64,000 nucleotides of DNA from a virus. The notes under the pieces were generated by a model. The model saw only the letters and a program-made list of their open reading frames with translations. It was not told the origin of the DNA and did no database searches. This document shows, piece by piece, positions 1 through 64,000 of this stretch (position 1 is the first letter of the stretch; each line of letters starts with the position of its first letter). The stretch covers positions 1 to 64,000 of IMG/VR virus record IMGVR_UViG_3300037261_000033, one strand, 5' to 3'. The position numbers and the translations under genes were made by a program.

Positions 1-144
1 GGCTACCGTGTAAACCGTTGCGTCCGGCGCGACCAGCGAGAACCACGACGCGCCCGCGACAACTTGCGTCCAATCACAGTTAACGTCACCGATGACGCGC
101 GCGCTGCCGCTCGTGACCGTGACCGTTCCAATTTTCAGTTGCAT
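1..144 (-). CDS. Tail fibre/spike protein, N-terminal part (runs off window)
   Basis: Read by hand: ATG at 144, 1 nt after the J stop; MQLKIGTVTVTSGSARVIGDVNCDWTQVV... resembles the 'GTVTVTxGSxxVxG' N-terminus of siphophage tail fibres. Confidence 0.65.
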   Translation of the reverse strand, partial: MQLKIGTVTVTSGSARVIGDVNCDWTQVVAGASWFSLVAPDATVYTVA

Positions 145-145
145 T

Positions 146-3100
146 TTAAGGAGGAAGATGGCCGCCGCCGCCCGGCGCGCCCGGAGTCTGTGACACCGTG
201 TAATCCGCGCTAGTTACCGCGCTGTCCGTCCATCCTGATTTGTAAGCTAGGACTGATATTCTCCATCGTCCCGCTGTCATCGAGAAGATAGCGCTTGCGC
301 CAGTGATGCGAATTGTTCCCCCAGTTGCATTCGGCGGCGTAGCTCCGTCGTGCGTCGGCGTTGCGGGAGCCGAGCCGTTGGTGGTCTTGGTATAGAACAT
401 ATAATCAGCAGCCGTAGGCGTTGAGATTGTTACGTCCTGTGTTCCGTCGGTGGTTTGGTAAATCCCCGGCACTGGTGAAAAACTTGGAGCAACGACGTTC
501 GTAGCTACTTGCGTGAATACCCACGTAGTGATCGGCCCCATGAAACCTAAATAGAAAGCAGCCGCCTTGACCGTCACTGCGCCGCCGCTCGCGTCAACGT
601 TGAACAGGCTTGCGTAAAGCGCGCTAGAAGCCATAGGTGCCGATCCGTCCGTCGTGTATCGGATTTGCACGTTAGGCGATGGGCAAGCCAAGCTCACGCT
701 GACAATCCCCGGCACGTTCCCGCCCGCTGGCGATGCGACACAAGCGAGAAGATCATTACTGATCGCACTGAGTGGTATTGGAGGTGTTCCGGCATTAGCC
801 GGATTCTGCATCAACATTTGATAGGTTTGGTTCCCGATTGCAGTTCCGCCCGCATAAGCCGTCTTGTTCCCAAAAACATCCTCGCAATCGCAGAAAAAGG
901 CGAAAGTTCCTCCCATCCGCAGATTCCCGAAGTCAACCGTGATCTGTTTTCCGCTCGAAGCCGCCACGGTTCGAAAATCAGAGCTCCCGTAGCTGTCTCG
1001 GTAAAAATTGACCTTCGCCAAACTCGGATCAATGGGGCAAGTGCATGACAGCGTTGCGTATCCCGGTCCCGGCGTAACCACTGGATTAAGGGGCGCGCCC
1101 GGAGCGTTCTTAGTCACCGTGAATTTCGCTTCCGCCGACAAGTTGTTGAAGGAGTCGAGAATCTTGACGCCTATCGTGAAGCTCGAAAACGGCGCGCCCG
1201 TAACCAGTGAACGTTTGTTCGCTTCTAAAGTAAAGTTGTAGCGCGGCGCAGAAAGAAGAACTGGGTCTTGAATTACTGTAACGCCGTCCGCCTTATACAT
1301 CGTCACAACGAACGCCTGAAAGAACGGGTCAAACCTTCCCCCCAACAACCCTGTTGGATCAGGGCCGCCAAGATCAGCATTCCACGTAGGGGAATTGATT
1401 CGCCATCCAAACTCGACATCCGGCGTTCCGAAGGTCGCGGTACTTCCCTGCCCTACAATCTCAAGACCGCTGACAGTTGCGCCAGCCAACGGGTTCTCCC
1501 CGAATAGAACGGTGTATCCCGGTTGGGTTCCAGTTATCACGTTCCCTGATCCAGCCGAACCAGTTCCGCCCGTGCATCCCGTGAACTGCGTAGCCGTTTT
1601 CCCGGTGTAAGTTATTAACTGTTGACTCCCGCCCGAAGTATTGATGTAAAATGAGCCTGCTATTGGGAATCCATCAGTGTCCGCCGAAACGGTTCCCGCA
1701 GGAAGCGTCACTGGCACGTCCAACGCCGTCACTGGATAAACCAGAACCGGCGTGCTGGTTTTCCCAAAGTTGTTTATCGCTACGACGCTGACTTCATAGA
1801 AGCCGGGGATCGCCCCGACGATGATATTCTCCGTCGCGGGACTCTCCGGCAACGCCACCCAATTCCCGCTGTTAAAACGGTAGGCAACGCGATAACCGCG
1901 TAGCCATTTGTCTTGGCTCTTTATCCAAGAAATGTGCAAGTCGCGGCTGACTCCCGTCGCGTCGTTCACGGCGACTTGATCTATCACCACCGCGCCCGGC
2001 GCCAAGACTTGTCCTGCTGATGGGAACGAGTAGGTGGGAGGAGTGATCAGCGCCGCGTCATCATCAATATGGTCGTAGAGGCTGGCGTTGTATTGCAGCG
2101 CGACTACCGAGACAGTCGCATTATCCTTCGGTGTAACGTTGAGGATACGGAATAGCTCTGGAACAACATCATCGTTCGCCAGTTGCCACAGCCCTCCTAC
2201 TTCCGGCAGGTTAGCCATAGCCGCCACACTGATCGTCGTCGTGTCTCCAACTCCATTTGTGGCTTGCACCGCGATTACCTTACTTTTCAAGGTCGGGTCT
2301 GGTTCCGCAGAGTCGAGATAGGTGAATGCGATGTAATAGGTTTTCCCGGCTTCAATGGTAACCGAGCGATCTAGTGTTATCAGCGTCGAGGTGCGCGCCA
2401 GTATCCGCCCCGACCAACCACGTCCCGACCTGAACGGGTTCGTGATCTGCGCTATCCAGCCGGGCCTGCACCTGAATCCTTCCGCGCCAGTATCGAAGCT
2501 CACCGTGTCGGTGAGAAGCTGCTCCGCCGCCAGCATCCAGCGCCCCGTTCTGCGCGCCGCCATCTGGCTCGTGCAGCCCATGTTCGTAACGATCAGCGCG
2601 TTATATCCGTACTTCAGGATGGCGTCTCCGTCTTCGACTCCTTCTACCGTCGCCTGCCCGAAGTTATTGTTGTCGTTCCACGTTACCTGCGCCGCCGTGT
2701 GCCGCGCTTTACGCGCCGTCCCGCTGTAAAGAAACACGCCGTTGATGACGTTCGTTGGACCAAACTGAATATCAGGCGTTCTCGGACTATCCTGAATCGG
2801 CTCCAAAACTCCGTTCGCAAAGTAGTGCATCCCGCGAAAGATCGTCGCCATGTCGGTTAACACCTTCATCGCGTCCTCTTTTTTCTGTAGGTAGAGGTTA
2901 CACATGAAGCGCGGCTCGAATCCGCCATGTCCGTCCGGCACGCCGTTCTTTCCTGTCACGCTGTCATAATCATCGGTTGAGCCACCCGGTCGTGCGTTCC
3001 TCGCATCGGAGTACTTCGCGATGTTATAGAGCGCCCATTTATTGAGGCTGCCTTCCGGCATGTACGGCCCAAGGCCGTAGCGCATGTGCGAATCCATATC

Positions 3101-4300
3101 GTAGTAGCACCACGCCGGGTTATTCGTCCAAGCGTACTTGAACGTCCCATCCCATGTGTTGCTAGGCGACACCCCGCGCGCCGCCGCCGTTCCCGAAGGG
3201 GAATATGATTCGTCGTACGTTCGCGCAATCGGGTCGTAGTTCTTTGGCACCCGGATGATCAGGCCCATCATAAAGTAGGCGCGCGTCGGAATGCTCCCGA
3301 ACTGCACTGCGTCAATCTTGAAGGCCACTAGCGACGTGTTCGGATAGCGCAGCTTCCCGTAGGTGATCTGTGAATAGCTCACCACGTAAGTTTTGTTTTG
3401 CAGGGTGCTCGGCGTCGCGCTATCTGGCGTTATGCGGGTCACGCGTATGTCCCACGGCGCTGGCAGCCCGGACAAGTCCAACCGATAACTTCTGTTGTAC
3501 GGGTTCGTCGCCTTCCCGGTGATCGTATCATTAACGACCGGGACAAAAACGGAGCCGCCCAAGTTTGCGGCGGCTTTGATCTCGATCTTGATTTGAACGC
3601 TCGTTCCAGAGATGTCTCCGTTGTTGTTTACGTTGATGCTTCGCATCTGTGGAAACACCATGTCGATTCGCACCGCGTCGATGCTCGAATCCGAAATTCG
3701 TTGCGTCCAAGGGCCGATGAAAATACTCACCTCTACGCCGCTGCCGCCGCCGACCGGGACTATGCTTTCCGCTGCCTCGAACCCCGGCACATAACTTTGG
3801 TCTTGCGCGCCATCGAGGAAAAAGAAATCGAAGTTCGTGTAGTTGAGTGAGCCACCTAACGACCACTTTTTTGCGGAGCCTGACGCCACCGCGAGGTTGG
3901 ATAATACCAACGTGCGCGCGTCCGTCACCGCCGTTATCGTGGTGTTCGGCGGAAAGTTCTCTACCGCGATCCCAAGCCCGACCATGCCGCTGGTGAAATG
4001 GTCTGCTGACGTGGTTAGGGCTGGAGTATTAACAACTGTAGTTCCGTCGGCAAATACAGCCGTATCACTGTTCTCAATCGGCGTTCCAGACAGCGCCACG
4101 CATCGCAATGGGTGAAGCGGGTCGGCGAACCCGAGTATCTGTCCTTCGGACAATACGTCGATCAGGTTCGCGAGTTGCCGAGACGTTAAGCTGTCCGTGT
4201 CTTCGTGCGCGGCTGTCGCGCCGCTGCCGCTCTTTGTGCCGGAGCCTCTGACAGAGATTCCACTGACTCTTTCGAGTCTCCGTTTCTTTTGCCGGGTCAT
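146..4300 (-). CDS. J: Central tail fibre / tip attachment protein (lambda J-like) with FN3 and two C-terminal chitobiase/CHB_HEX_C-like Ig domains
   Basis: J motifs DVLSEGQI, YPNTSLV, WDGTFKYAWTNNPAW, EPRFMCN; C-terminal IRYTTDGSAP-type domains; ATG at 4300 preferred over TTG at 4309. Confidence 0.93.
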   Translation of the reverse strand: MTRQKKRRLERVSGISVRGSGTKSGSGATAAHEDTDSLTSRQLANLIDVLSEGQILGFADPLHPLRCVALSGTPIENSDTAVFADGTTVVNTPALTTSADHFTSGMVGLGIAVENFPPNTTITAVTDARTLVLSNLAVASGSAKKWSLGGSLNYTNFDFFFLDGAQDQSYVPGFEAAESIVPVGGGSGVEVSIFIGPWTQRISDSSIDAVRIDMVFPQMRSINVNNNGDISGTSVQIKIEIKAAANLGGSVFVPVVNDTITGKATNPYNRSYRLDLSGLPAPWDIRVTRITPDSATPSTLQNKTYVVSYSQITYGKLRYPNTSLVAFKIDAVQFGSIPTRAYFMMGLIIRVPKNYDPIARTYDESYSPSGTAAARGVSPSNTWDGTFKYAWTNNPAWCYYDMDSHMRYGLGPYMPEGSLNKWALYNIAKYSDARNARPGGSTDDYDSVTGKNGVPDGHGGFEPRFMCNLYLQKKEDAMKVLTDMATIFRGMHYFANGVLEPIQDSPRTPDIQFGPTNVINGVFLYSGTARKARHTAAQVTWNDNNNFGQATVEGVEDGDAILKYGYNALIVTNMGCTSQMAARRTGRWMLAAEQLLTDTVSFDTGAEGFRCRPGWIAQITNPFRSGRGWSGRILARTSTLITLDRSVTIEAGKTYYIAFTYLDSAEPDPTLKSKVIAVQATNGVGDTTTISVAAMANLPEVGGLWQLANDDVVPELFRILNVTPKDNATVSVVALQYNASLYDHIDDDAALITPPTYSFPSAGQVLAPGAVVIDQVAVNDATGVSRDLHISWIKSQDKWLRGYRVAYRFNSGNWVALPESPATENIIVGAIPGFYEVSVVAINNFGKTSTPVLVYPVTALDVPVTLPAGTVSADTDGFPIAGSFYINTSGGSQQLITYTGKTATQFTGCTGGTGSAGSGNVITGTQPGYTVLFGENPLAGATVSGLEIVGQGSTATFGTPDVEFGWRINSPTWNADLGGPDPTGLLGGRFDPFFQAFVVTMYKADGVTVIQDPVLLSAPRYNFTLEANKRSLVTGAPFSSFTIGVKILDSFNNLSAEAKFTVTKNAPGAPLNPVVTPGPGYATLSCTCPIDPSLAKVNFYRDSYGSSDFRTVAASSGKQITVDFGNLRMGGTFAFFCDCEDVFGNKTAYAGGTAIGNQTYQMLMQNPANAGTPPIPLSAISNDLLACVASPAGGNVPGIVSVSLACPSPNVQIRYTTDGSAPMASSALYASLFNVDASGGAVTVKAAAFYLGFMGPITTWVFTQVATNVVAPSFSPVPGIYQTTDGTQDVTISTPTAADYMFYTKTTNGSAPATPTHDGATPPNATGGTIRITGASAIFSMTAGRWRISVLAYKSGWTDSAVTSADYTVSQTPGAPGGGGHLPP

Positions 4301-4312
4301 GGCCTTCAAGTG

Positions 4313-4981
4313 TTACGGCACAAAACGCTGAGAGGTTATCGGTTGCCCCTCAATAGGGCCGACATTGGAAGTCGTGTTCGGAAATGGATTAGGTGACGTG
4401 CTCCCGGTAGTGATGTCCACGTTTTCGTAACCGGCGCTCACGACGTAGCTGCCGATCCAGAGCGGCCCTCCGTACAAGCACGGAACGCACTCGCCCTCAC
4501 CTATCGTATTGACCACGTTCGAAAATTGGTAGCTTGGTCTTTGAGCGCTAGCTGGCGTAGTCGTGTTTGGAGTCGGAGAAAGAAGTGTGGCAACGCCTCC
4601 GAGCACCAAACTGATGCCCATGCCGATTAAGAAAGGACTAGCAACCCCGAGGGGCGTTCCCGAGAGTAATATACCGGCGGCGATTAACACAACTCCGGCG
4701 ATGACTTCAATCCATCCCTTGGAGTTTCCACTCCCGCGTACGACCGGCGTGATCGTGATCTGTTTCCCTCCCGTTGGAAATTGAAGCAGCCCTGCCCCGA
4801 TCTGTTTCTTTCCCACCTTGACGCCAAAATCCACGTCGCGCATTGAGAGGATTGCGTCGGCGAATCCCGGTCGAAGATGATTGATCGCGTTTACCGCTTG
4901 CGCCGGTGTATTAACGTCAAGTCGCCAGTTGCGCCCGAAACGCTTTCCGAGAGAACCATAGAGCAAAACGGTCGTGACCAT
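4313..4981 (-). CDS. I: Tail assembly protein (lambda I-like)
   Basis: LYGSLGKRFGR N-terminus, hydrophobic Gly-rich centre, SYQFSNVVNT..G..VP.LYG; between K and J. Confidence 0.9.
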   Translation of the reverse strand: MVTTVLLYGSLGKRFGRNWRLDVNTPAQAVNAINHLRPGFADAILSMRDVDFGVKVGKKQIGAGLLQFPTGGKQITITPVVRGSGNSKGWIEVIAGVVLIAAGILLSGTPLGVASPFLIGMGISLVLGGVATLLSPTPNTTTPASAQRPSYQFSNVVNTIGEGECVPCLYGGPLWIGSYVVSAGYENVDITTGSTSPNPFPNTTSNVGPIEGQPITSQRFVP

Positions 4982-4991
4982 GCCTGCTCTT

Positions 4992-5825
4992 CTACATCAA
5001 AGCGCGGTGTCTGACAATCTTATCCACCATCCGCGCGTAACCATGCCCGTCCAAGTAAGGATCGATCTTGCTAATTCTTCCGGGCAAGTGATGGAGTATC
5101 TGGCCGTCGCCTAAATAGACGGCGGCGTGCGCGGGAACGGGCGTGCGCGGTAATTGGATCAATAGCACGTCGTGCTTACGCAGGTCGCTTACTTCCACGA
5201 ATCCCGCTTTCTTAAAGTTGTCGAGGTAGAGGTTCTTTCCTTTCATCCACCATTCGTCTTCGCGCTCGAAGTCCGGCAGGACGATCTTTAATTCTTTCTC
5301 GTAATAATCTCGAATGATCGCCCAACAATCGAGAATCCCGTGGACGAATGGCCGCCCGATCAACTCCGCCTTCCAACCTTTCGGGCTGTAGAAGTCCCAC
5401 GCATCCGCAGGCCAGCCGACTATCAGGAACGGTAGATGTTTCGCTTCCGATTCTGTCTTGTCTCCCGGCGACGGCACGGGCGGTTCATTCACGTGGCTAT
5501 GGTAAACGGCGATTATCTCCCATCCTTTGTCTTCCACTTTCCGCCACGCCTTCGGACATGTCCTGAACGCTCTATGCCGCTCCCGTGATAGGTTCGGTGA
5601 ACGGAACGCCCGCTGACGCTTCCCGTCCGTTGCGATGAATCCGCATACTTCCTGCGGCGGCTTATTCCCCTCAAATCCTTCCCGCGCGTGCGCTCGTATC
5701 TCTTCGCGTACTGAATCGATTATCTGACTGCCTTGTAATGTCCGTTTTTTGGCGTCCGTTAACCTTTCGGTCGCTTTCTGAACGGCTGCCCGTCTCTTCT
5801 TGCCTGCCGTGCTGGTTTTAGGCAT
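4992..5825 (-). CDS. K: Tail tip assembly protein (lambda K-like; JAB + NlpC/P60)
   Basis: EVCG and YHSH...PSPGD (JAB); GRPFVHGILDCW and HAAVYLGDGQILHH (NlpC/P60). Confidence 0.93.
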   Translation of the reverse strand: MPKTSTAGKKRRAAVQKATERLTDAKKRTLQGSQIIDSVREEIRAHAREGFEGNKPPQEVCGFIATDGKRQRAFRSPNLSRERHRAFRTCPKAWRKVEDKGWEIIAVYHSHVNEPPVPSPGDKTESEAKHLPFLIVGWPADAWDFYSPKGWKAELIGRPFVHGILDCWAIIRDYYEKELKIVLPDFEREDEWWMKGKNLYLDNFKKAGFVEVSDLRKHDVLLIQLPRTPVPAHAAVYLGDGQILHHLPGRISKIDPYLDGHGYARMVDKIVRHRALM

Positions 5826-5835
5826 AGACGGTCGT

Positions 5836-6672
5836 TTATAGGATTCCCGGTATTTTTGAGGCTCCGGGAAAAAAACCTCCGGGCAAAGGATTTGTCGCGC
5901 CGAACCTCGCCTTGCACGCGCTCACGCTTTTCGCGCAAGCGTCCCGCGTCCATTTCGTTATGTCGGCCAGCGCGGAGGTGTTCCCGTCCGCCAACGACAC
6001 GTAGTAAACCCGGATGCCGTTCACCATCACGTAAACGTAATCATGGTTCGCGTAGGTCGTTGCGGAATTGTAAGCTCCGCGATCCGTTATCGCAGTAAGC
6101 GCGTTCTCGCGCGCATCCTGAACTGGCGGCCCCGTGTAGGTGCATTCCGCGCCTCGATAAAGCCACGGACAGTATCCGGCCAGCACTTGCCGCCGTGGAA
6201 GTGATACGCCTTCCGAGTCGAACAGTGTTGCTAACTCGAATTGAATAACCGTACTCGACTCGGACGCTTTGCGGTCGATCACGTAAATGTCCGGTGTGTA
6301 TTCCTGATAATTTCCGGGTGAACCCGGTTCGGCCCCGTCATCCAAATAATCTCGGTATGTCCTATGCCTTATTAGTTTGCAGCCGACGAAATCTCCGTAC
6401 TGCCGGAGCAGCGCCGTCACTACCCCATTGATGTTGCCAACCGATATGATCGGACGCGGCAACGTTCCCTTCGTATTCCAATCCCATCCGCTCGACTGGA
6501 TAGGCCACGGATTGTAGACGTTCGTTTGAAACGTGAACACGTTCGCCCCCCGGTCAGTGTAGGGATGAAGATAAAGAATGTCCCCGCCGTAGAGCGACAC
6601 GTCGAGGTCGTATAGCTCCATCAGTACTCCCGGCGTCGATAACCGGCTGCGCTCGTCAACCGTGGTGCTCAT
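5836..6672 (-). CDS. L: Minor tail protein L
   Basis: PRRQ..CPWLYRGAECTY and DACAKSVSACKARFG...GGFFPG cysteine cluster. Confidence 0.93.
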   Translation of the reverse strand: MSTTVDERSRLSTPGVLMELYDLDVSLYGGDILYLHPYTDRGANVFTFQTNVYNPWPIQSSGWDWNTKGTLPRPIISVGNINGVVTALLRQYGDFVGCKLIRHRTYRDYLDDGAEPGSPGNYQEYTPDIYVIDRKASESSTVIQFELATLFDSEGVSLPRRQVLAGYCPWLYRGAECTYTGPPVQDARENALTAITDRGAYNSATTYANHDYVYVMVNGIRVYYVSLADGNTSALADITKWTRDACAKSVSACKARFGATNPLPGGFFPGASKIPGIL

Positions 6673-7022
6673 ACCGCTGGCCGCTGCGAGAATGTAGCTT
6701 TTAAATTAACGACGTTTGCACCCTGATAAACCCAATCCCATGTCCCGATGACTCGAAATACTTTTGGCCCTTCAACGTCGTAAGGCCAGAGCGCCGTCCA
6801 TAAAAACCGCTGGCCTACGTGCGCTTCGAAGAAATCCGTGAATGTTTTCATCTGCGTCGTCGTGATGTTATTCCACTGCAACGGCCAATCCCGCTGCGCT
6901 GGCATAGGGCCGTCCTGCGTACTCTGCTCGTAGCCTTCGCCAAACTGCGCTACTAACTCTCGCGGAGTAACGGTAGCGCCGCTCTGGATGCTCGGCGCTG
7001 GCGTTGCCGGGAATGTGTCCAT
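6669..7022 (-). CDS. M: Minor tail protein M
   Basis: AQFGEGYEQ...DG, FLWT; between tape measure and L. Confidence 0.88.
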   Translation of the reverse strand: MDTFPATPAPSIQSGATVTPRELVAQFGEGYEQSTQDGPMPAQRDWPLQWNNITTTQMKTFTDFFEAHVGQRFLWTALWPYDVEGPKVFRVIGTWDWVYQGANVVNLKATFSQRPAV

Positions 7023-7026
7023 AGAA

Positions 7027-10000
7027 TTACGCCGTCGCTCCGGTTTGAGAACGATACAACGAACCGCCGCGCCGCTTCTGCGTTTGGAGTGTCTGCAAGG
7101 CGATGTTACTCATCATCTGCGCTGCCTGCGCCCACTCTTCCTTAGTCATCCCGCCGCCGCTCGCGCTCGACCGCGCCGATTGACTTCCGTCCGCGTTATT
7201 CGTTACCGAGATACTGATACTGACGGGTGAGTTTCCTCCACTCATTCCCGCGCCGATTGCGGCCATCTGCCCTTGCGTGAACACGCCCTCGCCGGGCTGC
7301 GCGTTAATGGGCTGATTTACCGATCCGCCACCCGCGAGATATTGGAATCCGCCTTCCATTCCAACGATGCCGCCTGCATGAAACTTAGGCAGATGCGACA
7401 AATTAGACGGGCCTTGGAGAACCGGGCCAAAGCTGTTACCGCTGAATGTAGAACCCATTGAACGCTGCCCCGGTGTTTCTCGCGCCATGATCGCAGCGTT
7501 AAAGGCATCCGAGCCGCCGACGTTTGTGGATACCGTCGGGTCGCCCTGTTGCGGATGCGCGTTAGCCCACATTGAGGAATCGAACTTTCCGCGCGCGCCG
7601 AACTGCGCTGCGAAGACTCTCTCCTCATCATTTACAAAATTCCGGTTTGGATTGCCTCCATATCCGCCCCCGAGTAGAAAAGACTTAGTTGATGCGTCCA
7701 TGTTGGACGTGTAAAGCGATCCTGCTGACCAATCGTTAACGATTCCGGCCTGTCCCGTTCTGCTCCATACAGATTGTCCGGCATCGCCGCTCGTTCCGCC
7801 GCCCGGCGCAGCAGGAGACGGGCCGCCTAGAACCGGCTTGTCGGCATTCGCCGTGAATGAACCGTCGTTGTTCCATGTCCCTTGCGTGCCGTTAAACCAA
7901 TCGCGCCCCGGATTATTTTCGTATGTCGGGCCGTAATCAACGTGCGCGGCGAAATCTGGTGATGAAGGAATATTACCTAAGCTTGTATTACCAATATCTC
8001 GGAATGCTTGAATGTCCGGTTGACCGGAGCCGATTCCGCCCGTCTCGGTTGACTGAGGTGAATAGTCATTGTTGGCTCCGAAATCATAAAACGACGTATT
8101 CCCTGCCATCGTATTATCGTATGGGCCGTAAACGTCAGAACCGGACGGCAGTGAAAGGTTAATAGGGTCATAGCCGCCCTGTGGAATGCCGTAGCCTATT
8201 TGTCCTGAAATGCTATTCCCGGCCCAAAGCGTGTCTGCGTTACTAGCTACCCATGAGGCCGTCTCTCTGAGAAATGGATTTGTAGAAGTTCCGCCCGTTA
8301 GTCCCCACGGACTAACCGCCTGTCCGGTTGGCGGTTGAAAATCCATTGGCGGCCCCGGCTGATTCAAATCCATTTCTCCCGGTAATCCGCCGCCGTACGC
8401 GTCGCGCATTACCGCGTTGTAATGAGCTTGCTCTTCCGGTGTCATTCCACTGCCGGGTAAGAACCGTCTGTCACCCGGCGAAGTTGTCCACTCAATGTCG
8501 CTAGCTTTATGGACTCCGCTAGACTGACTGTTGCCGGGATCGTTCTGATTCCATACGTCCACTCTATTACTTAAACGGGGATTAGTGGTGTCCGTGAATC
8601 GCCCTGTAACTCCGCCTCTCGTTACTGTATCACCGTAGTGCGCTCCGTGAACTTGATCTGGTGATAAGGAGATGTCACCGGATTGATGGGGGTTCCCTTG
8701 ACTGTCGTAATACCCGTCACGCCACAGTAGGTATGGAAGACTGTTATGAGGTGCGTTTGGATTGCCTTCGTATGGCCCGAAGTTTGTGCGCTGAACTCCA
8801 CCGCCCGCCGTGAAATGAGCTACTCCCTGATTGTAGGTTGCGCCGCCCGTGCCGTGCTTCCAAGCGTCGAGAGCTTGAGTCCCGCCTGCGCGCGCTACGT
8901 CTTGCTTTGACAGCACGTATTCGCCGCCCGTTAGCATCGCTGGCACGTCATCCTTTGTCCCGCTGCCGCCATAGATAGGGCCACCCGTTGCCATGCCCGC
9001 GCCGCCGCCTGCACCTCCTCCACCTGATACGGTTGTGCCTCCCCCAACACCGAAGCCGCCCATCAAGAGCTTCAACAGATACTCGACCTCCATCTTGATG
9101 ATGATGCGCTCGATATCCTTGATGATCGACAACGCCATGTCAGTGAAGCCTTGCGAGACGCTCTTCGTTCCGTCGATGATGTCAGAAAGGCCGGTCGAAA
9201 TATCGTTGCTTAGTGCGTTCGCTATATCAGTGACGCCTTTCTCTACCGCTTGCTGCCAGTTACCGAACGCTGCTTTCGCTTTATCAAGTCCACGTAGGAT
9301 TGCATCAGTCGCGGATGCCGAACCATTCTTTATCGCCTCGTCAATCTCCTTGTTCTTCCGTTCTCTTTCTGCCTCTGCAACCGCTACTTGTCCGAGCGCT
9401 CCTAAATACGGTTCGAATTGAGATGGGTCGTAAAGTTCTTTGGCGGTAGAAGTCGTTAACTCCATGATGCGGCGCTCTTTTTCCGTCGTGTCCGTTACCT
9501 TCGATTCGATGATGTCGCGCTGCTGCCAGTAATCATTAATGATCGCTAGGTCTGTCTTGTATTTATCCCAGTCGCTGTCCTTAACTGGTTTTGCGATTTG
9601 ATTTAGCGGTGTATCACCGGCCTGCAATCCTCCGGCTCCAACCCCCGCCGTAGTTACATTAAACGGTTGTCGATTTAATATTCCGCCAATCAATTGATCT
9701 CCGAATGTTGGCGCTGGCTTCCAAATATTATCTAGCGCCTGTTTCAGTGTCGCCTTGTCCTGATCAAGTTTTGAAACGGCTCCCTTAGTGTAATCATCTG
9801 CTGCTTGTTTCCCGGTGTCTCCAGTTACGAACGCATTCCACATTCCCTTTAGCGCTCCCATAACCGGCGGCGTCTCATCCTTAACGGCTTTATCAAACCC
9901 GGCGCGCCAACCTTCCATCATGGTGTGCGTATCGCTTGTAAAGTCGATGCCTTTAATAATGGTGCTCCCTGACGCCGTAAACGCGCCGGAAATGGCGTCA

Positions 10001-11610
10001 TGGATAATAAGGCCAATCTCGTCCATTAGAACGCTCCACGCGGCTTTTAACGCAGTCTTCCAGCCGTCTTCCTTGGCGATTTTAGCGAAAGCGTCAACCA
10101 GTCCGGCCACTCTCTTTCCGGCTTCCTCCGCGAGCGGAATCATCCCAATAAGTTTATCGCTCGCTAGGGTAAGTAGTGTTACTAGAGAATTTGCTATAGG
10201 TGTACCGAACGTAACTTTTATTTGCTCCCATCGGTTCGCTAACTGTTCGGTAGCTCCCGGAAGCGTTTTCAGATAATCGGAAAGCGTTTTTCCAAACTTC
10301 CCGCCGCTCGCGGATGCGTCGAGCAGCGCCTTATTCACCATCTCGATGCTGATCTGCCCTTTCTTGAACATGGACTGTACTTGGTCTTGCGACTTGCCTA
10401 AGTCCATCATCAAAGCCAACAGGATTATCCGGCTCCCGTTCATCCCGCGCGTCATCAACTCCGTGCTGTTCATGATCGCTTGCTGCGTGCGGCTGTAGGC
10501 CGTTGTCATGCTATCGATGCTCTCACCGCTAGCCGCCGCGAGTGCTGCCATCGCCTTTAGTCGCGGAACTAAATTATCCGCGCCTGTGTTAAGAACAATG
10601 AGTTGTTCCGCGCCTTTTACGAACTGCGAGAAATCGAATGAACCTTGCGAATTGGTTAGGTCATGAATTTCTTTCAGTTTCGCCTCCGCAAGCGTGGCGT
10701 TCGCCACCATCTGAATGAACGGGAACTCCGCCTTTTGCTCCGCGCCCGCCGCCTTAATACTCTCCGTGAAAAAGTCCCACGCTTTTTTTACCGCGTAGAA
10801 CGTTACGGCTAGAACTACAAGCACGGCGATTAAAGCGGTTACAATTGCCGCCGTTCCCGCGAACCCGAGACCGCCCGTAACAGCACCATCATTAACGAGC
10901 TTTTGCGCTGCGGCTGCTTCCTTGTTCGCGGTCGTTAATTGCTGCTTCAAAGCTAACTCCTCCGCTTGCGCACCCCGCAATGCGTTGCTAGCCACGACCG
11001 CTTCGCCTTGCACTCTATTCAAATCCTTTTGTGATTTAGCCGCCGCATCAGATTCCGCAGAAAATACTCCAGAGCCTACTGCCGCTCCGGTAGCGGCGGA
11101 TGTAACCACGCGCTGTTCGCGTACGTTCATTGCCGCGATCTGCGCTTCCTCTTGCGCGATTTGGGTTGCTGCTACGGCACGCGCGTAAGCTTGCTCAATA
11201 GCGATAGCTGTGTTGCGCGCCGCCATCAGCCGCGTAGTAGCCGCTTCCATCGTCGCCGCTGAAATAGCTCCGGCGTTGAACGCGGTGTTCAATGCTTGCT
11301 GGCCCGCCGCTGTTTTGCTCGCATTCTGCGCCAGCCGTTCGATTTGAAGCCCGGCCCGCTCGAACCTTACGCCAAGCTCCGCCGCGCCGCCGCCCAACCC
11401 GCCCAACGTTTGTAGCATCCGCGTCGCGATGGACGACTGCCGCACCATCGAGCCAGTGAGCTTGTCGAAGCTGCCAGCGTGTCCCTCGACCGCTTGCGTC
11501 GCCCGCTGCGACGCGGATGTGATCTGGCCGAACGCTGAAACGGTATCCTGCGTCCCTTCCGGGGCGGCGATCCTAATTCCGTACGTTGCTACGTTAGCTT
11601 CTCCGGCCAT
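7027..11610 (-). CDS. Tape measure protein with 3D-like domain and long low-complexity insert
   Basis: 1527 aa, Ala-rich helical N-half; C-terminal ATGG..GSGTKDDVPAMLTGGEYV motif; follows tail chaperones. Confidence 0.9.
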   Translation of the reverse strand: MAGEANVATYGIRIAAPEGTQDTVSAFGQITSASQRATQAVEGHAGSFDKLTGSMVRQSSIATRMLQTLGGLGGGAAELGVRFERAGLQIERLAQNASKTAAGQQALNTAFNAGAISAATMEAATTRLMAARNTAIAIEQAYARAVAATQIAQEEAQIAAMNVREQRVVTSAATGAAVGSGVFSAESDAAAKSQKDLNRVQGEAVVASNALRGAQAEELALKQQLTTANKEAAAAQKLVNDGAVTGGLGFAGTAAIVTALIAVLVVLAVTFYAVKKAWDFFTESIKAAGAEQKAEFPFIQMVANATLAEAKLKEIHDLTNSQGSFDFSQFVKGAEQLIVLNTGADNLVPRLKAMAALAAASGESIDSMTTAYSRTQQAIMNSTELMTRGMNGSRIILLALMMDLGKSQDQVQSMFKKGQISIEMVNKALLDASASGGKFGKTLSDYLKTLPGATEQLANRWEQIKVTFGTPIANSLVTLLTLASDKLIGMIPLAEEAGKRVAGLVDAFAKIAKEDGWKTALKAAWSVLMDEIGLIIHDAISGAFTASGSTIIKGIDFTSDTHTMMEGWRAGFDKAVKDETPPVMGALKGMWNAFVTGDTGKQAADDYTKGAVSKLDQDKATLKQALDNIWKPAPTFGDQLIGGILNRQPFNVTTAGVGAGGLQAGDTPLNQIAKPVKDSDWDKYKTDLAIINDYWQQRDIIESKVTDTTEKERRIMELTTSTAKELYDPSQFEPYLGALGQVAVAEAERERKNKEIDEAIKNGSASATDAILRGLDKAKAAFGNWQQAVEKGVTDIANALSNDISTGLSDIIDGTKSVSQGFTDMALSIIKDIERIIIKMEVEYLLKLLMGGFGVGGGTTVSGGGGAGGGAGMATGGPIYGGSGTKDDVPAMLTGGEYVLSKQDVARAGGTQALDAWKHGTGGATYNQGVAHFTAGGGVQRTNFGPYEGNPNAPHNSLPYLLWRDGYYDSQGNPHQSGDISLSPDQVHGAHYGDTVTRGGVTGRFTDTTNPRLSNRVDVWNQNDPGNSQSSGVHKASDIEWTTSPGDRRFLPGSGMTPEEQAHYNAVMRDAYGGGLPGEMDLNQPGPPMDFQPPTGQAVSPWGLTGGTSTNPFLRETASWVASNADTLWAGNSISGQIGYGIPQGGYDPINLSLPSGSDVYGPYDNTMAGNTSFYDFGANNDYSPQSTETGGIGSGQPDIQAFRDIGNTSLGNIPSSPDFAAHVDYGPTYENNPGRDWFNGTQGTWNNDGSFTANADKPVLGGPSPAAPGGGTSGDAGQSVWSRTGQAGIVNDWSAGSLYTSNMDASTKSFLLGGGYGGNPNRNFVNDEERVFAAQFGARGKFDSSMWANAHPQQGDPTVSTNVGGSDAFNAAIMARETPGQRSMGSTFSGNSFGPVLQGPSNLSHLPKFHAGGIVGMEGGFQYLAGGGSVNQPINAQPGEGVFTQGQMAAIGAGMSGGNSPVSISISVTNNADGSQSARSSASGGGMTKEEWAQAAQMMSNIALQTLQTQKRRGGSLYRSQTGATA

Positions 11611-11618
11611 CTGCGCTC

Positions 11619-11647
11619 ATCATAGCGAGCAATCAGATTTGTTTCAA
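11619..11647 (-). promoter_or_regulatory. Sigma70-like promoter for tape measure gene (near-leaderless)
   Basis: TTGAAA-17 nt-TATGAT-8 nt-ATG. Confidence 0.6.
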
Positions 11648-11651
11648 CGTT

Positions 11652-11795
11652 TCATTTTCGCCTGAAAATACCTACTGGAACGCATACGACTATTGTCAGG
11701 AGCAGAAACAGGGCAATCGCCACGACAGCCAACGGCCCCTCCCACCATTCGAGAGGATCATCGTAACTCGCGGGCGGTATATTGGAGGGTTTCAT
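11652..11795 (-). CDS. 47-aa single-pass membrane protein (not in ORF track)
   Basis: MKPSNIPPASYDDPLEWWEGPLAVVAIALFLLLTIVVCVPVGIFRRK; ATGA overlap with upstream stop. Confidence 0.6.
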   Translation of the reverse strand: MKPSNIPPASYDDPLEWWEGPLAVVAIALFLLLTIVVCVPVGIFRRK

Positions 11796-12139
11796 TTCCC
11801 GGTCGGCCCGCGCTCAGCGTGGAAGGTTATGAGAGCGCTGTCTAGGTGCAGCATTATTTTCACGTAATCAATAAGCTCCATCTCCGCCGCAGCCCAATCT
11901 TCTGCTTCGAATAAGGTTACGATGTCACTGAGCCTCAACGCGCCGGGACCGCTAAACCCCGGCACTCGGGTTTGGTTTAGCATTAGGAAGTTACCGAGCA
12001 GCCGCTCTAAGTCGGGGTCTTCCCCGAGATACGGTTTGTTCTCAAGCGCCGGAACGCTATCCAACGTCCCTTCATCTAGCTGCGCTTGCAGCCAACTCTC
12101 ATTTCTCCCGAACTCGAGGATCCAAAGAAGCGCTGCTTT
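11792..12139 (-). CDS. Tail assembly chaperone, T (frameshift extension) part
   Basis: Frame is open from 12139 (KAALLWILEFGRNESWLQ...), overlapping the end of G; no ATG; position before tape measure. Confidence 0.75.
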   Translation of the reverse strand, partial: KAALLWILEFGRNESWLQAQLDEGTLDSVPALENKPYLGEDPDLERLLGNFLMLNQTRVPGFSGPGALRLSDIVTLFEAEDWAAAEMELIDYVKIMLHLDSALITFHAERGPTGK

Positions 12140-12563
12140 TCATCGCGCCCTTGGCAGTATCCTCCTCATCCGCGTCCAACTTGCCGCCGAAGTTCTCGAT
12201 GTCGCCGGACTCTTCCGCCACAAAGTCGCGGATCACTGTGCTGTCCGTTAAGAGGCGCTGGCAGTTCTCGCGGCTGTAAGGGAACGGAATGCTCTGGCCG
12301 GGATTCTCCGGGTCGTCCTGTTCCCACCCTTTCCAGTCGAGCACGACGAGCTTGTAGAGCATCTCCAACGTCAAATCTTGCTGCTTGTCGAACGGGATGT
12401 TGCCGCGATGTTTCTGGCGCAGCTTGCTCAGCCCTTTCTGGAAAAAGTCGCGCGGCTTCCCTTTTGCGGAAAAGATCAGCTTGAAGCTAATGCCCGGCTT
12501 GAACTCGATCCACTCGCCTTCCGCTTGCGCGGCCTTATCGCCAATCACGTCGTCAATTTTCAT
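12099..12563 (-). CDS. Tail assembly chaperone G
   Basis: EGEW, VVLDWKGW, PYSRENCQRLL motifs; between tail tube and tape measure. Confidence 0.85.
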   Translation of the reverse strand: MKIDDVIGDKAAQAEGEWIEFKPGISFKLIFSAKGKPRDFFQKGLSKLRQKHRGNIPFDKQQDLTLEMLYKLVVLDWKGWEQDDPENPGQSIPFPYSRENCQRLLTDSTVIRDFVAEESGDIENFGGKLDADEEDTAKGAMKSSASLDPRVREK

Positions 12564-12652
12564 GTTCGTTTCGCCTCGTTTTTCCTGTTCGTTGACCGCA
12601 GGTAGCGCCTTTCGGCGCTAACTGAAAATTCGCCTATCACCCGCCGCTTTCT

Positions 12653-13855
12653 TTAGCTCGCCAGCGTGACCAAACCTCTCTTCACGTCCACACTGTAACC
12701 CACAGCCGGGTCAAGCAGCGCGCGCCAGTTGAAGGTCTGCATCACGTCCGCCGTGTTCCCCGGAATCGGCACGGGAGCAGCCGACACCTTCATTGTCGGG
12801 AAAGTGAACTGATAGGTGTTCGGCAAGCCGATGATTCCCAAGTCCGCAGCATTGACACGCACGGCGAAGAGTCCATTCGCGAGGAACGCTTGCAGAAGCG
12901 TGATGTCTTGGAAGTAAGTCTCGATCGTTCCCATGATCTCCATCACGTTCCGGCCCGGCTCCGCCGCGAACTCGCTCGTAGCAAGGTCGCGCGCGCGCAG
13001 CGCATTGGTGAAGTCAATAGTGATACGCTTCGCCACTACGCCGACCATCTCGGTATGGCTCGTACCCGCGCTCAGAATCGAGATACCCGATCCGGCGCGC
13101 ATCGGTGCGTTCCCGCCCGGTTCCGTAGGTGTCGTACTTCCCGCCACGCTTGTAGCTGCCGGGATGCCGTTCTTCCCGCTGAACGTGGTTTGCAATTTGA
13201 TGATCGCGCGCGCCGTGATGTCGAGAGCGAGTTTCGAGGGAATGCAGCCTGCGAAATACATGTACTTCCCGATGTCAAGGAAGCCCGCTTCGATTCCGAA
13301 GCTCCGATTCGTAACTCCGTTTCTCAGCGTAGCCGCGCGGCCAACAACTGTTAGAGCGATGGTCGTTCCGTCCGCCGTCGCGTTCGCGGGAGTGTTCGCG
13401 GTCGCGCTGCTGCTCAGTCCGATGCTTGTGGGGCTGTTGATGATGCCGATGAAACTGTTTGCCGGAATGCCGGTGCCGCTGATTCCATGATGCAAGTCCG
13501 CCGCGCTGAATGCCGCCGTCGCGCTTGTGACGGTTGGGGAAGAGTTAGTTGTCACGCCGTCCGTGATCGCCGCTGGCGCTGCCCATGTCCCGCAGAGCGC
13601 CGCCTCCATAAGCGTGTCAAACTCCGGCCCAAAGATCGCTTCCTGCATGATGTCGCCCGCCGCGTCAATGCCGACGAGTGGCATGTCCGTAATCTGCCGG
13701 TCGCTCCGAATCTCCTGACTGACGACGGTCGCGTTATTTACGCTCAGGGTTTCGCCCGTGAAACGTTGCCGCACCGTTGCGGCGTTGGAAGGTGCGGCTT
13801 CACCCCACGTACTTTCCGGTCTTAGGAGCAAGCGAGTTCTTGATGCGTCTGAGAT
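12653..13855 (-). CDS. Tail tube (major tail) protein; probable ATC start at 13855 (ORF track starts at TTG 13831)
   Basis: ESTWG, SQEIRSDRQ, GTIETYF motifs; ATC-TCA-GAC preceded by AAGGGGG. Confidence 0.88.
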   Translation of the reverse strand: MSDASRTRLLLRPESTWGEAAPSNAATVRQRFTGETLSVNNATVVSQEIRSDRQITDMPLVGIDAAGDIMQEAIFGPEFDTLMEAALCGTWAAPAAITDGVTTNSSPTVTSATAAFSAADLHHGISGTGIPANSFIGIINSPTSIGLSSSATANTPANATADGTTIALTVVGRAATLRNGVTNRSFGIEAGFLDIGKYMYFAGCIPSKLALDITARAIIKLQTTFSGKNGIPAATSVAGSTTPTEPGGNAPMRAGSGISILSAGTSHTEMVGVVAKRITIDFTNALRARDLATSEFAAEPGRNVMEIMGTIETYFQDITLLQAFLANGLFAVRVNAADLGIIGLPNTYQFTFPTMKVSAAPVPIPGNTADVMQTFNWRALLDPAVGYSVDVKRGLVTLAS

Positions 13856-13880
13856 AAATCCCCCTTGGTTAAACTAGACG

Positions 13881-13909
13881 TTATTCACTCTTATCCTCGC
13901 CACTGTCAA
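13881..13909 (-). promoter_or_regulatory. Putative promoter for tail tube gene
   Basis: TTGACA-17 nt-GAATAA with AT-rich upstream. Confidence 0.45.
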
Positions 13910-13920
13910 CTAAATAAATT

Positions 13921-14874
13921 TCACAATAGCGGAATTTGCGCATCTCTTAATACCTTGGCGCGCTTACTGCGATTCTCTGTTACAAATAATGCCTGTTGGT
14001 TGCTGAAATGGAAACAGCTTCTCTGATGCTGCGGTCTTGATAGATCAAAAAGGGCGCACGGTATGATGTGATCAATCTCCCAAACCGCGCCGTGATTCTC
14101 TAACGTCATCCCTGCCTTGAATGTACTTTCAAGGTAGATTGCGAAATTCTTAATCGAACAACCCAGTAGCTCGACCGTTTTCGCTGTCTTTTTAATTCTG
14201 CCTTTCAGCGCGCCGGTGATTCTGCTCCTTAACGCCATCTCGATTTTGAAATTAACATCCTCTCGTAATCGCTTTTGAAAATAGCGCTGCGCAATCTCGT
14301 TACGTCTGGCTCGATATTGTTCTGGATTTCTAGCACGCCAAATTTTGTTATACCTCCGGCATCGAGCGTTATGCTTCTCACGGCGGCTGGCGGCGCGTTG
14401 CTGCTTTAGGTCACTCTCCCATGTCGGATTGTCGATCAAGAATTGGGCCTTCTTGGCTTCCCGCCGCTCGCGAAGTTTAGCGCAATATTTAGCGTTGTTT
14501 TTAGCGATTCTTGCCCGGCGCTCAGACTCGCTTAGGATTCTGCGCGGAGGATTATTTTGCCGGTACCGCTCTCTACGTTTAACGAGATTAGTATCTCTGT
14601 TTTTGAGTCGCCCCTTGCGATCATAGGCGCGATATTGTTCTCTGTTTTGCGCCCTGTGCTGCCGTTGATACGCTGTTTTCTTGGCGCGATTCTTCTTTGC
14701 CGACCTGCGCGCCATCTCCCTGACTTTCTCTTTATTCTTCGCCGCCCACCGTTTATTTTCCGCCCTGTGTTCCTCGGCATGCGTCGCGCGATATCGACGC
14801 TTAGATTTTGAAATACGCTCTCTGTTTTTAATGCGGTATAACCGTATGTATTCGCGTTGCGCTTCCGTTTTCAC
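13921..14874 (-). CDS. HNH / endonuclease VII-like free-standing endonuclease with long basic N-terminus
   Basis: LLGCS...GMTLENHG.VWEIDHIIP...FHFSNQQAL...NRSK; Arg/Lys-rich repeats. Confidence 0.8.
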   Translation of the reverse strand: MKTEAQREYIRLYRIKNRERISKSKRRYRATHAEEHRAENKRWAAKNKEKVREMARRSAKKNRAKKTAYQRQHRAQNREQYRAYDRKGRLKNRDTNLVKRRERYRQNNPPRRILSESERRARIAKNNAKYCAKLRERREAKKAQFLIDNPTWESDLKQQRAASRREKHNARCRRYNKIWRARNPEQYRARRNEIAQRYFQKRLREDVNFKIEMALRSRITGALKGRIKKTAKTVELLGCSIKNFAIYLESTFKAGMTLENHGAVWEIDHIIPCALFDLSRPQHQRSCFHFSNQQALFVTENRSKRAKVLRDAQIPLL

Positions 14875-14883
14875 TCTGCCGGA

Positions 14884-14912
14884 AGTTTCCGCTTTTCCCT
14901 GATTCGCGTAAA
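14884..14912 (-). promoter_or_regulatory. TTTAC/GA-class promoter
   Basis: ggcTTTACG-17 nt-GAAACT-9 nt-GTG. Confidence 0.55.
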
Positions 14913-14939
14913 GCCTTGATTGCCTAACGCGAGGAAATT

Positions 14940-15347
14940 CTACAGGTCGCGCACTGCCTCTTCAAGCCGCTGGTCTTGCGCTGCCATTGCGAGCTTAGTC
15001 ATCCCGGCAGGTGCCTTCCCGGAAGAACCCTCATCAAGAAACTGGATGTACGAAATATTCGAGATTATGTAGCTGTCCCTCGTCCCATCAATCTCCAACT
15101 CTGGCGGTATCGGCATCGGAATCACTTCGCCCTTGTTCGCTTCCGGTGGAACTTCCGTGCTCGGCTCCCCTACGCTCGCGAACCATGACGCCCTCGCCCT
15201 GCCCGTAAGAACAGGCGTGCGCTCCATGATGTCCTTGTGCAAATCGAACGTGATTTTCTTCTGCAACTTCCCGGCCTTGATACCCAACTGCTTTGCGAAG
15301 TCCGCTATCGTACTACTGAACTGCGCTTGGTTTGTTGTCGCGTTCAA
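14940..15347 (-). CDS. HK97 gp10-like tail completion/neck protein
   Basis: TPVLTGRARASW, ISNISYIQFLDEGSSGKAPAGM. Confidence 0.85.
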   Translation of the reverse strand: MNATTNQAQFSSTIADFAKQLGIKAGKLQKKITFDLHKDIMERTPVLTGRARASWFASVGEPSTEVPPEANKGEVIPMPIPPELEIDGTRDSYIISNISYIQFLDEGSSGKAPAGMTKLAMAAQDQRLEEAVRDL

Positions 15348-16120
15348 CTTAATGCCGCCACCTTGTTTACTATTTCGGCGGCCAGCTTTTTTCGCTCCTC
15401 GATTGCTGTCATCAAGTCCTTAATTTGTTGCTCCGTTTTTGTAATTTCAGCTAAAGTCGCTTCGGTAAGGGTGATGTCCCTATCAGTTCGCTTCAACTCT
15501 GCGTTCTCCCTTATTTTGAAAACTAGAAGGATTTTTGTATCAAGCGCATTTTGCATCATCGCGGTCATCTGGCCGTTTACCATGTGATGAATTTCATCGA
15601 TTTGATGCCCCGTTATATCAGCAACGTCGGCGACATGTTTGTTCGATACTTCGAGTCTATCCGCTGTTTCCTGAACCTTGACGGCAGTTTCTTCCGCGCG
15701 AAGGGCAACTTGCTGAACTTTCGCGGCAGCTTCTTCAGCGCGCCGGGCAACTTCATCTTGTCGCGCCCAATCCGCGACTTTCTCTGCGTGTCTTATTTTT
15801 GCCGCCTCGACTTGCTCGGAACGCCTGCGCCGCCCGTTCCAAAATGCAAGTATCGACGGAGCGACAACAGAGGTGATGAGCACCAGTATTATCGTGGTCG
15901 TAGTCGCGTTAGTGTCGATTATCCTTACCGCCTCGGGTCGCTCGACTCTTACTGACGCAGGTTCATTTATTGCGTTAGGAACCTGCCCATAAGTGAGAGT
16001 AACGAAAAGCGCGATAGCGAACGCCGCGCCCATCATCATGCCGATAAGTTCGCCCAAAGGCGGAACGCATTTCTTGCGAAGCGCGCGCCAATTTATTTTG
16101 GAGAAATCAATGTGGAGCAT
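15344..16120 (-). CDS. Membrane protein with two hydrophobic segments and coiled coil (holin-like candidate)
   Basis: Hydrophobic GELIGMMMGAAFAIALFVTL and IILVLITSVVAPSILAFW; ATG 16120 is 5 nt after the upstream stop. Confidence 0.55.
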   Translation of the reverse strand: MLHIDFSKINWRALRKKCVPPLGELIGMMMGAAFAIALFVTLTYGQVPNAINEPASVRVERPEAVRIIDTNATTTTIILVLITSVVAPSILAFWNGRRRRSEQVEAAKIRHAEKVADWARQDEVARRAEEAAAKVQQVALRAEETAVKVQETADRLEVSNKHVADVADITGHQIDEIHHMVNGQMTAMMQNALDTKILLVFKIRENAELKRTDRDITLTEATLAEITKTEQQIKDLMTAIEERKKLAAEIVNKVAALS

Positions 16121-16125
16121 AGGAT

Positions 16126-16902
16126 TTAATTCGTCGTTACCGCCCACGTCTTGCTTTCGAGCGTGGTCTTGTCCGCGTTCTGGATGAACGGTTGCCCGGC
16201 TGCGGTATCGGCGATGGTCAAGTTAGTCGCGCTATCGCCGCCCGCCGTAAGAGGCAGTGAAGCGTCTGCCGTTACAGTAACCGTTATAACACCACTTGCT
16301 GCGCTCGCCGTCCAACCTGCGAAGGCTAATCCGTTGATGAAGTTCGCAGTGTTAGTCGCAATGGTGGTCGCGTCCGCGCTCGTTACGTCGATATCAGTTC
16401 CGAACGCCGGAGTCGTCGTATTGGCATTAGCATCCGCGAGCGTAATCGTCCCTACGGGCGTACCGGTAATCGTGATCGTCCATCGCCCGTTAATTCGAGA
16501 TTGAACCGGAGTAGGAATCGCGTTTGTCCCTCCCGTTAAGTTGAGCGTACCGGTCGAGTTACCGTTCACCGCCAACTGCGCTAGTATTCCGTTCACGTCG
16601 GCGAGCGGAAGCGCGCAGCCGGAGAAGTTGATGTTCGCGCCCGTACCGACAGCGAACTGCGCGATCTTGTCGAACGTCGCTACCGACGCCGGAGCGATAT
16701 GACTGATGTACGGATCGCTTATCGCTATCGCGCCAGTGTCGCCGCGCGCGAACTTCCCGATGTTGTCAACGAAAGCCTGCGCAGGCTGAATCGGTGCAGC
16801 GTCCGGCACTAACGCATTGAACGGATTCCGAATGTCGCCGCCGACTTGAGACGTGACTGCCGTTAACGCGGCGACAATCGACAGAGTGAGTTTGCTTCGC
16901 AT
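16126..16902 (-). CDS. Putative virion decoration/adhesion protein
   Basis: Thr/Ala/Gly-rich beta composition; VNGILAQL...GTLNLTGGTNAIPT...WAVTTN motif. Confidence 0.5.
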   Translation of the reverse strand: MRSKLTLSIVAALTAVTSQVGGDIRNPFNALVPDAAPIQPAQAFVDNIGKFARGDTGAIAISDPYISHIAPASVATFDKIAQFAVGTGANINFSGCALPLADVNGILAQLAVNGNSTGTLNLTGGTNAIPTPVQSRINGRWTITITGTPVGTITLADANANTTTPAFGTDIDVTSADATTIATNTANFINGLAFAGWTASAASGVITVTVTADASLPLTAGGDSATNLTIADTAAGQPFIQNADKTTLESKTWAVTTN

Positions 16903-16908
16903 AGCGGT

Positions 16909-17268
16909 TTAGTATTCTTTCGCGATGAATTTCTTCCCGGTCGTGGCTCCAATAATCGTGATGGTTCCGTTCGGACAAAACAATCCGCCTGTTATGTAAC
17001 TCGCTCCGGCGACAAGCTTGAATGAATTGCCGTCCACTGTAGCAGCCGCGCTAAAGTTGATATACATCGTGATGTCCGAGATATTCTGAAACTCGAAGTA
17101 GAGTCTGCCGGGCAACGCGGGCGCGAGAACTTGTGATGCGCCGCCCGCCGTGATCGTTCCGCTCCGGTCAACCGGGTCGGCGCGCGTCGGTAAGTTGATC
17201 GTCGCTTCCGCGAGGATGGTGAGTTGTAGCACGAGCGTGATAAGCACGATTGAGATTACCTTTTTCAT
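16909..17268 (-). CDS. Small beta-sandwich protein with Sec-type signal peptide
   Basis: MKKVISIVLITLVLQLTILAEA then RSGTITAGG...FEFQNISD. Confidence 0.65.
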   Translation of the reverse strand: MKKVISIVLITLVLQLTILAEATINLPTRADPVDRSGTITAGGASQVLAPALPGRLYFEFQNISDITMYINFSAAATVDGNSFKLVAGASYITGGLFCPNGTITIIGATTGKKFIAKEY

Positions 17269-17325
17269 AGGAGTGATTGCCTTCGTTCCGATTCTAATTG
17301 CCTTTGCTCGTAACACAATAAATTT

Positions 17326-17787
17326 TCACGTCATTGCGTCTGATAAAAATTCCACCGTGCATCTGAACTGATCCCATCCGTCCGCCTGAATCCCGACGTA
17401 ACCCGGAACGGCTCGGTTGAACCGGAGAGTCTCGCCCGCAAGCACCACGGTCTGCCGTCCGAAGATTCTCTCCATCTCGTCGCTCATTTTCATTGCCGGG
17501 AGTGAACCCGTTTCCGCTGGACAGAATATTTGCAACCATACAACCCCAGTAACTCTGCGCGCCCTTGCATCAGCGCTAGTATCAATGCTCGTAGCGACCC
17601 TTATGCTCAACCTTCCCCACGCTTTATCCGTAGGCTGCTTCGCCCCCGTCGTCGCCCAAGCTTGATTCTCTGCTACGACCGGGTAAGCGGCTTGATTCCA
17701 TCCGCCCGTTGGCGGAGTACCGGAAACGAACGCCGCGCCGAACCGCGCATATATCGCCGCCTGAACTGTAGCGAGTGACGCGCTCAT
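17326..17787 (-). CDS. Tail terminator-like protein
   Basis: W.RLSI, GVVWLQIFCPAETG; position in head-tail cluster. Confidence 0.78.
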   Translation of the reverse strand: MSASLATVQAAIYARFGAAFVSGTPPTGGWNQAAYPVVAENQAWATTGAKQPTDKAWGRLSIRVATSIDTSADARARRVTGVVWLQIFCPAETGSLPAMKMSDEMERIFGRQTVVLAGETLRFNRAVPGYVGIQADGWDQFRCTVEFLSDAMT

Positions 17788-18149
17788 TTCCGAAGCCCTA
17801 AAATATAAACCGCTTTCCCCGGCACCGGCATTACGTCAATGATGTTCCACTTCACTCCGTCGATTGTTAACCAATCGGCTTCGTCGATTCCCGATGGAAC
17901 GTCCGTGCCTTTGATTACAAACTGCGCATCGAACTGTGATGCCTGCGCTGTTTGAAGTTGCTTCGCGCGGTAGAAAATTCCCTCGACGCTCGCGGTTGTC
18001 CCCGTTGTCGTAGTAGTAACATCCGTAGCCCAATTGAAAGCGTTTACATTCGCAGTGTGCAGGATCGCGGTTGTCTTGGCGTTTCCCGCTAAGTCAAAAG
18101 CTAGCGCTGTCACGTCCGCTGAGAGTCCGGCGATATCGAGCGCCACCAT
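17784..18149 (-). CDS. Head closure / head-tail joining protein
   Basis: DWLTIDGVKWNIIDV.P C-terminal pattern; position. Confidence 0.72.
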   Translation of the reverse strand: MVALDIAGLSADVTALAFDLAGNAKTTAILHTANVNAFNWATDVTTTTTGTTASVEGIFYRAKQLQTAQASQFDAQFVIKGTDVPSGIDEADWLTIDGVKWNIIDVMPVPGKAVYILGLRK

Positions 18150-18153
18150 TGTC

Positions 18154-18729
18154 TTATGCTCTCGATGTCGGAATGAACCGTGTCCCTCTTCCGGTTGTGA
18201 CCGCTCCGAATGGCATCAACAAAAGGTAAACAACGTCGGGGATTATCTGACGCGCGTCCGCCGGGTCAAATGTTACCTGCACAGCGTTTTGTCCAACGCC
18301 AAATGATTTGATTCCTTTTCCCGGCGCATCCGCCGTCCTGTCGGATTTCAAAAGTAAAATCGCTAGTTCGCACGTCGCATCTTTGATTCCCTTTGGAACG
18401 CTCGCGTTGTCGTAAAATTCAGCACCCATTTGGTACGGGTAAAATCCATACGAAAACCCGAACCCAAACCCCACTACCGGGCGCGTAGATTTGATGACAT
18501 AGTTCCTCGGCCATCCGAGTGCCTGAGTGGTTGTCAATAGCTGGCCGTTCCACGTAGTGCATGCCTCGATGACGCGAGTTGCCATCATTAACGCCGTATC
18601 TTTGTCGCCTGCACTCGCGTTCGTCCAATCCGTGCTGAAAAGTCGAGCGGCGGCGTAGTCATCTCCCTCAGAAGCGTCCGCATAGGAATTGGATGTGCTC
18701 ATGCCGCTGCCATCTTCCAATGTCAACAT
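18154..18729 (-). CDS. Head-tail connector (DnaT-like family)
   Basis: EDGSG..SNSY, QALGWPR, VP..IKDATCELA. Confidence 0.85.
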   Translation of the reverse strand: MLTLEDGSGMSTSNSYADASEGDDYAAARLFSTDWTNASAGDKDTALMMATRVIEACTTWNGQLLTTTQALGWPRNYVIKSTRPVVGFGFGFSYGFYPYQMGAEFYDNASVPKGIKDATCELAILLLKSDRTADAPGKGIKSFGVGQNAVQVTFDPADARQIIPDVVYLLLMPFGAVTTGRGTRFIPTSRA

Positions 18730-18739
18730 AGCGTTATAT

Positions 18740-19057
18740 CTAACTCACTTTCATCATTGCATCAACGATTAAGCGTTCATTCGTGCCGTAGTTTATAGTT
18801 AATGTAAAATTGTAAACTCCGACGACTGGAATCTCTCCGTCGAGAATTTGCCATGCTATAACTCCGTTCGCAGCGTCTAAAACCGCGTCGGGCAATGTGA
18901 GGTTCCGGGAAATTCCCGGAGTACTTTCCGACGGTCGTTTAACAGCGAGATGTATTTGTGTAACGGATGCGAGCGGTATCGGCCCGGATGACAGAGTGAT
19001 CTCAACCGGGAAACCGAACATCCCGTGTCTAAATACTCCAATTTGTGAGACTGTCAT
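18740..19057 (-). CDS. BppU-N-like small Ig-fold structural protein
   Basis: DAANGVIAW...GEIPVVGVY.F.L.I.Y pattern. Confidence 0.55.
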   Translation of the reverse strand: MTVSQIGVFRHGMFGFPVEITLSSGPIPLASVTQIHLAVKRPSESTPGISRNLTLPDAVLDAANGVIAWQILDGEIPVVGVYNFTLTINYGTNERLIVDAMMKVS

Positions 19058-22000
19058 GGCCGTGGTTTCCCCGTCACTTTAACTCGCGTTGCGGCGTTCA
19101 ATACCTGTAACGATTTGTTCGCCGCGTCCAGTAAAATCGAAGATTTATTCGCCGCGTCTAGCGTCACTTTAACTCGCGTTTCGGCGTTCAACGCCTGCAA
19201 CGATTTTGTTGCCGCGTCTAGCGTGAACGCAATCGGCAAATCACTTTCTCTATAGAATCTGGTAACGATTGACGTATCTGAGGCGCTTCCTCTTTCTGTT
19301 ATCACTGCTGACCACAACGCCACTGTTGTTACGGTATCTGTAGCCGACGTCGCTTCTGAAAGCGTGCCGCCTCTTAGTATTCCAGTAGCGAGAACGTCCG
19401 CCGAGGTTCCCGCCTCCGTAATACTTGCGTTGAAGGTAATGCTGGCGTTTACCGAGTCGGACGCGCTAGCGGCTTCCGCGATAGCGGCAACCTCATTAGT
19501 CGTTTCAGAAAGCGTGTCCTGAGCGTTGGCAACCTCTGTGATCTCAGCCGCAAACAGAGCGCTCGTCGAAACATTATCGGTCGCACTTAGCGCCTCTCCT
19601 ATTGCAGCCGCGAAGAGAGCAGTAGCGGACATAGAGTCCGTCGCAGTCTCCGCTTCTGCAATCGCTGCTACGAGGAGTCTGGAAGCGCTTAGATTGTCCG
19701 TGGTCGTAGCAATCTCGTTGATAGTTACGGGGAGCAGCAGGCCCGCCGTCCGAGTGTCCGTCGCTCCTGTCGATTCGGATATTACAACTGGAAGTATTGT
19801 GCCAGCCGCCGTGGTATTTGCTGCGGATGCGGCCTCGGACATCGAAACCGGCAAGAGTGTTCCTGCCGTCAGGTTGTCTGCGGCTGAGCCTATTTCCGAG
19901 ATTGAAACCGGAAGGAGCGTTCCGGCAGTAGGCGTATCCGACGCGTTGGATGCTTCCGCCATCGTAACAGGCAGAATAGTAACCGCTGTAGGTGTATCAG
20001 TAGCACCGACAGACTCAACAACGACAACCGCCCAAATCACTGTTGCATCTGGCGCGTCCGTTGCATTGACAGTCTCGGTAAGCGTTACTGGCAATATCGT
20101 TCCAGCGCTTGGCGAATCAGTCGCCGTGGCCGTTTCAATAAGAGCTACGGGGAAGAGTATCGAAGCTGTTGGAGTATCCGTTAAATTGACCGATTCCGAC
20201 ATACTAACTAGAAGAATAGTTGCGGCAGTGGAAACGTCTGTTGCCGCGCCGGTCTCGGATATATTGGCGACAAATGTTGCTGTCGCGCTAGACGTGTCGG
20301 CGGCACTGGTCGCTTCCGTGAAGCTGACCGCTTCGGTGTCAATTTCTGATGGAGTATCTTGAGCGTTGGCAACTTCGGCAATAGCGCCTATAAAAAGAGC
20401 AGTTGTCGAAATGTTCTCGGTCGCGTTCGCTGACTCAATGATCGCAGATGCAAGCAGTGCCGTGGCCGAAGGGGTATCAGTGGCCGACCCCGCTTCCGAC
20501 ACAGCAACCGACAAAAGCGTCCCCGCCGTAGGGCTGTCGGTCGCGCTGGCAGTTTCGGCGAGAGATACCGGCAACACAGTTGCGGCGCTTGGAACGTCAA
20601 TCGCGCTGGCTGATTCTGTTATTGAGACTGGAAGAATAGTTGCGGCGGCAGGAACGTCCTGACCGGCCCCGGCCTCGGAAACGCTGACAGGGAATATGAT
20701 TGTAGCGCTCGCTGAATCGACCGCGCTACCCGCTTCCATGATACTCACTGCTTCAACGGCAACCTCAGATGGCGTATCCTGAGTATTAGCACCCTCGCCA
20801 ATGGCAACCGCAAATAAGGCGGTTGTAGAAACATTATCGGTAACGGCAGCGGCCTCGATTATTGCGGCTGCGAACAAGACGATATTGGACGGAGAATCGG
20901 TTGCGCTTCCAATCTCGGATATGGCAACCGGGAATAAGGTTCCCGCAGTTGGCGTGTCCGAAGCTACGCCTGATTCCGCGATTGAAACCGGGAGTACCGT
21001 CGCGGCACTTAGCGTATCTAATGCACTGGCCGCTTCTGATATGGCAACTGACAGAAGCGTTGTTGCGCTAGGAGTATCCGTTGCGGAGCCGGTCTCAGAT
21101 ATGCTGACGTTAAACGTAGCCGCCGCGCTTGGTGAGTCTAATGCGCTCGCAGTTTCCGCTATAACAGCGGTTTCAATAGCGACCTCAGACGGTATATCTA
21201 AAGCGTTGGCAGCTTCGACGACGGTAGGCGTCCAAATTGCTGTGGCGTTAAGTGTATCAGTCGCCACGCCTGTCTCGGACATGGTAACAGATGCAAAATA
21301 GGTCACCGATGGACTGTCTGTTGCGGTTACCGCTTCCGAGATCGCCGTCGGTGTGAGAATCCCCGCTGATGGCGTGTCCGTTGGAGAACCAACCTCGGTG
21401 ATAGTCACCGGCGAGAGGAATGTTGCAGACGGAGTATCTACCGCCGTAACGGATTCTATAACAGCAACCGTAGCTAAATATGTCACTGCCGGAGAGTCCG
21501 TGGCCGTAGCCGCTTCGGTGAGAGCGGCTAACTGAATTACGGTTGCGGTTGGCGTGTCCGTTGCCGTAGCGGATTCGACGAGAGCGACCACTGCAATGAA
21601 TGTCGCAGCGGGTGTATCACTCGCCGTAGCAGTCTCGACCGTGGCGACTACGGCTAGGTAGATTTCGGACGGGTTATCCGTTGCGCTCGCTATCTCGGCG
21701 ATAGCAGCAGATGCAAGGATTGTCGCGGATGTACTGTCAACGGCGCTCGCGGATTCTGATATTGTAGCAAACTGGACGGTTCCCGCTGATAGAATCTCGA
21801 TGGCTGTTGCAGCTTCGGTTATTGCAACTAGCGCGAGGTAGGTCGCAGAAGACGTATCAGTGGCCGTAGCGGCCTCGGCTACGGCGACCACCGCGAGATA
21901 AGTATTGGACGGAGTATCCGCCGCCGTGCCAGCTTCGGTGATAACTACTAGAGCAAGAAATGTCGAACTTAGTGTGTCAGTGGCCGCACCTGCCTCGGCG

Positions 22001-22392
22001 ATAGCAACTAACGCTAAGAATGTTGCGCTCGGCGTATCAGTCGCGCTAGCAGCTCCCGTGGTGATGGCTGCAAATAGAGCGGTAGTAGACGGGGAATCTG
22101 TCGCGCTCCCAGCCTCCGAGATGATAACCGCTGCGAGAACTGTCGCGCTCGGTAAGTCGGCGGCTGCCCCCGCCTCAGTAATAGTCCCGACATAAATCGC
22201 GGTTGTGGATGGACTATCCGCAGCCGCGCCCGACTCGATTAACAGAGACGGAGAAAAATCCGCCAACAACCTCGGCTTAACTATCTGTTGAGCTAGCGGC
22301 GCAACATCGCTAAGCATTTCCGGCCCGATGCCGGTAATGCCGCCAGTCGTGCGGCTACTTTGGCCGGGGATGCCGCCGACCAGCGAGGGCAT
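19054..22392 (-). CDS. 1112-aa acidic repeat protein, putative fibre
   Basis: E-x5-D 20-aa repeats across nearly the whole protein. Confidence 0.85.
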   Translation of the reverse strand: MPSLVGGIPGQSSRTTGGITGIGPEMLSDVAPLAQQIVKPRLLADFSPSLLIESGAAADSPSTTAIYVGTITEAGAAADLPSATVLAAVIISEAGSATDSPSTTALFAAITTGAASATDTPSATFLALVAIAEAGAATDTLSSTFLALVVITEAGTAADTPSNTYLAVVAVAEAATATDTSSATYLALVAITEAATAIEILSAGTVQFATISESASAVDSTSATILASAAIAEIASATDNPSEIYLAVVATVETATASDTPAATFIAVVALVESATATDTPTATVIQLAALTEAATATDSPAVTYLATVAVIESVTAVDTPSATFLSPVTITEVGSPTDTPSAGILTPTAISEAVTATDSPSVTYFASVTMSETGVATDTLNATAIWTPTVVEAANALDIPSEVAIETAVIAETASALDSPSAAATFNVSISETGSATDTPSATTLLSVAISEAASALDTLSAATVLPVSIAESGVASDTPTAGTLFPVAISEIGSATDSPSNIVLFAAAIIEAAAVTDNVSTTALFAVAIGEGANTQDTPSEVAVEAVSIMEAGSAVDSASATIIFPVSVSEAGAGQDVPAAATILPVSITESASAIDVPSAATVLPVSLAETASATDSPTAGTLLSVAVSEAGSATDTPSATALLASAIIESANATENISTTALFIGAIAEVANAQDTPSEIDTEAVSFTEATSAADTSSATATFVANISETGAATDVSTAATILLVSMSESVNLTDTPTASILFPVALIETATATDSPSAGTILPVTLTETVNATDAPDATVIWAVVVVESVGATDTPTAVTILPVTMAEASNASDTPTAGTLLPVSISEIGSAADNLTAGTLLPVSMSEAASAANTTAAGTILPVVISESTGATDTRTAGLLLPVTINEIATTTDNLSASRLLVAAIAEAETATDSMSATALFAAAIGEALSATDNVSTSALFAAEITEVANAQDTLSETTNEVAAIAEAASASDSVNASITFNASITEAGTSADVLATGILRGGTLSEATSATDTVTTVALWSAVITERGSASDTSIVTRFYRESDLPIAFTLDAATKSLQALNAETRVKVTLDAANKSSILLDAANKSLQVLNAATRVKVTGKPRP
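19237..22236 (-). repeat. 50 degenerate 60-nt (20-aa) coding tandem repeats
   Basis: First repeat Glu codon at 22236, last at 19296: difference 2940 = 49 x 60. Confidence 0.85.
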
Positions 22393-22845
22393 TTAATCCT
22401 CCCAGACCGCGTAGTAACGGAACAAAGAAGGAGCTACCGCAACAAGATTCGCGATACAGATTTCTCCGATTGCAACGCCATTACCGACAATGAGCGGGTC
22501 ATCCGCAGGCCATGTCCAGATAAAGCCAGCGCCAATCGCGGCAGGCAGAACTATCTGCCGAAAGAAGTTTGCTGGAATCACCGGCACAGTTCCCCACGAT
22601 GAGACCAGCAGTGTTCCTGATGCCGGAGCGAGCGGATGTTTCGCTTGTCCAGCGATAGTGGTGCCGGGCGTAACAGAAATAGTCGTGGCTCTCGCTAATC
22701 CGAGGAGCGTCGATGTGGCGGCGATGAGCGTTACGCCCAACTCGCGCAACGCGCAGCGTTCAGTCGCAGGCGCGCGAATCGCGACGAGCGGCGCACCCGC
22801 GCTGGCAGTGACGAGCGTAGAAATATTGCCTGCTTCGAACCTCAT
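22393..22845 (-). CDS. Hypothetical beta-rich structural protein
   Basis: 150-aa ORF abutting the repeat gene. Confidence 0.65.
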   Translation of the reverse strand: MRFEAGNISTLVTASAGAPLVAIRAPATERCALRELGVTLIAATSTLLGLARATTISVTPGTTIAGQAKHPLAPASGTLLVSSWGTVPVIPANFFRQIVLPAAIGAGFIWTWPADDPLIVGNGVAIGEICIANLVAVAPSLFRYYAVWED

Positions 22846-22853
22846 GGCTTGGC

Positions 22854-23450
22854 TTACAGCGATGTGGAATACGAAACTTGGAGCGTATCGCCTGCGGCTA
22901 CTATTTTATCGCCGCCCGTGAACAATCCCACCGACCATAGCTTGCCGTTCACGTCCGCAATCGTGGAAACTGCTCCCGTTCCAAAGATGATAAATACGCC
23001 TTTGACCGTACCGCCAGTGGTGATGATCGGAAAACTTAGCGCGGCTGAAAGCGCCTTTGCGCCCGCAGCAGCGGCACTCCATACGCAGGTTTTGCGAGGC
23101 GTGGTGTAAAGCGGGAAGTTAGTGGAGCTTCCGGCTTCCTTCCATCCGTTTGTGCCGTTGATCTGTGCGGCTGTGTCACCGACTGCGACAGCCGTGTAAC
23201 CTACCGAGCTAATAAGGCCCATGAACGGGCCGACCACGGCCACGTTTGCTCCAAGGGCGCAGTCCAACATGAGATTCTTACCCTCGGTGCAAACTATGTT
23301 GTCAATTGTGTCTTCCCATTTCAGGTTTCCATCCTTATCGATGCAACGGAAATGGTAGTGTCCTTTCGCCTTGCAAATTTCGTCGAGCCGTGAGCCTCGA
23401 AGGACTACTGCACCAGTGGATTCTTGAGCGGCTGCGTTTTCAGTCTTCAT
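22854..23450 (-). CDS. Tail-collar-fibre-like structural protein
   Basis: KGHYHF..DKDGNLKWED...NIVCTEGKN and GDTLQVSY patterns. Confidence 0.6.
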   Translation of the reverse strand: MKTENAAAQESTGAVVLRGSRLDEICKAKGHYHFRCIDKDGNLKWEDTIDNIVCTEGKNLMLDCALGANVAVVGPFMGLISSVGYTAVAVGDTAAQINGTNGWKEAGSSTNFPLYTTPRKTCVWSAAAAGAKALSAALSFPIITTGGTVKGVFIIFGTGAVSTIADVNGKLWSVGLFTGGDKIVAAGDTLQVSYSTSL

Positions 23451-23536
23451 AATGTTTTGTTCGGTTTGTCTTTGGGCGTCGGCGATGCTTTAATTGAAGT
23501 TTTAGTAGCGTTTACTGTTTTGGCAAAGTTGCGATT

Positions 23537-23719
23537 TTACCGTCGCGCGTTCTTTTTCTTCGGCGGCGCTTCCTTCACGGATGGTTGAACCGCGCCCGCT
23601 GCTGGCGTTTCCTTTTTCACACCTGCGGCATGTTTCGCAGCCGCTTCCTCACGCCGGTTATGCTCCGCGATCTGTTCCGGTGAATACGTGATCGCGTCCT
23701 GTGGATTCTGGTTAGCCAT
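23537..23719 (-). CDS. Small low-complexity protein with basic C-terminus
   Basis: 60 aa, AAAGGAG RBS. Confidence 0.6.
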   Translation of the reverse strand: MANQNPQDAITYSPEQIAEHNRREEAAAKHAAGVKKETPAAGAVQPSVKEAPPKKKNARR

Positions 23720-23750
23720 GATGATTTATCTCCTTTGGTTGGTTAGTTAG

Positions 23751-23801
23751 AAAAAACACGCCCGCGCTGCTCACTTTCAACGGTGAAACGTGCGCGGGCG
23801 T
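23751..23801 (-). terminator. Intrinsic terminator-like hairpin with large loop
   Basis: ACGCCCGCGC/GCGCGGGCGT stem, 24-nt loop, then GTTTTTT. Confidence 0.5.
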
Positions 23802-23824
23802 AAATTTGTGTTCCCTCTGTGCGG

Positions 23825-24217
23825 TTAAGCCTTTTTCTTGCGGCCCTTCTTTTGCTTTTCCGGCGCGGCGACTGGCAACAGCGGATCGACTTCCGCCGTG
23901 CTTGCAGCGCTGTGCGGGTCAAAAGGAGCCGGGCCTTCGCGCTTCAAGAGTTCTGCGGACTGTCCCGCCTTTCCCTGATGCACGTCGTCCGTGGCGTCTG
24001 TGTCCGCGTGCGACTCTTCGTGCTCTCTCTGCCTGTCAGCCTTGTCCTTGAGAGTCCGCTTCGCGGCGGCGAACTGTTTTATAGCTTCCGCGTCCGATAC
24101 CGTTTTCAACTCTTCGGCGGTGAGCGGGACTTCGTCCGGCACGGTAATTACGCGACGCTGCTCGGCGATGCCGTACGGCGTGACGTGCTGCTTAACTGTC
24201 AAGACTCTTTGCGGCAT
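23825..24217 (-). CDS. Low-complexity charged protein with basic C-terminus
   Basis: 130 aa, ends KQKKGRKKKA. Confidence 0.7.
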   Translation of the reverse strand: MPQRVLTVKQHVTPYGIAEQRRVITVPDEVPLTAEELKTVSDAEAIKQFAAAKRTLKDKADRQREHEESHADTDATDDVHQGKAGQSAELLKREGPAPFDPHSAASTAEVDPLLPVAAPEKQKKGRKKKA

Positions 24218-24222
24218 GTGGC

Positions 24223-24528
24223 CTACGCTTCCTTCTTTTTTGGTTCTGCCGCTTCCTCGCCGCCCGTCATCCCTTTCGGATTTTTCTTCGCCGTCAGTGA
24301 AGACTGCGCGCCCTTGTGTTCCTTGCCTTTCGCGTTGTCGAGCGCCGCTTCATCCGCGTCTCCGACGTGCCCGCCATCCGTTTCGGCGATGTTCGTAATC
24401 GCGGCCACGTTCTCCTTCACCTTCTCTTCTTTCCGGGTCTTTACGCGTTCAACTGACTTGAATTGCGACTTCGCTTCACCCGCCTGTTCGCTCTTACTGG
24501 GAGCGTCCTTTTCAGAATCTTTAGCCAT
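24223..24528 (-). CDS. Low-complexity charged protein
   Basis: 101 aa, GGAGG RBS, directly after capsid gene. Confidence 0.7.
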   Translation of the reverse strand: MAKDSEKDAPSKSEQAGEAKSQFKSVERVKTRKEEKVKENVAAITNIAETDGGHVGDADEAALDNAKGKEHKGAQSSLTAKKNPKGMTGGEEAAEPKKKEA

Positions 24529-24648
24529 AATGAGTTATTCCCTCCGTTTTGATTTGTTTACCGCAAACTGATCATTGGTTTCCCTCTCACCGTTACGCTC
24601 TACTTATTTCGTAGAATGTTCAAGCGTAACGGTAAAGGAATTTTCGGT

Positions 24649-25722
24649 TTAACCTCCGAGGTTGTTGTGACGAATCCGCACCATTGGCACGTTCTTCGCT
24701 TGGAAGACGCGCAGCCAGTTCGCCTGATTTGCCAGTTCCGCGTTCGTCGGGCTGATCCCGGCCATCGCGTAGTCCAAGAACTTCAAGCCGCGCGGGTGAA
24801 GGATCATCCGGCGACGGTTGATGAAGATGTTCTGCCCGGCCAGCGACTCACGCGCGCGCTCTGCCGCCCATGTGCTACCCGGTGCCGCACCGTAGATCGG
24901 CCCGTCCATGCTGCCGACGCCATAACCGAAAGCGCCCGCCGCAAACAGGAAGGTCGAGTAAACGTTGCTCGGACTGGATGTGCCGCTCTCGATGTCAACG
25001 GTCATCGTGTCGTCGAGAATGACGCGCTTCCCGCTGAACGTACGGATCAACTGGCCTTGCTCAGCCGCAGGCACGAAGACGATCTCGTTCGTCTTCTCCA
25101 AGGCCGCTTCCGTCTTGGAATGCATGATGACTGCCGTCAGTTTCTCCTTCGCATCACCGAGCAACTGCTTCGCGTCGATGAACGTGTCCAGCGTGAGGTA
25201 GTTCGCGCTCGTGAAGCTTGAACCGCTGGTCAAGTGAATGTCGGACGAGTTGCCGGACATCGAGGCCGCGCCGAACACGCCAGCGAGAGTCGAGAGCGCC
25301 ATTTGCTGCAAACGCTCCGCCCAATACTTCCCGAGCAGTTCGCCGAGCGCCGTCGCCGGGTCGCTGTTCGAGAGGATAGCCGCCATGTCGTTGTGGCTCC
25401 ATGCCTTCGCGCGGTTGTGGATGACGGCTTTCTCGTTCGAGCTTGTCATCTTGCCGGTCGTCAGCGAACTCGTGTCGCTGATAACTTCGTCCGCGCCCGT
25501 CAATGCCTGCCAGAAGGGCATGGACGTAAACTGTCCGCCTTGCCCAACCGTATCCGCCGTCAGATTGACATCGAAGCCGACATCGGCTCGCGCATCCAAC
25601 TGCGGGTCGGGCGCGATGATGCCCGACGTAATCAATTCCGAAAGGACTGCGGTCTGCTCCACGGCGTAAGGGAGGAACGTCTCCGGGATCAGCGCCAAGT
25701 CCGCCACTAATGTCTCAGCCAT
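24649..25722 (-). CDS. Major capsid protein
   Basis: IPETFLPY, MPFWQALTG, VIMHSKT, GKRVILDD, ILHPRG, SPTNAELANQANW.RV; GGAG RBS; follows scaffold. Confidence 0.92.
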   Translation of the reverse strand: MAETLVADLALIPETFLPYAVEQTAVLSELITSGIIAPDPQLDARADVGFDVNLTADTVGQGGQFTSMPFWQALTGADEVISDTSSLTTGKMTSSNEKAVIHNRAKAWSHNDMAAILSNSDPATALGELLGKYWAERLQQMALSTLAGVFGAASMSGNSSDIHLTSGSSFTSANYLTLDTFIDAKQLLGDAKEKLTAVIMHSKTEAALEKTNEIVFVPAAEQGQLIRTFSGKRVILDDTMTVDIESGTSSPSNVYSTFLFAAGAFGYGVGSMDGPIYGAAPGSTWAAERARESLAGQNIFINRRRMILHPRGLKFLDYAMAGISPTNAELANQANWLRVFQAKNVPMVRIRHNNLGG

Positions 25723-25906
25723 ATTGTTAAAGTCTCCGTTTGGTTTGTTGGTTTGCTGCCAGCAACCACGGAGCCTAAAAAGAATCAGCGGTCGCTGTTA
25801 CTTTTCCTCCGACTTCCCCGAAGTCAGACTGCCTTTAGCGCCCCGCGCGTACAGTCCTGAGAATTGTTACGAGATACGCTTTAGCAGCGCTCTGAAATCT
25901 CGTCAA
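25723..25906 (-). promoter_or_regulatory. Capsid gene promoter and ~150-nt structured 5' leader
   Basis: TTGACG-17 nt-TAAAGC; hairpins GCGC-GGG-GCGC and TCTGACTTC-GGG-GAAGTCGGA. Confidence 0.55.
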
Positions 25907-25912
25907 TGAAAA

Positions 25913-26746
25913 TTATCGAGAAAGATTCGACACCGGCTCTTTCAGTGTGAACCCGTGCTTTTTCGCGAGCCGTTGCGCGCGCGAAAAATCCGTCGCCATT
26001 ATCTTGCCTTGCTCTGACCGATTCGGCGCTACCGGGTTCCACGGATTGTAACCGTCTTCACGTTGCTGCCCGCCGCCGCCGCCGCGCGCGCCCGCCCCGC
26101 CACCGCCGCCCTGATTCTCCGCGAACAAATGTTTACCGAACTCGTCATTCGCCGTGTCCTTCGCGAACTGCTCCACGGTGTAAGGTTCCGAACCGAGATG
26201 ATATTTGACCGTCTTACCGTCCGACTCGTACGCGACCACTTCCATGTCCTCATTCAGTTTGAAGACTTTCCTCGCGCGCTCGATCAAGTCCGGCCCCGCG
26301 CCTTTCTTTAGTCCGAGCGGGATCGCTGCTTGCACGACGCCGTTCGCGATCATTTCCGTTTCGAGCCGATTGCGAAGAACTGCGTTGTTCGCTCTCTCGG
26401 TTTTCAACTCGGCTTGAGGCTGCTTCAACGCTTCCTCCACGCGCGGCTTTACGATCGCTTCCAGTTCGCCGCGCTTGAGAAGCTTCCCGTCTTCCAAATC
26501 TTTTGAGCGCGCCTTCAAGTCCTTGTATTCATCGACATCGACGCCCTCGAACTTTTTGAGCGCATCCTCATGCTCTTGTCGCTCGCGGATGTTCGTATCG
26601 CGCATCTCGTTCACTTTCTGAACGGGCACGAGTCCGTCGATGGTTACGTCGAGGGTATGCTTCCCGTCTTTCTCGACGAAGAACGGTTGGAATGTTTCAG
26701 GAATCTCTTCCGAGGTGGCGTATAAGCGTTTGAGTACTGTTGGCAT
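25913..26746 (-). CDS. Capsid scaffolding protein
   Basis: Coiled coil, HLFAENQGGGGGAG, C-terminal YNPW; precedes capsid gene. Confidence 0.85.
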   Translation of the reverse strand: MPTVLKRLYATSEEIPETFQPFFVEKDGKHTLDVTIDGLVPVQKVNEMRDTNIRERQEHEDALKKFEGVDVDEYKDLKARSKDLEDGKLLKRGELEAIVKPRVEEALKQPQAELKTERANNAVLRNRLETEMIANGVVQAAIPLGLKKGAGPDLIERARKVFKLNEDMEVVAYESDGKTVKYHLGSEPYTVEQFAKDTANDEFGKHLFAENQGGGGGAGARGGGGGQQREDGYNPWNPVAPNRSEQGKIMATDFSRAQRLAKKHGFTLKEPVSNLSR

Positions 26747-26783
26747 CGTTTTATTTCTCTCTGTTTACCTACTTCCTTCCGCG

Positions 26784-26812
26784 AGGTTTACACCTGCCGC
26801 CGCTAGTGTCAA
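26784..26812 (-). promoter_or_regulatory. Putative promoter for scaffold gene
   Basis: TTGACA-16/17 nt-TAAACCT. Confidence 0.45.
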
Positions 26813-27072
26813 CGATTTTTTAAGAGCGTGCTTCGGACGAACTTCTGCCACCGCGACCACTTGTCTATGAACCAACAGTAAGTCCGGCTGCGCCCGTACA
26901 GTTGTATGGCCGCTTTCGCGAAAGCTACGCGGATCGCCCACTTGATAATGTATCGCTCCGCGTTAGCGATTCTATCCTTCTCCGTTTCACCTTTGATATG
27001 GACGTAATGTGCGTTCGGCCTTTGCGCGTCCGCGATCAACTTCATCGCCCAAGATGGAACTGTCTCGCTCAT
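26809..27072 (-). CDS. Hypothetical protein
   Basis: ATGA overlap with HNH stop. Confidence 0.5.
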   Translation of the reverse strand: MSETVPSWAMKLIADAQRPNAHYVHIKGETEKDRIANAERYIIKWAIRVAFAKAAIQLYGRSRTYCWFIDKWSRWQKFVRSTLLKNR

Positions 27073-27755
27073 ATTTGAACGTGCTTCCACCGTAGCCCGC
27101 AAAGTATGTTTTTAATCGCGGCCTTCGAAACTCCGAATCGTTTCGCGGTTGATATTATAAACCCGCGTTTGCGGGTCAGCGCCGCCGTCTTTATCTCACG
27201 GACATTTTCTTCGGTGAGCTTCGCGTTGTAACGCGCCTCTCCGTATTCTTGATTGCGCCTTCCCTTCGCGTTGCAATCCGCGTTATTTTCAGCCTGTGTA
27301 CCGAGAAATAAATGCGTCGGGTTCACGCATGACGGGTTATCGCAATGATGGCAGACGTGTTTATCCACGTTCCCGTAAACAATGAACGCAGCGAATTGAT
27401 GCGCGCACCATCTCCGTTCGAAAGCCCAAAAACTTCCGTAGTTATATGACGGATTACTACCCGATGCTCCCGCCATCCAAGGCCAGCATTCATCCGATTC
27501 CTTAATATTAACGCGAGACCAAAAATCCTCTATGAATTGCTCAGGTTTCTTTGTTTTGATGCAACCGCATGAACGTGTTCTTCCCATTGAAAGGCGGCAT
27601 CCTAGAATAATTACGTTGGCACCGCACTCACATTGGCAGCGCCATAAGTAATTACTGCCTTGACGCCCAACAGTTTCAAGCACGGTAAGTCGTCCGAAGA
27701 TTTGATGCGTTAAATCTTTGAAATTGCCGTGATGCTTAATACCAAATCCAGCCAT
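27069..27755 (-). CDS. HNH homing endonuclease
   Basis: DLTHQIFGRLTV..CQCECG; VCHHCDNPSCVNPTHLFLGTQAEN; C-terminal HTH. Confidence 0.9.
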   Translation of the reverse strand: MAGFGIKHHGNFKDLTHQIFGRLTVLETVGRQGSNYLWRCQCECGANVIILGCRLSMGRTRSCGCIKTKKPEQFIEDFWSRVNIKESDECWPWMAGASGSNPSYNYGSFWAFERRWCAHQFAAFIVYGNVDKHVCHHCDNPSCVNPTHLFLGTQAENNADCNAKGRRNQEYGEARYNAKLTEENVREIKTAALTRKRGFIISTAKRFGVSKAAIKNILCGLRWKHVQI

Positions 27756-28197
27756 ACTCTCGCGCCTCGTTCTTGTGATCTTCGACCCAAGTATGGCACC
27801 GCCTGCATACAGGAAGAAAGATTAAAATAGACCCGCCTTGCTGCCTCGCTGGGTGATGCCCTTCCGTCGCGCGCCTTTCCTTGCAGCACCGACACATCGG
27901 ATCGAGGCTTATCAAGAAACGCAGCCCGGCGAGGTAAAGCAACGCCCATTCCGTCTTTTTCGCGCTCCGCCGCTTTAGCGGTGTCCGTTTTAAGCCGGTC
28001 GGCCCGCGCGCTTGCGCCCCGTGGCGCGTGTTTTCCTGCTCCCGGCTACTTCTCTTCGGTTCCGCTGCCCGCTTGCGCTCTCGCGCCGTCCGGCGCTCGT
28101 TCGCTTCCGTCCGTTTCATCGCGCGCCAAGCTGGTGTATTCCGTTCCGGTTTCCGCTCCGGCTTCGGCGGCATTGAACGGGGACGGATGATTGACAT
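27736..28197 (-). CDS. HNH-like zinc-binding protein
   Basis: CRCC...TEGHH...VCRRCH...H...A...GW. Confidence 0.65.
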   Translation of the reverse strand: MSIIRPRSMPPKPERKPERNTPAWRAMKRTEANERRTARERKRAAEPKRSSREQENTRHGAQARGPTGLKRTPLKRRSAKKTEWALLYLAGLRFLISLDPMCRCCKERRATEGHHPARQQGGSILIFLPVCRRCHTWVEDHKNEAREYGWIWY

Positions 28198-28199
28198 TT

Positions 28200-29183
28200 T
28201 CAGTTAGCGCCGGAAGGTGCTACCCGCTCAAAAAGTGATGATTCTTCTATGCGTTCGGTTAGCGCCGCCGCTACGTTTTTTTGCGCCTGCTTATAGTACG
28301 ACGATTTTAATTCCGCCCCGACTCCTTTTCTGCCAAGTGTCACGGCCCCGTAAACTTCCGAGCCAACTCCCATGAACGGGGTAAACACTACTTCGCCGAC
28401 GTTACTCCAAAGGATGATGCAACGCTCGATCACGTCAAGTTGAAGCGGGTGAACGTGCCGCTCATCATCTGGGTCTTTTGATTCTCGATATGGAAGCACG
28501 CGATCAATTCGCACGTCATCCCAAAACGCGCTAGCGTATTGTCTCCAAACCCAATGATTATAGCGGTTCCCGGTTTGTTTCCCCGTCCAGTCCCGATAAC
28601 TCAATAACTCATGCGGGACTTGACGCTCGCCTGCGTAATTCGTTAAGCCAGAGGGGTGCGCTACTGGCACTTTGTTCTCTCCCTTCTTTCGGAACATTAA
28701 AAGGTAGTCCGCGCTCGCGGTATCACAGAGCGTTGAATCCTCCGTTAGTTGCCGATGCGCTAATCCTTTCGCCATTGTTCGGTTGCGAACGCCCAGCGGT
28801 TCCTTCCAGACATGATACCTAGCGCAATATTGAAATCCGAGTTTCTCGTGTAGCCTGATTATATCACCCGGAAAATCAGTCAGTCCGCCGCCCGCGTTTG
28901 CACCGGCTTTCGGGATGTCCATGCAGTGAACCGCCGTTATCCTGCCCGGCTTCGTAAGCCGATAAATCTCGCGTGCGACAAACTCGTAATGCTCGAAAAA
29001 TTCCTCGTAACTCCGGCAGTTCGAAAGGTCGCGCTCGGATGAACTATAGTTGAACAGCCCGCAAAACGGCGGGGAGTAAACTGAGAGGTCAATCGCGCCG
29101 TCCGGCATATCCCGCATCACTTCGATGCAGTCCCCTTGATAAAGCGCGTAGTTATCCGTGATGTCTTGATTCGCTATTGCCAT
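28200..29183 (-). CDS. DNA methyltransferase, N4-C/N6-A beta class
   Basis: YSPPF catalytic motif N-terminal; HVHPLQ; PFMGVGSE SAM-binding motif C-terminal. Confidence 0.9.
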   Translation of the reverse strand: MAIANQDITDNYALYQGDCIEVMRDMPDGAIDLSVYSPPFCGLFNYSSSERDLSNCRSYEEFFEHYEFVAREIYRLTKPGRITAVHCMDIPKAGANAGGGLTDFPGDIIRLHEKLGFQYCARYHVWKEPLGVRNRTMAKGLAHRQLTEDSTLCDTASADYLLMFRKKGENKVPVAHPSGLTNYAGERQVPHELLSYRDWTGKQTGNRYNHWVWRQYASAFWDDVRIDRVLPYRESKDPDDERHVHPLQLDVIERCIILWSNVGEVVFTPFMGVGSEVYGAVTLGRKGVGAELKSSYYKQAQKNVAAALTERIEESSLFERVAPSGAN

Positions 29184-29190
29184 ATTTCTC

Positions 29191-30621
29191 CTAAAGCCAC
29201 GCAGGCTTTTTTTGTTTAACCGTGAACTGGTTCTCTTGCCTGATGTTCAATTCATCATTCATTAACTCGACAAGTCGCGCGAACATTACGTCCGCTGCTT
29301 TCGTTTTACGTTGCAGATTGGCTAGCACATTCGCTTCGCCCTCGGATGTTACCACGTCGATTGTCACCTTATGCTTTTGTCCGAACCGCCATGACCGGCG
29401 CGTGCCTTGGTAGAACTGTTCAAAGCTATGAGACGGAAAGAATGTTTGATGCGCGCAGTGCTGCCAGTTTAACCCGAGGCCAGCGATTGACGCTTTAGAA
29501 ATCATTACGCGAATTTTCCCGGCTGAAAAAGCTGCGAACGATTCCTCTTTCTTTTCATCTGAGTCATCCCCCGAAACTTGAACCGCGTCAGGTATCAGCT
29601 TTTCAAGAAGATCGCCCTCGTCATTTAGATTACACCACGCTACGGCGGCTCGTTTCTTTTTCGCGTTAATCAGTTCCGCTACTTTCTCGCATCGCTCTTC
29701 GATGGTGCGCCTACGTTCTTTGCGTTGCTCGTCGAGTCCGTGCGCTGGCATGTCGAAAAGAAATCCATCCGGTAATGTCCGCGCCTTTATGACGTGCTGC
29801 TGAATAATTAACTCCGGCAAAATAAAGTCGCCGTCATCGAATCCTAAATCTGATGGCTTACGGATCGCCCGCGCCCATGAACATACCCAGCGCCAGTAAT
29901 CTCGTTCGGCGTGCCCTCGAAAACGAAACTTCCCGCCTAACTCATTTTTGCCAAATCGTCCATGCGCTCCCCCGGCCCGGTTACTTCCACCGCCGCCCTG
30001 CGCGTAACTTCCATCATCTGACTTAAAGAACATCTTCACCATGTCCATGTAGCCCATCTCTCCGAGCGCTTCGCTCGCCGTCCCAAGTTCAATGTAATCG
30101 TTCGGAGCAGCGGTCGCGGTGCAGAGATTCCGATATGGTAACTTGCGCATGAAATCCGTAATCGCCTGTTTAGTCGCGCCCTTAAAGTTTTTCAGGATCG
30201 AGGATTCATCACAGACCGCACCAATAAAGTCCGTCGAATTGAAATGATGCAGTTGCTCATAATTCGTGATTACGATTTTCGCTCCGCTCGGAAACGCCCC
30301 GTCTCGTGATTGCACGCACTCGATTCCAAACTTCTCTCCCTCGCGCACCGTCTGACTTCCAACTGCGAGCGGTGTCATTATCAAAACCGACTTGTTCGTT
30401 TTCTGAACGACGTTTTGCGCCCACGCGAGTTGCATCGGTGTCTTACCTAAACCGCAATCAGCGAAAAGCGCGCCGCGCCCCTTCTTACAGGCCCATTCAA
30501 CAAGCGCCTTTTGAAAATCAAAAAGGAAGTCGGGTATCCAAATGGCTTGAAATCCTGAGTCGCCGCCTATCTGCGTCTTGCGATCAAGAAAGCTGTCGTA
30601 TCCGTCCTTGCTTCGTTTCAT
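29191..30621 (-). CDS. SNF2-like helicase
   Basis: DCGLGKT, DESS, TATAAPND, GLNWQ, RRSWRFGQ; ATG 30621 follows a promoter. Confidence 0.9.
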   Translation of the reverse strand: MKRSKDGYDSFLDRKTQIGGDSGFQAIWIPDFLFDFQKALVEWACKKGRGALFADCGLGKTPMQLAWAQNVVQKTNKSVLIMTPLAVGSQTVREGEKFGIECVQSRDGAFPSGAKIVITNYEQLHHFNSTDFIGAVCDESSILKNFKGATKQAITDFMRKLPYRNLCTATAAPNDYIELGTASEALGEMGYMDMVKMFFKSDDGSYAQGGGGSNRAGGAHGRFGKNELGGKFRFRGHAERDYWRWVCSWARAIRKPSDLGFDDGDFILPELIIQQHVIKARTLPDGFLFDMPAHGLDEQRKERRRTIEERCEKVAELINAKKKRAAVAWCNLNDEGDLLEKLIPDAVQVSGDDSDEKKEESFAAFSAGKIRVMISKASIAGLGLNWQHCAHQTFFPSHSFEQFYQGTRRSWRFGQKHKVTIDVVTSEGEANVLANLQRKTKAADVMFARLVELMNDELNIRQENQFTVKQKKPAWL

Positions 30622-30633
30622 GCTCGTGCCGCA

Positions 30634-30662
30634 ACTCTCCGGTGTCACTCTAACCAAGTAAA
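30634..30662 (-). promoter_or_regulatory. TTTAC/GA-class promoter
   Basis: ggcTTTACT-17 nt-GAGAGT-12 nt-ATG. Confidence 0.55.
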
Positions 30663-30690
30663 GCCTTTTCAGGCAGCGCGGCCCCGCCGA

Positions 30691-31128
30691 TTACCGACGC
30701 GAGCCGCGTCCCTGTGACACGAAATTATTATTCCCTCCAACGTTCAGCATAAGTCGCGTCGCTGGTTCTGCTTTTTTCTCGATCATACCCGCGACGGTCG
30801 GATGCATCGCTTCCCTCATCTTATCGAGGAGCGTATCCGTAACGTCTTGCTCGATGCCCGTAAGCACTACGTCACGAAGTTGTAAATGGATTGAGGCTAT
30901 TACGTCACGTAAGGCATCATCGTTGTCGAACTGATCGCGCCATATTCGGCGCTGCTTTGGCGTCGCCGGTTTGCCGTGGATGTCGAGCTTGAGCATCTGG
31001 CGAACTTTTGGCGTAGCCGCGATGTAATACGGTACGCCGAACTCCGTCACTAAAATGAAGAACGGCGCGCGCGCCCTCAAGTGCTTCGAGAGGGTAACGT
31101 GCCTCGGGATTTTCTTGACGATTTGCAT
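30691..31128 (-). CDS. Hypothetical protein
   Basis: MQIVKK start with TAATG overlap on the AAA+ gene stop. Confidence 0.6.
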   Translation of the reverse strand: MQIVKKIPRHVTLSKHLRARAPFFILVTEFGVPYYIAATPKVRQMLKLDIHGKPATPKQRRIWRDQFDNDDALRDVIASIHLQLRDVVLTGIEQDVTDTLLDKMREAMHPTVAGMIEKKAEPATRLMLNVGGNNNFVSQGRGSRR

Positions 31129-32765
31129 TAGTCCGGCGCTTTGGCTAAATCGATGAACTTCGTCACGTAAAGTAGGTCGTCCACATCGACCGCTTTCTTC
31201 GTCTTGTTCGCCATAATCGACGCCAGCTTTAGGATGTTCTTCACGTTGCGGCCGGAAAGTGTAGGCAGTTCTTTCACGAGCCGGGCTAGCTGCTTGGCGT
31301 CGAGTTTCACCTTGTAGTTTGTGGAAAGCACTTGCCAAAGCTTTTTCAGTTCTTCCGGTGTCGGTAGCGTGTAGCGCACATGCGCGATGGCGCGCGATAT
31401 AACCGCGTCGTCAATCGTGGTCGCCCGGTTGCTCGTTAGGAATAGGATGCCACGGTAGCGTTCGAGTAAGCGCAGGAACACGCCGACGATAGCGTTCTGT
31501 TGAATGTCGTTTCCACGTTCGCGCACGTAAACATCTGCTTCATCAATCAGTAGGATCGCCCCCCATCGACTCGCACGGCTCAGCGTTAACATGAGTTTCT
31601 TTTCCAGTTCCTCTTCGTCCGTCCCAAGCTGCGAGCATTGCACTGAATAGAGCGGTCGCTCGATCTGTTCGCTGTAGCATTCCGCCGTGAGTGTCTTTCC
31701 GGTTCCCGGTTCGCCGGTTGCGATAACGACCGTGCCGCCCGTTTTCCCGGCGATGATGTCTTCCATTATTTCCGCGCTCGATTCCATTAACACGTTGACG
31801 AGTTGCTTCGTTTTCTCCGGCAGGACTAGCTTCGTGGCTATCTCGTGATCGTATTTATAAGGTTCAATCTGGTTTACGTGGATGCCGACGTATTGATGCA
31901 GTCCCAAGTCGAACGCTTGCACGTAAGGGTGAACCGGAATTGGAAGCACATCTTCCTCTTCGCTATCCTCTACGTTACGCGCGCTGCCCTTACTCCAAAA
32001 TTGTGCGGACGCGGCCCGGCGTAATTCTTTCTCGCTTTTTTCGGTATCATCCCCTTTCCGGTCGATGACTAAGCGCGCTTTGACTCCGTCGCGTTCCATC
32101 GCGATCATCCCGTAGTTATAGCGGCCCCCTCGATTAAACGCTTCCCCGGTTCCACTGTATTGCTTGCCGAGTTGATCTACGATGCCATTGAAGCGCGCCA
32201 CTTCTTTGATGTAAGCCGCGTATGCATCCGCCGTCTCACGGTGAATGCCCGCCTCTCTCAGAATTTGTGGCACCGTCTTGCGCCCGCAAAGGTCTGCCGT
32301 GTACCAAGTCTTGTGATGATTGTCCTCTTCGTCTAATGAGCTAGCTAATCCCTTCAGGGTAACGCTCGCCGGGTCGTCTCGGTGCGGCGGTTTATAGCTT
32401 ATATCGCTCACGTAGTACGGGCACATCTGGCCGTCCTGCTGTTCGATGAAAATGAATTTGTGCGGCGCGGGTCGCAGGTATTCGATCATCGCTGTCGCGA
32501 GCCTGTCGAGTCTTCCAACCGGCGCGCCGCCCGGATCGGCGAGCAACGTCCGATACGAATCAATCCGCTTCACTATCATCTTGGCCGCAGGATCGTCGGG
32601 AAACTTCTTAGCGTAATTATAGATGTAGCCGATGTGCTCTTCGTCCAAGTCGTCGGTGTCCACGACGCCTTCATTGTCGTCCCTGCGATAAATCCATTCC
32701 CTTAGAACGTGGTCGGGAAGTTTGCCCGCTTTTTTGAAGAATGAAACGGTGTGCCTTAGTTGCAT
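31128..32765 (-). CDS. AAA+ ATPase with large N-terminal domain
   Basis: GEPGTGKT, ILLIDEAD, LFLTSNR...D.A..SR. Confidence 0.9.
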   Translation of the reverse strand: MQLRHTVSFFKKAGKLPDHVLREWIYRRDDNEGVVDTDDLDEEHIGYIYNYAKKFPDDPAAKMIVKRIDSYRTLLADPGGAPVGRLDRLATAMIEYLRPAPHKFIFIEQQDGQMCPYYVSDISYKPPHRDDPASVTLKGLASSLDEEDNHHKTWYTADLCGRKTVPQILREAGIHRETADAYAAYIKEVARFNGIVDQLGKQYSGTGEAFNRGGRYNYGMIAMERDGVKARLVIDRKGDDTEKSEKELRRAASAQFWSKGSARNVEDSEEEDVLPIPVHPYVQAFDLGLHQYVGIHVNQIEPYKYDHEIATKLVLPEKTKQLVNVLMESSAEIMEDIIAGKTGGTVVIATGEPGTGKTLTAECYSEQIERPLYSVQCSQLGTDEEELEKKLMLTLSRASRWGAILLIDEADVYVRERGNDIQQNAIVGVFLRLLERYRGILFLTSNRATTIDDAVISRAIAHVRYTLPTPEELKKLWQVLSTNYKVKLDAKQLARLVKELPTLSGRNVKNILKLASIMANKTKKAVDVDDLLYVTKFIDLAKAPD

Positions 32766-32766
32766 T

Positions 32767-32997
32767 TTATGCGCGCCTCTCTACTCTGCCGCCAAGCGCA
32801 TACCAAGAGTTGTTATAGCACTCGCGATGACTCACGGTTCTACCGCGTCGCACCACGTCCGTATCATATCCGCTCACTTCTTTTCCGCAGACGTGACAAG
32901 TCTCTGCGGTTGGCGCGTTCCGCTCCGTCAGGCGCGCTATCGCCGCCGTCACTCCGATTGGCTCCGCTGCGTCTAGCTTAGCTTGGTCGGTTCTCAT
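32767..32997 (-). CDS. Small zinc-binding protein
   Basis: CHVC...HREC. Confidence 0.55.
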   Translation of the reverse strand: MRTDQAKLDAAEPIGVTAAIARLTERNAPTAETCHVCGKEVSGYDTDVVRRGRTVSHRECYNNSWYALGGRVERRA

Positions 32998-33221
32998 GGC
33001 TTTACGATTTCGTCCTCCATGAACTTTCCGATGACGGTTAGACCGCGCTTGCCGAACTTCTTGCCTTCTTGGAGCGCGGTGATTTGCGCGTCAACGTCCG
33101 CTTCGGTAAGACCGCTGTAACCAAACGCGCGTAAGTTTTTGGTTTTCGCCGTGACGTATACGCGACGCGGAACTTCACCCGCCTTGCCGTTGATGATTAC
33201 TTTTAGCATTTCTGTTTTCAT
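32994..33221 (-). CDS. Hypothetical protein
   Basis: MKTEML start downstream of promoter TTTACA-17-CTTAAT (33247-33275). Confidence 0.55.
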   Translation of the reverse strand: MKTEMLKVIINGKAGEVPRRVYVTAKTKNLRAFGYSGLTEADVDAQITALQEGKKFGKRGLTVIGKFMEDEIVKP

Positions 33222-33247
33222 ATTCGTGTCTCGTTTCGTGGTTCCAA

Positions 33248-33577
33248 TTAAGCGCCCTTCGCGGCGCAATGTAAAGCGTTTAGTTTCCGCGCGTTCATTT
33301 CGGCTACCTTCGCCGCCCATGCCGCATCAGTTGGGGCTGAGATGACTCCCATCGCGGCAAACACCTTTAACTGTAAATCCCTCGCGCCACGGCATAGCTT
33401 CGGCTTCTTACCGGTGCGCCGGTTGATCGCGTTGTTCGAGCCGGTGGAATGGCAGATGCGCGAGCGGTCGTTCATCGCGCTGCGGGAAAGATCATCCTGT
33501 AAGTACGCGTATGGACTTCCGTAGCGAAAGGGACACGTGGCGCACATACTGGCGCGTACTGGCATCGGGCGCATCAT
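33248..33577 (-). CDS. Cys-rich hypothetical protein
   Basis: CATCPF...CH...CRG. Confidence 0.65.
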   Translation of the reverse strand: MMRPMPVRASMCATCPFRYGSPYAYLQDDLSRSAMNDRSRICHSTGSNNAINRRTGKKPKLCRGARDLQLKVFAAMGVISAPTDAAWAAKVAEMNARKLNALHCAAKGA

Positions 33578-33825
33578 GATAATAACCGGCTAAGGTTTTT
33601 GAATGAAGGATGGTTGCTCAGGAAAAGGTTGCTCCATTTCTCCGACATCGTCTCCGCGTGCGCCATCGCTTCCTCACGCGTCTTGAATCCCGCTGTCGCT
33701 TTCGGTGGCCGGATTCCCTTAGTGAGTTGCACCGTCCAGCATCCGGTATCATGGAATCCGAATCGCTTCGCGTTCGTTGATGTCGGGTAACTCCACTCGA
33801 CTGACTTGAATCGCTCTTCGCTCAT
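33574..33825 (-). CDS. Hypothetical protein
   Basis: ATGA-coupled. Confidence 0.55.
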   Translation of the reverse strand: MSEERFKSVEWSYPTSTNAKRFGFHDTGCWTVQLTKGIRPPKATAGFKTREEAMAHAETMSEKWSNLFLSNHPSFKNLSRLLS

Positions 33826-34052
33826 TGTGTCGCCTCATCTAAGAGTCCGGTCACTTCCTCAACGGCTTCCGCCGCGCTCTGTAGGGCATCTGCCGCTTCG
33901 CTTGCACGGTCGCCCTTCTCTCCGGCCTGAATCGCTTCCGGCATGTTGTCGTAGTAGTCCTGCTCTTCGCCTTGAAGGCTCTCGATGTCACTCTTCGCTT
34001 CCTCAAGCTTGGTCTTGATCGCTTCGATCTGTTTACGGCGTTGCGCGTTCAT
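33822..34052 (-). CDS. Small acidic coiled-coil protein
   Basis: MNAQRRK...EEQDYYDNMPE..Q.GEKG. Confidence 0.7.
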   Translation of the reverse strand: MNAQRRKQIEAIKTKLEEAKSDIESLQGEEQDYYDNMPEAIQAGEKGDRASEAADALQSAAEAVEEVTGLLDEATQ

Positions 34053-34057
34053 GTGGG

Positions 34058-34537
34058 TTATTCCTCCGATCCTTTGCCGCAATGCGGGCAAATGAAATCC
34101 ATTTCAGGATTGTGCGGTGTCGTAACGATGAACTTCCAACCGCAGCCGTCGCACCTATTTTCTTTCGACGCTGCCATCTTCTCAATGGCCCGGTCGATTC
34201 CCGTCGCCTTATCTACCGCGTCGCTGTCACAGAACTTCTCGATGAAGTCGGATAGAATTTGCTCCGCGTGCGCCGGTGTCGCCCACTCTATCTTTCCGAG
34301 TGCTGCGCTAATTGCTTGGCGCTCACTAAACAACTTCGACGCTGCGCTGATTAACCGTCCATTGGCTTCCGCGTCCGGGCCGAATAGTTTCGCTACGCTA
34401 TTCGATTGATTAGCTGTCGCTAGTCCGTCTTCATCGCGAGCGACAACGTGTTCCCCTTCCAAAACCCAATCTCCCGGCGAGTGCGTCGCTTTCACGTGCC
34501 GTTGGGATATCGACTCTTGCTTGCTCGTCGTGCTCAT
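34058..34537 (-). CDS. Hypothetical protein with C-terminal zinc ribbon
   Basis: HSPGDW...ANGRLISAA; CDGC...CPHC. Confidence 0.65.
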   Translation of the reverse strand: MSTTSKQESISQRHVKATHSPGDWVLEGEHVVARDEDGLATANQSNSVAKLFGPDAEANGRLISAASKLFSERQAISAALGKIEWATPAHAEQILSDFIEKFCDSDAVDKATGIDRAIEKMAASKENRCDGCGWKFIVTTPHNPEMDFICPHCGKGSEE

Positions 34538-34538
34538 C

Positions 34539-36005
34539 TTAGATGTCCCCCTTTCGCGCCGCCGCGATCATCCGCGCGCCGATCTTGGTCAGCGCCTTGT
34601 AGTATTCCTCGCTCAGATGGTCTCCGCTGTACTCATGCCCTAACTCGTGGATGAGCAAGTCGTCGATCCGTTCGCGGTTCGCTTCAAGGTTGAACCACGC
34701 TGAGCCTAGCCGCGACTTGTTGAAGCTTAGGCTGCGGCTCCCGTAGCACGCCGCCGCCAGCATCGCCAGCGTAGCGTAAAACTCCACCGTGATGTGCGCG
34801 CCGATTGCTAACCTCGCAAATCGCTCTGCGTAAATCGCGGTCTGCCGCATGTCGTCCGTCCACTTTTCGAACGGTATCGGTGTGGCCGCAGCCGCGTCCG
34901 GGTTGTCCTCACCGTTCCACGCCTTCGCGCTTGGCGTTACTTGTCCAGCCGGTTTGATGGCTTCGAACGTCCGCACATTGCTCCACGCGTCCGCGCTCAA
35001 CATCCCGCCGTGAACTACTGTGTAACCTTCGGACACCGCGCGCTTGTTCGCTTCTAAGTCGCTCGGGTCGTAACTAACGCGGCGCTCGCCGAACCGCTTC
35101 GTCATGTAATCCGCGACGGCCAGCGGTTGCGCGTCCGCTGATTCGATTGCGGTCTGCGCCCATTCCGCCGTTGCCTGCTCCGGCGTCACAAGTTCGTGCG
35201 CCGCGTTGAATACCGCCGTCCGTAGCGCCCGCAGGAATCGCGGCGTCACGTTCTCGCGGTCAAGCGTGATTGGAACCTTCTGTTGAACGTCGCAGTGGAA
35301 CGCGCAGTCGTGTTCGACTACCGGAATGCCCATCTCATAGATTAACGCTACTTCACCCGGCTCTGGTTTGTAAAGCCGCACCGCTGTATTGCGCCGCGCT
35401 TTTCTTAACGCGCCTTCACTGTCCGCAATCTCCGTTGGCAGCGATGCGAAAACCTCGCGGATAACTTCGCGCGGCAGGAGCGTTGTGCCGTTGTAAACCG
35501 TCTCGATTCCCGCTGGCGAAATCAGTTTATAGATTTCCTCGTTCACTTCCGCGATTTCCTCGCGGTTCATCTTCAACCGCATGAAGCAATCCGTGCCGCG
35601 CACCGTAGCCGCCACGCGCGAAACTCTCCGGCCCGTGCCGTTGAACTTCACGCTCCCGGTCATGCTGTAGATCGCCGCGCTCTCGCACAACGCCAGCACC
35701 AGCTTTTCGCCAAGGTTGAATCGTCCGCGCTTCTCTGCGTCACTCTTTTTTGCGCTCTCCGCGAATAGTGTAAATGCGTGCGACAAATCCTTGAATCCTT
35801 CGGGCGCATCGTCGCTGATTTTCAACACCGCGTGCCCGCGCTTTTCTTCGTCCGGCGCGAGCGTCACCTCAACGCGCGTCACCCCGTCTTCGTCCCAAGC
35901 GTTTTGAATCAACTCGAAAACCGCGAACTCGATACCGCGTCTGCGGAGAATTTTCCCAAGCCCCGCGCGATCTACTGCGAACCATTCCTTATTAGCGCTC
36001 ATCAA
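34539..36005 (-). CDS. GHKL ATPase fused to zincin-like metallopeptidase
   Basis: ELIQNAWDE, DD..EGF, GRFNLGEK, GT; C-terminal HELGH-x4-DH. Confidence 0.8.
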   Translation of the reverse strand: MMSANKEWFAVDRAGLGKILRRRGIEFAVFELIQNAWDEDGVTRVEVTLAPDEEKRGHAVLKISDDAPEGFKDLSHAFTLFAESAKKSDAEKRGRFNLGEKLVLALCESAAIYSMTGSVKFNGTGRRVSRVAATVRGTDCFMRLKMNREEIAEVNEEIYKLISPAGIETVYNGTTLLPREVIREVFASLPTEIADSEGALRKARRNTAVRLYKPEPGEVALIYEMGIPVVEHDCAFHCDVQQKVPITLDRENVTPRFLRALRTAVFNAAHELVTPEQATAEWAQTAIESADAQPLAVADYMTKRFGERRVSYDPSDLEANKRAVSEGYTVVHGGMLSADAWSNVRTFEAIKPAGQVTPSAKAWNGEDNPDAAAATPIPFEKWTDDMRQTAIYAERFARLAIGAHITVEFYATLAMLAAACYGSRSLSFNKSRLGSAWFNLEANRERIDDLLIHELGHEYSGDHLSEEYYKALTKIGARMIAAARKGDI

Positions 36006-36193
36006 TTTCTCTCCTTGATGTTGAGTTTCGCTAAAACGGTTCCCATCGTCGCGCCGCCTGCAATTAGTTTTGTAACGGTCTTCATTTGTCGGCGGAACTT
36101 CATCAAGTCCGCATAGCGCTTGTCGAATTTGCGCTGCTCTCTTTCTTCCATGCCGGAATAGGCGTCCAACATCTCATTTGCATTTCGTGTCAT
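36002..36193 (-). CDS. Hypothetical protein (leaderless)
   Basis: ATG 5 nt after -10 element. Confidence 0.6.
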   Translation of the reverse strand: MTRNANEMLDAYSGMEEREQRKFDKRYADLMKFRRQMKTVTKLIAGGATMGTVLAKLNIKERN

Positions 36194-36292
36194 GCCCCAA
36201 TGTCCGCTTTACCTTGCGCCGTGTAAAGCTCTTTTTAGAAGATTCTTGGAGATAATTTACGCGCGAGTTTGCCTAGGCAAAACGCGACGTAA
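36184..36292 (-). promoter_or_regulatory. Conserved promoter/operator element, copy 1
   Basis: Gapless similarity to 63710-63818; palindrome TTTGCCTAGGCAAA; TTTACA-17-GACATT. Confidence 0.8.
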
Positions 36293-36297
36293 ACCGA

Positions 36298-36519
36298 TCA
36301 GGCGATGAATTTCGCCACCGAAAGCGCGTTCCCCGGCTGCTTGAGGAGCGCGACTTGAGTGATTGCGCCGCTCTGCCATCGCTTCGCATTTTTCTCGCCG
36401 AAGAGCGCCGCCTGCTCATCCGGCGTCTGTGCATTCATCCATGCCGTGAACGTTTGCGGCTCCGCGCCCTTGCCGTCCATCTCCGCGCGCACGTCGTCGG
36501 GAATGTCAGATGCTTTCAT
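36298..36519 (-). CDS. Detached C-terminal domain of gpF-like head morphogenesis protein
   Basis: RAEMDG....TFTAWM..Q....Q..LFG...A..W..G.I....L..Q.G..L; ATGA-coupled start. Confidence 0.7.
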   Translation of the reverse strand: MKASDIPDDVRAEMDGKGAEPQTFTAWMNAQTPDEQAALFGEKNAKRWQSGAITQVALLKQPGNALSVAKFIA

Positions 36520-37130
36520 GCAGCCTTTCGTAATCGCTGACGTTCGTGCATCCCCTTCATTACGGCCTGCCTTTTTGGTGATCGCGCCATCATTATTTTG
36601 CACCAACCTTTATGGCCGCGTGGTTTACCGCAAGCACATCCGTTTACCACGCCGGAAATTATTCGCTTAATTTTCATAACCGTGTTGCGATTTATTTTCA
36701 GCGCACGCTCAACTTCGCGGTCGGCGTGACCTTTGCGAATCATGTCTAGTGCTAATGAAACTTTTTTAGGGCGATAAAATCCGAACGGTAATTGACCACG
36801 CTTTGCAATTAACGTCGTCTCGGGCGCTGACGTATCCAGTTGTCCGGTCGCTCGCATATTCCAACGGAATGAATGCTTCGCACGATTTACTGATTCCACG
36901 AATGCCGCGAACTCTTCTGCGTTACCGCCCGTATCAGGATGAAGTTCCCGATAACGTGTTCGCGCTTCTGAAATAAACTCAGCGTAAATCTCGCGCAGAC
37001 TGAATCGGTTCGCGTGCCAAAAACTTTGCTCCTTAACTTTCCGAAACTCGATTCCTAAACTTCGGAGCAATACTGGCACGGATGTCTTGCTATCGCGGAA
37101 CTTCCATCGCGACTCGATTATTTCGTTCAT
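36516..37130 (-). CDS. J-domain-like (HPD) + HTH + zinc-site protein
   Basis: YRELHPDTGG; DREVERALKINRNTV; CACGKPRGHKGWC. Confidence 0.65.
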   Translation of the reverse strand: MNEIIESRWKFRDSKTSVPVLLRSLGIEFRKVKEQSFWHANRFSLREIYAEFISEARTRYRELHPDTGGNAEEFAAFVESVNRAKHSFRWNMRATGQLDTSAPETTLIAKRGQLPFGFYRPKKVSLALDMIRKGHADREVERALKINRNTVMKIKRIISGVVNGCACGKPRGHKGWCKIMMARSPKRQAVMKGMHERQRLRKAA

Positions 37131-37300
37131 CCAGTTCCTTCTTCGTCATCATTATCGTTCGCGGCTTTTTCGATGGCGTAAATCTTTAAGTGCAAAACTC
37201 CAATCGCGCCAGCGACGCTCAGGTTAAATTCCTTCTCGTATCGCGCCACGAGATTGTCCAGTTCTCCGGCGAATGCGGTAATCTGTTCCTTATCGGTCAT
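37127..37300 (-). CDS. Hypothetical protein
   Basis: ATGA-coupled. Confidence 0.55.
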   Translation of the reverse strand: MTDKEQITAFAGELDNLVARYEKEFNLSVAGAIGVLHLKIYAIEKAANDNDDEEGTG

Positions 37301-37500
37301 GCTTGTTCGCGCCACTCTTCGCCGTCTTTGTCCGGCTTGAATGAGCAGCAACTTTCCGTTCCAAGAAGTATCGTCGCCGACTCGAAGATTGTTTTTTCAC
37401 CTTCACTCCAAACATGGTCATGATCCGCTAGCGCGCTTCCGAGCGTATCGAGCGCGCCCTGCACGATGCCCGCGTCAATCTCGTTAAGCGTGATTGTCAT
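37297..37500 (-). CDS. Hypothetical protein
   Basis: ATGA-coupled. Confidence 0.55.
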   Translation of the reverse strand: MTITLNEIDAGIVQGALDTLGSALADHDHVWSEGEKTIFESATILLGTESCCSFKPDKDGEEWREQA

Positions 37501-37772
37501 TTTATCCCCGGAAAATCTCCGCAGTCGTAATCTAACAACTTTAGGAATACGTGCCACTCGCATCCTTTCGTATCCTCTGGCGGGACGTTACCGCGCTTGT
37601 GATAAAACGATGCCGTCACTGTTCCGTCCGCGTGAACGTGATGCAGTCCGATGCCGGTGATTCTTCCACACTGGCATTTTATTAACGGCTTCGCGTTTGA
37701 GCCGTCTTGATTCTTGGTTGGAATCCAGCATGGCGCGGGACTATTCCATGTTCCTTTTGGAATCTCCGTCAT
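37497..37772 (-). CDS. Small Cys/His metal-binding protein
   Basis: CQCG...DGTVTASF...C.WH. Confidence 0.6.
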   Translation of the reverse strand: MTEIPKGTWNSPAPCWIPTKNQDGSNAKPLIKCQCGRITGIGLHHVHADGTVTASFYHKRGNVPPEDTKGCEWHVFLKLLDYDCGDFPGIK

Positions 37773-38647
37773 GCGCTCGCCTCCATCGCCGCTAATTCTT
37801 TGAAGCTATAGGTAATCGGCACGACTACGCACCGGCAGTTAAAGTGCGCGATTCCACCGGGGAACGGAAGGTTGTGGCCCTCGGGGATGTAGTCGCTGTC
37901 TTTGTCGCCGGTCTCTGGTAATCTCCAAATCTTGCCGTTGAGTTCACGGCACACTTCACAAGTTTTAGTATCCTCCAAAGTCGCGATCCACTCGACCGCC
38001 CTAACAACATCACGATTATTTAGATAACTCGCGAGTTTGCTTTCGTTGGCTACACTCATCACGCCAGTTCTCACCAGCGCCTCTGCTTGATAGCGCGGCG
38101 CGTTCATAACTCCGTCCGTGAATCCGTTCGCCTTCGTCCCGCGCACCCGCCTCACTAGTTCATCGACGCCCTCGCCGCGATACTGCCCCTGCCGCATTTG
38201 TTGCGCGAATTTGTTCCGTAACGACGTGGCCTGACTCGCCCACCACTTCGCTTGAATATGTCCCTCGATTACGGTCTTGCCCGCGATGTATTCAATCTGC
38301 TCTTTCGTCATCCCGACGCTCATCAACTCTACGCGCACGACCGCGTTTACGCCCTCGATTGTTTTCCGTGCGATAGCGATGGCAACTTCTTTGAGCGCCG
38401 GGGTGAAGCTGACTGCGATGTTATCGTAAGCAGTGTTAATCGTCGCCCGCGTCTGCGCCAGTAACGCTTGGAGTCGCGCGAGTGATAAATCTGATTTACC
38501 CGCCGCCCGGCTTAGATCGTCGATCAGGTCTGATTCGAGTGTGTTGAGATCGCTTAGGATTTGTTCGCGCAGGCTCGCTTCCACTCTCAAGAGTTGTACT
38601 GTCTGGCTCGTCACCTTATCTGCAATACGCGTGCTGACGTTCGGCAT
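37769..38647 (-). CDS. Head morphogenesis protein (Mu gpF/SPP1 gp7 family), N-terminal part
   Basis: AEALVRT, WIATLEDTKTC..C..LNGK, HFNCRC. Confidence 0.9.
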   Translation of the reverse strand: MPNVSTRIADKVTSQTVQLLRVEASLREQILSDLNTLESDLIDDLSRAAGKSDLSLARLQALLAQTRATINTAYDNIAVSFTPALKEVAIAIARKTIEGVNAVVRVELMSVGMTKEQIEYIAGKTVIEGHIQAKWWASQATSLRNKFAQQMRQGQYRGEGVDELVRRVRGTKANGFTDGVMNAPRYQAEALVRTGVMSVANESKLASYLNNRDVVRAVEWIATLEDTKTCEVCRELNGKIWRLPETGDKDSDYIPEGHNLPFPGGIAHFNCRCVVVPITYSFKELAAMEASA

Positions 38648-38648
38648 A

Positions 38649-38870
38649 TTAATCTGTTGTCCAACACGTCCATCCCTTGTCTATATCGAGCGATTCACCT
38701 AGTAACCGTTCAACGGCCTCGCGCCCATCCGCTGAGTTGTGAATTATTAGCGGCCCGGCCGCAAACTCGACGCCCGTTTCCTCATTCCGATAATCGACTC
38801 GCGGCGCACACCAACAGTAAACGTCGCTGATGTGCTTCCGTTCGTCGTTATTTGGTTCGACGTTGACCAA
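38649..38870 (-). CDS. Hypothetical protein
   Basis: P.ND...H....CWC.P...IIHNSADGRE. Confidence 0.55.
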   Translation of the reverse strand: MVNVEPNNDERKHISDVYCWCAPRVDYRNEETGVEFAAGPLIIHNSADGREAVERLLGESLDIDKGWTCWTTD

Positions 38871-38873
38871 GCG

Positions 38874-39041
38874 TTAACAGTTTTGGCAAACGCTCTTCGC
38901 TTCTGCCGCGTGATCTGCCATCGCTTTCACCATCCCCGGATGTCTCCACGCTGGCGCTTGCGCTTTTGCATTCGCGTCAGCCTCTTCCGTTCCCGCCGTG
39001 CCGACCACTTTTACTACTTTACTTTTTTTCGCGGTAGTCAT
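38874..39041 (-). CDS. 55-aa protein (not in ORF track)
   Basis: MTTAKKSKVVKVVG...VCQNC; fills the gap. Confidence 0.5.
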   Translation of the reverse strand: MTTAKKSKVVKVVGTAGTEEADANAKAQAPAWRHPGMVKAMADHAAEAKSVCQNC

Positions 39042-39046
39042 TTGGG

Positions 39047-39223
39047 TTAAACATGCCCCTTGTGGATGTCGATTCCCTTCGATGGAGAGGGGGACGACGC
39101 CGGGCCGGGTGTTCCGCCGCCTGCCTTCAACTTGCGACTAGCGCCTTTAGCTCCGAATACTTTCTTCGGCGCCGTCGGCGCTGTGAATGCTTTTGCCTTA
39201 CCTACCTTTTTTGTGAATGCCAT
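39047..39223 (-). CDS. 58-aa Lys/Ala/Pro-rich basic protein (not in ORF track)
   Basis: MAFTKKVGKAKAFTAPTAPKK...; AAGGAGG RBS. Confidence 0.6.
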   Translation of the reverse strand: MAFTKKVGKAKAFTAPTAPKKVFGAKGASRKLKAGGGTPGPASSPSPSKGIDIHKGHV

Positions 39224-39238
39224 AACCGCCTATCCTCC

Positions 39239-40798
39239 TTATTGATTTTGCTGCTGCTGTTGACCGCCTTGTGATTGTTGTGCTGGCGGATGCGCCGCCG
39301 CGTCTACTGCCGCTTGCATTTTCATCTGCGCTAAGCGCACGGGATCATTTTCAATTGCAGCGACTTCCTCATCTTGCTCGCGCTCGGTTGAAATGATACC
39401 ACCTTTTTGTAGCTTGGAAAAGAACGTATCGAAGCTGATGCCGCCGCCCATGTAGAGTGTCCAGAGCGCCGTCACCATCGGACTATCCAAGATCATCTCG
39501 ACGTATTCGGTGTTCAGTTCAGTCTTAATGTCGTCGCTCAAATCTTCTGGCCGCTCAACGCTTCTATCCATCCACCATCCTACCCATTGCAGGATGTCTG
39601 ACAGGCTTTGCGTACAAGCGATGGTCGCTGACATTAGCGCACTATGATCGCCGCTTTGCCGCGCCAACACGGTCTGAAACGCTTCCGGGTTTCCGCCGCC
39701 GCGACTTACTTGCTTGTCTAACATGCGAGCGCCAAGCGCGGCCATCTGCGCTTCCTCGTTTGCCATGTCATCAACGAGCGGTTTTAATTTGTTAGCGTCG
39801 TAAGCGAGAAAATATGCTTTCGCGTCCGCCTTGGGCGTTACTATCGACTTGTTCGTTCCGAGATAAAGTTCGTTTTGTTTTAAGTCTTCGAAGCCGCAGA
39901 AGATTGGTGTCGGAACTCCGGCGACGTGAAGCGCGTTCTTCAAATCCGCGCTTGTCCGGTAATGACTGAGGTTGATGTCCGCGATTGATTCCAACGGTAC
40001 TTCCGTCACGTCCAAGTCGTTCACTTCCGGCCCGTGCACCACGAAGGGTATTCGTGTCAATGATTGCACGCCGCGCATCGGTAGAAACTCGTCAATGATG
40101 CGCCATTCGGGTGATAGCGTCGGCTGCTTTGTTCCGTTGCCTTTCCCCTTCACGACCGGCTGACCTTTCCGACGTTTCACTCTGACGCGGACATACGGCA
40201 AGCCTGCGTCGTCGTTGATCAGTTCGTATTCCCGTAGCTGCTCATATTCGGCGTAGTCGTATGCGTCCGGCGCGTCTATTTTCACGCCGTCCTCTGGAAT
40301 GAACTCGTTGCTCGTTTCCTTGAATACGATCAATGCCAGAACTGTCGCGTGGTTTATCCGGCGATATTGCCAGTTGAGGATTTCTTCTGCCTCGTAGGTG
40401 AGCAGGTAAGCGCGATCCTCTTCTTTGTGCCAGTCGATCACCGTCCCGCGCTTCCCGACCGACATTACGCTTCTGACTACTTCTTTGCTTACGTCGTAGA
40501 AACTCTTACCCGTCATAGTCGCGTCACGCAGGAACTCAGACATTGTGTCCGGCGTCACTACTTCCGGGTCGTTCCTGAAAATAAGTCCAACGAACGCCTG
40601 CAATGTCCGTTTCAGCGCGTTGAAAAATACCGCGCGCATGATGTAACTGAAATACTCCGGCCCGCTCTGAACTCCGAGCGGTGGAAGGTATTTTACGCCG
40701 CGCTTTTTAATTTGTCGCGAGCCCGCGATACAGTCGCGAACCATCGTCCACGCATCAATACACGCTTCGTGAGAAGGGTGGCAAGAATCATCGGCCAT
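39239..40798 (-). CDS. Portal protein (DUF4055-like)
   Basis: HP....W..VRD..AG..IK..G.KYLP, RAVFFN, IPF, NLSHYRTSAD, MAALGARM. Confidence 0.92.
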   Translation of the reverse strand: MADDSCHPSHEACIDAWTMVRDCIAGSRQIKKRGVKYLPPLGVQSGPEYFSYIMRAVFFNALKRTLQAFVGLIFRNDPEVVTPDTMSEFLRDATMTGKSFYDVSKEVVRSVMSVGKRGTVIDWHKEEDRAYLLTYEAEEILNWQYRRINHATVLALIVFKETSNEFIPEDGVKIDAPDAYDYAEYEQLREYELINDDAGLPYVRVRVKRRKGQPVVKGKGNGTKQPTLSPEWRIIDEFLPMRGVQSLTRIPFVVHGPEVNDLDVTEVPLESIADINLSHYRTSADLKNALHVAGVPTPIFCGFEDLKQNELYLGTNKSIVTPKADAKAYFLAYDANKLKPLVDDMANEEAQMAALGARMLDKQVSRGGGNPEAFQTVLARQSGDHSALMSATIACTQSLSDILQWVGWWMDRSVERPEDLSDDIKTELNTEYVEMILDSPMVTALWTLYMGGGISFDTFFSKLQKGGIISTEREQDEEVAAIENDPVRLAQMKMQAAVDAAAHPPAQQSQGGQQQQQNQ

Positions 40799-40805
40799 TC
40801 CGACC

Positions 40806-40834
40806 TATCTAAACGGCGGAACGGTTTCTTGCAA
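40806..40834 (-). promoter_or_regulatory. Putative leaderless promoter for portal gene
   Basis: TTGCAA-17 nt-TAGATA-7 nt-ATG. Confidence 0.5.
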
Positions 40835-40845
40835 TTCCTTTTATT

Positions 40846-40932
40846 CGGATGGGGTAGGATTCGAACCTACGGCGCGTTACCGCGCGTCAGTTTTCGGGAC
40901 TGTTGCGATAAACCGGACTCCGCCACCCATCC
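40846..40932 (-). tRNA. tRNA-Ser(CGA)
   Basis: GGATGGG/CCCATCC acceptor, G discriminator, long variable arm, GTAGG-TTCGAAT-CCTAC T arm, loop CC-CGA-AA; no encoded CCA. Confidence 0.85.
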
Positions 40933-41242
40933 TTATTTGTAGCGGCCCCGGCGCTGTAATACCATCGAGACCGTAAGGGAAAGCCCTCTCTGTCTCTCAG
41001 TGCGCACAAATTATTACAACCGCCAAGGCCGCGTCCGAAACTTACGGTGCGTTTTCGTTAGAGCTAATGCTTTTTACGAAGGCTGCGGCTGTTTGTGTGT
41101 CCGCGAATGGATCGATTCCGAGGGGCTGGTTACACTATACGCCATCACGACCTGCGTAGGCAGCGCCGAATTTCCCGCGCTTGCCATTGTAGTCGGCGAC
41201 AATGAAGCCTTTACCGTACTTTTCGATTGCGAAGTGTTCCAT

Positions 41243-41494
41243 TTATTTCCCTTCCCTCACCGTTACGCGCTTACCGGAAACTGGATCGATAAAGACGATT
41301 GCCTTTTCAGACATAGCCATGTTCACGCAGGTTACGCAGCGCGGACTCTCCGGTGTCGCGCCGCTTCGCCATGTCAGCCGCGCTCTATTATTACAAATCG
41401 CCGCCGCTCGCACCCTGCCCTCATCTCGATTGATGACGCATAGGTGTGCGTCACGATCTTGGTCGCTCAAGAGCCATTGCATTTCCGCGTTCAT
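41243..41494 (-). CDS. Hypothetical zinc-binding protein
   Basis: H...C...CVTC; ATGA-coupled. Confidence 0.5.
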   Translation of the reverse strand: MNAEMQWLLSDQDRDAHLCVINRDEGRVRAAAICNNRARLTWRSGATPESPRCVTCVNMAMSEKAIVFIDPVSGKRVTVREGK

Positions 41495-41754
41495 CGCGCA
41501 GCGCCTTTCGACAAATGATAACCAGCGCAGAACGGACATGGGTAAATATGAAGCTGCTCCGCTCTCCCATGCCGCCCTCTTCGTCGCATTGCTAGATTAA
41601 AAACTGTGCGCGCTTCTTTCTTATCCGCGTAGCGTTTTTTGCCCGTGCACATCCGCTCCCGGCGCGCTTCGTCTGCGTCCGTAGCGTCCTGTAATGGCGG
41701 GTATTCGTTCATGCCGGTAGAACTTGATCTAGCTGGTAGCGCTTGCGCAGCCAT
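41491..41754 (-). CDS. Small zinc-finger protein
   Basis: CTGKKRY...YPCPFCAGYHLS. Confidence 0.65.
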   Translation of the reverse strand: MAAQALPARSSSTGMNEYPPLQDATDADEARRERMCTGKKRYADKKEARTVFNLAMRRRGRHGRAEQLHIYPCPFCAGYHLSKGAAR

Positions 41755-42305
41755 TATTTCGGCTGAACGGTCGGTGTCGGTTGCGGTGTAGCGCTCGCAT
41801 TTACTGCTTCGCCCCGCATTGGTGGCGCTGTCTTTCCGGGGCCGGGGTCTTGCCCTGTAGGAACTGGCGTAGAAGCGGCGCGAATATGCCAGCGCACGTT
41901 CCATCCGTCCGCTTCCCGCGTCGCGATTGGTTCGTAGTCCCCGCTGTTCAACGTTGTCCCCTCAACCGGCAGTCCCTTCGTTACTTCTGCGCCGTCATCC
42001 CGAATGATTTTTCCCCAAGCGTTGCCTTTCTCGTCTGTAAGGAAAAAGCCTTTGCGCGCTATCCGCGCCGCGCGTTCTTGCTCCGTCTCGTACGGATTAA
42101 TGATCTCGGGTATCGGTATCGGCGTCACGCTCGGCGCGATGATAGCGTTGATCGCTTTCTCGATTCGCTCAAGCCGCGCCATAGCGTCCGGCGTTGGTGA
42201 TACGGGTTGTGTCGTTACCGGCGTTGGACTTGGTGCGTTTGATTGTGGCGCTTTGCCGCACGCTACTAAAAGCGCAGCGGCGATGATCATGACTATCGTT
42301 TTCAT
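41754..42305 (-). CDS. Lipoprotein
   Basis: MKTIVMIIAAALLVA-C lipobox; Pro/Thr-rich linkers. Confidence 0.75.
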   Translation of the reverse strand: MKTIVMIIAAALLVACGKAPQSNAPSPTPVTTQPVSPTPDAMARLERIEKAINAIIAPSVTPIPIPEIINPYETEQERAARIARKGFFLTDEKGNAWGKIIRDDGAEVTKGLPVEGTTLNSGDYEPIATREADGWNVRWHIRAASTPVPTGQDPGPGKTAPPMRGEAVNASATPQPTPTVQPK

Positions 42306-42339
42306 TTTTGTTCCCCCTATAGTTTGCGTGCTTTTCTTC

Positions 42340-42804
42340 CTAAATACACTTCCATGTTGTCCGAGAACGGATATATGAAATCGCTGTTCGACTCATTTTA
42401 AATCGCTCAGATAACTGTTGAATATTATCGCCTGAATTACGTATTTCCAAAACGTCAGTTGCGTTCAACTTTGCCCTCGCGTGTTCCTCTCCTGACTGAT
42501 CACCTCTGCGGCCCTTAGCTATACAATCTCTTATGTTGTCTAGCTGTGTTCCGAGGAACAAATGCTTCGGATTAACGCAAGGAGGAGTATCGCAGGAATG
42601 TAGCACATTTACCCCCTGCGGAATTTCTCCAAAATGGATAATCCATGATGCCCGATGCGCTTGCATGTTTTTACCATCAACCCTAATTATTCCGTAATCG
42701 TTTACATCTCTACATGCCGTCCAGAGCCAACAATTAGAGAAAGGTTCCGGCGTGAATTTATCACGAAAACGTTCAGGGAATGTTTGAGGCCATCTCTTAG
42801 ACAT
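42340..42804 (-). CDS. HNH homing endonuclease
   Basis: CWLW, AHR, VLHSCDTPPCVNPKHLFLGTQLDN. Confidence 0.9.
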   Translation of the reverse strand: MSKRWPQTFPERFRDKFTPEPFSNCWLWTACRDVNDYGIIRVDGKNMQAHRASWIIHFGEIPQGVNVLHSCDTPPCVNPKHLFLGTQLDNIRDCIAKGRRGDQSGEEHARAKLNATDVLEIRNSGDNIQQLSERFKMSRTAISYIRSRTTWKCI

Positions 42805-42808
42805 TTTC

Positions 42809-43144
42809 CTAGTCCGTGGAAATTACTAACTTCGGTTCGCTTTCCGGCAATCTCTTGCCGTCTTTATCTGTGAAAATCAAGATTACCTTTTTCTCTTTCG
42901 CGTCGTGTTCAACGCTCACGATGCAATCCTCGTCCGGCATCGACATCGCTGCGCGGTAGTCGCCCTCGTCCATCTCGATGCGCCCGCCAGATTTGAACAC
43001 CGCCGTCCATAGCATTCGTTGCACCTTGTTCAGCACGCGTTTCAACTCCTGATTGTTCTCTCGGAGTATCCGGTTCTGAACCGGGTATGGCATCGACGGC
43101 GCTGGCATTGTCTTGTGCGCCCGGTTTTTGAATTTACTACCCAT
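42809..43144 (-). CDS. Hypothetical protein
   Basis: 111-aa ORF in tight array. Confidence 0.6.
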   Translation of the reverse strand: MGSKFKNRAHKTMPAPSMPYPVQNRILRENNQELKRVLNKVQRMLWTAVFKSGGRIEMDEGDYRAAMSMPDEDCIVSVEHDAKEKKVILIFTDKDGKRLPESEPKLVISTD

Positions 43145-43149
43145 TTCTG

Positions 43150-43479
43150 TTATGCCGCTTTCTTAATACTCATCGGCGCTAAACTGTAAATTGCTACCGG
43201 CTCACCAAATGTACCGTCTGTTTCAAATCTGAGCGCGTATCCGTTCTTTCGGACAATCCTCTCCATTTGAGCAAGAGGGTTAACGACTTCGCAAATGAAT
43301 CCGTTCGCATGAATCGCCTCGACTAAACGTCGAAAGTCGCCGCGCCCGCGATGCTGCGATACTATCAAGCAAACTCGGATAGCGTTACCGGTTTTCCAAA
43401 GATAGCCATTAAACTTATCGCGTGTGAATCCGAACTGCGCGGCGCGCTTCGTGTCTAAGTCGATGATGCCGTCCTTCAT
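43150..43479 (-). CDS. GNAT-like hypothetical protein
   Basis: HRGRGDF resembles the acetyl-CoA loop; TAATG overlap. Confidence 0.45.
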   Translation of the reverse strand: MKDGIIDLDTKRAAQFGFTRDKFNGYLWKTGNAIRVCLIVSQHRGRGDFRRLVEAIHANGFICEVVNPLAQMERIVRKNGYALRFETDGTFGEPVAIYSLAPMSIKKAA

Positions 43480-43670
43480 TACGGTTTCTGAGGTTGGTTC
43501 ATATCCCAAATGCGAGGCGGGAAAATGTCGATGTTGATTTTCCCCCACGGCGTCGGTAATCCAAACCAAAGCGCCCAAAGGAAAAGAATAGTTAAGACGA
43601 TTGACGGAATACAACCGCATCCGCCGAAACAACAGTCGGAACTACAGCTATTAGATTCTGATTCGCTCAT
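43479..43670 (-). CDS. Small Cys-rich membrane protein
   Basis: GCGCIPSIVLTILFLWALWFGLPTPWG. Confidence 0.6.
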   Translation of the reverse strand: MSESESNSCSSDCCFGGCGCIPSIVLTILFLWALWFGLPTPWGKINIDIFPPRIWDMNQPQKP

Positions 43671-43894
43671 AATCCGTCTCCCGGTCGCGGTTTATTGTTG
43701 TGGCGCGCCAGCATATCGAGCACGTCGATCTTCACCGCTTCCAATGCTCCTACTACGCCGAACACGGTAAGCTTGTCGCTCTCGTTTATGTAGCGCCTCA
43801 CGACCGCGTGTAATTCGTAATAAACCATTTCCGCTTCTGCTCCCGAATCGCTCACGACTTCCCTTGTTTCTCTTGGCATTTCGGGCGGCGTCAT
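43667..43894 (-). CDS. Hypothetical protein
   Basis: ATGA-coupled; RY..E..L.V....G.L pattern shared with 37127-37300. Confidence 0.55.
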   Translation of the reverse strand: MTPPEMPRETREVVSDSGAEAEMVYYELHAVVRRYINESDKLTVFGVVGALEAVKIDVLDMLARHNNKPRPGDGL

Positions 43895-44190
43895 TCCATT
43901 GCGTTCCCGACGTAATCTTTGGGAATGTGTCCCCGCGTGTGGCCGACTACATAGAATGGAGCGCCGTTCCTTCCGCCTCTTACCTCAACCCATTTGTAGT
44001 GCATCTTGCTCAAGCCAGTTTCGAATAAGGCGTTTGTCCGGGCCAAACCTACGTCATCGCATCTACCCGTTATCTCTCCAATGACCTCAATATGGTCACG
44101 GAACTCCGACCGAACCATCAGCGCAACAATGAGAATCACCGTAACGGTGGCGATGACTTGAAGAGTTGTTGTTTTCATTTCCCTACTCAA
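43891..44190 (-). CDS. Hypothetical membrane-anchored protein
   Basis: N-terminal hydrophobic helix. Confidence 0.55.
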   Translation of the reverse strand: MSREMKTTTLQVIATVTVILIVALMVRSEFRDHIEVIGEITGRCDDVGLARTNALFETGLSKMHYKWVEVRGGRNGAPFYVVGHTRGHIPKDYVGNAME

Positions 44191-44528
44191 CCCTCCGCCT
44201 CATCCTTGGAATTGGAAAGCTCTTTCTCTAGCGCGTATTCGGCTAATTGCGCTACGCAAATCTGCTCCGTGCTGCAATTCTCGCAGATCGTAATTGCGTG
44301 GGCATGATTCATCAGGTTTTCAGTCATTTCCTCGTCTGGCCCCATAACTGATGCGAGCCGTCCGTTACCGCCAAGCATCATTGCCAGTCCGTTCTGTCGT
44401 TGGAGCGCAGGAAGGTCGAGCATGTGCCGATTGATTGTGACGCGATAAAACAACGGTACTCGCGCCTCGCCGATTTTCTTTTTGCAATGCGCGCATATCG
44501 CCGCCGCTCTTAGCTCTGCTTCTTTCAT
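44187..44528 (-). CDS. Zinc-binding hypothetical protein
   Basis: CAHC...CENC. Confidence 0.6.
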   Translation of the reverse strand: MKEAELRAAAICAHCKKKIGEARVPLFYRVTINRHMLDLPALQRQNGLAMMLGGNGRLASVMGPDEEMTENLMNHAHAITICENCSTEQICVAQLAEYALEKELSNSKDEAEG

Positions 44529-45133
44529 CCCTGCCCTTCCCCTTTTTTCTCCGCCACGTATTCGCGCAGAAGTTCACTCGCTTTTGTATTCCCGCAGCCT
44601 ACGGCCTTAGCGAGATCGCGAGTACTCGGTAACGTGTCATCCTTCGCGTCCGTTAACCTTTCTATGGTTTTCCGTGTCGCTTTAAGCGTAAAGGTGCGCG
44701 GACGGCCGATAATCGCGCCACCGGCCTTCGCGTTTGCGAGTCCTAGCTTGCGGTTTTCGCGGATGTAATGAACGTGCGCCGCCGCCAGCGCCCTTATTAC
44801 TTGCGGCTCGACCGTCTTCGGTTTGTCGGCGTAGAACCATAGCCCGGTCGCGATTGAATGCACGCTGACGCCCGCGTCAAGGAGCGCGGTAATCTGCTTC
44901 ACCAACCCCGGCACGTCGCGCCCCAAGTCCGAGAGCTTATCGATGACGATTACTTTCGGCACGCCTTCGCCTTGCTCCGTCCACCGCAACGCCTGCGCTA
45001 GTCCGCGCTGGCCGCTCGTCGCGTCCCATGAGAAGCCGCCGAACTGCTGCGCGCTCGTCCCCCTGATCGCTCGCTCAAGAAATTCCTTCGCGCTCTCCTC
45101 GTTCTCCGTCCGTGTGTAGCAGAAGTAAAACAT
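44525..45133 (-). CDS. Serine recombinase (resolvase)-like protein, degenerate active site
   Basis: YTRTE, DKLSDLGR, GV.VHSI, IREN...GLANAKAGG..IGRPR, C-terminal HTH. Confidence 0.75.
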   Translation of the reverse strand: MFYFCYTRTENEESAKEFLERAIRGTSAQQFGGFSWDATSGQRGLAQALRWTEQGEGVPKVIVIDKLSDLGRDVPGLVKQITALLDAGVSVHSIATGLWFYADKPKTVEPQVIRALAAAHVHYIRENRKLGLANAKAGGAIIGRPRTFTLKATRKTIERLTDAKDDTLPSTRDLAKAVGCGNTKASELLREYVAEKKGEGQG

Positions 45134-45134
45134 C

Positions 45135-45416
45135 TCAGTTGATCGAAACGTGCAATTCCGCGTAGCAAACCCAACGACGCAGCCCTTGAAGCGGTTCCGC
45201 CTCTAGCACTGTTGGGCACGCGAACCAAGCATCTCGCCGCGCCCCTGCCTCATGTATTATTCTATCGCCCTCTTCCCGAAACGGAATATCTGTCGCCTCT
45301 AATTCTTGCTCGGTTTTGCACCGCTTACACGTTACGACTTTCCCCGCCCACCAATGGCGCGCAGTTACTGGCGGTCTCTCGCCGTTTTTCAATTGTTTCA
45401 TCTTATCGTCTTTCAC
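45135..45416 (-). CDS. Hypothetical zinc-binding protein
   Basis: CKRC...CP. Confidence 0.5.
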   Translation of the reverse strand: MKDDKMKQLKNGERPPVTARHWWAGKVVTCKRCKTEQELEATDIPFREEGDRIIHEAGARRDAWFACPTVLEAEPLQGLRRWVCYAELHVSIN

Positions 45417-47239
45417 TGATAAAACTCTTCACTGATTCGTATTGGTTGGCCGCGCGTGATTAGTTCCAGTGTCCGCAGTCTGGAAAGTGAATTGTTGAAT
45501 CCACCGCTGCTAGCGGAGTAACCCGTTACGGCTCCAATCTCATCCGCCGTCATTCCGTTCGGATAATTCGCGGCGAGCGTTTCGAGAATTGTCCGCTCGC
45601 ATTTGCTGCTCCGCCCAAGCCAGTGATCGAGCAATCCTTGACCTGTCGGTAATGGCTTCCAATCTCCGAGCGTTGAAAGTCCCCCCTCTGTAATCTGAAT
45701 TGGATTGCCGCGAGTGATGCAATTTCCAAACGGTTTATCATCACTCGGGGCTGATCTTAGCCTACTTAATGAGTTATTGAAGCCGCCCGATGTTCCTGAA
45801 TAGCCAGTAAGGATCGCTACCTGAGTCGAGGATCGGCCTTGTGGATATTGCGCCAGCGCGGAGAGAATTGTTCTTTCGCACTTTGACAGTCCATTTTCTA
45901 TTCTCGGGACAGTAACGCGCGGTCGAGACGGCGGCGTAATCGTGAATGGCTCATTATGTCGGACGTGCACCGCTATTGGAATCTCTTCATCGATCATGCC
46001 TTTCATGACCTTCACCGCATTAGCTGCGTCGGCCCTTAACTTTTCAAATGTTTTCGTGCGCGCCTCGATTATTCCTTGCACCTTGCTCATAGCCGATTGC
46101 ACGGCGCTGTCTATCGCTGCCTTTAGTTCTTCCTGCGGGACTTCCTTGAAGTCGTGAGCGATAACGTTGACTAAGATTTTCATAGCTTGTTGAAGTGCTC
46201 TTTTAGTCCGGCGTAGTTCTTCGGCTTTCGGAGCGGTTTCGATTGATGGTGACGGCTGGCGCTGCGCCTTTTCTAACTGCCGCCGTAATACCGTGAGTTG
46301 CTCTTTTAGTTCGCGCGGATCATTTGCTTTTGCTTCCTCGATAACTGAGGCCAATTTTGCGGTGACTTCGGCTAGGTCAACGTCGGCCCAACTTCGGTTG
46401 TTTACCTTTTTCTGTAACTGCGGCGGCGCGAAGGAATCGAATGTCTTGAATATCGGAAAATCCGTTATGATCGGGCCGAAGTCTATTTCAGGTGACCAAA
46501 TCCACGCGCTTCCGCGCGCTAGTCGCGCCAGCGTGTCGAGAACTTCTTTCCCTTGTTCCTTATCACCGCATCCCTTTATCCAATCTTCAACCGCGCCGCG
46601 ATCTGCCGCGTGAATTACGCGCATCGCGACTAACGTTTCGCACGAAGTCAGCGTGTCGTTGTGAACTTTCTGCGGTCGCTGCGATGCGATTAAGCAAACG
46701 ATCCCAAGTCCGCGCCCCTCACTCAATAGTCGATTCGACCAATGCAGGCATTTGCCCGCTTGCGGGTCGAGAATCTTACCCTTCGGAGCGAAGTTATGGA
46801 ACTCGTCACCCACGAGATAAAGCTCGCCGGAATTGGCGTTGAAAATGCCGGACGCGAAGTCAATCCAGAATTGCACCATGTGCGCAGTCATCCAGCCACG
46901 AAAACCGATGATCGCTGGCCGGTTCCCGCTCGTTATCAGTTCGGCTACGTGCTTGCCCGACTGCTGGTTAATCGGAACGTCTGTCGCGTTTTCCTTTTTG
47001 AAATCACCGAAAGTGATAATTGGATAGCCCGGCCCTTTGCCGTCCGCCGATGCTTTCAGTCCCCACCAATCTCCCTTTGGGTCGATGATGCAGACGCGCT
47101 TCCCGCGCGATAGTAAGTGCTCGACGATATGGCGAAGCGCGGATGACTTACCCGCCCCGGTCTTACCAAGTACGACAAGATGTTGATCTAGTATCTCGTC
47201 TGGAAAGCATAACTTCACCGCGCGTGGCGTTACGCTCAT
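45413..47239 (-). CDS. HerA/VirB4-like ATPase with two C-terminal HTH-like repeats
   Basis: HLVVLGKTGAGKS, IIDPKGD, DEFHNFAP, EGRGLG, SQRP. Confidence 0.85.
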   Translation of the reverse strand: MSVTPRAVKLCFPDEILDQHLVVLGKTGAGKSSALRHIVEHLLSRGKRVCIIDPKGDWWGLKASADGKGPGYPIITFGDFKKENATDVPINQQSGKHVAELITSGNRPAIIGFRGWMTAHMVQFWIDFASGIFNANSGELYLVGDEFHNFAPKGKILDPQAGKCLHWSNRLLSEGRGLGIVCLIASQRPQKVHNDTLTSCETLVAMRVIHAADRGAVEDWIKGCGDKEQGKEVLDTLARLARGSAWIWSPEIDFGPIITDFPIFKTFDSFAPPQLQKKVNNRSWADVDLAEVTAKLASVIEEAKANDPRELKEQLTVLRRQLEKAQRQPSPSIETAPKAEELRRTKRALQQAMKILVNVIAHDFKEVPQEELKAAIDSAVQSAMSKVQGIIEARTKTFEKLRADAANAVKVMKGMIDEEIPIAVHVRHNEPFTITPPSRPRVTVPRIENGLSKCERTILSALAQYPQGRSSTQVAILTGYSGTSGGFNNSLSRLRSAPSDDKPFGNCITRGNPIQITEGGLSTLGDWKPLPTGQGLLDHWLGRSSKCERTILETLAANYPNGMTADEIGAVTGYSASSGGFNNSLSRLRTLELITRGQPIRISEEFYQ

Positions 47240-47580
47240 GTGTTTGACTTAGCGCCTTCCGGCGCCAACTGACCGGCCAGCGCGATATCCTGCGCCGTCT
47301 GCCGCTTTATTCGCGCTAACATCTTGCGCAGGATCGCTTCCAGTTCGCCGATGCGCGCCATCAACTCGCAATTGTGTTGCTCTGTTGCGTTAAACGGCGT
47401 CACCCGGTTCATGACTTTCGGTAAATGACAAATCAGTTTCCGCAATTCGTCGTGCGTGGCGTGGTCGCGGATACCGATTGCCAGCGCGTGTAGCAAACTC
47501 TCTGCGTCTGTCGGCTTGCGCGTTCGGTTGCGCGGTAGCGGGAAGAGTGTTTCGCGCGGTTGTTTCTTTTTCGTGCTCAT
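47236..47580 (-). CDS. Hypothetical protein
   Basis: ATGA-coupled. Confidence 0.55.
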   Translation of the reverse strand: MSTKKKQPRETLFPLPRNRTRKPTDAESLLHALAIGIRDHATHDELRKLICHLPKVMNRVTPFNATEQHNCELMARIGELEAILRKMLARIKRQTAQDIALAGQLAPEGAKSNT

Positions 47581-47804
47581 ATCTTCTCGAAGATGTAAGA
47601 GTGCGGGGACGTTTCTTCGGTCGCTCCGATTGATTCAACCTTTAATCCGTTCTCGGTTGCCCACTGCGTTACTTTCTCTATTCGCTTCGCCGGGTTCCGT
47701 ACGTCGCGAAATTCGCTGTGAATTGGCTGAGATAGAACGCGCAGCTTCCCCTTCGGTTGCGCCGCGAAGTAAGCCGCGATCTCGTCTGTCGCTTTCCTGC
47801 TCAT
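47577..47804 (-). CDS. Hypothetical protein
   Basis: ATGA-coupled. Confidence 0.55.
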   Translation of the reverse strand: MSRKATDEIAAYFAAQPKGKLRVLSQPIHSEFRDVRNPAKRIEKVTQWATENGLKVESIGATEETSPHSYIFEKI

Positions 47805-49078
47805 GATGCGCCCGGAATTGCCGCGTGGTATTCATCCCTGAATTTCGCAGCGGCGATTTGCCAGTCCCAAGTTTGCGTTTCCCAGTTTCCGCCGCTCGCG
47901 TTCGCGATTATACCCCACGCTTGTTCAAGAAGTAATGCCGCAGTCTTCGCGTCCGCTTTCGCTTCTTCACGTGCTTCGCGCGTTAATCCGATGCAGTAAC
48001 TGAGTGTAACTTCCTGTCGTTTTAGCCGTCCGTTTTCGAGTAGGCACTCAGCTCTTTGCTGGCACGCGAGCTTCAAATCTGCGGCGAGTTGATCGCGCTC
48101 CTTTACTAACTCTGAATTTCGAGCGTGCATCGCTCTCGCCTCATCGCGCCACAATTCTTTAATAATCGGTTCACTTGCGCGTTTTATCTGCGCGGCGCTA
48201 TCGCCCGGCGCGTGAAACACTGGTGGCGACGAAAGCAGGTTCGCGATTTGATCTGCATTTTCTTTCGTAATCCATCTCCCGTCGCCGAGTAGGTCATGCT
48301 TAACGGTTTCATCCCATAGCTTCCGCAACTCCGCGATCACTCGTTCCTTGTGGCCGGTGAACTCTTCGATGATGTGTACGACTCGTGTCATAAACTTATT
48401 ATCTCCGAGAGTCGGAACAATCGAGGCGTAATACATCTCGCGCGCCTCACCCATGATTCTCCGCGCCGCTTCCCTTACCGAGAATGGCGGTTTATGCGTA
48501 GGCATTCGCCCGCCTTCCGTGAACGCTTTCTTGCGCACGCTCCAAGTTTGTAAATGACTACCGGGCCACGCTGGTTGTTGGATTTGCACTATCTCATCCG
48601 GCTGGCATCCGTACTTCGCGATGAACGCTTCCATGATTTCGTCCCGCTGCTCCATCACCCTATGCCACGCATCTTGAGCGCGCTCGAAGAACTGCAAGAA
48701 CGGTGTCTTCGCGGCAGGCGTTTTTGAATCGTGCCGGGGTTCCAATCCAGCAATTGCGTGTGGTTTTTCGAAAGTAATAACGCAGCCGCCCACTGTTTCG
48801 CGCGTGTTATGCGCGGTGATCTTCGCAATCTTACCGTCCGCGTCGCGCTCGACCGTTACGCCGTCGAACTGCTTCAATGTAACAGCCTGATTCGAAAGCC
48901 GCTCCGGTATCGTCGTGAACTTGTGCTTAGGGTCTTCCTGAATAGCCACAACACTCGGAAGACTATTTTCGACTATAGCCTTCACCCCCTGCGGATACAC
49001 TGTTCTGTACGGCCCGCCGAATGGCACCGTGATAAGAAATATTCCGTCGTGCGTTTTCTGTATCGTGATTGCGTTCAT
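47801..49078 (-). CDS. Mosaic hypothetical protein
   Basis: Long ORF; ATG 49078 follows promoter TTTACT-17-GACGAT (49094-49122). Confidence 0.65.
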   Translation of the reverse strand: MNAITIQKTHDGIFLITVPFGGPYRTVYPQGVKAIVENSLPSVVAIQEDPKHKFTTIPERLSNQAVTLKQFDGVTVERDADGKIAKITAHNTRETVGGCVITFEKPHAIAGLEPRHDSKTPAAKTPFLQFFERAQDAWHRVMEQRDEIMEAFIAKYGCQPDEIVQIQQPAWPGSHLQTWSVRKKAFTEGGRMPTHKPPFSVREAARRIMGEAREMYYASIVPTLGDNKFMTRVVHIIEEFTGHKERVIAELRKLWDETVKHDLLGDGRWITKENADQIANLLSSPPVFHAPGDSAAQIKRASEPIIKELWRDEARAMHARNSELVKERDQLAADLKLACQQRAECLLENGRLKRQEVTLSYCIGLTREAREEAKADAKTAALLLEQAWGIIANASGGNWETQTWDWQIAAAKFRDEYHAAIPGAS

Positions 49079-49315
49079 AATCGTTGAAAGCAAATCGTCC
49101 GTTAAGTCTAACGGAAAGTAAAGGCTTTATTTCTGTTCGAATCCCGCGCGCCGTTTGATCCGCCGCTTGCAGTGCTCTAACGCGATATATTCTCTCGCCG
49201 CGCGCTGATGATCTTTTGCTTTAACGGTTTCCGGCAACGCTGAATTACAACTCATGCACGCTCCGTTCGCGAATAACGCCGAGACTTGATGTCCGCACGT
49301 TTCGCAACGCACGGC

Positions 49316-49897
49316 TTACGCTCCGGCTGGCACTAACTCATCAACGATATGGAGCGTCGCCTGATCTGCTCCTGCGAAGTCGAAAAGTAATTGCCCGCTC
49401 TTCTGCCGAATCATTACCGCTTGCTGAACTTCAATGCTCGCTATGCCGTGCCGCGCTGCTATCGCCGTAAACCAGCCGAACTGATAGTCGTGGTCGCGCA
49501 TCTTAAACATCGGCCTGTTCAAATCATCCGTCTTCGCTTTCTCCGTTCCCGCCAGCATCATCGGGTTAAGATGGTATAGCTCGTGGTCAAGGAGCGCGGT
49601 CTGTTGCGGCGGCGTAAACGTTTCCCAAAGTTCTCCGTCGATCTTGATGAGCACGTCGCCTTCGCCTAACGCGCGGTGAATCAGGCTCGTGACGTTGATC
49701 GTCGCTGCCGCCGCCGTGCCGTGCAGCTTCAACGCCGGGCCGGTTGGGTTGCCCGCTTCATCCTCTGACGCGTAGCACATTAGGAAGTCGATGCGCGGTT
49801 TGATCTTCGCTAGCGTCGTCGGGTAGAACTTACGCATGATCTTCCCGGCCAGTTGTTCGACTTCTTTCTTCGCGCGAATAAATCTGTGATGCGTCAT
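49316..49897 (-). CDS. Putative phage metallopeptidase
   Basis: ALLDHELYH, R.HD, RHG. Confidence 0.75.
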   Translation of the reverse strand: MTHHRFIRAKKEVEQLAGKIMRKFYPTTLAKIKPRIDFLMCYASEDEAGNPTGPALKLHGTAAAATINVTSLIHRALGEGDVLIKIDGELWETFTPPQQTALLDHELYHLNPMMLAGTEKAKTDDLNRPMFKMRDHDYQFGWFTAIAARHGIASIEVQQAVMIRQKSGQLLFDFAGADQATLHIVDELVPAGA

Positions 49898-50250
49898 TGG
49901 TTTTCTTCCTTATCTTCGATTGCTGCGGTCGCGCCCTTCGGGTAAAATTTTACTTTGGCGGTTCCAGAATGAAAACCGGTGTAAGGCGGCGTGCTCATTT
50001 CAATTACTCCGTCGATCCGCGTGCCGTTTTCCAAAAATAATCCGCTACCTGCGTGCGATCCGTCGAGGCGCATAGATAGCTTACGCGTTAAGTAATATTC
50101 CATCTCGCATTCTTCAAGTTCTAACACCGCGACTGTGATAGCTAAACTGCGAAGCATTAGCTGCATCCCATCGGGTAGAAACACTTTCGTGCCTTTGCTC
50201 GTGCCATCCGATTGAACTCGCAGGTAGTTCTTCATTGGTTGCCCGGCCAC
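49894..50250 (-). CDS. Hypothetical protein
   Basis: ORF in tight array. Confidence 0.5.
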   Translation of the reverse strand: MAGQPMKNYLRVQSDGTSKGTKVFLPDGMQLMLRSLAITVAVLELEECEMEYYLTRKLSMRLDGSHAGSGLFLENGTRIDGVIEMSTPPYTGFHSGTAKVKFYPKGATAAIEDKEENQ

Positions 50251-50426
50251 TCCACTGCGTCAGCTTCACCGCGAAATACTTTCCACGCTATCCGTAGGCG
50301 CTCTCGGAATGAGACGTAACCGGACTGGCGTGACGGATACCATTGATGCCAGATACAAACCTTCGCCCCCGTTTGGTAATGCCGGACAAGTTCAATCAAC
50401 TTCCAGAGCTTCGGTGCTTTTTTCAT
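50232..50426 (-). CDS. Hypothetical protein
   Basis: RLRIAWKVFRGEADAVEWP. Confidence 0.6.
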   Translation of the reverse strand: MKKAPKLWKLIELVRHYQTGAKVCIWHQWYPSRQSGYVSFRERLRIAWKVFRGEADAVEWPGNQ

Positions 50427-50441
50427 TTCATTTTCGTTTCT

Positions 50442-50489
50442 AAAAAAGTGCTGCCCGGCGGGTTCCCTTTAAGCCCCGCGCCGGGCAGC
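50442..50489 (-). terminator. Intrinsic terminator-like hairpin with large loop
   Basis: GCTGCCCGGCG/CGCCGGGCAGC stem then ACTTTTTT. Confidence 0.55.
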
Positions 50490-50557
50490 GGCCCCTTTAT
50501 GTCTCCTACTATTTATCTCTCCGAATCCGCAAGATGGAAAGCTTTTTCTTTCCCGGC

Positions 50558-50758
50558 TTAGCGTCCTTGGATGCTAACTGAAATTGGCGGCGTATGTCCC
50601 TTGTGTCGCCTCGGGTTAATCCCGTGCCTACGCTCAAACTCCGCGTCGGCTTCTAATATTCCATCTGCTTCGATCTGTTCCATCTTTGGTAGCTTAATGA
50701 AATCCGCGTAATGTTTGTCGCTTTGGATCGCGAACGTCGTGTAGGTGAACGTTTTCAT
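50558..50758 (-). CDS. Hypothetical protein
   Basis: ATGA-coupled to helicase. Confidence 0.5.
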   Translation of the reverse strand: MKTFTYTTFAIQSDKHYADFIKLPKMEQIEADGILEADAEFERRHGINPRRHKGHTPPISVSIQGR

Positions 50759-53589
50759 TTTCGACGTTCCAAATAGTCTCGCGCCAATTGCTTCACCCGT
50801 TCCCCGGCGCTCTGTGAGAAGTCCGGCGCGACCCGCGCCTTATCCGGGTCAACTACGCTTCGTGCCTGCGCGCTCTTTAATCCTAGCACGCTCGCTATTG
50901 TCGGGTCGCTCCCTGCGTCGCTGATTAAGAAATACGCGATCACGCCGCCGATAAGTCCATCCCGGTTGAGGCGACCAATACAGTTGCCAACTATCGCGAC
51001 GCGTCCATTGCGGCGTGTCACTAATGTTCCCAACTCGTTTGTCACGCACCACACTTGCTCGTTTGGATAGCTTTGCGTTTTAGAGAATGCGTTTGCCTTA
51101 CTTCCTCTCGGTAAGCTCGCCTCCTTAGCTGACGCGATGTAAATGTCGAATACGTCCCTTCCGTTTTTCGTCTTCTGTTTTCGTTCCGAAATGTTCGCGC
51201 TGAACCCGCGCCGAACGCACAGCGATTGCAAGCGGTCTAAGAATTTCTTGTTTGTGTTCGTTACGCGAATGACGTTTTTGAGTTGTTGGCTTTTCGCTCC
51301 GTCCCCCATGCGGACTCCGTGTAAGAAATGCGTTAGCTGCGCGCGGGTCATTCCGTCGAGTAATGGGCTCATGTTTTTGTCGAAGTACGCTTCGAGATGT
51401 TGGCAGCCTTTTTCGGTGCGCTTGATTACCGGCTCCATCACGCCATCACCGGCTCTCAACTTCTTCCTCTTTTTATACACTGCGCTTGCCGTGCGATCTA
51501 ATCGCTCTCCGATGATTGCTTTACTGTGACCAGCGGAAATCATTTCCTCCAATGTTGCGATTTCGGAGGCACTCCAACGCTGCAAGTTGCCTTTAGGAAT
51601 TTGGTAAATGTTCATCAACGTCCCGTTTTGGTTCCGATGTTGATACCGTGCCCATGTCACTCCGCAATCGTTGAGACATCCTACTAAGTCTGCATTCCAA
51701 GGTTGGTGCGCGGCTTGGTAAATGCATAATTGTCGCCCGTTGAAATAGCCATCTGTTATGAACCATCCTAAAAGGCGTAGCTCGCTGTCTGACAGCGGTA
51801 ATCCTGCCGCGCGCTCGTCACCGCTCACTGGAATGAACCGTCGCGCCTGACACGACAGTTTACTCGCTTCTTGAAAGTCCCAGTCAGACCTACCAACGCC
51901 CATGACGGTGCGCGTTTTTCGCCTAACGACCATGCGGTGATTGCCAGTCACTCGAATATCCGTCTTTTCCGTTTTCGTTGCGAACATCTCCTCGTTGTCA
52001 GCAAGCGGGCGCGTTATTTTATCCGTTGCTTTTACCCATCGAATACTTCCGTCAGATGCATTAAACCCTGCCACTTCATCTCCGATATTTACCCGATCAG
52101 GCCCGACGAATCCTGTTCGCGTTAATATTTCTGTATCGCTTGATAGGCATTGATCGTGAACGCCCGGCGACCAATCTAGTTCGCCGAACACGCACGTCCG
52201 GCTTACCGTCTGCAAACCGTCGATCCCGAGTCCAGAACGGAGCGACATTATCAGTACGTCGCAGCCGTCGCGACCTTTACTCTTGAACCGCCGTATCGCT
52301 TCTGCTTTCTGCGCAGGTGATTCGCTTCCCGTGTAAAGAAGTGGTCTGCAATCCGCCAAGCGTTCGAGATACACGCTGTAAACTTCCCGGTGCCATCCGA
52401 ACAAGACGATCTTCTCTCCGCTCTCCGCTAGCATTCGCACGAAGTCCGCCACGAACGGCGCTTTCGATACGCCCGTCGCCTGCCTCAACTTTATGTCAAA
52501 CTCGCGCGCTGCTTGTCCGCTTTGCAAGAATGTTCCTTCAAGCACGAGCCGAGCTAATTCCGTAGCGTCACTTTGCACTTCTTTTAGCGCGTCGGCGTTG
52601 TGCGGTATCGTTGCGATATCTCGCTGCACTTGCGGCAGTTCTAATCCTACTTCTTCGCGCCGCCGCCGCAACATCAGGAACTCGTCTCGCAAGTATTGGC
52701 CGAACGCTTCCGGTTCTTTGATCGCGTAATTGTTTTTCCCTATCGGCGTACACCATTCCCGGTTGAACTCGCTCCAATTCGGTACGCGGTCGGGTGAAAG
52801 TAGTTTCAAGATGCTGTAAATCTCACCGCCGTAGTTGTAGATTGGAGTCGCGCTCAACCCCATCGCGTAATCGCACGTCTCACGGATCGCGGTCGCCGCG
52901 AAGTATTTCCCAGTCCCTTGATGTCGTAATTCTTGAACCTCGTCGAAGACGATTGATTTGTAACCGCGCTCGCGTAGCACGTCCGCCCACTTCGCAAGCT
53001 TCGAATACGTGATAATCATTACTGATACGCTCGGCAGCGAGTAGAGCGGCCCGCGCCTTATGATGTGAGTTGTCGCTGTTGGTAAAAAGACTTTAATGAA
53101 ATCGTTCCGCCATTGCTGCGCCAAGTGTGTCGGGCAAACCACGAGTGCCGGTAACGTCCCTTTCGCCGCGAACGATCCAAGCGCAGTCACGGTCTTTCCC
53201 AACCCTAGCTCGTCCGTCAACAGTAAGCTCTTCGTCCTCATGTGAAGATCGACTGCGACTGCTTGATAATGCCGAAGCGGTTTCGCGAGGCGATAGGTCT
53301 TCGGCTTATAGTCTCGCGCTAGCACCCGTTCCATTTCATCTTGCACTTCGCGGTGTCCGGCGCTGCCGTCGCGTATCAGCCACGCCGTCGCGTCGTCTAT
53401 CTCCATCGGGAAACGTTCGAAGAACCAATCCAAATCCCGGCACGTCTCCGGCGTATTCTCAATCGTAATCGCGCTGAACTCGAATTTGTTGATACGCGGG
53501 AACAGCGCCTTCAATCGTATCCGCGTGTTAGCGCCGCAGAGGATGACGAACTTATTCTCCGTCGTCGTTACTTGTCCGAACGTCTTCAC
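50755..53589 (-). CDS. SNF2-family helicase containing an intein
   Basis: DELGLGKT, DEVQ, LSATP, GIDGLQ, Q|CIGRLNR; GTGA-coupled start at 53589. Confidence 0.92.
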   Translation of the reverse strand: MKTFGQVTTTENKFVILCGANTRIRLKALFPRINKFEFSAITIENTPETCRDLDWFFERFPMEIDDATAWLIRDGSAGHREVQDEMERVLARDYKPKTYRLAKPLRHYQAVAVDLHMRTKSLLLTDELGLGKTVTALGSFAAKGTLPALVVCPTHLAQQWRNDFIKVFLPTATTHIIRRGPLYSLPSVSVMIITYSKLAKWADVLRERGYKSIVFDEVQELRHQGTGKYFAATAIRETCDYAMGLSATPIYNYGGEIYSILKLLSPDRVPNWSEFNREWCTPIGKNNYAIKEPEAFGQYLRDEFLMLRRRREEVGLELPQVQRDIATIPHNADALKEVQSDATELARLVLEGTFLQSGQAAREFDIKLRQATGVSKAPFVADFVRMLAESGEKIVLFGWHREVYSVYLERLADCRPLLYTGSESPAQKAEAIRRFKSKGRDGCDVLIMSLRSGLGIDGLQTVSRTCVFGELDWSPGVHDQCLSSDTEILTRTGFVGPDRVNIGDEVAGFNASDGSIRWVKATDKITRPLADNEEMFATKTEKTDIRVTGNHRMVVRRKTRTVMGVGRSDWDFQEASKLSCQARRFIPVSGDERAAGLPLSDSELRLLGWFITDGYFNGRQLCIYQAAHQPWNADLVGCLNDCGVTWARYQHRNQNGTLMNIYQIPKGNLQRWSASEIATLEEMISAGHSKAIIGERLDRTASAVYKKRKKLRAGDGVMEPVIKRTEKGCQHLEAYFDKNMSPLLDGMTRAQLTHFLHGVRMGDGAKSQQLKNVIRVTNTNKKFLDRLQSLCVRRGFSANISERKQKTKNGRDVFDIYIASAKEASLPRGSKANAFSKTQSYPNEQVWCVTNELGTLVTRRNGRVAIVGNCIGRLNRDGLIGGVIAYFLISDAGSDPTIASVLGLKSAQARSVVDPDKARVAPDFSQSAGERVKQLARDYLERRK
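50983..52149 (-). mobile_element. 389-aa intein with LAGLIDADG-type endonuclease
   Basis: Block A CLSSDTEILT, block B VTGNH, LLGWFITDG, FLHGVRMGDG, ends VAIVGN followed by extein Cys. Confidence 0.92.
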
Positions 53590-53987
53590 GCGAAGTTCTT
53601 CCAAATCTCAGCGTTATAGATCGGCTTGCCCGATAGCGTCGCCGGAATCGCGAGCGGCTGGCGGCTCATTACAATTACACCGCGCACGTCAGCTTCGTCC
53701 GCATACGCCTTTATCTGTCGTAGTACCTTCGCTCTACCGTCTTTTGTTTTCGTCTCTATCGCGATGCCTAACTCGTAAACGTAAAAGTCGAGCCTGCCGA
53801 CGCCCGGCAACATGAACTCGCGATGATGCTTTATTCCAGCCTCGGTTAGCACTTTCGCGACGCGATCTTGTAGCTCGCGCTCGCTATTGCATTGCGCGCT
53901 GACTCTCGAAAGCAGCAAAAGAAGGGTCGGCACGCCAGCTAGTTCATTCAGTAATGACCGCTGACATTTCTCTTCGCTTCGTTTCAT
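53586..53987 (-). CDS. PD-(D/E)xK nuclease-like protein
   Basis: E.ELQ, RE, RLDF, IETK, QIKAY; promoter TTTCAA-17-GATACT-7-ATG. Confidence 0.75.
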   Translation of the reverse strand: MKRSEEKCQRSLLNELAGVPTLLLLLSRVSAQCNSERELQDRVAKVLTEAGIKHHREFMLPGVGRLDFYVYELGIAIETKTKDGRAKVLRQIKAYADEADVRGVIVMSRQPLAIPATLSGKPIYNAEIWKNFA

Positions 53988-54025
53988 GCCGTTAAGTATC
54001 ACGCGGCCCGCTTTCGATTGAAAGC

Positions 54026-55552
54026 CTAAATTCCGCCTACCGTGATGCGGCGCGTCTTGCCCATCTTGAATTGTATCCCATAACGACAACCATCGAATGC
54101 GTGGTCAATCGCGTTATCGCTAATGTCTTCCGGGTCTTTTTCATCGCGGAGCAACTGCGGGATTGTTTCTATGGCGCTCTTACAACATTCGAAGAAAACA
54201 AGACCGGGCCGGTCATGAAGTGGTTTGCCATTCGCGTCTAAGATTTGTTTCCCGTTTGGCTTCCCGTTCTCCGTCATGATCGGCGCGTCTTTATTCGGAG
54301 CGAGTAGCCGATGAAAGTTCTGCACGCCAGCAACGCGGCTGCCGGGCCATTTCTGCGCCGGTGTCCATTTGCATCCGAGTCGGTTCATCTGATCGCCACG
54401 TGTGATTTGCTTCTGTCCTTCCTTATCGCTTTGTCCGATGTCCGTGAAAGCGTTGTTATCGTAAAGTCCCTTCAAAGGTTCTTCGTTGTAAAAGGTGTTG
54501 AGTTTCCCGTCCGCGTCGCGCGTTCCGTCTTGCAGAATAATCTGCTTGTCCCTTTCCAGCACGCGGCGCGCGATTTCCTCTGGTAACATTCCTTTGCGAT
54601 ACAGTTCGTCGATGATGTAGATCGTCTTGCGTTCCGGGTCTTGCGTAAGCCAATAGATCGCCGTCTCCGCCGCGTAGCCGTCGTCTCCGCCCCTCCATAG
54701 CGTCCAACCGTTCGGTATGGCAAAGCCGGAGTGAACGTGCCACGGCCTGCCGTGCATCGTTGCGCGCCAAACCTCACCGAACATGCTCCCTGCGACGACA
54801 GACCAATCACCTTCCTTCATCGCGCGAACGAGTACCGCGTCACCCATGCCTTCCAAGCGGTCGAGATAGTTCGGATCGTTCCGCAACAGCGCCGGGTTGT
54901 CCGTATTCCGCGCCGGGATAAACACGCGCTTCATGCCGCCTTCTTTCGGTTCCGTCTGCACGACGTTATACGCGCCATGATCAATGAACGTTTTCTTTAC
55001 AAATGCGTGCGAGATTCCGCCCGGATTCGCGCCGCATAGGATTCTCGGGAAAACTCCTTTCATGTGTTTCGGCGGTATCCAGTTTCCAAGTCGCACTGAG
55101 CCCCGGAGATAGCGGTACTGTTGCTCTGAGAATTGCGTTAGCTCATCGAGTCCTAGAAAATGAATTTCCGGCCCTTGGTATTTCGTAACGTGCCGCTCAA
55201 GCTGTAGATGGTTCAAGAAGATGCGCGCGCCGTTCCAAAAACTGATTTGATGCGACGTAATCCGCGCGTGCTGCCGTTGCACCATCTTTGCAAGCATCAC
55301 GTGGAAGCTGGTCGGCCCTTCCATGTGATTCGCTTTTAGATCGGGATAGAGACGCCGGAAAAGGTAACACTGCAATCCCGGCGCTTCGATACAGCACATG
55401 CACATTGCTGCGCGTATCAAAAAACTTTTCCCCGGCCCCTTCGCTCCGCCGAAGAGCACTTCGTTCGCCTTGGTGGTAAACGCTAAGGTCTGTTGCGGCC
55501 AGAGTGACCAATCAAAGTCATACTCTTCGTTGACGACTTCAACTTGTGGCAT
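54026..55552 (-). CDS. terL: Terminase large subunit
   Basis: GGAKGPGKS, LDELTQF, ANPGG..H, DNP.L, GDW, DHAFDGCRY. Confidence 0.95.
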   Translation of the reverse strand: MPQVEVVNEEYDFDWSLWPQQTLAFTTKANEVLFGGAKGPGKSFLIRAAMCMCCIEAPGLQCYLFRRLYPDLKANHMEGPTSFHVMLAKMVQRQHARITSHQISFWNGARIFLNHLQLERHVTKYQGPEIHFLGLDELTQFSEQQYRYLRGSVRLGNWIPPKHMKGVFPRILCGANPGGISHAFVKKTFIDHGAYNVVQTEPKEGGMKRVFIPARNTDNPALLRNDPNYLDRLEGMGDAVLVRAMKEGDWSVVAGSMFGEVWRATMHGRPWHVHSGFAIPNGWTLWRGGDDGYAAETAIYWLTQDPERKTIYIIDELYRKGMLPEEIARRVLERDKQIILQDGTRDADGKLNTFYNEEPLKGLYDNNAFTDIGQSDKEGQKQITRGDQMNRLGCKWTPAQKWPGSRVAGVQNFHRLLAPNKDAPIMTENGKPNGKQILDANGKPLHDRPGLVFFECCKSAIETIPQLLRDEKDPEDISDNAIDHAFDGCRYGIQFKMGKTRRITVGGI

Positions 55553-56231
55553 CGGCGTTCATCAGCCGCATCGCTTTCTCGCTCTCAGCGTTGGTCAATA
55601 GCTGTAGCCGGACGCGCGGTTGAACTAACGTCACAGGGATCGGGCCACCATCTGAGCCTTCATGCGCGTGCCGTTGCGTTGCTTTCGGTAATACCCCGGC
55701 GTCCTGCAATAATGAGATTCTGACTTCCGAGATTTTGGTCGCCGTGTTGAGATAGCCTATTTTCTCGTTCCCTTCCGACTCACGAATGCCGTGTAAAGCG
55801 ATAGCGCGCCCCGCTTCTAAGTCGGCAAGCGTTTCATTCAAAATTGCGCTGGCGTGCGTAGCGTCCAGCGTCTCGCACAACGCTTTCTCGATGGCTCGTA
55901 GATCGTTGATGACCGTTTGCTGTCCCGCGCCCAGTTCCGCCGCCATCTCGCGCACGCTGTAACCGAGTAATCGCATCGTATAAACTTTCGTGCGCCGCTG
56001 CTTCTGCGAAAACGTTCCCTCGAAACTCTTCGGATCGATTGCTCTCGTTTGCTCTCTCTTCCCCTTAGCAGCGGTGATTGGAACGCGAACTCGCTTGATG
56101 ATTCTTTTCAGTCGTTTCCGTTCGCTCTCACTGAGGAGTCCGCCCTTAGTCAATCTACTCACACGGTTGAGTTGATCTCGGTCGAGTAACGCTTGCGCGT
56201 CCTTCGGTGTGATTTGTTCTTCTGCGCTCAT
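55539..56231 (-). CDS. terS: Terminase small subunit (putative)
   Basis: HTH GYSVREMAAELG....V..DL; C-terminal EGSDGGPI; overlaps terL start. Confidence 0.7.
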   Translation of the reverse strand: MSAEEQITPKDAQALLDRDQLNRVSRLTKGGLLSESERKRLKRIIKRVRVPITAAKGKREQTRAIDPKSFEGTFSQKQRRTKVYTMRLLGYSVREMAAELGAGQQTVINDLRAIEKALCETLDATHASAILNETLADLEAGRAIALHGIRESEGNEKIGYLNTATKISEVRISLLQDAGVLPKATQRHAHEGSDGGPIPVTLVQPRVRLQLLTNAESEKAMRLMNADATS

Positions 56232-56260
56232 ATTCGTTTCGTTCCTTCTTTTCTTTCGCG

Positions 56261-57259
56261 TTAGAGTTTCAGGATGCGCTGCTTTACGTGTTCCGCAACT
56301 GCTTTCATAAGAAGCGGTGGGACGCTATTACCCATTCTTGATACGGCTCCGCTCCATGTTTTCTCTACATTCCCTTCGTCCGCGAATTTGAAATCATCTG
56401 GAAATCCGAAAAGTCTTTTGTATTCGTTCGTTGTAAAGCGTCGCTTCTCTCGCCAATGCATTGAGCCGTAAAGTCCGATATTGCCATCACTTTTTCTTAT
56501 TGTTGGTGATGGTTTTTCGGGGTTGGCTTTAACCGCGCCGAATCCTTTTACCTCTTTCCGCGCCCCGCTTACGCTCTGGCCGGGCTTGGTAATTTCCCAA
56601 TCAGTGAAAGCTACGTTATTCGAGCATTCCGAAAGCATCCAGTTCCTTTCAGTTTCTTCTATATTAACTTTGCGTAACGCCTCGCTGCATGAAATAACCC
56701 GCGTTACGTTCGGAGTAGGGAGCGTTGCCTCGCCTACTCGTGTTCCTATTACTATGACTCTATTCCGAGCTTGCGGGGTTCCGTAATGCGCGGCGTTGAG
56801 AACTTCCGCTTTTACGTGATAGCCGCTCGCCCGCAGCGATACCATTAGCGCGAGAAACATTGGCTTCATGTGTCCTTTAATAAGCCCCGTAACATTTTCC
56901 ATTACGAAAGTCTTTGGCTTAAGCGCTTGAAGTAGTCGCACGTATTGATCTGAGAGAGTATTTCTTTGGTCATTTAATTTTCTCTTCCCTGCCGTCGAAA
57001 ACCCCTGACATGGCGGTGAGCCGTCAAGCACGTCCAGTTCGCCTTTCTTAACGCCCGCGAGCTTCATGCACTCCGCGCCGCTTAGCTCCTTTATGTCGCC
57101 GTGATAGACCGGCACGCGTGGAAAGTTTAGCTTGAACGTCGCGACCGCGTTATCATCCCACTCAACCGCGAGCAATTCCTTGAATCCCGCCCATTTGTAA
57201 CCAAGTGAACTTCCGCCACAGCCCGCGAAGAGTGAAATAACGGTCGGCTTCCTGCTCAC
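56261..57259 (-). CDS. DNA (cytosine-5) methyltransferase
   Basis: FAGCGG, PPCQGFS, ENV, Q.R.R, GNSV. Confidence 0.95.
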   Translation of the reverse strand: MSRKPTVISLFAGCGGSSLGYKWAGFKELLAVEWDDNAVATFKLNFPRVPVYHGDIKELSGAECMKLAGVKKGELDVLDGSPPCQGFSTAGKRKLNDQRNTLSDQYVRLLQALKPKTFVMENVTGLIKGHMKPMFLALMVSLRASGYHVKAEVLNAAHYGTPQARNRVIVIGTRVGEATLPTPNVTRVISCSEALRKVNIEETERNWMLSECSNNVAFTDWEITKPGQSVSGARKEVKGFGAVKANPEKPSPTIRKSDGNIGLYGSMHWREKRRFTTNEYKRLFGFPDDFKFADEGNVEKTWSGAVSRMGNSVPPLLMKAVAEHVKQRILKL

Positions 57260-57837
57260 CAGCTAAATCCACATTTAGGGCATTTGTGTGAAACTTTTCC
57301 CAACTTCTCTTCATCAACCGGAGTGTTGCTGTCCGGTATCACTAACTTTTTTAGAAGTGCGTCCATTTCTTCTTTATCGAATCCGAGTAAGTCGATGCTT
57401 ATCGGTTTCTGCGCGCCCTGTAATTCAGCGAGCAGCTTCGCAAGCGCAGTGTCGTTAAACTCTCCGCCGTGCCGGTTCGCCGCGATCATTGCCGCCGCTT
57501 CTTTTTGTTTCGGCCAGTCAACTTCGCGGTAGGCGTAGCGTGTTCCGTTCACTTCGCAGTGGCCGTAGGCAACTGTACCGGTCTTATCCGGTTCCTTAAG
57601 CGCCTCTGTAATCGTTACCTTTGTTTCAGGTGAGTTGAAGGCCGCGATTCTTTGATGTCCGCCGACCAACCTTTCCGTTCTTCGGTTTAGAACGATGCCA
57701 CCTAAGTCTCCGAACTCCGCTAATGCTTTCCCTAGCTTTTCAAGTTGCGCCGGGGAAATAAGGCGTGGGTTTTTCGGGTTCGCGTTGAGCGTGGTCAGTA
57801 AGCGCGCGTCCCCCTTTTTGAGCGGCTTCTTTTTCAT
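57256..57837 (-). CDS. ParB-like N-terminal domain protein
   Basis: NPKNPR, FG..GGIVLN, VGGHQR; C-terminal CPKCG. Confidence 0.82.
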   Translation of the reverse strand: MKKKPLKKGDARLLTTLNANPKNPRLISPAQLEKLGKALAEFGDLGGIVLNRRTERLVGGHQRIAAFNSPETKVTITEALKEPDKTGTVAYGHCEVNGTRYAYREVDWPKQKEAAAMIAANRHGGEFNDTALAKLLAELQGAQKPISIDLLGFDKEEMDALLKKLVIPDSNTPVDEEKLGKVSHKCPKCGFSW

Positions 57838-58463
57838 GCGGTCAAGAATTTCTTAAACTCGGCGACAGCCGCCCGGCTCAGCCAAGGATAAATCGAGTTG
57901 CTGCCGTGCCGCATCAGCGGCCCCGCCCATCGGATGTTCAACCGAACGAGCCGCGCGTAGTACTCCATCGCCAGCGCGTGATTTATTTTCATCGCGGCAA
58001 TGAAAGTCTCCGGCGTGTCGATGCGGTGCTTCACCGCGAACGCTTTCATCGCGTCGTGGTTTAGCCACTCGCTGTCAAAGCTCACTTGGAAAATCCCTGT
58101 TTCCGCTCCGGTCTTATGCGCCACGCTCGCAGGGTTTGATTTATCAACGCCTTCGTTCCAGTTCCACGATGACTCGAACCCGGCGTGGACGCGCATCGTT
58201 TCAAGCAGCGCCGCTCTCCGGTGAAGCGCGTTGTCCCATTGGTAGATCGGCGTGCCGCTCGCGTCCTTCCCCACTGGCGTTGCTAAGCTTGATTTGATAG
58301 CCGAAAAGATTTCTACCGGGACGGCGTTCGGCGCGAAGATTTCGTCCGGCGCGTCGCTGCCCCAAGCGATCAGTTCTATCAAGAAACCGTCCGGTGGTGC
58401 ACCCTGCTTTGCTACCTTGGACTTGCACGCCGAAAACTGCCGCGCCGCTTCGTGTTCATTCAT
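57834..58463 (-). CDS. Lysozyme/transglycosylase-like protein (endolysin candidate)
   Basis: GFESS and GIFQ motifs; own promoter TTGACA-17-GACGCT (58472-58500). Confidence 0.5.
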   Translation of the reverse strand: MNEHEAARQFSACKSKVAKQGAPPDGFLIELIAWGSDAPDEIFAPNAVPVEIFSAIKSSLATPVGKDASGTPIYQWDNALHRRAALLETMRVHAGFESSWNWNEGVDKSNPASVAHKTGAETGIFQVSFDSEWLNHDAMKAFAVKHRIDTPETFIAAMKINHALAMEYYARLVRLNIRWAGPLMRHGSNSIYPWLSRAAVAEFKKFLTA

Positions 58464-58508
58464 CTTTTGAGAGCGTCACGCTTTGCTCGCGCGCTGTCAA
58501 TCCGAAAG

Positions 58509-58626
58509 TGGTCGGGCAGGCAGGACTCGAACCTGCGGTGTGGGTTTGTCGCGCCCCAAACGCGATGTCGAACCGCTGACCTACTGGTTATGAGCCAGTC
58601 GCGCTACCAGACTGCGCTACCCCGAT
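58509..58626 (-). ncRNA. Chimeric tRNA-like RNA: 5' tRNA-Met(CAT) part fused to 3' tRNA-Pro(TGG) part
   Basis: D arm GCGC/GCGC, ACTGG-CTCATAA-CCAGT, TCGCG-TTTGGGG-CGCGA, GCAGG-TTCGAGT-CCTGC, ACCA end. Confidence 0.75.
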
Positions 58627-58634
58627 AAAAATAA

Positions 58635-59090
58635 TCACTGCACGACATCGAAGCCGATTACGATCGTACCATTCAACGCCTGCGTCGCGTGCAAGTTCGG
58701 CACGAGGATTACCGCTGAACCGGCTCCCGGCGTTACCGTGGCCCCCGCGAGACTGCCTTGCGAATTTGTTCCGTTCGTAATCGTGACGAAGACCTTGCTC
58801 GTTGCGGTAATCAAGCTGTCCGTCAGCGTGAACGTGTAGGTCGCCAATCCCGCCGTGGTCAGCGCCTCGGTCGTGATGGTTCCGCTATCCGTGTTCAGGG
58901 TCGCGGCGTGCACGGTTGAAACCGCGGTGCCAGTCGTCTTTACGGCTGCGATTCCGCCCGTTCCGACTTTGACCGTCAAGCCGGGCGTCAGCCCCTTGAA
59001 CATTGTCACTTGCGCCTGCGCGTTATCCACCGTCGCAAAACTGATCGCGACGAGTGCCAGTAATCCAACGATGAATGATTTGATTCTCAT
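58635..59090 (-). CDS. Beta-rich decoration-like protein with Sec signal peptide
   Basis: MRIKSFIVGLLALVAISFATVDNAQA|Q; Thr-rich beta domain; promoter TTGACA-17-TAGAAA (59099-59127). Confidence 0.7.
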   Translation of the reverse strand: MRIKSFIVGLLALVAISFATVDNAQAQVTMFKGLTPGLTVKVGTGGIAAVKTTGTAVSTVHAATLNTDSGTITTEALTTAGLATYTFTLTDSLITATSKVFVTITNGTNSQGSLAGATVTPGAGSAVILVPNLHATQALNGTIVIGFDVVQ

Positions 59091-59146
59091 AAGCTCCGTT
59101 TCTAATCCTTCTATGCTCCGGTGTCAACCTTACTTTTCCTCGTCGC

Positions 59147-59497
59147 TTATATTTGTCTCGAAAGAATGTCGTCTCCGTCGTCGAAATGATAAACACAGCG
59201 GAAGCCCATCGCGGCATACGTGGCGCGCGCCGCCTTGTTCTTTTCCACTACGATTAGACTAAGTGATTCCTTTTTCGCGAGGCGCGCGATCCGGGCGCAT
59301 TCCGCGATCATTTTACCGGCCACTCCTTTTCGCCTGTGCCGGTTCGCCACATATACGTTTGACACCAGCGCGTTCGATTTTCCAAGCGTAACAGTAGCGA
59401 CGGCTTTTATGCATAGCGCCGGAGTCACGAGAGTTAATTGCACCGCGTGTTGTCCGTCAATGCGCCGGTCGAATAATATGAGCTTGTCGCGCTTCAT
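59147..59497 (-). CDS. GNAT acetyltransferase
   Basis: NVYV...RRKGVA, N.AA...Y..MGF. Confidence 0.85.
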   Translation of the reverse strand: MKRDKLILFDRRIDGQHAVQLTLVTPALCIKAVATVTLGKSNALVSNVYVANRHRRKGVAGKMIAECARIARLAKKESLSLIVVEKNKAARATYAAMGFRCVYHFDDGDDILSRQI

Positions 59498-59541
59498 GCC
59501 GTTTTTTTCACTTTGTCTGCGTTCTTAATGGCGAGATTAAT

Positions 59542-60042
59542 CTAAATCATCGTATCGCTACGATCCGAATACTTCATGCACGTCAATTCAAACTTTGCGG
59601 TTTCCAGCGCCGCCAGCAGTTCATCATGTGAGGCTCGTAGGGCGGAGTAGGATTCAGGCGCTTTGTCCAGTGCCGTATTCAAATCTGTTAGCACTCCGAT
59701 TGCCGTAGCGCGAATGTCTGGGGTGAATGACGTGCCTTCGTGTTCGATCAAGCGCTTCGCTTTTTCGCAAATATCTCGCAGGGCTTCATGTGAGTTGCAG
59801 GCGGAAACGATAAACTCGGCGTTGGCCCATTGGTTGGATAAATCCTCCACGCGTGATATGTCGTGCTCTGAGTCATCGCTAGTGATGAACAGTTGCCCCA
59901 TACCATTGACCGATATTTTCCACGGCAGCGGGGTGTGCGCCTTCTGTCCCTCGCGGGTTGCGTGCTCACTCGGGAGAGGAGTTTTCGCGTTAGCCCCGCC
60001 CTTGTGTGTGAAATTACTGTTCTTGTCGATCACTAGTTTCAT
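59542..60042 (-). CDS. Hypothetical protein
   Basis: HTPLPW...ANAEFIVSACNSH. Confidence 0.6.
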   Translation of the reverse strand: MKLVIDKNSNFTHKGGANAKTPLPSEHATREGQKAHTPLPWKISVNGMGQLFITSDDSEHDISRVEDLSNQWANAEFIVSACNSHEALRDICEKAKRLIEHEGTSFTPDIRATAIGVLTDLNTALDKAPESYSALRASHDELLAALETAKFELTCMKYSDRSDTMI

Positions 60043-60218
60043 ATTTTATCCGGTTGAGTTTTCAGATGCGCTTCCGCTTCCTCGCGCGTGTCGAAGAAAT
60101 TCTCGAACGTCGTCCGCTTCTTTCGCCCGCGCCCGCGTATCCAGACCATAGTGGCGCTCTCGCGTTCGACTTCCACCGCCTCGATCTTACCGAGGCAGGT
60201 CTTGTATTTCGTGGTCAT
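60039..60218 (-). CDS. Hypothetical protein
   Basis: ATGA-coupled. Confidence 0.55.
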   Translation of the reverse strand: MTTKYKTCLGKIEAVEVERESATMVWIRGRGRKKRTTFENFFDTREEAEAHLKTQPDKI

Positions 60219-60439
60219 GAAGTTTGATTTTCCCAAGCGGGATTTTCGTCACGCATTTCAGCGTTCCAACGGCGAAGCATATCATCCGGCGGCTGCTTCC
60301 CGTTCATTCGAGAAATAACTACCGCTGCCGTTGCTTCGCTTTTGAATGGCCCCTCTCGTTTGGGTTGCCGTCCGTCGTGCCAATCTATATGCCCGGCCCA
60401 CCGCTCGCCGGATTGGTATGTCCAAAGCGTCGGGTTCAT
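60215..60439 (-). CDS. Hypothetical protein
   Basis: MNPTLW start, ATGA-coupled. Confidence 0.5.
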   Translation of the reverse strand: MNPTLWTYQSGERWAGHIDWHDGRQPKREGPFKSEATAAVVISRMNGKQPPDDMLRRWNAEMRDENPAWENQTS

Positions 60440-60699
60440 AGCGAGCGGCTTAAATCCCGCCCCGGCTTTACCTCGATGCTCGGTCGATCTGGCGGATACT
60501 TGTGACCGAGCGGTGGTTGGAATTGATACTGCGGTTTCGCTGTTGCCGGTTTCCGCTCGAACGCTACCAAATCCGACGCCGGTTCCCGCACGAACGCTTG
60601 CCGGTGCGCCTCGCGTTCCATCAGTATCCCGACGTTGGCGCTCGTGAATACCGTCACGAGCCATCCCGCGCAAAGTATAATTAGGGTTGTCTTTTTCAT
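60436..60699 (-). CDS. Hypothetical exported/membrane-anchored protein
   Basis: MKKTTLIILCAGWLVTVF. Confidence 0.55.
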   Translation of the reverse strand: MKKTTLIILCAGWLVTVFTSANVGILMEREAHRQAFVREPASDLVAFERKPATAKPQYQFQPPLGHKYPPDRPSIEVKPGRDLSRSL

Positions 60700-62582
60700 A
60701 GTTTACTCATTTTTGGATGCCACTGTTCCGCACTAAGCAACGCGCCAGCCCATTGAAGGTATTTCCCCTTCTGCGTGCGGTCGCACAAAAACTGTTTGTA
60801 GTCACCCGGCTGGTAGGCCATCAAGTTGAACACGTATTCGAGCGGTATCCACATGCGCCCCGTATAACTCTTTTCGTGCGAACTCCCCCATCGCGGATAA
60901 ATCGTGCGCACGCCACCGTCCCATTCTATTTCAACGCCAGCTATACCGACGCATTCTTTTTCCCGCCTGCCATCGTGTCCCCCGTAACCGCTCCGCGTGT
61001 AATGCGGTTGCACAACGTCACCCTTGTTCCCGCACCTTATCTTCTTTACCTGAATTATCCGGGGACGGTCTTTTGTCTGGAAGGGTCTACGCCGGTGATC
61101 GTAGTAATCGCTGTAAATAAAGTCGCCTTTTTCAAGACCTGCGTTGCTAGCGTCACGGTATTCTTCCCATGTCTTACTCAGCGTCCCGGCCCCTAACGCG
61201 CCTTCCTCATCTCTTATGAGGTTGAGCCATTCGAGCATGTCGTTCTGGTCTGCTAGATTGATAGGCGGATGCGGATGGAATACTTCGCTCCGGTCGAGTA
61301 ATCCCTGCAAGAGTACGACGACGCGGTTGTATTGCTTTAGGTGGTTGCGCAGCTTTTCAGCGTGCGTGTCGTAATCGAAATTATCCGGCGCGATACGGGT
61401 AGTTTCTTTCTCGTCCGGGATATATCGATTATCTTTCCCGCCAGTCCATCCGCCGTATTTTACGGTGTGCGTTTCGCTGAATGCGTCATCAAACTCTCCC
61501 TTTAATGGTATAAGGCGCGGCTGAAAATCGACGGCGCTCGCGATTCGATAAACTTTCTGGCCGTTCCGAATTAAAAGGTAGGTCGCAAAATTCAGCTTAT
61601 TCATTTCCATGTGCGCCCACGCGTCCCAAATTGTTTCCGGTATCCCGTAATCTTTTTCGTCTCGGCGTACCCGAAAGGCGACGAGGCCGCGCGGTTCTGG
61701 TAACACTCGCGCCATGCTCTCCGGCTTCGCTACCCATTCGTCGAAGTCTCTCAGGTTGCGGAAATCCATCCCGCCCTTGTCGAAGTCGATCAACGTCTCT
61801 TCGTCCATAAAGAGTAGGCTTTGGCGCACCGTTATCTTAGTATCTGGCCCCGCCGCTTCGCCGTCCGCGATCTGCTTCACCTTCTCTTGCAACCCGGCGT
61901 AAACTTCCAGCGTGAAAATCTTATCCTCTACCACGCGCAGTTTTTTCTGCATCGCGTAAAGATTGTTCAATTCGGAAAGCATTAAACCCTTCGCGAGTCC
62001 GGCTTGTTCCTTCGCTAACAACTCGATGCTCTTTACCACTTCGGGTATTTTCTTTTTGAGGCGCGTTAGTCGTCCCTTTTCTTTCGCGGGGTCTAGCGTC
62101 CTGATCGCGAGCGCGAACGGTGCTGATTCGGTTGGCGTGAATTGTGTATTACTCGGCGGGAGCGCGTTAGCTTTCTGCGCGTCCTCGTATAGCCGCCGCG
62201 TCTGTGCTTCCATCTCCTGTCGGACTTCCTCCATCCGGTTTTCTAACGCTACTCTCCACTCCGGCGCTGGACGGCAGTTCATCATGAAATCTTGGAAGCT
62301 GATTTGCTCGGTGTATTCCGACTCTCTCTCGATTCTGTTAAACTGGATGTGATTGCTGGCGACATGTTCGACGCACATCAAATGCTCGTGGAATTTCGGC
62401 TCGGCCTTGCGCTTCTTTCCGCGCCGCTTGCTGATGTGCCGCCCGGCGTGGCGATAGATTGTATCTGACGGGTCTTCCTCCACGCGAACCCAAAACCATT
62501 CGCCGATCTTCGGTAAACCACTCTCGATGCTCTCGGTCTTAACCGGCTCGATAACTGCGAGTGATTTTGATTCCTCGTTCAT
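60696..62582 (-). CDS. Large hypothetical protein with coiled coil
   Basis: 628-aa ORF, no motif recognised. Confidence 0.75.
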   Translation of the reverse strand: MNEESKSLAVIEPVKTESIESGLPKIGEWFWVRVEEDPSDTIYRHAGRHISKRRGKKRKAEPKFHEHLMCVEHVASNHIQFNRIERESEYTEQISFQDFMMNCRPAPEWRVALENRMEEVRQEMEAQTRRLYEDAQKANALPPSNTQFTPTESAPFALAIRTLDPAKEKGRLTRLKKKIPEVVKSIELLAKEQAGLAKGLMLSELNNLYAMQKKLRVVEDKIFTLEVYAGLQEKVKQIADGEAAGPDTKITVRQSLLFMDEETLIDFDKGGMDFRNLRDFDEWVAKPESMARVLPEPRGLVAFRVRRDEKDYGIPETIWDAWAHMEMNKLNFATYLLIRNGQKVYRIASAVDFQPRLIPLKGEFDDAFSETHTVKYGGWTGGKDNRYIPDEKETTRIAPDNFDYDTHAEKLRNHLKQYNRVVVLLQGLLDRSEVFHPHPPINLADQNDMLEWLNLIRDEEGALGAGTLSKTWEEYRDASNAGLEKGDFIYSDYYDHRRRPFQTKDRPRIIQVKKIRCGNKGDVVQPHYTRSGYGGHDGRREKECVGIAGVEIEWDGGVRTIYPRWGSSHEKSYTGRMWIPLEYVFNLMAYQPGDYKQFLCDRTQKGKYLQWAGALLSAEQWHPKMSKL

Positions 62583-62830
62583 CCATCCACCTTTCCGAGC
62601 GTGCATTCTTTAGGGTAAAGAAGCGTGTGGTCTTGGCGGCTATCTCCCTTCTGATTCGCGAAGGGGAAGAGCGCTCCGTCAACTTTGCCTTCCGGCAGAT
62701 CGTCCATCTCTATCCACGCTCCGTAGTCCGCCCTACGGCAGCGGCGCACCGTGCCGCTCAATCCCTTTAACGGGCCGTCCTTCACCGTTACGCGAAGTCC
62801 GCTCGTGAATTTTTTGATTTTAATGCTCAT
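62579..62830 (-). CDS. Small SH3/KOW-like protein
   Basis: GLRVTVKDGPLKGLSGTV. Confidence 0.55.
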   Translation of the reverse strand: MSIKIKKFTSGLRVTVKDGPLKGLSGTVRRCRRADYGAWIEMDDLPEGKVDGALFPFANQKGDSRQDHTLLYPKECTLGKVDG

Positions 62831-62892
62831 TGGTTTTTTCTCCGCGCGGCCCCGGCTTGAACAGGGCCGCGCTTCGGTTGATTATTCCGTGG

Positions 62893-63183
62893 TTAATTCT
62901 TACTCTGATGCCCCGTTTTCGCTCCCGAATTGGAAGCCGAAATTGTTATGGAAAAAATACGGCGCAGGTATTCCAAGTGCGCCCAGACTTCCTGCGGCGT
63001 CGCCCACGGTCGCAGATCGACGCTCCGGTTGTCGTCCTCTGTCACGTAGCCCTTGTCGCCGCAATACTGGCAGTCGTGGAGCGCGTCGTGATCGCCTTCT
63101 AGCCATCCGTCTCCGCCGCATTCGTCGCACTGGCGCTCGCCTTCTTTAAGGAGGAGCGGTCGCTCGATGGTCGTGTCATTCAT
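62893..63183 (-). CDS. DnaJ-type zinc-finger protein
   Basis: CDECGGDG...CQYCGDKG. Confidence 0.6.
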   Translation of the reverse strand: MNDTTIERPLLLKEGERQCDECGGDGWLEGDHDALHDCQYCGDKGYVTEDDNRSVDLRPWATPQEVWAHLEYLRRIFSITISASNSGAKTGHQSKN

Positions 63184-63371
63184 AAAGTTTTTTCTCCGTG
63201 CGTTACCGGAGCGGCCATCGGGCACCGCCCCGGCGTTTGACACGATGTTAGAGATTCGCTCCGTTATAATTGCGCTTTACGTTTTCCGCCGCGTCTTCAG
63301 TGGCGAACCATTCCGTTTTTCTGTCGCATGGAAAAATAACCGCCCATTTGAGCCACGCCTTGTCCGCCGAT

Positions 63372-63719
63372 TTACGGACTTGCGCTAATCCAACGGTTGC
63401 CGCCATGTTGATTGATCGGCTCATGCGTCCGCGCGAACTTGACGCACGGCGCGAAGTGAATTTCCATCAATCCGTCTTCCACCGTCATGCTGCCCTCGTC
63501 GATCATGTCGCCCCAAATGCTTTTGGAAATGGACAACGCGCTTTCATGAGTTTCGATGCAGGATGTTTCGTGCGCCAGCTTTTTGCAGTCCGCGCAATCC
63601 GCCGCGTGAACTACGAATACTCCCTTGGATTGGTCGCGGAGATTCGCGCCAAATATTCTAACTTTCAGTCCGCGAGCTTCTGCCGTCGCGCTGGCGTCGT
63701 TGTTTGTGGTTCGTGTCAT
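63372..63719 (-). CDS. Hypothetical Cys/His protein (leaderless)
   Basis: VHAADCAD...FAPC; ATG 5 nt after -10. Confidence 0.65.
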   Translation of the reverse strand: MTRTTNNDASATAEARGLKVRIFGANLRDQSKGVFVVHAADCADCKKLAHETSCIETHESALSISKSIWGDMIDEGSMTVEDGLMEIHFAPCVKFARTHEPINQHGGNRWISASP

Positions 63720-63818
63720 GCCTTATTCTCCGCCCCACTATGCGCCGTGTAAAGCTCTTTTATGACGATTTATGAAGATTTTTTACGCGCCAGTTTGCCT
63801 AGGCAAAACGTGACGTAA
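63710..63818 (-). promoter_or_regulatory. Conserved promoter/operator element, copy 2
   Basis: Same palindrome TTTGCCTAGGCAAA; TTTACA-17-GAGAAT. Confidence 0.8.
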
Positions 63819-63837
63819 GTTGCACGCCCTGCCAATT

Positions 63838-63999
63838 TCAGTCATTTTTCTCTCCGCGCATCATCGAATCCGCTGCCGCCTCTAGCGCCGCGTCCGCCTC
63901 TCCGTCCGGCTCTGGTTCCGCCGCCTCGACCTTCGGCGCGCTGGCGGTGCGCGCGCGCTCTTTCCTTGACCGCTTCGGTTGCGGTTCCGGCTCGCTCGT
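63838..63999 (-). CDS. C-terminal end of an upstream gene (partial)
   Basis: Open frame ...TSEPEPQPKRSRKE...RGEKND*. Confidence 0.5.
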   Translation of the reverse strand, partial: TSEPEPQPKRSRKERARTASAPKVEAAEPEPDGEADAALEAAADSMMRGEKND

Positions 64000-64000
64000 T

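Follow-up and report, generated by a model that had tools for sequence, protein, structure and literature searches.

A tRNA-like gene of 118 nt on the minus strand of a peat-soil phage carries two different anticodon arms, CAU and UGG, its front being related to phage tRNA-Met genes and its back to tRNA-Pro(UGG) genes. We consider it probable, at roughly 60%, that this is a hybrid tRNA gene that arose by illegitimate recombination in a variable slot for small-RNA genes and is no decoding tRNA. The closest known kind of element is the hybrid tRNA pseudogene formed by recombination within phage tRNA gene sets, and the present gene is unusual only in keeping both anticodon arms. We know of no other natural RNA with two different anticodon arms on one tRNA frame; the hybrid would be the first, if functional, and would then suggest that phages have a new means of baiting tRNA-directed defences. 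Should it instead be a scar, the gene offers a clean example of phage tRNA gene recombination and decay. A literature search for natural two-anticodon or hybrid phage tRNAs returned nothing relevant.

Structure of the hybrid gene

The window, that is, the whole stretch analysed here, is the first 64 kb (64,000 nt) of a complete 92,202-bp phage record with direct terminal repeats, and its minus strand carries the hybrid gene and nearly all of the genes. The hybrid gene runs from 58626 (index 1) to 58509 (index 118) in the order G-rich 5′ strand, U8-A9, D arm, CAU arm, 17 nt, UGG arm, 12 nt of C and A, T arm, 3′ strand, A and CCA. Its features are as follows.

58509..58626, minus strand: whole hybrid tRNA-like gene (sequence; the Rfam tRNA model gives 43.8 bits for 58512-58624 and places 42 inserted nt in the variable region)
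58621..58625, minus strand: 5′ strand of the acceptor stem (index 2-6), paired with 58512-58516; Rfam aligns it with two bases fewer than the opposite strand
58601..58617, minus strand: D arm with a 4-bp stem and, in its 9-nt loop, the GG doublet (sequence, Rfam alignment, folding)
58583..58599, minus strand: anticodon arm 1, with five perfect pairs and a 7-nt loop with U33 and A37; nearest to initiator-like phage tRNA-Met
58590-58592, minus strand: anticodon CAU, within anticodon arm 1
58567..58586, minus strand: ambiguous junction (index 41-60), where the Met and Pro alignments overlap
58549..58565, minus strand: anticodon arm 2, with five perfect pairs and a 7-nt loop with U33 and G37; the same 17-mer as in six phage tRNA-Pro(UGG) genes
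58556-58558, minus strand: anticodon UGG, within anticodon arm 2
58537..58548, minus strand: unpaired 12-nt linker of C and A only, at the position of the Pro variable loop (7 extra bases plus a 5-nt loop in the alignment with the tRNA-Pro gene of L017)
58520..58536, minus strand: T arm of 5 bp with a canonical 7-nt T loop, resembling tRNA-Pro genes (Rfam alignment, relaxed ARAGORN)
58509..58519, minus strand: 3′ acceptor strand (7 nt), discriminator A (58512) and encoded CCA (58509-58511) (sequence, Rfam alignment)

The arms, the linker and the terminal ACCA had been listed in a sequence-only reading of this DNA, whose description proved accurate in every detail. The 5-bp pairing between the ends that it claimed, TCGGG with CCCGA, was confirmed: five canonical pairs are possible for the 5′ acceptor strand, and four of them had pairing probabilities of 0.77-0.92. 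Since a C-G-G-G run stands at the start of tRNA-Pro as well as of initiator-like tRNA-Met, the pairing of the ends is a by-product of the consensus of the two families and no evidence of selection.

Against the Rfam tRNA model (RF00005; cut-off 29 bits), the gene had an E value of 1.7e-7, or 1.8e-9 within the genome, and the tRNA-like feature exceeds chance. The model took the CAU arm as the anticodon arm, placed the 42 inserted nucleotides in the variable region and deleted two 5′ acceptor positions. The core tertiary positions U8, A14, G18-G19 and the T loop were all retained, as expected because both parents are tRNAs. Repeated words inside the gene were only 7-10 nt long, among them a 7-nt T-loop word present twice. 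A simple insertion with target-site duplication at this word was rejected, since the T stem can no longer pair once one or the other copy is taken out.

Authenticity of the sequence

Three public peat metagenome runs contained the stretch, one of whose samples may be the source of the virus record. Logan contigs from run X1 (study P1, 2018; 39 kb) and run X2 (study P2, 2020; 50 kb) spanned 57900-59200 with 0 differences, and a low-depth contig from a third peat sample covered 58582-58732 with no difference. The hybrid sequence was thus recovered from at least two samples and by two assemblers, 1301 nt being identical in two re-assemblies, with room left by such contigs for a minority form of the locus. 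The sequence-only reading had considered that two separate tRNA genes might have collapsed into one during assembly. Short motifs are indeed common to tRNA genes and the T-loop word is repeated, but the same 1301 nt were obtained across the junction in two samples and studies, with the low-depth contig of the third sample in addition, and the common words are far below an assembler's k. Such a collapse is very unlikely.

Two parentages meeting at one junction

Index 3-59 was 80-85% identical to annotated tRNA-Met genes of many phages. In pairwise comparisons, the Met part scored 76 with the tRNA-Met of L006, a phage whose large terminase is 48% identical to that of the present phage, and 70 with the 'tRNA-fMet' of Caulobacter phage CcrBL9, against 17-34 with other Met genes, the best matches being initiator-like. 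The alignment with the L006 gene extended over index 3-67 with only two one-base gaps, near its end. Bacterial initiator tRNAs have a CAU anticodon, three G-C pairs at 29-31/39-41, A11-U24 and a 1-72 mismatch; the Met half has the CAU anticodon, U-A at 29-41 and C-G at 11-24, lacks the cognate 3′ strand and does not qualify as one of them. Its sequence suggests an initiator-like tRNA, though no textbook initiator.

Six tRNA-Pro(UGG) genes that ARAGORN called in viral contigs have exactly the same 17-nt UGG arm as the hybrid. For the T arm, 3′ strand and ACCA, the matches were tRNA-Pro genes of Caulobacter and Microbacterium phages, at 88-90%. Among the six genes, that of L017 was colinear from position 7 to its end (positions 7-78) with index 43-118, and the sole large gap in this alignment corresponded to 7 extra bases in the variable loop of the hybrid. 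UGG, G37, G72, A73 and the native anticodon arm of tRNA-Pro(UGG) are all present, the 3′ strand ending in G, A and CCA. The Pro part lacks a 5′ strand of its own, its D arm can be read only with one bulge and a non-A21, and its variable loop is 12 nt long.

The Met alignment, which reaches index 67, and the Pro alignment, which starts at index 43, overlap by about 19 nt (index 43-61), in agreement with the sequence-only reading that the junction can be read in two ways. In one reading it is the variable loop, the 5′ half of the T arm and the T loop of tRNA-Met; in the other, it is positions 7-25 of tRNA-Pro, with U8, A9 and a degenerate, somewhat damaged D arm. Such an overlap is what a crossover in a patch of chance similarity would leave, and the breakpoint may lie anywhere in index 43-61, the alignments allowing no finer placement. 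Two colinear parental homologies thus meet at one junction, and of the earlier proposal that tandem tRNAs had been fused by deletion, the fusion stood, given these homologies, their overlap and the exclusion of a collapse, while the tandem order of the parents is a supposition.

Folding and decoding capacity

In a canonical tRNA, a 7-bp acceptor stem is continuous with the T stem, and a single anticodon arm is combined with a variable region that has 4-5 nt or, in class II, is structured. The hybrid has 4-5 acceptor pairs with non-canonical positions flagged, and two anticodon arms with unpaired linkers of 17 nt and 12 nt. Its 3′ acceptor strand needs a 7-nt partner that is absent from the 5′ end; it can form 4-5 pairs with the Met-type 5′ strand, but only in a shifted register. 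When the CAU arm is taken as the anticodon arm, a 2-nt bulge splits the acceptor helix into four pairs and a single further pair. The Pro reading gives five of seven acceptor pairs, with two adjacent mismatches, and their formation destroys the CAU arm. ARAGORN made no call on the gene at default settings, and relaxed scoring gave only a poor 79-nt tRNA-Pro(UGG) at 58509-58587, with the same five of seven acceptor pairs, a poor D arm and the 12-nt variable loop, bearing out the sequence-only reading that neither tRNA is complete alone. Annotators should thus be warned that covariance models call a tRNA with anticodon CAU here and that ARAGORN misses the hybrid gene.

The predicted minimum-energy fold of the RNA was a rod of -42.5 kcal/mol, no better than that of shuffled sequence (z -0.48), and the six-arm cloverleaf, at -35.5 kcal/mol, lay 7 kcal/mol above it; since folding programs often misfold real tRNAs, these energies are weak evidence against tRNA function. 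A candidate pseudoknot of four pairs between the UGG loop and the C/A linker was not significant, being present in 83% of same-composition shuffles and in 8.5% of random 12-mers.

Two forms of a functional decoding tRNA can nevertheless be conceived: a tRNA with anticodon CAU, for Met or Ile2, whose variable region carries the 42 nt as a class-II-like insertion, and a tRNA-Pro(UGG) of 79 nt freed from a 5′ leader. The score of 43.8 bits on the Rfam model, the preserved tertiary core and the relaxed ARAGORN drawing of a tRNA-Pro agree with this possibility, whereas the bulged acceptor helix in the CAU reading, the adjacent acceptor mismatches, degenerate D arm and unstructured variable loop in the Pro reading, and the rejection at the default threshold of ARAGORN speak against it. 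Judging from tRNA geometry, the lack of two pairs in the helix should shift the CCA end from its proper position with respect to each anticodon. With the acceptor helix two bases out of step, charging or decoding by the hybrid RNA is unlikely, and we give very little probability to a working decoding tRNA of either form.

A variable slot for small-RNA genes

The hybrid gene lies between two protein genes whose homologues also flank the slot in L032, an 89-kb metagenome contig and the only syntenic relative found.

58635..59090, minus strand: upstream gene for a 151-aa protein, bordering the variable slot on the left; 8 nt separate its stop codon from the RNA gene, and L032 has a 77% identical homologue
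57834..58463, minus strand: downstream 209-aa gene with no assigned function, starting 45 nt after the RNA gene; right border, with a 64% identical homologue in L032
58494..58501, minus strand: 8-nt motif including the hexamer TTGACA, common to L032, at which homology between the two phages resumes

The 209-aa protein had 868 metagenome homologues with many invariant residues, the closest being 63-71% identical and one of these lying on a 90-kb contig; no Pfam or PDB match was found for it, and a marginal match (E 7e-4) was to a PHROG of no known function. Beyond the genes for the 151-aa and 209-aa proteins, the present phage and L032 are mosaic.

In L032, the slot holds a tmRNA gene (85 bits; L032:4456-4858, plus strand) that starts 8 nt after the homologous stop codon, directly followed by a 188-aa ORF (L032:4870-5436, plus strand) with an HNH_3 endonuclease match just under the Pfam cut-off. 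The third peat sample yielded a 10-kb contig with the exact L032 spacing, 1481 nt between the flanks versus 580 in the present phage, indicating that both forms of the slot live in the same habitat. The slot is thus a variable site holding small-RNA genes and a homing-type endonuclease gene, a hot spot where related phages swap a tRNA hybrid for a tmRNA with its neighbouring endonuclease gene, and breakage and repair in it are plausible. An origin of the hybrid from the L032 tmRNA was rejected, as there was no similarity beyond the T loop, and the hybrid is no tmRNA itself, neither ARAGORN -m nor Rfam giving a tmRNA call in this genome. An attP tRNA fragment or integration remnant was rejected, as no tyrosine integrase (PF00589) match was found in the complete genome.

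The tag peptide of the L032 tmRNA ends in ...ALAA, and the tmRNA gene has no encoded CCA. Around the stop codon of the HNH ORF, perfect 13-bp inverted repeats were seen at approximately L032:5412-5424 and 5474-5486. A C/A-rich 10-nt word at 58540-58549 (minus strand) matched L032:5437-5446 at nine of ten positions, both words lying 48 nt upstream of the shared 8-nt motif; the 38 nt between word and motif are unrelated in the two phages, which leaves the match without explanation.

A consensus promoter scan found no promoter of the hybrid gene's own, and 8 nt and 45 nt separate the gene from its upstream and downstream neighbours, which have the same orientation. This arrangement would suit a processing signal in which RNase P, recognising the T arm and short acceptor helix with ACCA, cuts the 151-aa cistron apart from the 209-aa one, regardless of the material in between, and in L032 another RNase P substrate, the tmRNA, starts at the same distance from the homologous stop codon. 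On the other hand, the conserved promoter-like hexamer downstream suggests that the 209-aa gene may have its own start, and the irregular acceptor helix may be a poor substrate for the putative cleavage. We regard such a processing role as quite unlikely.

Other tRNA-like genes of the lineage

The only canonical tRNA of the phage is tRNA-Ser(CGA), at 40846-40932 (minus strand), which, in contrast to the hybrid gene, does not encode a CCA. Beyond the end of the window, at 81236-81386 (minus strand; L040:1472-1622), the same genome contains another composite tRNA-like gene with a terminal CCA. Its outer acceptor stem is a perfect 7-bp helix followed by U-CCA, and it also has two hairpins and, further in, a degenerate tRNA-like unit whose T arm is canonical; it reached only 17 bits on the Rfam tRNA model, and the T arm is the sole part resembling known phage tRNAs. 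Furthermore, L032 carries an 86-nt tRNA-like gene (L032:3296-3381, minus strand) that scored 43.8 bits on the Rfam tRNA model, is preceded by a strong hairpin and received no ARAGORN call, a 25-nt insertion in its anticodon region forming an extended arm. The second composite gene and the L032 gene with its insertion raise the possibility that the lineage keeps odd tRNA-like RNAs, and such non-canonical RNAs could be retained for a purpose.

One such purpose had been proposed in the sequence-only reading, namely a selected decoy with two anticodons. The gene would then encode an RNA on a tRNA scaffold, in which the acceptor/T minihelix serves processing and stability and the exposed CAU (initiator-like) and UGG (Pro) stem-loops divert, as decoys or sponges, the host enzymes by which those tRNAs are cut or modified. 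Both anticodon arms are perfect and native in sequence, the CCA is encoded in the hybrid gene whereas the tRNA-Ser of the phage has none, a second composite gene ending in CCA lies in the same genome, and phage tRNAs are described as countering tRNA-cutting defences in the account given by PMC11464382. Nonetheless, the hybrid is a single sequence for which no conserved homologue was found, and the slot of the nearest relative, L032, holds something else. No genes for RtcB, RNA ligase or Ro were found in the genome, the acceptor stem is defective, the RNA has no excess structural stability, and the double readability of the junction is a residue of crossover and no design. A Y RNA of the YrlA type was likewise rejected, with 16.9 bits versus 69 in Rfam and no TROVE (Ro) gene found in the genome. 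No positive evidence for a decoy was thus obtained, and we regard this role of the hybrid as unlikely. Slightly less probable still is the broader version, in which the hybrid is a decoy RNA baiting host tRNA-targeting defence enzymes as one of a lineage-specific set that includes the 81.2-kb composite and the tmRNA and long-armed tRNA-like gene of L032.

Search for further copies and parents

The sequence-only reading had suggested looking for the same fusion in other phages, and this search gave a negative answer: patterns for the CAU loop closely followed by the UGG loop and T loop, for the junction and for the 3′ end detected no second copy in 2.9 million viral contigs, and a pattern for the Pro arm and T arm had no match in GTDB genomes. 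Separate intact Met and Pro genes were not present at the locus in any relative found, the sole syntenic one being L032 with its tmRNA and HNH ORF. Relatives identified through the 209-aa protein comprised 11 viral loci with neither tRNA nor synteny, and none was found in GTDB genomes. Those identified through TerL comprised 11 loci with no tRNA near these genes, the only tRNA relevant here being an unlinked initiator-like tRNA-Met in L006. INPHARED protein searches found no cultured relatives.

Proposed origin of the hybrid gene

Considering these results, we propose the following scenario for the hybrid gene as a product of recombination. Illegitimate recombination, assisted by similarity, probably joined two phage tRNA genes. 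An initiator-like tRNA-Met would have contributed the front (5′ acceptor strand, D arm, CAU arm, variable loop and part of the T arm), and a tRNA-Pro(UGG) the back (UGG arm, T arm, 3′ acceptor strand and ACCA). The crossover would have occurred in index 43-61, where the Met variable-loop and T-arm sequences and the Pro D-arm sequence resemble each other, and the variable loop of the Pro part may have gained its 7 additional bases in a second small event. Transcription together with the neighbouring genes is probable, and the resulting RNA would fold into hairpins. In the one metatranscriptome compared with the region, no contig was obtained, which counts neither for nor against expression. We take the gene to be probably a fairly young scar, presumably without function.

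Some observations weigh against this scenario. The four stems are all perfect, and prolonged decay of a pseudogene would have damaged them. The complete tertiary core, the second composite gene of this genome and the L032 gene with its 25-nt insertion likewise count against a mere scar. The sequence-only reading had taken the intact stems as a sign of recency or function; a recent event is compatible with them, and the 7 extra bases need a second event and speak against a scar of a single event. Furthermore, no relative with intact Met and Pro genes at the locus was found, and we infer both the parents and their tandem order.

Comparison with known RNAs

Hybrid tRNA pseudogenes from deletions in phage or prophage clusters resemble the present gene in combining the front of one tRNA with the back of another, in their mismatched acceptor strands, in a junction within a patch of similarity and in being phage-borne. 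They differ from it in that here both anticodon arms survive, the length is 118 nt instead of about 76 nt, an extra 7-nt insertion is present and no intact parental cluster was seen. With canonical and class II tRNAs (RF00005), the hybrid shares the D, anticodon and T arms, the discriminator and the CCA, and its extra material is located at the site of the class II variable arm; however, its 42-nt insertion is a native anticodon arm flanked by long unpaired stretches, and its acceptor is two bases short on one side. Like tmRNA (RF00023), as found in the slot of L032, it is tRNA-like, starts a few bases after the homologous stop codon and has a T arm and acceptor end, but it lacks the G3-U70 pair, the tag reading frame and the set of pseudoknots, and the similarity is limited to a generic T loop.

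Phage T4 produces dimeric tRNA precursors, such as Pro-Ser, in which two complete tRNA units in one RNA are then cut apart. The hybrid similarly has two tRNA units in one phage RNA, but these share one acceptor/T frame and neither is complete. The phage tRNAs that counter the tRNA-cutting defence PARIS are, as portrayed in the account cited above, complete and chargeable and replace the cut host tRNA (PMC11464382). The hybrid would likewise be a phage tRNA-derived RNA that could meet anticodon-directed nucleases, but, unlike the tRNAs in that account, it is probably not chargeable.

Neighbouring protein genes

Two genes upstream of the large terminase gene, a gene with a ParB-like nuclease domain and a DNA methyltransferase gene overlap by 4 nt (56261-57837, minus strand). 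A short ORF for a GNAT acetyltransferase (116 aa) lies at 59147-59497 (minus strand), about 0.5 kb upstream of the hybrid gene. Some GNAT toxins acetylate charged tRNAs, initiator tRNA among them.
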